Both the position numbers and the translations under genes were made by a program. This document shows positions 1 through 12,056 of a stretch of 12,056 nt of DNA, in pieces. The notes below the pieces were generated by a model. It was not told the DNA's origin, did not search any database, and saw only the letters and a list, made by a program, of their open reading frames with translations. The number at the start of each line of letters is the position of its first letter. Positions within the stretch are counted from its first letter, which is position 1. This DNA is from Candidatus Bathyarchaeia archaeon (lineage in GTDB: Archaea; Thermoproteota; Bathyarchaeia; Bathyarchaeales; Bathycorpusculaceae): NCBI GenBank assembly GCA_038883715.1, contig JAVZLS010000023.1:1-12056 (forward strand). Direction: 5' to 3'.

Positions 1-1748
1 GCTGCTTCTTTGACTGCTTCCCTCTCCTCTTCCGGTAGTTCACAACCTTCAAGCCATATTGACGCAAGAACAGCGAAGTCTGGGGGTATAACCTCTCTAT
101 CGATTCTGACGTCTAGGACAGCTGGTTTTCCGGAGTCCACAGCCCTTTGCAGGGCAGGTTTTATTTGGGATGGCTCGACAATCCTCTCGCCGTAGCAGTT
201 CATGCCCCTCGCCACTTCGTCATACCTTATGTCTGAGAAATCGACCCCAATATGTCTTCTCGAATAGAACAGCGTTTGTCCAGCCCTTATCATTCCCCAA
301 GCGCAGTCGTTCAAAACCACGAACACTATTGGCAGTTGGAGGCGGCTTGCAGTTTCAAGCTCTTGAATGTTTAAGCCGAAGGCTCCATCACCGGTTATGC
401 AGTAAACATGCCTTTCCGGATGGGCAAGTTTTGCTGCAATGGCGTATGGGATTCCAGCGCCCAAGTGTCCAGAATCACCACTAACACAGCTAATGTAGGT
501 GTTTGGTTCATAAACCCTGTTTAGGTAGAAGCACCAAACGGCTGTGTTTCCTCCATCAACAATTGTTATAGCGTCTCCCGGGAAGAACTCCCTGACCTCC
601 CTCACCACGCGTAGCGGATGAATTGGCACGGTGTCTAATCGTGACATTTCCTCAAAATTTTCAAGCCACATCCTTTCTAGACGCTTATAATCCTGAAGGA
701 AGGGATTCTCTTTCCTAGGAGGCGTATACTTTTTAAAGGCTTCCAACAAAGCCTTAAGCGTTGCTTTCGCATCACCCACAATTCCTAAATCAACAGGTCT
801 GTTTAAGCCTATCATGTCGCCTGAAATGTCTATCTGAATGATTTTCTGCTTGGGTGGTTCACCCCACGCCGGCGGTTTCCCCCACATATCCAAGGCTCCA
901 AGTCTGCAACCAACGAGAAGAACAACGTCAGCCTCAGCCTGAGCCACAATAGCCCCATTGCCCGGCGCCGCTGGAATAAGGCATAGGGGATGGTCTTCAG
1001 GTATTGCTCCTCTTCCACTCATTGATGTAGTAACAGGGGCTTGTAGGTATTCAGCCAATTCCATAAGCTCTTTTGATGCTCCAGACCTTAGAACACCGCC
1101 GCCGGCATGTATTAGAGGTGTTTTCGCTTCTGCAAGCATTCTTGCAGCTTTGTCTATGAGAAATAAATCTCCGACAGGCTTTTCCATGACCCTATAACTC
1201 TTTGGAGGCAAAATCTCCACTTCCGCCTCCTCTCCAGTTTGGAATAGAACATCGGAGGGAAAATCTAGATGCACCGGGCCTGGTTTTCCGGACATTGCCG
1301 CCCTAAAAGCCCAATGGGTAAGTTCTGGGATGCGTTTCCAATGGGAAACCACAGCATTCCATTTCGTAACCGCTTTAAAGAGCGTTAATTGATCAAGAGC
1401 TTGTTGGGAACCTTGGTCTGGGTATGAACGCCAAGACTGATTTTGAGCCGTAATAACAACTATCGGTATGCTGTCAGCAAAAGCCGGATAAACACCTCCA
1501 ATAAGGTTTGCAGCTCCTGGACCAACCGTTCCTATACAGACTCCAGGCTGCCCAGTCGTTCTAGCCCAAGCGTCAGCGGCGTGAGCTGCAGCGGCCTCGT
1601 GGCGCATTGTTATGAATTCTATGCGCTTATCCTTGTAAATGGCATCCAATAGGGGGCATAGCTGGTCTCCGGGAACTCCGAAAACGTAGCGGACGCCTTC
1701 CTGAATTAAGCAGCGTTTCAAAACTTCGCCACCAGTTATGCGAGCCAT
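1..1748 (-). CDS. Thiamine diphosphate-dependent enzyme (acetolactate synthase-like / HACL-ILVBL-like fold), 3' end runs off the window
   Basis: Hand translation from ATG at 1748 gives an uninterrupted frame of about 582 codons to the window edge: MARITGGEVLKRCLIQEGVRYVFGVPGDQ..RHEAAAAHAADAWAR..GTVGPGAANL..GKPGPVHLDFPSDVL..DGGNTAVW..GHLGAGIPYAIAAKLAHP..ITGDGAFG..VVLNDCAWGMI. Catalytic Glu (RHE) and the GDG..ND ThDP-binding motif are present. GGAG lies just upstream of the ATG. Missing from the ORF track because its stop lies outside the window. Confidence 0.92.
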   Translation of the reverse strand, partial: MARITGGEVLKRCLIQEGVRYVFGVPGDQLCPLLDAIYKDKRIEFITMRHEAAAAHAADAWARTTGQPGVCIGTVGPGAANLIGGVYPAFADSIPIVVITAQNQSWRSYPDQGSQQALDQLTLFKAVTKWNAVVSHWKRIPELTHWAFRAAMSGKPGPVHLDFPSDVLFQTGEEAEVEILPPKSYRVMEKPVGDLFLIDKAARMLAEAKTPLIHAGGGVLRSGASKELMELAEYLQAPVTTSMSGRGAIPEDHPLCLIPAAPGNGAIVAQAEADVVLLVGCRLGALDMWGKPPAWGEPPKQKIIQIDISGDMIGLNRPVDLGIVGDAKATLKALLEAFKKYTPPRKENPFLQDYKRLERMWLENFEEMSRLDTVPIHPLRVVREVREFFPGDAITIVDGGNTAVWCFYLNRVYEPNTYISCVSGDSGHLGAGIPYAIAAKLAHPERHVYCITGDGAFGLNIQELETASRLQLPIVFVVLNDCAWGMIRAGQTLFYSRRHIGVDFSDIRYDEVARGMNCYGERIVEPSQIKPALQRAVDSGKPAVLDVRIDREVIPPDFAVLASIWLEGCELPEEEREAVKEA

Positions 1749-1796
1749 ACAAATCTCCACACTAAAATATGGTGGCTTTAGGTCTTATCGATTTTA

Positions 1797-1810
1797 CTAT
1801 TAAGATTTTC
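1797..1810 (-). promoter_or_regulatory. Putative archaeal BRE/TATA for the ThDP enzyme gene
   Basis: Minus strand reads GAAAAT-CTTAATAG about 50 nt upstream of the ATG at 1748. Spacing fits a short leader carrying the GGAG SD. Confidence 0.4.
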
Positions 1811-1811
1811 T

Positions 1812-1848
1812 GAAAAGTCAAAAGCCTTAAAGAGGGCAAGTATTAAAT
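1812..1848 (+). promoter_or_regulatory. Putative archaeal BRE/TATA for aor
   Basis: Purine-rich GAAAAGTCAAAAG followed by CCTTAAAG, and a second candidate AAG-TATTAAAT at 1838-1848, upstream of SD GGTGAT (1875-1880) and ATG 1884. Confidence 0.4.
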
Positions 1849-1883
1849 CTGTTTTGCCGCAGAAATTTTACAGCGGTGATTCT

Positions 1884-3731
1884 ATGCCTAGGGGTTATAT
1901 GGGGAAAATTCTAAGAGTAAACTTGACCACTAAAAGCTTGAAGGTTGAGCCAACTTCCGAAGAAGTTGCAAGGAAATATCTAGGGGGTAAAGGTTACGCC
2001 GTATACCTCCTCTACAAGTATTTGAAGGAATATGAGAAGGCTGGAATTTCACCAAAAGATATTGACGCCTTAGGTCCAGAAAATGTTCTAATATTTGCAA
2101 CAGGACCCGGAACCGGCGTGCCGGGCTTTCCATCTTCTGGCAGATATCATGTAATGGCGCTGAAGTCGCCGTTGACAGGCTCTGTTGGAAGTGCAAATTC
2201 AGGTGGGGAGTTTGGCCCTTTCCTAAAGTTTTCCGGCTTTGACGCCATTGTAGTTGAGGGAGTCTCAGAGACTCCCATATACTTGGCTGTTGTGAATGGG
2301 GAGGCCGAATTAAGAGATGCGAGTAACCTTTGGGGTAAAAACGTGTTTGATACTTGTAGAATATTGAAGGATAAGGTTGGTGGCAAAAACACAAGCGTTG
2401 CTTGTATCGGGCCTGCTGGTGAGAATTTGGCGTATATGGCTTGCATAGTTAATGACGAGCACAGGGCTGCGGGGAGAACAGGCGTTGGGGCTGTTATGGG
2501 TTCGAAGAAGCTTAAGGCCATTGTTGTTTCTGGAGAAGAAAAGGTTCCAGTTGCTAAGCCAAAAGAATTCTCAGAAGTTTCAAAAAGATGCTTAGATGCT
2601 CTTAAAACTAACGCTGTCACTGGTGTTGGACTGCCAACATACGGCACAGCCATACTTATAAACATAATTAATACTGCTGGCGGACTGCCATACAAAAATT
2701 GGCAGACAGGTGTGAACCCAGACGCGGAGAAGATAAGTGGTGAAACTCTTGCAGAAAAATATCTGTCCAGTCGGAGGTCGTGTTGGGGCTGCCCAATTGG
2801 TTGTGGAAGAGTTACAAGCGTCAAGTCTGGGCCGTTCCAAATTTTGGCTTCAGAAGGCCCTGAATACGAGTCTGTTTGGGCTTTGGGAAGCAGCACAGGA
2901 GTTAAAGATTTAGATGCTGTTGTTAAGGCAAACCACTATTGTGACGAGTTTGGACTGGACCCAATAAGCATGGGCTCAACAATAGCAGCGGCCATGGAAC
3001 TTAATGAAAGGGGGTACATTCCACAAGAAGATCTGCAAGGCTTGGACTTACGTTTTGGAAATGCCGCGGCCCTTGTGGAGGCAGTTTGGCGAACAGCCTA
3101 CAAAGCTGGATTTGGGAAATACTTGGCCTTGGGTTCAAGGAAGCTCTGCGAGATTTATGGGCATCCGGAGCTTTCCATGAGCGTTAAAGGCTTGGAAATG
3201 CCAGCCTACGACTCGAGAGCCATAAAAGGTATAGGGCTAAACTATGCCACAGCGAATAGGGGAGGCTGCCACGTAACCGGGTACACGGTCTCTCCAGAAG
3301 TTTTAGGAATACCAGAAAAAATAGACCCGTTGAAGACTGAAGGAAAGGCGAAGTGGGTTAAAATATTCCAAGACTTCACATGTGTGGTTAATTCAGCCGT
3401 GAACTGTTTGTTTACAACCTTCGCTTTAGGAACGAAGGACTACGCTGAGCTTTTGTCAGCAGTCACTGGATGGGAGCTGACGGAGGATGAAATCCTAAGA
3501 ATTGGAGAGCGTATCTATAACCTAGAAAGGGTCATAATCAATAAGTATGGATTCGATGGAAAAGATGACACTTTGCCAAAGCGCTTGTTAGAGGAGCCTA
3601 TGCCAGAAGGACCAGCAAAAGGCCACATAACAGAGCTTGAAAAAATGAAGGAAGAATACTATAAGTTGCGCGGCTGGGTCAATGGCGTTCCAACAAAGGA
3701 GAAGTTGGCTGAGCTTGAAATAGAACTTTAG
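1884..3731 (+). CDS. aor: Tungsten-containing aldehyde:ferredoxin oxidoreductase (AOR family), 615 aa
   Basis: GYMGKILRVNL N-terminus, KSPLTG, RAAGRTGVGAVMGSKKLKAI, CWGCPIGC (4Fe-4S ligands), GPEYE, CDEFGLDPIS, KGLEMPAYDSR, NRGGCH, EYYKLRGW. Start moved from TTG 1854 to ATG 1884 because GGTGAT precedes it and family similarity begins there. Confidence 0.96.
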   Translation: MPRGYMGKILRVNLTTKSLKVEPTSEEVARKYLGGKGYAVYLLYKYLKEYEKAGISPKDIDALGPENVLIFATGPGTGVPGFPSSGRYHVMALKSPLTGSVGSANSGGEFGPFLKFSGFDAIVVEGVSETPIYLAVVNGEAELRDASNLWGKNVFDTCRILKDKVGGKNTSVACIGPAGENLAYMACIVNDEHRAAGRTGVGAVMGSKKLKAIVVSGEEKVPVAKPKEFSEVSKRCLDALKTNAVTGVGLPTYGTAILINIINTAGGLPYKNWQTGVNPDAEKISGETLAEKYLSSRRSCWGCPIGCGRVTSVKSGPFQILASEGPEYESVWALGSSTGVKDLDAVVKANHYCDEFGLDPISMGSTIAAAMELNERGYIPQEDLQGLDLRFGNAAALVEAVWRTAYKAGFGKYLALGSRKLCEIYGHPELSMSVKGLEMPAYDSRAIKGIGLNYATANRGGCHVTGYTVSPEVLGIPEKIDPLKTEGKAKWVKIFQDFTCVVNSAVNCLFTTFALGTKDYAELLSAVTGWELTEDEILRIGERIYNLERVIINKYGFDGKDDTLPKRLLEEPMPEGPAKGHITELEKMKEEYYKLRGWVNGVPTKEKLAELEIEL

Positions 3732-3747
3732 AAAAGTAAAAATCCCC

Positions 3748-3768
3748 TTTTTCTTCTTTTCATTTGTT
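3748..3768 (+). terminator. Oligo-T tract, archaeal-type intrinsic terminator candidate after aor
   Basis: TTTTTCTTCTTTTCATTTGTT begins 17 nt after the aor stop codon. Confidence 0.45.
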
Positions 3769-3783
3769 GGAAGCACCTCGGCC

Positions 3784-4065
3784 ATGGTATCTGTAAAAAT
3801 TTTGCTTTTCGCAACTTTGCGAAGCAAATACAAAACTAGGGAGCTCGCTGTTGCATGTGATGGATCACTCTTAAGCATGATTGAGAATGCGTCTAAAATA
3901 CTGGGGCTAGAATTTATTGACGACGTTTACGATAGAAATAGGGGAAAAGTTAGGGACGACATGATAATCATGGTGAATGGACGAAACATTAAGGATTTGA
4001 AGGGAGAGATAACCCTAAAAGACAATGATGTAATAGCCATATTCCCCCCTCTGGCCGGAGGCTAA
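3784..4065 (+). CDS. moaD: MoaD/ThiS-family ubiquitin-like sulfur carrier (SAMP-like), 93 aa
   Basis: VKILLFATLR N-terminus, MVNGRNI, LKDNDVIAIFPPLAGG with C-terminal Gly-Gly. Directly downstream of aor, as is common for W/Mo-pterin enzymes. Confidence 0.92.
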   Translation: MVSVKILLFATLRSKYKTRELAVACDGSLLSMIENASKILGLEFIDDVYDRNRGKVRDDMIIMVNGRNIKDLKGEITLKDNDVIAIFPPLAGG

Positions 4066-4085
4066 ACCATTAGGAACGCATCCTC

Positions 4086-5378
4086 ATGGATGACGGGTTT
4101 CCAGAGGCTCTACAGATAGAAGTTACAAACAAGTGCAACTTCAACTGCAAAATGTGCATTAGGCGTGTTTGGAACGCAAAGCCATTGGACATGGACATAA
4201 CCCTATACAGAAAAATTGCTAGGGCATGCTTTTCAAGATTGAGAAGGCTTATGCTTTATGGCTTCGGAGAACCTTTTATCCATCCACATATTCTTGAAAT
4301 GCTCCGCATAGCCAGAAAAAACCTCCCGGAAAATGGAGAAATTATCATAAGCACAAACGGCTCGCTAATAGCTCCAAAAACTGCCAACAAAATTGTAAAG
4401 GAAATAGGCGTTGACTCCATATCTTTTTCCATAGACACCATCAGCCAAGCCAAACTAAGCCGCATAAGAGAGGGCTCCGACTTCAAATTAATAGCCAATA
4501 ACATCATAGAACTAGCAAGGAAAAAGGACGAGGCTAAAAGGGATTTTAAGCTAGGCTTAGAAACAGTCATAATGAAGGATAATTTCCTAGACATTCCAGA
4601 ACTAGTCAAGTTTGCAGCTTTGAACAATGTTAACTATATAATAGCATCTCACATTGTGCCATACATAAAGGAGATTTTCAATGAAACTATGTATCTAACT
4701 TTGAGCAAGCCAACAATTGAAATACTGAAACCATCACTGAAACACGGGTGGAACCTTATACGCGAATCTACCTTAGAGCTTTTCGACAAAGCTTACGGTG
4801 TGGAAATGGAAACCGCCCCAACCCAGCTTATCAGAAGCTTTTGGGCCAAAGCTGAAAAGAAGGGCTACTGGATTAATCTACCCTTACTTTTAAGCTCTAC
4901 AGAAAAGCTTGACGCGTTGAGTCATCTTGAGAAAGTTTTACAAAAAAGCGAGAAAATCGCACACAAATACCAAATTGATTTGAGGCTGCCAAATCTATAC
5001 CCAGACGCCAAGAAAAGAACATGCCCCTACATTGAAAAGAGAACTTTAACCATAAGAAGCGATGGGAAAGTTTCACCATGCCAAGATTTCATGTACACTC
5101 ACCCCTACTATGTTAATGCCCACAAGAAAGATGTCCATGAAGTAATCTTCGGGGATGCAGTAAAAGAAAAGGTTGAAGAAGTTTGGCAGCGAGACGCTTA
5201 CGCCAAATTTAGAGAGGTTAGGCGGGACATGGCTAAAAACATGCCTTGGTGTGGAGACTGCCCCTACTCGGCTTTAGGATGCTTTTATACAAAAACCAAT
5301 GAAGTTGACTGTTACGCAAATACGCCCACGTGCAACGAGTGCCTATACAGTGTTAACTTGGCACAATGCAACATTTGA
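4086..5378 (+). CDS. Radical SAM/SPASM protein, tungsten-cofactor oxidoreductase maturase-like (Cmo / TIGR04317-like), 430 aa
   Basis: IEVTNKCNFNCKMC (CxxxCxxC), GFGEP, STNG, and a Cys-rich C-terminus CPY..DGKVSPC..PWCGDC..GC..DCYANTPTCNECLYS..QC. Located with aor-moaD. Confidence 0.85.
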   Translation: MDDGFPEALQIEVTNKCNFNCKMCIRRVWNAKPLDMDITLYRKIARACFSRLRRLMLYGFGEPFIHPHILEMLRIARKNLPENGEIIISTNGSLIAPKTANKIVKEIGVDSISFSIDTISQAKLSRIREGSDFKLIANNIIELARKKDEAKRDFKLGLETVIMKDNFLDIPELVKFAALNNVNYIIASHIVPYIKEIFNETMYLTLSKPTIEILKPSLKHGWNLIRESTLELFDKAYGVEMETAPTQLIRSFWAKAEKKGYWINLPLLLSSTEKLDALSHLEKVLQKSEKIAHKYQIDLRLPNLYPDAKKRTCPYIEKRTLTIRSDGKVSPCQDFMYTHPYYVNAHKKDVHEVIFGDAVKEKVEEVWQRDAYAKFREVRRDMAKNMPWCGDCPYSALGCFYTKTNEVDCYANTPTCNECLYSVNLAQCNI

Positions 5379-5388
5379 AGACGCTATT

Positions 5389-6699
5389 CTATTCGAGAAG
5401 CAGCGAGACTGGTCCGGCTTTCCAGGCTTCTATGGCGGCTTTCAGTTCTGGATGTTGTTCGGCATACTGCTCCAGTGGAATTCTGTTCATTGTGGCTTCT
5501 ATGGCTTGCCTAAAGGCTTTCGCGCCAGCTCTAGGCCCCATTGGATGAGCGTGGATTGCTCCGCCAGCTCCTATGGCTATGTCTGTGCCTAAATCGCTTA
5601 TTAGCTGTGGGACGTGGAGCTGTGTTATTCCGCCTGATGGCATGGGCAACGTAGGCTTGATGTTGTGCATCGGGAAGAGCATGGTTCTGCCAGTTTTCAA
5701 GTACTTCTCTTTTAAGAAGAAGGGTTGTTTCCCATAAGGCGCCGGATAAACAAGTATGTCTGCACCCGCAAGTCTCGGAAGCTTTGCCAGGGTTAAGTGG
5801 GATGACATACCCGACTCTGGGTCCTCGTAAATGGCTCCGGCGAAGTCCATGTGGCCTAAAATTGGAACCTTTGTGCTTGGGTCTTCGGCTAAAGCCTTTA
5901 AAACGCCTATGCCTGCCACTAGGTGGTTAACCATTATGGCATTGGCTCCGAGCTCTATGACCTTCTCTGCAAACTCGAAGATTTTCGGTGCGTCCGCCGT
6001 CACATTTATCGTATACATTTTCTTTTCTCCAGTTTCTTGGGCGGCCTTGTCAACAACTTCCATGTACTTTACAATTCGGTCTTCCACCGTATTGAAAGGC
6101 GCATTGGCTAAGAGCTCATCGTCTTTAACAAAGTCTGCACCGCCCACCAAAGCCTCGTAAGCGAGCTTTGCGCCCACATCTGGCGGGTAACCGGTGCAAG
6201 GTTTAATCATATTGTTAAGTATTGGCCTCTTATCGATTTTCAAGTACTCCCTCAAGCCTTGAACACCGAATTTTGGTCCCTTAAACATTTCAAGATAGCT
6301 TTTTGGAAAAGTTATATCTACGAGCTTCAGTCTTCCAGCCATGGAAATGTTGCCAATAACAGTTGTTAAAAGCATTGAAATTTCGTTCATGAAATTCTCG
6401 TAGGGGTAGGCTATCTGAACGATATAACGCCTTAGCTTCACATCAGTTGGAACCTCATATTCAAAGTCTGGGACCTCGTTTATGGCGATTACTTTGGCTA
6501 TATGCCTCTTCCGCAGCTCGATAGTTTCGCCCGGAACGCGGATCCACGTCCCTGTGCTTTGCTCAACAGCCACGGCCATGGCAATTTTGTCTATAGGCCA
6601 TTCTCGTGGGACAGCCGCGTAGTAGGTGGCTATCACGTATTTTTCGGGGTCTATCCCCTCTGGTAAAGCTAGTGGAAGGGCTTCAATTTCTTCCGACAT
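5389..6699 (-). CDS. RuBisCO-like protein (form IV RLP), 436 aa
   Basis: EQSTGTW, TTVIGNIS, GPKFGVQGLR, NMIKPCTG, GGADFVKDDE (KDDE at 6115-6126), GHMDFAGA, YGK, PMPSGG, GAGGAIHAHPMG. Lacks several RuBisCO catalytic residues. SD GGTGA upstream of ATG 6699. Confidence 0.95.
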   Translation of the reverse strand: MSEEIEALPLALPEGIDPEKYVIATYYAAVPREWPIDKIAMAVAVEQSTGTWIRVPGETIELRKRHIAKVIAINEVPDFEYEVPTDVKLRRYIVQIAYPYENFMNEISMLLTTVIGNISMAGRLKLVDITFPKSYLEMFKGPKFGVQGLREYLKIDKRPILNNMIKPCTGYPPDVGAKLAYEALVGGADFVKDDELLANAPFNTVEDRIVKYMEVVDKAAQETGEKKMYTINVTADAPKIFEFAEKVIELGANAIMVNHLVAGIGVLKALAEDPSTKVPILGHMDFAGAIYEDPESGMSSHLTLAKLPRLAGADILVYPAPYGKQPFFLKEKYLKTGRTMLFPMHNIKPTLPMPSGGITQLHVPQLISDLGTDIAIGAGGAIHAHPMGPRAGAKAFRQAIEATMNRIPLEQYAEQHPELKAAIEAWKAGPVSLLLE

Positions 6700-6743
6700 T
6701 AAATTTCACCAACCTAGTCAACTCTATAGATGAATTGTTGCGG

Positions 6744-6760
6744 TAATAAATATGTACACT
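6744..6760 (-). promoter_or_regulatory. Possible internal TATA element upstream of the RLP gene
   Basis: Minus strand ..GTGTACATATTTATTAC.. in the 62 nt gap between the kinase and RLP genes, about 45 nt upstream of the RLP ATG. Confidence 0.3.
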
Positions 6761-6761
6761 T

Positions 6762-8318
6762 CTATTCGGCTTTCAAGTTTAGCCTACGGTACATTTGCTT
6801 ATTATTCTTATAGATATTTTGGAACTCCTTGAAGATTCTCTCGTACACAGCAGCGTTTTGCGGATTCGGCTCATAAACAGCGTCTATTTTTACCAATTTT
6901 TCAGAGTCCTCGAAGCTCTTGATATGGCCCAAGGCAATTGTGGCAATTATTGCTGCTCCTTTTGCACCTGCCTCTTTCGGGTCGCTAACCCTATTTATTT
7001 TCTTGTTTAGGGCGTCTGCGAATATTTGGCACCAGACGTCTGATATGGCGCCTCCGCCTATGATGTTTATGCTTTCAGCTTTTCCCGCAAGCTTTTCCAT
7101 ATAAAATAAAGCCCACTTTATGTTTAGGGCGACGCCTTCAAACACCGCCCGCACCATGTGTTCTCGTGTGTGCTCAAGGCTTAGGTTGTGGAAGCCGCCC
7201 CTAACCGTTGGGTCGTCCAGTGGTGCTCTTTCGCCGAAAAGCCAAGGCGTAAATATTAAGCCGTCTGCACCCGGCTTAACTTTTGCGGCCATCTCGCTGA
7301 AAAGCTTGTAAACATCTGCTTCCAGGCTTTCCTTAAACATCGTGTCTTTCAGCCAGTCTAGGCATGCTCCAGCTGTCTCTTGTTCGGCTACACAAAGATA
7401 CGTGTCTGGGTTCGCACTGCAAATGCTGCCAATATAATGGAACAGGTCCTTTTTTCTTTCAGAAAGGTGGCAGCCCAGCCAACCACTCGTTCCGACATAA
7501 GCGTGGATTTTTCCCTCCCTTACCGCACCAGAGCCCACTGCCGCTGAAGCAACGTCGCCAGCTCCGACAATAACCGGTATGCCTTCTAGCAACTCCATTC
7601 CCGCAGCTGCTTCTGGAGCAAGTTTTCCAGCTACATCGGTGGCCTTTCTTATCTCTGGAAGTTTAGCCTTATCTATTCCATACTTTTTGAGAATCGTGTC
7701 TGACCAGTTGAATCTTCCCTTTCTCGTGTCCATCATCCACCAAATGTTGGCGTAGTCCCGGCTAATTACGAAGTTTCCTGTGCACTTGTAAACGAGGTAG
7801 TCTTTGCAGTCGAGGAACTTGTAGGTTTCATTGTAAATTTTCGGCTGGGTCTCTTTAACCCATAAGATTTTGCATATGGGGTCTTTCCCAACATGCCCAT
7901 AAATTCCACCGGTTATGCTCAGAAATCTTATAAGGGTTAGAAGCCCATATCCGGCAACTTTTATCAGTCCCTTGCTCATTTTTTCGGCTTGCTCTTTAGC
8001 TCTTGTGTCAAGCCATATCATGCAAGGCATTAATGGCTCGCCGTTGCTGTCCACCGGTAATGTGCCGGACATCTGCGTAGTAAATATAATAGCTGCCACT
8101 TCTGAAGGCTTAACCTTCGCCTTATCTAAAAGCTCCCGTGTTGTCTTTGTGACGGCGTTCCACCAGTCTTGAGGGTGCTGCTCAGCACACCCCTTTTTCG
8201 GATAGTATACCGGGTATTCGGCTGATGTATGCCCAACAATTTCGCCATTTAGTCCTACGAGCACAGCCTTGTTACTTGTAGTCCCAGTGTCGTGGGCGAG
8301 AATGTATTTCCCTTTCAA
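6762..8318 (-). CDS. FGGY-family carbohydrate kinase (xylulokinase-like), 518 aa
   Basis: AHDTGTTSNKA, AEQHPQDWW, WLDTRA, KDYL, GAGD, VGTSGW, PWLFGERAP, RAVFEGVA, GGGAISDVWCQIFAD, EAGAKGAA. TTG start overlaps the upstream TGA stop (TTGA). Confidence 0.95.
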   Translation of the reverse strand: MKGKYILAHDTGTTSNKAVLVGLNGEIVGHTSAEYPVYYPKKGCAEQHPQDWWNAVTKTTRELLDKAKVKPSEVAAIIFTTQMSGTLPVDSNGEPLMPCMIWLDTRAKEQAEKMSKGLIKVAGYGLLTLIRFLSITGGIYGHVGKDPICKILWVKETQPKIYNETYKFLDCKDYLVYKCTGNFVISRDYANIWWMMDTRKGRFNWSDTILKKYGIDKAKLPEIRKATDVAGKLAPEAAAGMELLEGIPVIVGAGDVASAAVGSGAVREGKIHAYVGTSGWLGCHLSERKKDLFHYIGSICSANPDTYLCVAEQETAGACLDWLKDTMFKESLEADVYKLFSEMAAKVKPGADGLIFTPWLFGERAPLDDPTVRGGFHNLSLEHTREHMVRAVFEGVALNIKWALFYMEKLAGKAESINIIGGGAISDVWCQIFADALNKKINRVSDPKEAGAKGAAIIATIALGHIKSFEDSEKLVKIDAVYEPNPQNAAVYERIFKEFQNIYKNNKQMYRRLNLKAE

Positions 8319-9556
8319 GGTCCCTTAACCAGCGATTCCAAACTTAGCTTGTGGACTTTCCCGTCTTTATCTATGTGTTCAACGCGGATAGGTAAGCCTA
8401 CAGTTCCACCTATCCTTATCTTCTCTTTAGCAAGCATGAACAACTCAATTGGGTTTACGACGGCTTCTGGTGGAAAAACGCCCTTCAGCTTTATCCTACC
8501 CATAGCCATAAGCATAGTACCCAAGGCTGCTGGCACTCCGGTTCCCTCCCTCATGCCCATACCCCTTGAAGACATCGAAAAAACATACGTGCTCGGTTGT
8601 CCCTTCTTCCTGCCTTTTACAACTATTTTTAGGCATCCCATAGGCTCTGTTATTCCAGCCTCCTTCAACAATTTTGGTCTCTGATGCAGTGCAAAAGCCA
8701 CTGCAAAGTCTATAGGTGCAATTTTCTTTCCATTAACTTCTATAGGCTCTTCACCTGTCATTCCAAGGCGCACAATACCCTTAATGAGTTCAGCATAGGC
8801 TGGTGGCAAAACCAAGCCGAGGTTTGTGACTCGGCGAACACCTTTAATGTACCTTGGAAGGGTTATCGTTTCCGGATGGGGATAAGCGTAAACTCTGTAG
8901 GTTCCGACATCCGCAAACTCAACATCCTCCTCTAAAGCTTTGCCACTTTCCTCAAGAACCTTAACAGTTTTAAATTCTCCATCTAGAAACATTGGCACTG
9001 GTATTATCATGGAATGTATTCTATGCTTAACAACAGCTGGGCCTTCAGTTTCTTCACCGCCATGAGCATGATAAATGTCTATGGATTCAACCTCGTCTAG
9101 AAGCATGTCTGCACAGAACTTGACGAGAACATTTGCAACACCCGGGGAGCTACCCATGCCTATAAGGGCTGAAATCCCAGCCTTTTTTGCCTCAGCATCC
9201 ATTTTAAGTAAGGCTTCAGTTGCATCAACATCATCACATATGTCAACATGATTTACTCCGGCCGCTATGGACGCCTTCAAAACTATTGGAGCATACTTGT
9301 AGAATGGACCCACACAGCTTAGTACAACATCAGACCCCTTAATCGTCTTCTGAAGCTTGCTTGAATCTGTAACATCTATCTTAACCGCTGAAACTCCTTT
9401 AATGCCTATTTCTGAGGCAAGCTTCTTTGCCTTTTCAAAGGCCACATCCCCAATAACAACTTCTGAAAATATTCCGCTTGAGGCCAGAATTCTAACAGCC
9501 ATACTTCCAATAGTCCCAGCTCCACCCAAAACAGTAACCTTCACATTCCACACCAT
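8315..9556 (-). CDS. Saccharopine dehydrogenase-family NAD(P)-dependent amine oxidoreductase, about 410 aa
   Basis: VTVLGGAGTIG Rossmann motif, CVGPFYKY, VDICDD, GMGSSPG, HPETITLP, TGVPAA. Alternative start is GTG at 9544 (MKVTVLGG) with GGTG upstream. Confidence 0.88.
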   Translation of the reverse strand: MVWNVKVTVLGGAGTIGSMAVRILASSGIFSEVVIGDVAFEKAKKLASEIGIKGVSAVKIDVTDSSKLQKTIKGSDVVLSCVGPFYKYAPIVLKASIAAGVNHVDICDDVDATEALLKMDAEAKKAGISALIGMGSSPGVANVLVKFCADMLLDEVESIDIYHAHGGEETEGPAVVKHRIHSMIIPVPMFLDGEFKTVKVLEESGKALEEDVEFADVGTYRVYAYPHPETITLPRYIKGVRRVTNLGLVLPPAYAELIKGIVRLGMTGEEPIEVNGKKIAPIDFAVAFALHQRPKLLKEAGITEPMGCLKIVVKGRKKGQPSTYVFSMSSRGMGMREGTGVPAALGTMLMAMGRIKLKGVFPPEAVVNPIELFMLAKEKIRIGGTVGLPIRVEHIDKDGKVHKLSLESLVKGP

Positions 9557-9580
9557 CCTTCAAAATATGTTCGGGTACGA

Positions 9581-9590
9581 CTTTATTTAG
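9581..9590. promoter_or_regulatory. AT-rich TATA-like element in the divergent oxidoreductase/MFS intergenic region
   Basis: CTTTATTTAG reads TTTATTTA on plus and TAAATAAA on minus, centrally placed between the two divergent starts. Confidence 0.35.
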
Positions 9591-9643
9591 CATTTGTGGA
9601 ATATGAGCAGATAGCAAAACATATCAATGTGAAGGATGCAAAC

Positions 9644-10876
9644 ATGAGAAGCATGGAAAAAGCAAAGGGCCTTTCTTACCGTTGGGTTGTTCTGCTCTCA
9701 TACATGATCGTGGCTGTTGTATCGCAAATACTTTGGCTTAACTTTGCACCAATAACAAAGCCAATAATGACATCCATATTTGACGTAACCGAATCCGACG
9801 TTGGACTCTTATCAATGGTTTGGCCGTTGCTCTTCATACCAATCTCCATACCAGCTGGAATACTTATCGACAAGAAAGGCTTCAAGTTTGGAGTTTCCGT
9901 AGGCGCATCAATAATGGCGCTGTTCGCGGTCTTGCGGATATTTTCCGGAGAAAACTTCACATTACTTCTAATATTTCAGTCATGCGCCGCACTTGGCCAA
10001 CCATTCGTTTTTAACGCTATATCAAAGCTTGTAACCTTATGGTTTCCCTTTGAAGAACGCGCCTTAGCCACTGGAATCGGAATAATGGGACAATATATTG
10101 GAATGATAATTGCTTTGACGCTGACGCCTTTTCTTGTGCCAAGCGAGGAAATCATGTTGCTAACAAACATGCTAATAATTTACGCCTTCATATCTGTTGC
10201 TGGTGCCGTCCTCTTCATCGCGCTTGCCAAAGAAAAACCCAAGACCGACTTAATTGGAGGTCCCGAGGAAGTTAAGGCTTCCATTTCATCCAGCGAAGTT
10301 AAGAAATTTTTCGGAAAAAGGGACTTCATGATACTTGAAGCCTTGTTCTTTATTGGTGTTGGGCTTTTTACAGCTCTACTCACTTGGCTGGAAACCATAT
10401 TGCAAGAACGTGGACTCACAGTTACTGGAGCTGGACTTGTCGGCGGAGTAATAATTATTGGAGGAATTTTCGGATCACTGATTATTCCTGGGATCTCAGA
10501 CAAGGTTACGCAAAGGAAACCCTTCATAATAGTTGATTTGGCTGTTGCCGCCGCCGCGCTTTTCCTTTTAGCTGAAATTAGCGATTTCGCCATATTGGCT
10601 GGGGTAGGCTTTGTTCTCGGATTTTTCTTCATGTCAGCTTTGCCGATAGGCCTAGAAATGTCAGCTGAAATTGTTGGTTCGGCATTAGCCGGGAGTGCTT
10701 CAAGCTTTTTGTGGCTCTTTTCACAGGCTGGCTCTGTTGTCTTCATTATACTCATGGATGTTATTAAATCCGCCACCGGAAGTTACTACCATTCAGTTAT
10801 ATCAATCCTAATATTCGACATAATTGCACTGTTGCTCTGCTTACTGTTAAGGGAAACTGCGAAAACTAAAAGCTAA
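9644..10876 (+). CDS. MFS transporter, FLVCR/SLC49-like, about 410 aa
   Basis: About 12 hydrophobic segments. YRWVVL..SQILWLNFAPI, LSMVWP..PAGILIDKKG, GQPF..SKLVTLWFPFEERALATG, GISDKVTQRK, LPIGLEMSAE. Start ATG 9644 preferred over GTG 9596 because GAAGGA lies upstream (ATG 9653 also possible). Confidence 0.92.
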   Translation: MRSMEKAKGLSYRWVVLLSYMIVAVVSQILWLNFAPITKPIMTSIFDVTESDVGLLSMVWPLLFIPISIPAGILIDKKGFKFGVSVGASIMALFAVLRIFSGENFTLLLIFQSCAALGQPFVFNAISKLVTLWFPFEERALATGIGIMGQYIGMIIALTLTPFLVPSEEIMLLTNMLIIYAFISVAGAVLFIALAKEKPKTDLIGGPEEVKASISSSEVKKFFGKRDFMILEALFFIGVGLFTALLTWLETILQERGLTVTGAGLVGGVIIIGGIFGSLIIPGISDKVTQRKPFIIVDLAVAAAALFLLAEISDFAILAGVGFVLGFFFMSALPIGLEMSAEIVGSALAGSASSFLWLFSQAGSVVFIILMDVIKSATGSYYHSVISILIFDIIALLLCLLLRETAKTKS

Positions 10877-11562
10877 ATTCTGAAAACCTTAAACTTCTTC
10901 TTGAGTGCCTCCAAATCTATGCTTCCAACTTTGGCAAAAAGCTTCCTTTTCAAGGTTTCCCAGTTTACTGTATCTTTTCCAGCCAGCAGTGTGGCGACCA
11001 GTTGAACTTTAGCGCACTCCTCAACCATTCTAGTTAATAGTAAGGCTTCTTCAATTGTGGAGCCAACGGTTATCAAACCATGATTCTCCAAAATAACAGC
11101 ATTATAGTCTCTAACCAGTTTCTGGACGGCCTCAGCCAACTCTTTAGAGCCGGGCAACTCGAATGGCACTATTGGAACCCCGTTTGGAATATATAAGAAC
11201 ATTTCCACTTGTAATGGAATTATTTCTGTTCCAACTATCCCAAAGGCTGTTGAAAAGGGAGCATGAGTATGAACAACTCCTCCGACATCGCTCCTCACTC
11301 TGTATATGGCTATGTGTAAAGGTGTCTCTATAGAGGGGGCCAACTCTCCTTCAATTTTATTTCCATCTGAATCCACAATAATCAAATCTTCAGCCCTCAA
11401 AGAACCCATGGAAACACCGGATGGCTTTATCAAAACTCTATCTGTTCCGGGGATTCGGGCACTTATATTTCCCTCGTTTCCAATTACAAGGTCATAGTCG
11501 TACAATTGCTTACCAACATTCACCAATCTGCCTCTTAAATCACGAACAGCGTCCTCGATCAT
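10873..11562 (-). CDS. Class II aldolase/adducin family protein (FucA/AraD/MtnB fold), 229 aa
   Basis: GNEGNISAR, IKPSGV, PSIETPLHIAIYR, VVHTH and LENHG (three metal-binding His). SD AGGTG upstream of ATG 11562. Stop overlaps the convergent MFS stop by 4 nt. Confidence 0.93.
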   Translation of the reverse strand: MIEDAVRDLRGRLVNVGKQLYDYDLVIGNEGNISARIPGTDRVLIKPSGVSMGSLRAEDLIIVDSDGNKIEGELAPSIETPLHIAIYRVRSDVGGVVHTHAPFSTAFGIVGTEIIPLQVEMFLYIPNGVPIVPFELPGSKELAEAVQKLVRDYNAVILENHGLITVGSTIEEALLLTRMVEECAKVQLVATLLAGKDTVNWETLKRKLFAKVGSIDLEALKKKFKVFRI

Positions 11563-11601
11563 GCAGGCACCTTTTTGGTTTTTGTATGGATTATTGTGCT
11601 T

Positions 11602-12056
11602 TTACTCTTTTATTAGGTATCCGCCGAACCCTATTGCCCATAAAAGAATTGGATAGGCTATCATGCGCTCCATTCCGCCAACACCCAAGCCAAGGTCAAT
11701 TTTCAGTCCAAAGAGTATGAGCGCCACCAGCGAGATTACGCCCAAAACAACTGCGAAGTGGGATAATGGAGCTTTTTGGAACTTGTAGGAGGCTATTGCT
11801 GATAAGGCTCCGAAAAGAAATGCTATTAACGAGACTGCAAGGTGTATTGGGCCGAAGTCTTCTGGGAATACTCCAACACCCATGGCGCCAACTCCACATA
11901 AGATTAGAAGGCATAGAAAGACCTTATTGGCAATTGTTTTCTTCAGAAAGTAGGCGCCAGCCACAACGGTTAAGCCAAGCACAAAAACTGAAGCATTGAA
12001 AATGGGTGCGGAGACTACACCAAGTTTTCCAAGGTCGCTTATGTAATTTCCAGAGA
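11602..12056 (-). CDS. DUF998-family membrane protein, 5' end outside the window
   Basis: Frame is open from the window edge: SGNYISDLGKLGVVSAPIFNASVFVLGL..GVGVFPEDFGPIH..GGMERMIAYPILLW. The NYISDLG..IFN, GVFP..H and ER motifs are typical of DUF998. Confidence 0.8.
   Translation of the reverse strand, partial: SGNYISDLGKLGVVSAPIFNASVFVLGLTVVAGAYFLKKTIANKVFLCLLILCGVGAMGVGVFPEDFGPIHLAVSLIAFLFGALSAIASYKFQKAPLSHFAVVLGVISLVALILFGLKIDLGLGVGGMERMIAYPILLWAIGFGGYLIKE

Follow-up and report, generated by a model that had tools for sequence, protein, structure and literature searches.

The window, meaning the whole stretch of DNA analysed here (12,056 nucleotides), is an entire 12 kb contig of a Bathyarchaeia-like hot-spring MAG. 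Open reading frames and Pfam domains placed five genes at the coordinates given by the first-pass annotation. A form IV RuBisCO-like protein (RLP; 436 aa; positions 5389..6699, minus strand) matched RuBisCO_large with 190.7 bits and RuBisCO_large_N with 52.7 bits. An FGGY carbohydrate kinase with a TTG start (518 aa; 6762..8318, minus strand) matched FGGY_N with 174.4 bits and FGGY_C with 112.9 bits. In a saccharopine-dehydrogenase-family NAD(P) oxidoreductase (413 aa; 8315..9556, minus strand), the domains Sacchrp_dh_NADP (PF03435, 60.7 bits) and Sacchrp_dh_C (PF16653, 45 bits) both scored above cut-off. The gene for an FLVCR-like MFS transporter (9596..10876, plus strand; MFS_1 119.5 bits) is divergent from the dehydrogenase gene and convergent, with a 4-nt overlap, with the gene for a class II (metal-dependent) aldolase/epimerase-family protein (229 aa; 10873..11562, minus strand; Aldolase_II 177.5 bits). 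Reading of the sequence puts the likely MFS start at an in-frame ATG at 9644 or 9653. The annotated arrangement of three co-oriented genes, a divergent MFS gene, and an adjoining aldolase gene thus agrees with the coordinates and strands, and so does the TTGA coupling of dehydrogenase and kinase: in cTTGAaa at 8318-8315, the dehydrogenase stop overlaps the TTG start of the kinase. The ATG of the RLP is preceded by a 62-nt spacer carrying a GGTGA-like site.

We compared the neighbourhoods of 80 RLP loci, the best 80 of 518 confirmed relatives, from Bathyarchaeia, Desulfurococcales, Asgard, Hadarchaeales, Chloroflexota, Actinomycetota, Bacillota, and Cryosericota. Full flanks were present in 41 of these loci. 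Many of the 80 are close kin, so the counts do not represent independent events. In 68 loci (39 of the 41 with full flanks), a XylB-like FGGY kinase was no more than 2 kb from the RLP. A saccharopine-dehydrogenase-like enzyme was located within 4.5 kb in 35 of the 80 and a class-III aminotransferase in 31; one or the other was present in 65 loci (35 of the 41 with full flanks), whereas both were present in a single locus (L063). From this pattern, the conserved core is a triad of amine enzyme, kinase, and RLP. The clustering of the three co-oriented genes is far beyond chance; that of the aldolase and MFS is only partly so. The proposal that the RLP co-occurs with the four other families therefore stood for the kinase and the dehydrogenase, across archaeal and bacterial phyla, but was not supported in that form for the aldolase (no more than 5 kb from the RLP in 13/80 loci, missing in 67) and the MFS (within 5 kb in 11/80, missing in 69), which had been annotated as pathway members and lie outside the conserved core.

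The exchange of partners strengthened the idea of an amine step. Class-III aminotransferases replace the dehydrogenase in other lineages, and the two are mutually exclusive in all loci but the one named above. The type of partner changes at least six times along the RLP tree; the strongly supported branches require four to five changes. The aminotransferase partners fall into two or more divergent types, with 53-98% versus 20-23% identity to one reference. No orthologue of the dehydrogenase was found at E 1e-20 in the two aminotransferase-type genomes searched. There are precedents for this fold taking the place of a class-III aminotransferase, namely lysine dehydrogenase for lysine aminotransferase and BioU for BioA. 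Mutases, racemases, and lyases also share the class-III aminotransferase fold. Both amine enzymes were missing nearby in six of the 41 loci with full flanks (L027, L029, L054, L058, L064, and L067), which suggests that the amine step may be an optional feeder. The Theionarchaea loci among these, L027 and L054, were missing the kinase as well.

The AlphaFold model of the dehydrogenase had a pLDDT of 92.1. In a Foldseek search, the top matches were carboxyspermidine dehydrogenases (TM 0.75-0.84), followed by L-lysine dehydrogenase (TM 0.65-0.77), saccharopine reductases, and BioU; sequence identity to these structural relatives was only 19-23%. The close structural relatives are all C-N oxidoreductases, and carboxyspermidine dehydrogenase, L-lysine 6-dehydrogenase, saccharopine reductase, and BioU share both Pfam domains with the window's enzyme, a likeness that leads us to expect NAD(P)-dependent C-N redox chemistry. 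The model thus suggests a putative C-N (amine/imine) oxidoreductase. The enzyme has a GxGxxG motif, and its second Rossmann strand ends in an Asp (Asp37) that is invariant. As a rule, an Asp at this position makes NAD preferred over NADPH, so Asp37 suggests NAD+ and an oxidative role. Family-specific invariant motifs are HAHGGE, YAYPHPETITLP, and RVTNLG. The first-pass annotation had envisaged oxidative deamination to a ketose, which was not supported in that form: the structural relatives act on a terminal CH2-N carbon, and because this holds for every one found, an aldehyde-level product is favoured over a ketone.

To judge from its sequence, the kinase is XylB-like and belongs to a group that is a near-universal neighbour of this RLP clade. 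The xylulokinase model TIGR01312 (XylB) gave 353.9 bits, against a cut-off of 380.25 bits. This model matched all 26 clade-associated kinases scanned, with the best E-value of any family; the best match corresponds to about 363 bits (calculated from the E-value), and none appears to reach the cut-off.

With carboxyspermidine dehydrogenases as the closest solved structures to the dehydrogenase and XylB as the best model of the kinase, these genes might encode a carboxy(nor)spermidine dehydrogenase and an ordinary xylulokinase, with the RLP a separate matter and the adjacency historical. However, the carboxynorspermidine synthase model gave the dehydrogenase only 46.5 bits (cut-off 800). Besides this score and the low identity, it differs from carboxyspermidine dehydrogenase systems in that the decarboxylase partner (nspC, carboxynorspermidine decarboxylase) was not found in this 90.3%-complete genome. 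The apparently sub-cut-off scores of all 26 kinases argue against ordinary xylulokinases, and the linkage to the RLP spans at least eight phylum-level groups despite rearranged gene order. In a reciprocal search led by the dehydrogenase through 201 genomes of the class of G151, the enzyme was found at eight places in six genomes; an RLP adjoins it in seven, and the kinase adjoins it in the eighth. Among 151 Bathyarchaeia genomes, orthologues of the dehydrogenase (at least 59% identity) were present in G000 and G009 only, and that of G009 adjoins an RLP. A chance neighbourhood of unrelated genes was already disfavoured, and we regard it as highly improbable.

The RLP is the sole RuBisCO-family gene in the genome. 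Its residues were mapped by alignment with Bathyarchaeia form III RuBisCOs, and also with MtnW (2oek) and the Chlorobium RLP (1tel). Equivalents of E60, T65, W66, N123, K175, K201, D203, E204, H294, and K334 are kept, as are those of S379, G380/381, and G403/404, whereas K177 (Cys168), R295 (Met284), H298 (Ala), and H327 (Val) are lost. The last three form the second phosphate site; the first phosphate site and the metal/enolisation residues are retained. This pattern fits a monophosphate substrate, as expected after a single kinase. E60, N123, and K334 serve CO2 addition in RuBisCO, and their retention suggests that simple isomerisation may be too modest a guess. By analogy, we consider enediolate-based carbonyl migration in a ketose monophosphate the most likely mechanism. 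This is the mechanism of the Rhodospirillum rubrum RLP, which Erb and co-workers are said to have described in 2012 as a 5-methylthioribulose-1-phosphate 1,3-isomerase of the MTA-isoprenoid shunt. We know of no kinase or amine enzyme partner in the Rhodospirillum rubrum-type system.

All NCBIfam models scored the RLP below cut-off. The top two were MtnW models (344.5 and 294.5 bits); the best clade member matched with E 2e-122, which we calculate to be about the 409-bit cut-off. MtnW/YkrW (Geobacillus kaustophilus 2oek, Bacillus subtilis 2zvi) shares superfamily and fold with the RLP and is among its best solved matches (236-252 bits). Both have the KDDE metal/carbamate motif, K175, H294, and a first phosphate site with SGG and GGG-type loops, and from this likeness, too, a monophosphate substrate is expected. 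Unlike MtnW, which has neither, the RLP keeps the E60 and K334 equivalents, and in place of mtnK, mtnA, mtnB, mtnX, or mtnD its genomic neighbours encode an FGGY kinase and an amine enzyme. Lys98 is the general base of MtnW; it aligns with Asn117, and Asn is invariant in 29 of 29 aligned clade members. Identity with MtnW was rejected, given the scores below cut-off and the Asn in place of the catalytic Lys98. As the first-pass annotation had supposed, the RLP appears from its scores and alignments to fall outside those characterised clades that could be compared.

The best solved relatives of the MFS transporter were FLVCR1 and FLVCR2 (E 2.6e-25), one FLVCR entry being named a choline/ethanolamine transporter. 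The next family followed far behind at 8.6e-08, so the label FLVCR-like holds. For the aldolase, they were DrdA (6BTD, E 3.2e-28) and then L-fuculose-1-phosphate aldolases; none of the NCBIfam equivalog cut-offs was reached. Both genes are lineage-specific additions, found mainly within a single Bathyarchaeia subclade and only occasionally outside it. The aldolase was present in 10 of the closest 13 Bathyarchaeia loci; the exceptions were L006, cut by a contig end, L010, with only an 84-aa MFS remnant, and L013, with neither aldolase nor MFS. In L076, a 34%-identical MFS copy lies 7 kb away. The aldolase is the sole PF00596 (class II aldolase) gene in the genome, and other contigs encode an MtnA-family isomerase (399 bits) and MTAP (296 bits), both above cut-off. 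With DrdA as its best solved relative, the aldolase could therefore instead serve the disposal of SAM by-products, as 5-deoxyribose or methylthioribose.

The whole cluster might be such a salvage variant, for 5'-methylthioadenosine or 5'-deoxyadenosine. The kinase would act on a 5-substituted pentose or pentulose, the RLP would be a DK-MTP-1-P enolase or a Rhodospirillum-type methylthioribulose-1-P isomerase, the aldolase-family protein a dehydratase or DHAP-shunt aldolase, and the aminotransferase would make methionine from the keto acid. The MtnW models at the top of the RLP matches, source labels that call relatives DK-MTP-1-P enolase, MtnA and MTAP in the genome, the DrdA match, a HAD phosphatase after the module in four loci, and a class I/II aminotransferase in four archaeal loci are consistent with this. 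However, it leaves the near-universal FGGY kinase without a role, because MTAP and MtnA already yield a phosphorylated ketose. The invariant Asn117 and the RLP scores under both MtnW cut-offs also argue against it. A keto-acid transaminase swapped for a saccharopine-dehydrogenase-like enzyme has no known precedent, and these lineages, which we take to be anaerobes, are unlikely to carry out the later, oxygen-dependent step of the classical pathway. The sole solved Rhodospirillum-type candidate, 2qyg, presumably a member of that clade and the only one by which it was judged, scored 208 bits, below the approximately 250 of MtnW. Salvage of SAM by-products is, in our judgement, rather improbable.

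We give about even weight to a three-gene module that turns an amine-bearing polyol or sugar into a central sugar phosphate with release of its nitrogen. The saccharopine-dehydrogenase-like enzyme would oxidise a C-N bond in the substrate, using NAD(P)+, and hydrolysis would yield a carbonyl, most likely at the aldehyde level, and ammonia or an amine; in other lineages, the class-III aminotransferase would be the equivalent of this step. The XylB-like kinase would then add a single phosphate at a terminal hydroxyl. The RLP would bind the monophosphate in its retained first phosphate site and, through a carbamylated-Lys/Mg2+ centre and an enediolate, isomerise or epimerise it to a standard intermediate. 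In this Bathyarchaeia subclade, import of the amino alcohol, which would carry a positive charge, probably falls to the FLVCR-like MFS, and the adjoining aldolase may split the product into DHAP and an aldehyde. Gene order varies among loci, with the dehydrogenase first in some and last in others, so the order of steps cannot be read from it.

The reactions could also run in the biosynthetic direction. The kinase would phosphorylate a ketose, the RLP would form an aldehyde or ketone phosphate, and reductive amination by the dehydrogenase or transamination by the class-III aminotransferase would complete an amino-deoxy sugar phosphate or an aminopolyol, destined for a lipid head group, cofactor, or solute. 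Carboxyspermidine dehydrogenase and saccharopine reductase, both among the Foldseek relatives, run in the reductive, amine-forming direction in vivo. The order in Dehalococcoidia and Bacillota (kinase, RLP, amine enzyme) ends with the amine enzyme, and the module is widespread and conserved (mean column identity of 69% for both dehydrogenase and RLP). We nevertheless consider biosynthesis unlikely. In several phyla, the module is bordered by TetR or ArsR-type regulators, by MFS or ABC transporters, and by sensor kinases, and the repressors, importers, and sensor kinases suggest an inducible uptake route. Together with the glutamine synthetase that follows the module in L059, these neighbours are signs of regulated catabolism. 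Asp37 suggests NAD, not NADPH, and the patchy distribution of dehydrogenase orthologues (2/151 Bathyarchaeia genomes and 6/201 of the class of G151) is easier to reconcile with an optional catabolic trait than with an essential biosynthesis.

Occurring in many phyla of presumed anaerobes, the module points to an uncharacterised sugar-amine pathway. Literature searches found no paper pairing an RLP with a saccharopine-dehydrogenase-family enzyme, an FGGY kinase, or a carbohydrate kinase, in keeping with the annotation's remark that no RLP context with the first of these was known. In acid-sugar and apiose catabolism, the RLP OiaX (3-oxo-isoapionate-4-phosphate decarboxylase) and its relatives likewise follow a dedicated kinase in an operon for an unusual sugar. 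However, the OiaX model gave the window's RLP 197.9 bits (cut-off 700), and those pathways use DUF1537 kinases, not FGGY, and have no amine step. The L-fucose/L-rhamnose and 5-deoxyribose (DrdK/DrdI/DrdA) routes have neither RLP nor amine enzyme, and their aldolase step has its counterpart outside the conserved core here. In these routes, a kinase is followed by a class II aldolase that yields DHAP and an aldehyde; similarly, the FGGY kinase of the window is accompanied by a class II aldolase with DrdA and FucA as its best solved relatives. A further likeness is the Fe-alcohol dehydrogenase near the module in Bathyarchaeia relatives and two Actinomycetota loci, and the aldehyde:ferredoxin oxidoreductase that Pfam identifies in the window.

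The window is one complete contig of 12,056 bases, from a 1.33 Mb genome in 41 contigs that is 90.3% complete. The nearest relatives of this genome are hot-spring Bathyarchaeia MAGs. The public sequencing runs that hold the window stretch are hot-spring metagenomes only, and no RNA run is among its listed public holders. An ORF listing combined with Pfam and NCBIfam scans resolved ten genes. Three of those on the minus strand are a saccharopine-dehydrogenase-like (SDH-like) oxidoreductase (8315-9556; PF03435 60.7 bits, cut-off 25.1; PF16653 45 bits, cut-off 31), an FGGY kinase (6762-8318; FGGY_N 174.4 bits, FGGY_C 112.9 bits), and a RuBisCO-like protein (RLP; 5389-6699; PF00016 190.7 bits, cut-off 30.1; PF02788 52.7 bits, cut-off 20.7). 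An MFS transporter (9596-10876, plus strand) diverges from the SDH-like gene and is followed by a class II aldolase-family gene (10873-11562, minus strand; PF00596 177.5 bits, cut-off 22.2). The first-pass annotation had described these five genes, including the divergent transporter and the TTGA overlap of the SDH-like stop with the kinase start, and was right in every particular; the overlap is seen in the sequence. The RLP is preceded by 62 nt of spacer, in which there is a GGTGA-like site. At the 5' end of the MFS gene (window 9596-9655), the listed GTG start would leave just 39 nt to the divergent neighbor. Starting at the in-frame ATGs 9644 or 9653 would bring the protein nearer in length to its close homologues (414-415 aa) and give an A/T-rich spacer of ~90 nt; the true start is probably the in-frame ATG about 50 nt further in.

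The remaining genes are an acetolactate-synthase-like TPP enzyme (3-1760, minus strand), which is below every curated cut-off (best model 407.9 bits, cut-off 538), an aldehyde:ferredoxin oxidoreductase (AOR; 1854-3731, plus strand; AFOR_N 255 bits, AFOR_C 512 bits), a MoaD/ThiS-like protein (3784-4065, plus strand), a tungsten-cofactor radical-SAM (SPASM) maturase-like protein (4086-5378, plus strand; 266.5 bits to the tungsten-cofactor oxidoreductase maturase model, below its cut-off of 380), and a DUF998 protein (11602-12054, minus strand). The MoaD/ThiS-like and DUF998 proteins were named from the Pfam/NCBIfam scans. The AOR, MoaD/ThiS-like, and radical-SAM trio (1854-5378) also adjoins the RLP genes in three related loci (L002, L004, and L007); it is partly present in L003, L009, and L016, and absent from L011 and L012. 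In relatives with longer contigs, the TPP enzyme is followed by an Fe-alcohol dehydrogenase (L002:14940-17956), and the same Fe-alcohol dehydrogenase cluster is found near the RLP genes in two Actinomycetota loci (L065 and L077).

An alignment of 29 RLP clade members (A1) was used to fetch loci from species-representative genomes. At least 600 pattern matches were obtained, of which at least 518 encode an RLP relative; the best 80 of the 518 loci were retained, and their neighbors were counted by tblastn. Forty-one of these loci have full flanks, defined as at least 4.5 kb upstream and at least 3.2 kb downstream of the RLP. Among the best 80 of 518, the archaeal carriers are Bathyarchaeia, Desulfurococcales, Baldrarchaeota, Thorarchaeota, Hadarchaeales, Theionarchaea, and one Scotarchaeum MAG; the bacterial carriers are Chloroflexota (Anaerolineae, Dehalococcoidia, and Thermoflexia), Actinomycetota, Bacillota, and Cryosericota. 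An FGGY kinase lies within 2 kb of the RLP in 68 of these 80 loci (39/41 with full flanks). The SDH-like enzyme is present within 4.5 kb in 35/80 loci (17/41 with full flanks), and a class-III aminotransferase within the same distance in 31/80 (18/41). Either amine enzyme accompanies the RLP in 65 of the 80 loci (35/41), and both do so in only one, L063 (0/41).

We searched 201 genomes belonging to the class of another genome, G151, with the SDH-like protein as query. Matches were found at eight places in six genomes; seven of these adjoin an RLP, and the eighth, for which a 1.5-kb flank was fetched, adjoins a kinase. Within 151 Bathyarchaeia genomes, orthologues of the SDH-like protein occur only in the source genome and in G009, where the copy sits beside an RLP; the other matches are paralogues with 27-44% identity. 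In metagenomes, 3413 proteins are related to the RLP and 1646 to its SDH-like partner. Carriers of the clade include Bathyarchaeia, Asgard archaea, Dehalococcoidia, and Anaerolineae.

The aminotransferase emerged from clustering of all ORFs in the loci, as the fourth recurrent neighbor (Pfam 288 and 189 bits). These aminotransferases are of at least two divergent types (53-98% versus 20-23% identity to one reference), and none of the 20 members scanned fits a curated NCBIfam family. We mapped the partner type onto a maximum likelihood phylogeny of 80 RLPs, with form III RuBisCOs as the root and the short row L016 omitted. The partner type changes at least six times on this tree, and the strongly supported branches alone force four to five changes; with shuffled labels the number is about 22. 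At the genome level, no SDH orthologue was found at E 1e-20 in two whole genomes of the aminotransferase type. Taken together, the census, the tree, the genome-level swap, and the reciprocal search identify the conserved unit as an amine enzyme (SDH-like or class-III aminotransferase), an FGGY kinase, and an RLP; we refer to this unit as the module. On genomic grounds, the case for a real, widespread, and uncharacterised pathway is strong. That the neighbors are unrelated in function, with linkage being incidental, is barely credible beside these counts. Neither amine enzyme was detected by tblastn in six of the 41 full-flank loci (L027, L029, L054, L058, L064, and L067), and two of these, from Theionarchaea (L027 and L054), are also without the kinase.

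The mutual replacement of the SDH-like enzyme and the aminotransferase is the strongest argument that the third function of the module would be amine-to-carbonyl interconversion, and it provides a built-in natural control for the three-enzyme hypothesis. The swap has precedent, since lysine 6-dehydrogenase versus lysine aminotransferase and BioU versus BioA are textbook cases of SDH-fold alternatives to class-III aminotransferases. L063 (1-4303) is the sole locus with a divergent upstream SDH-like gene and a class-III aminotransferase (30% identity to the reference) by the RLP; its contig spans just 4.3 kb and shows no kinase. In L003, a second SDH-like gene (15351-16625), which clusters with the module dehydrogenase, is located ~4 kb downstream of the RLP.

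Both Pfam domains and the fold place the SDH-like protein in the saccharopine dehydrogenase-like family. The mean column identity among its relatives is 69%, and many His, Asp, and Glu residues are invariant. In a Foldseek search with the AlphaFold model (pLDDT 92.1, pTM 0.91), the nearest folds were carboxyspermidine dehydrogenases (TM 0.75-0.84, 19-23% identity, E 9e-30), followed by L-lysine dehydrogenase, saccharopine reductases, and BioU. These structural relatives are all known to perform NAD(P)-linked redox chemistry at a terminal CH2-N carbon. An assignment as carboxy(nor)spermidine dehydrogenase was rejected: the NF043000 score is 46.5 bits against a cut-off of 800, and a search of the 90.3%-complete genome with the model for the carboxynorspermidine decarboxylase NspC gave no hit. 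The Rossmann-fold residue Asp37 is invariant; an Asp at this type of position is associated with a preference for NAD+.

The kinase belongs to the FGGY family, both the FGGY_N and FGGY_C domains being matched. The xylulokinase (XylB) model TIGR01312 matches all 26 clade-associated kinases scanned, with the best E-value of any family. However, the kinase in the window scores 353.9 bits against the equivalog cut-off of 380.25, and the best E-value among the 26, 1.8e-108, corresponds by arithmetic to ~363 bits, so that none reaches the cut-off. The kinase is a pentulose-kinase-like FGGY enzyme and, by this cut-off, not a XylB equivalog. Two loci contain two FGGY genes near the RLP (L036:2661-6097; L076:2834-4414 and 8452-10002); the second one in L076 has an FLVCR-like MFS as its partner.

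The RLP is a member of the RuBisCO large-subunit superfamily, with PF00016 and PF02788 both above their cut-offs. It lies outside the tested characterised clades, as the first-pass annotation had anticipated, and falls below the cut-off of every curated model: MtnW NF007095 (344.5 bits, cut-off 409), MtnW TIGR03332 (294.5 bits, cut-off 513.6), form III RuBisCO TIGR03326 (290.8 bits, cut-off 497.45), and OiaX NF042437 (197.9 bits, cut-off 700). The last score led us to reject a 3-oxo-isoapionate-4-P decarboxylase. Among solved structures, YkrW/MtnW proteins and the Chlorobium RLP come closest, with scores of 236-252 bits. Chain 2qyg, which we take to represent the Rhodospirillum-type MTRu-1-P isomerase clade (IV-DeepYkr), scores 208 bits, less than the MtnW chains.

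For residue mapping, we aligned the RLP with four form III RuBisCOs of other Bathyarchaeia; the numbers in brackets and the residue roles are those of RuBisCO. The RLP keeps E46 (E60), T51 (T65), W52, N117 (N123), K166 (K175), K192-D194-E195 (K201, D203, E204), H283 (H294), K324 (K334), S355-G356-G357, and G379-G380. It replaces K177 by Cys168, R295 by Met284, H298 by Ala, and H327 by Val; with these replacements and the TIGR03326 score, a bona fide form III RuBisCO was rejected. The Asp that directly follows the His-Met pair, D285, is invariant in the clade (A1). Because of this pattern of kept and lost residues, the substrate is predicted to carry one phosphate, held at the position of the first phosphate of RuBP, consistent with a single phosphorylation by an FGGY kinase. 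The genome has no other RuBisCO-family gene, and no form III RuBisCO, at 90.3% completeness; a form III enzyme above cut-off was found in 16 of 61 searched genomes of the class of the source.

In the HMMER alignment, the GK(98)LS motif of 2oek stands opposite GN(117)IS in the RLP, and N117 is invariant in the 29 members of A1. Lys98 is reportedly catalytic in MtnW (Imker et al. 2007, G. kaustophilus numbering). Both MtnW cut-offs are missed and mtn genes are absent from the window; judged by its residues and scores, the RLP is evidently not an MtnW-type DK-MTP-1-P enolase. The best NF007095 E-value among the 29 clade members, 2e-122, equals about the cut-off by arithmetic. Some bacterial members of the clade score near this cut-off, which accounts for the "DK-MTP-1-P enolase" labels in public sources. 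A SAM by-product pathway or a variant of methionine salvage is, in our estimate, improbable as the role of the module. Pfam and NCBIfam scans found none of mtnK, mtnA, mtnB, mtnX, and mtnD within the 12-kb window; elsewhere in the genome there are an MtnA/ribose-1,5-bisphosphate-isomerase-family gene (contig C2:65227-66207) and an MTAP gene (contig C8:43695-44399).

Several residues kept by the clade are missing elsewhere: E60 and K334 in MtnW, and T65, N123, and K334 in the Chlorobium RLP. By this mapping, the catalytic machinery of RuBisCO would be better preserved in the clade than in either, the losses being confined to K177 and the second phosphate site. E60, N123, and K334 act in CO2 addition by RuBisCO. 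Since their equivalents are kept together with K175, the carbamyl-K201, and H294, the RLP might perform a CO2-linked, RuBisCO-type C-C bond reaction on an amine-derived ketose monophosphate, not mere isomerisation. Such a reaction could be a carboxylation with cleavage, or its decarboxylating counterpart. We consider this a long shot, one that cuts across the pathway reading and its rivals; if true, it would mean an unknown carboxylase or decarboxylase that is widespread in subsurface Chloroflexota, Bathyarchaeia, and Asgard archaea.

We give roughly even credence to the reading of the module as catabolic for an amine-bearing polyol or sugar, with the order of steps, the substrate, and the RLP reaction inferred. 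The compound would be taken up, here probably by the FLVCR-like MFS, after which the SDH-like enzyme would oxidise its C-N bond; other lineages would use transamination instead. The FGGY kinase would phosphorylate the carbonyl product once, and the RLP would isomerise or epimerise the phosphate via a Mg2+-stabilised enediolate to a standard intermediate. In loci with an aldolase, that enzyme may cleave the product to DHAP plus an aldehyde, the latter passing to the AOR or to an alcohol dehydrogenase. We considered ethanolamine (giving glycolaldehyde), 2-amino-tetritols and -pentitols, ketosamines (Amadori products), and SAM-derived 5-substituted pentoses as substrates; none is favoured by the data. 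The same module run in the biosynthetic direction seems to us rather unlikely. A catabolic direction is suggested by nearby TetR/ArsR-type repressors, transporters, and sensor kinases, the glutamine synthetase of L059, the patchy spread, and Asp37. In L059, from Actinomycetota, a GXGXG-motif protein and the glutamine synthetase directly follow the RLP (11531-13851), which hints at a link to nitrogen assimilation.

The first-pass annotation had counted the MFS and the aldolase as parts of one five-gene pathway. Checked by neighborhood, the linkage of SDH-like enzyme, kinase, and RLP holds across phyla, whereas the aldolase and MFS are confined mainly to one lineage. The aldolase lies within 5 kb of the RLP in 13 of the best 80 of 518 loci (8/41 with full flanks), and the FLVCR-like MFS in 11 (7/41); the five-gene version thus stands for one Bathyarchaeia lineage, but it is not the conserved core. 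Among these 80, the 13 nearest loci from Bathyarchaeia include 10 with an intact aldolase-MFS-SDH-FGGY-RLP block and variable outer flanks. The exceptions are L006, which ends at a contig edge, L010, with only an 84-aa MFS remnant, and L013, with neither gene. Outside this subclade, an aldolase homologue with ~40% identity lies upstream of an SDH-type module in Actinomycetota L065 and L077, Cryosericum L076 has an aldolase-like ORF (226 aa, 30% identity) together with an MFS at 34% identity and an additional FGGY gene, and L080 has a 39% identical MFS; these few recurrences are suggestive.

The transporter had been called FLVCR-like, and its closest solved relatives are indeed FLVCR1 and FLVCR2 (E 2.6e-25 to 1e-21 over five chains, versus 8.6e-08 for the next family); membership in the curated TIGR00903 subfamily was rejected (111.5 bits versus 391.85). 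The aldolase is the sole PF00596 gene of the genome, and its score places it far above the cut-off of the class II aldolase/adducin family. Its translation shows a His-x-His, a further His after it, and a Glu; we take the His residues to be metal ligands and the Glu to be the catalytic acid. FucA, AraD, MtnB, OtnC, and Ru1P-aldolase equivalogs were rejected, all 25 models listed being below cut-off (best PRK06557, 159 bits versus 251). The closest solved relative is DrdA (6BTD; E 3.2e-28). According to PMC6079011, 6BTD is a 5-deoxyribulose-1-phosphate aldolase in the disposal of a radical-SAM by-product. Because the gene is the only one of its family, is DrdA-like, and accompanies an MtnA-family isomerase and MTAP elsewhere in the genome, it could be a DHAP-shunt aldolase outside the module pathway. 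The aldehyde handlers nearby, namely the AOR in the window and the Fe-alcohol dehydrogenase in Bathyarchaeia relatives and, independently, in L065 and L077, would fit either aldolase role.

To our knowledge, only about half a dozen RLP functions are established. Each of these showed how the RuBisCO active site is re-used, and informed ideas on the origin of carboxylation. An RLP downstream of a dedicated kinase for an unusual sugar is a known kind of arrangement, found in methionine salvage, the MTA-isoprenoid shunt, and acid-sugar and apiose catabolism; new here are the RLP clade, the FGGY partner, and the amine step with two interchangeable enzyme families. The first-pass annotation knew of no RLP context with a saccharopine-dehydrogenase-family enzyme. 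Likewise, targeted searches of article full texts yielded no RLP paired with saccharopine dehydrogenase, with FGGY, or with aminotransferase and xylulokinase, and no form IV protein with a carbohydrate kinase, although a neighborhood table published earlier may already mention the combination. Among the matches listed, RLP literature since 2019 contained nothing on this module. In the records as indexed, RLP, Bathyarchaeota, and form IV together returned work on form I relatives only, and RLP neighborhoods with unknown function returned work on Calvin-cycle genomes only. The actinobacterial RLP of PMC7325909 has a DeoR/epimerase context, a different case from the module; the accessible part of PMC13454268 has nothing on RLP subclades. 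Solving the module would give a function to many genes mislabelled "DK-MTP-1-P enolase" and "saccharopine dehydrogenase", and could reveal a new carbon and nitrogen source for subsurface anaerobes.

A protein of ~119 aa is encoded directly after or within a few kb of the RLP in six loci from three phyla (L021:5390-5749, L027:11313-11669, L033:12994-13362, L035:15570-16022, L054:11316-11672, and L058:12751-13119). Two of these, L027 and L054, are the Theionarchaea loci without kinase and amine enzyme. Its sequence has an 85-bit match to the N-terminal domain of HMG-CoA reductase and a weak one to the beta subunit of C-glycoside deglycosidase.
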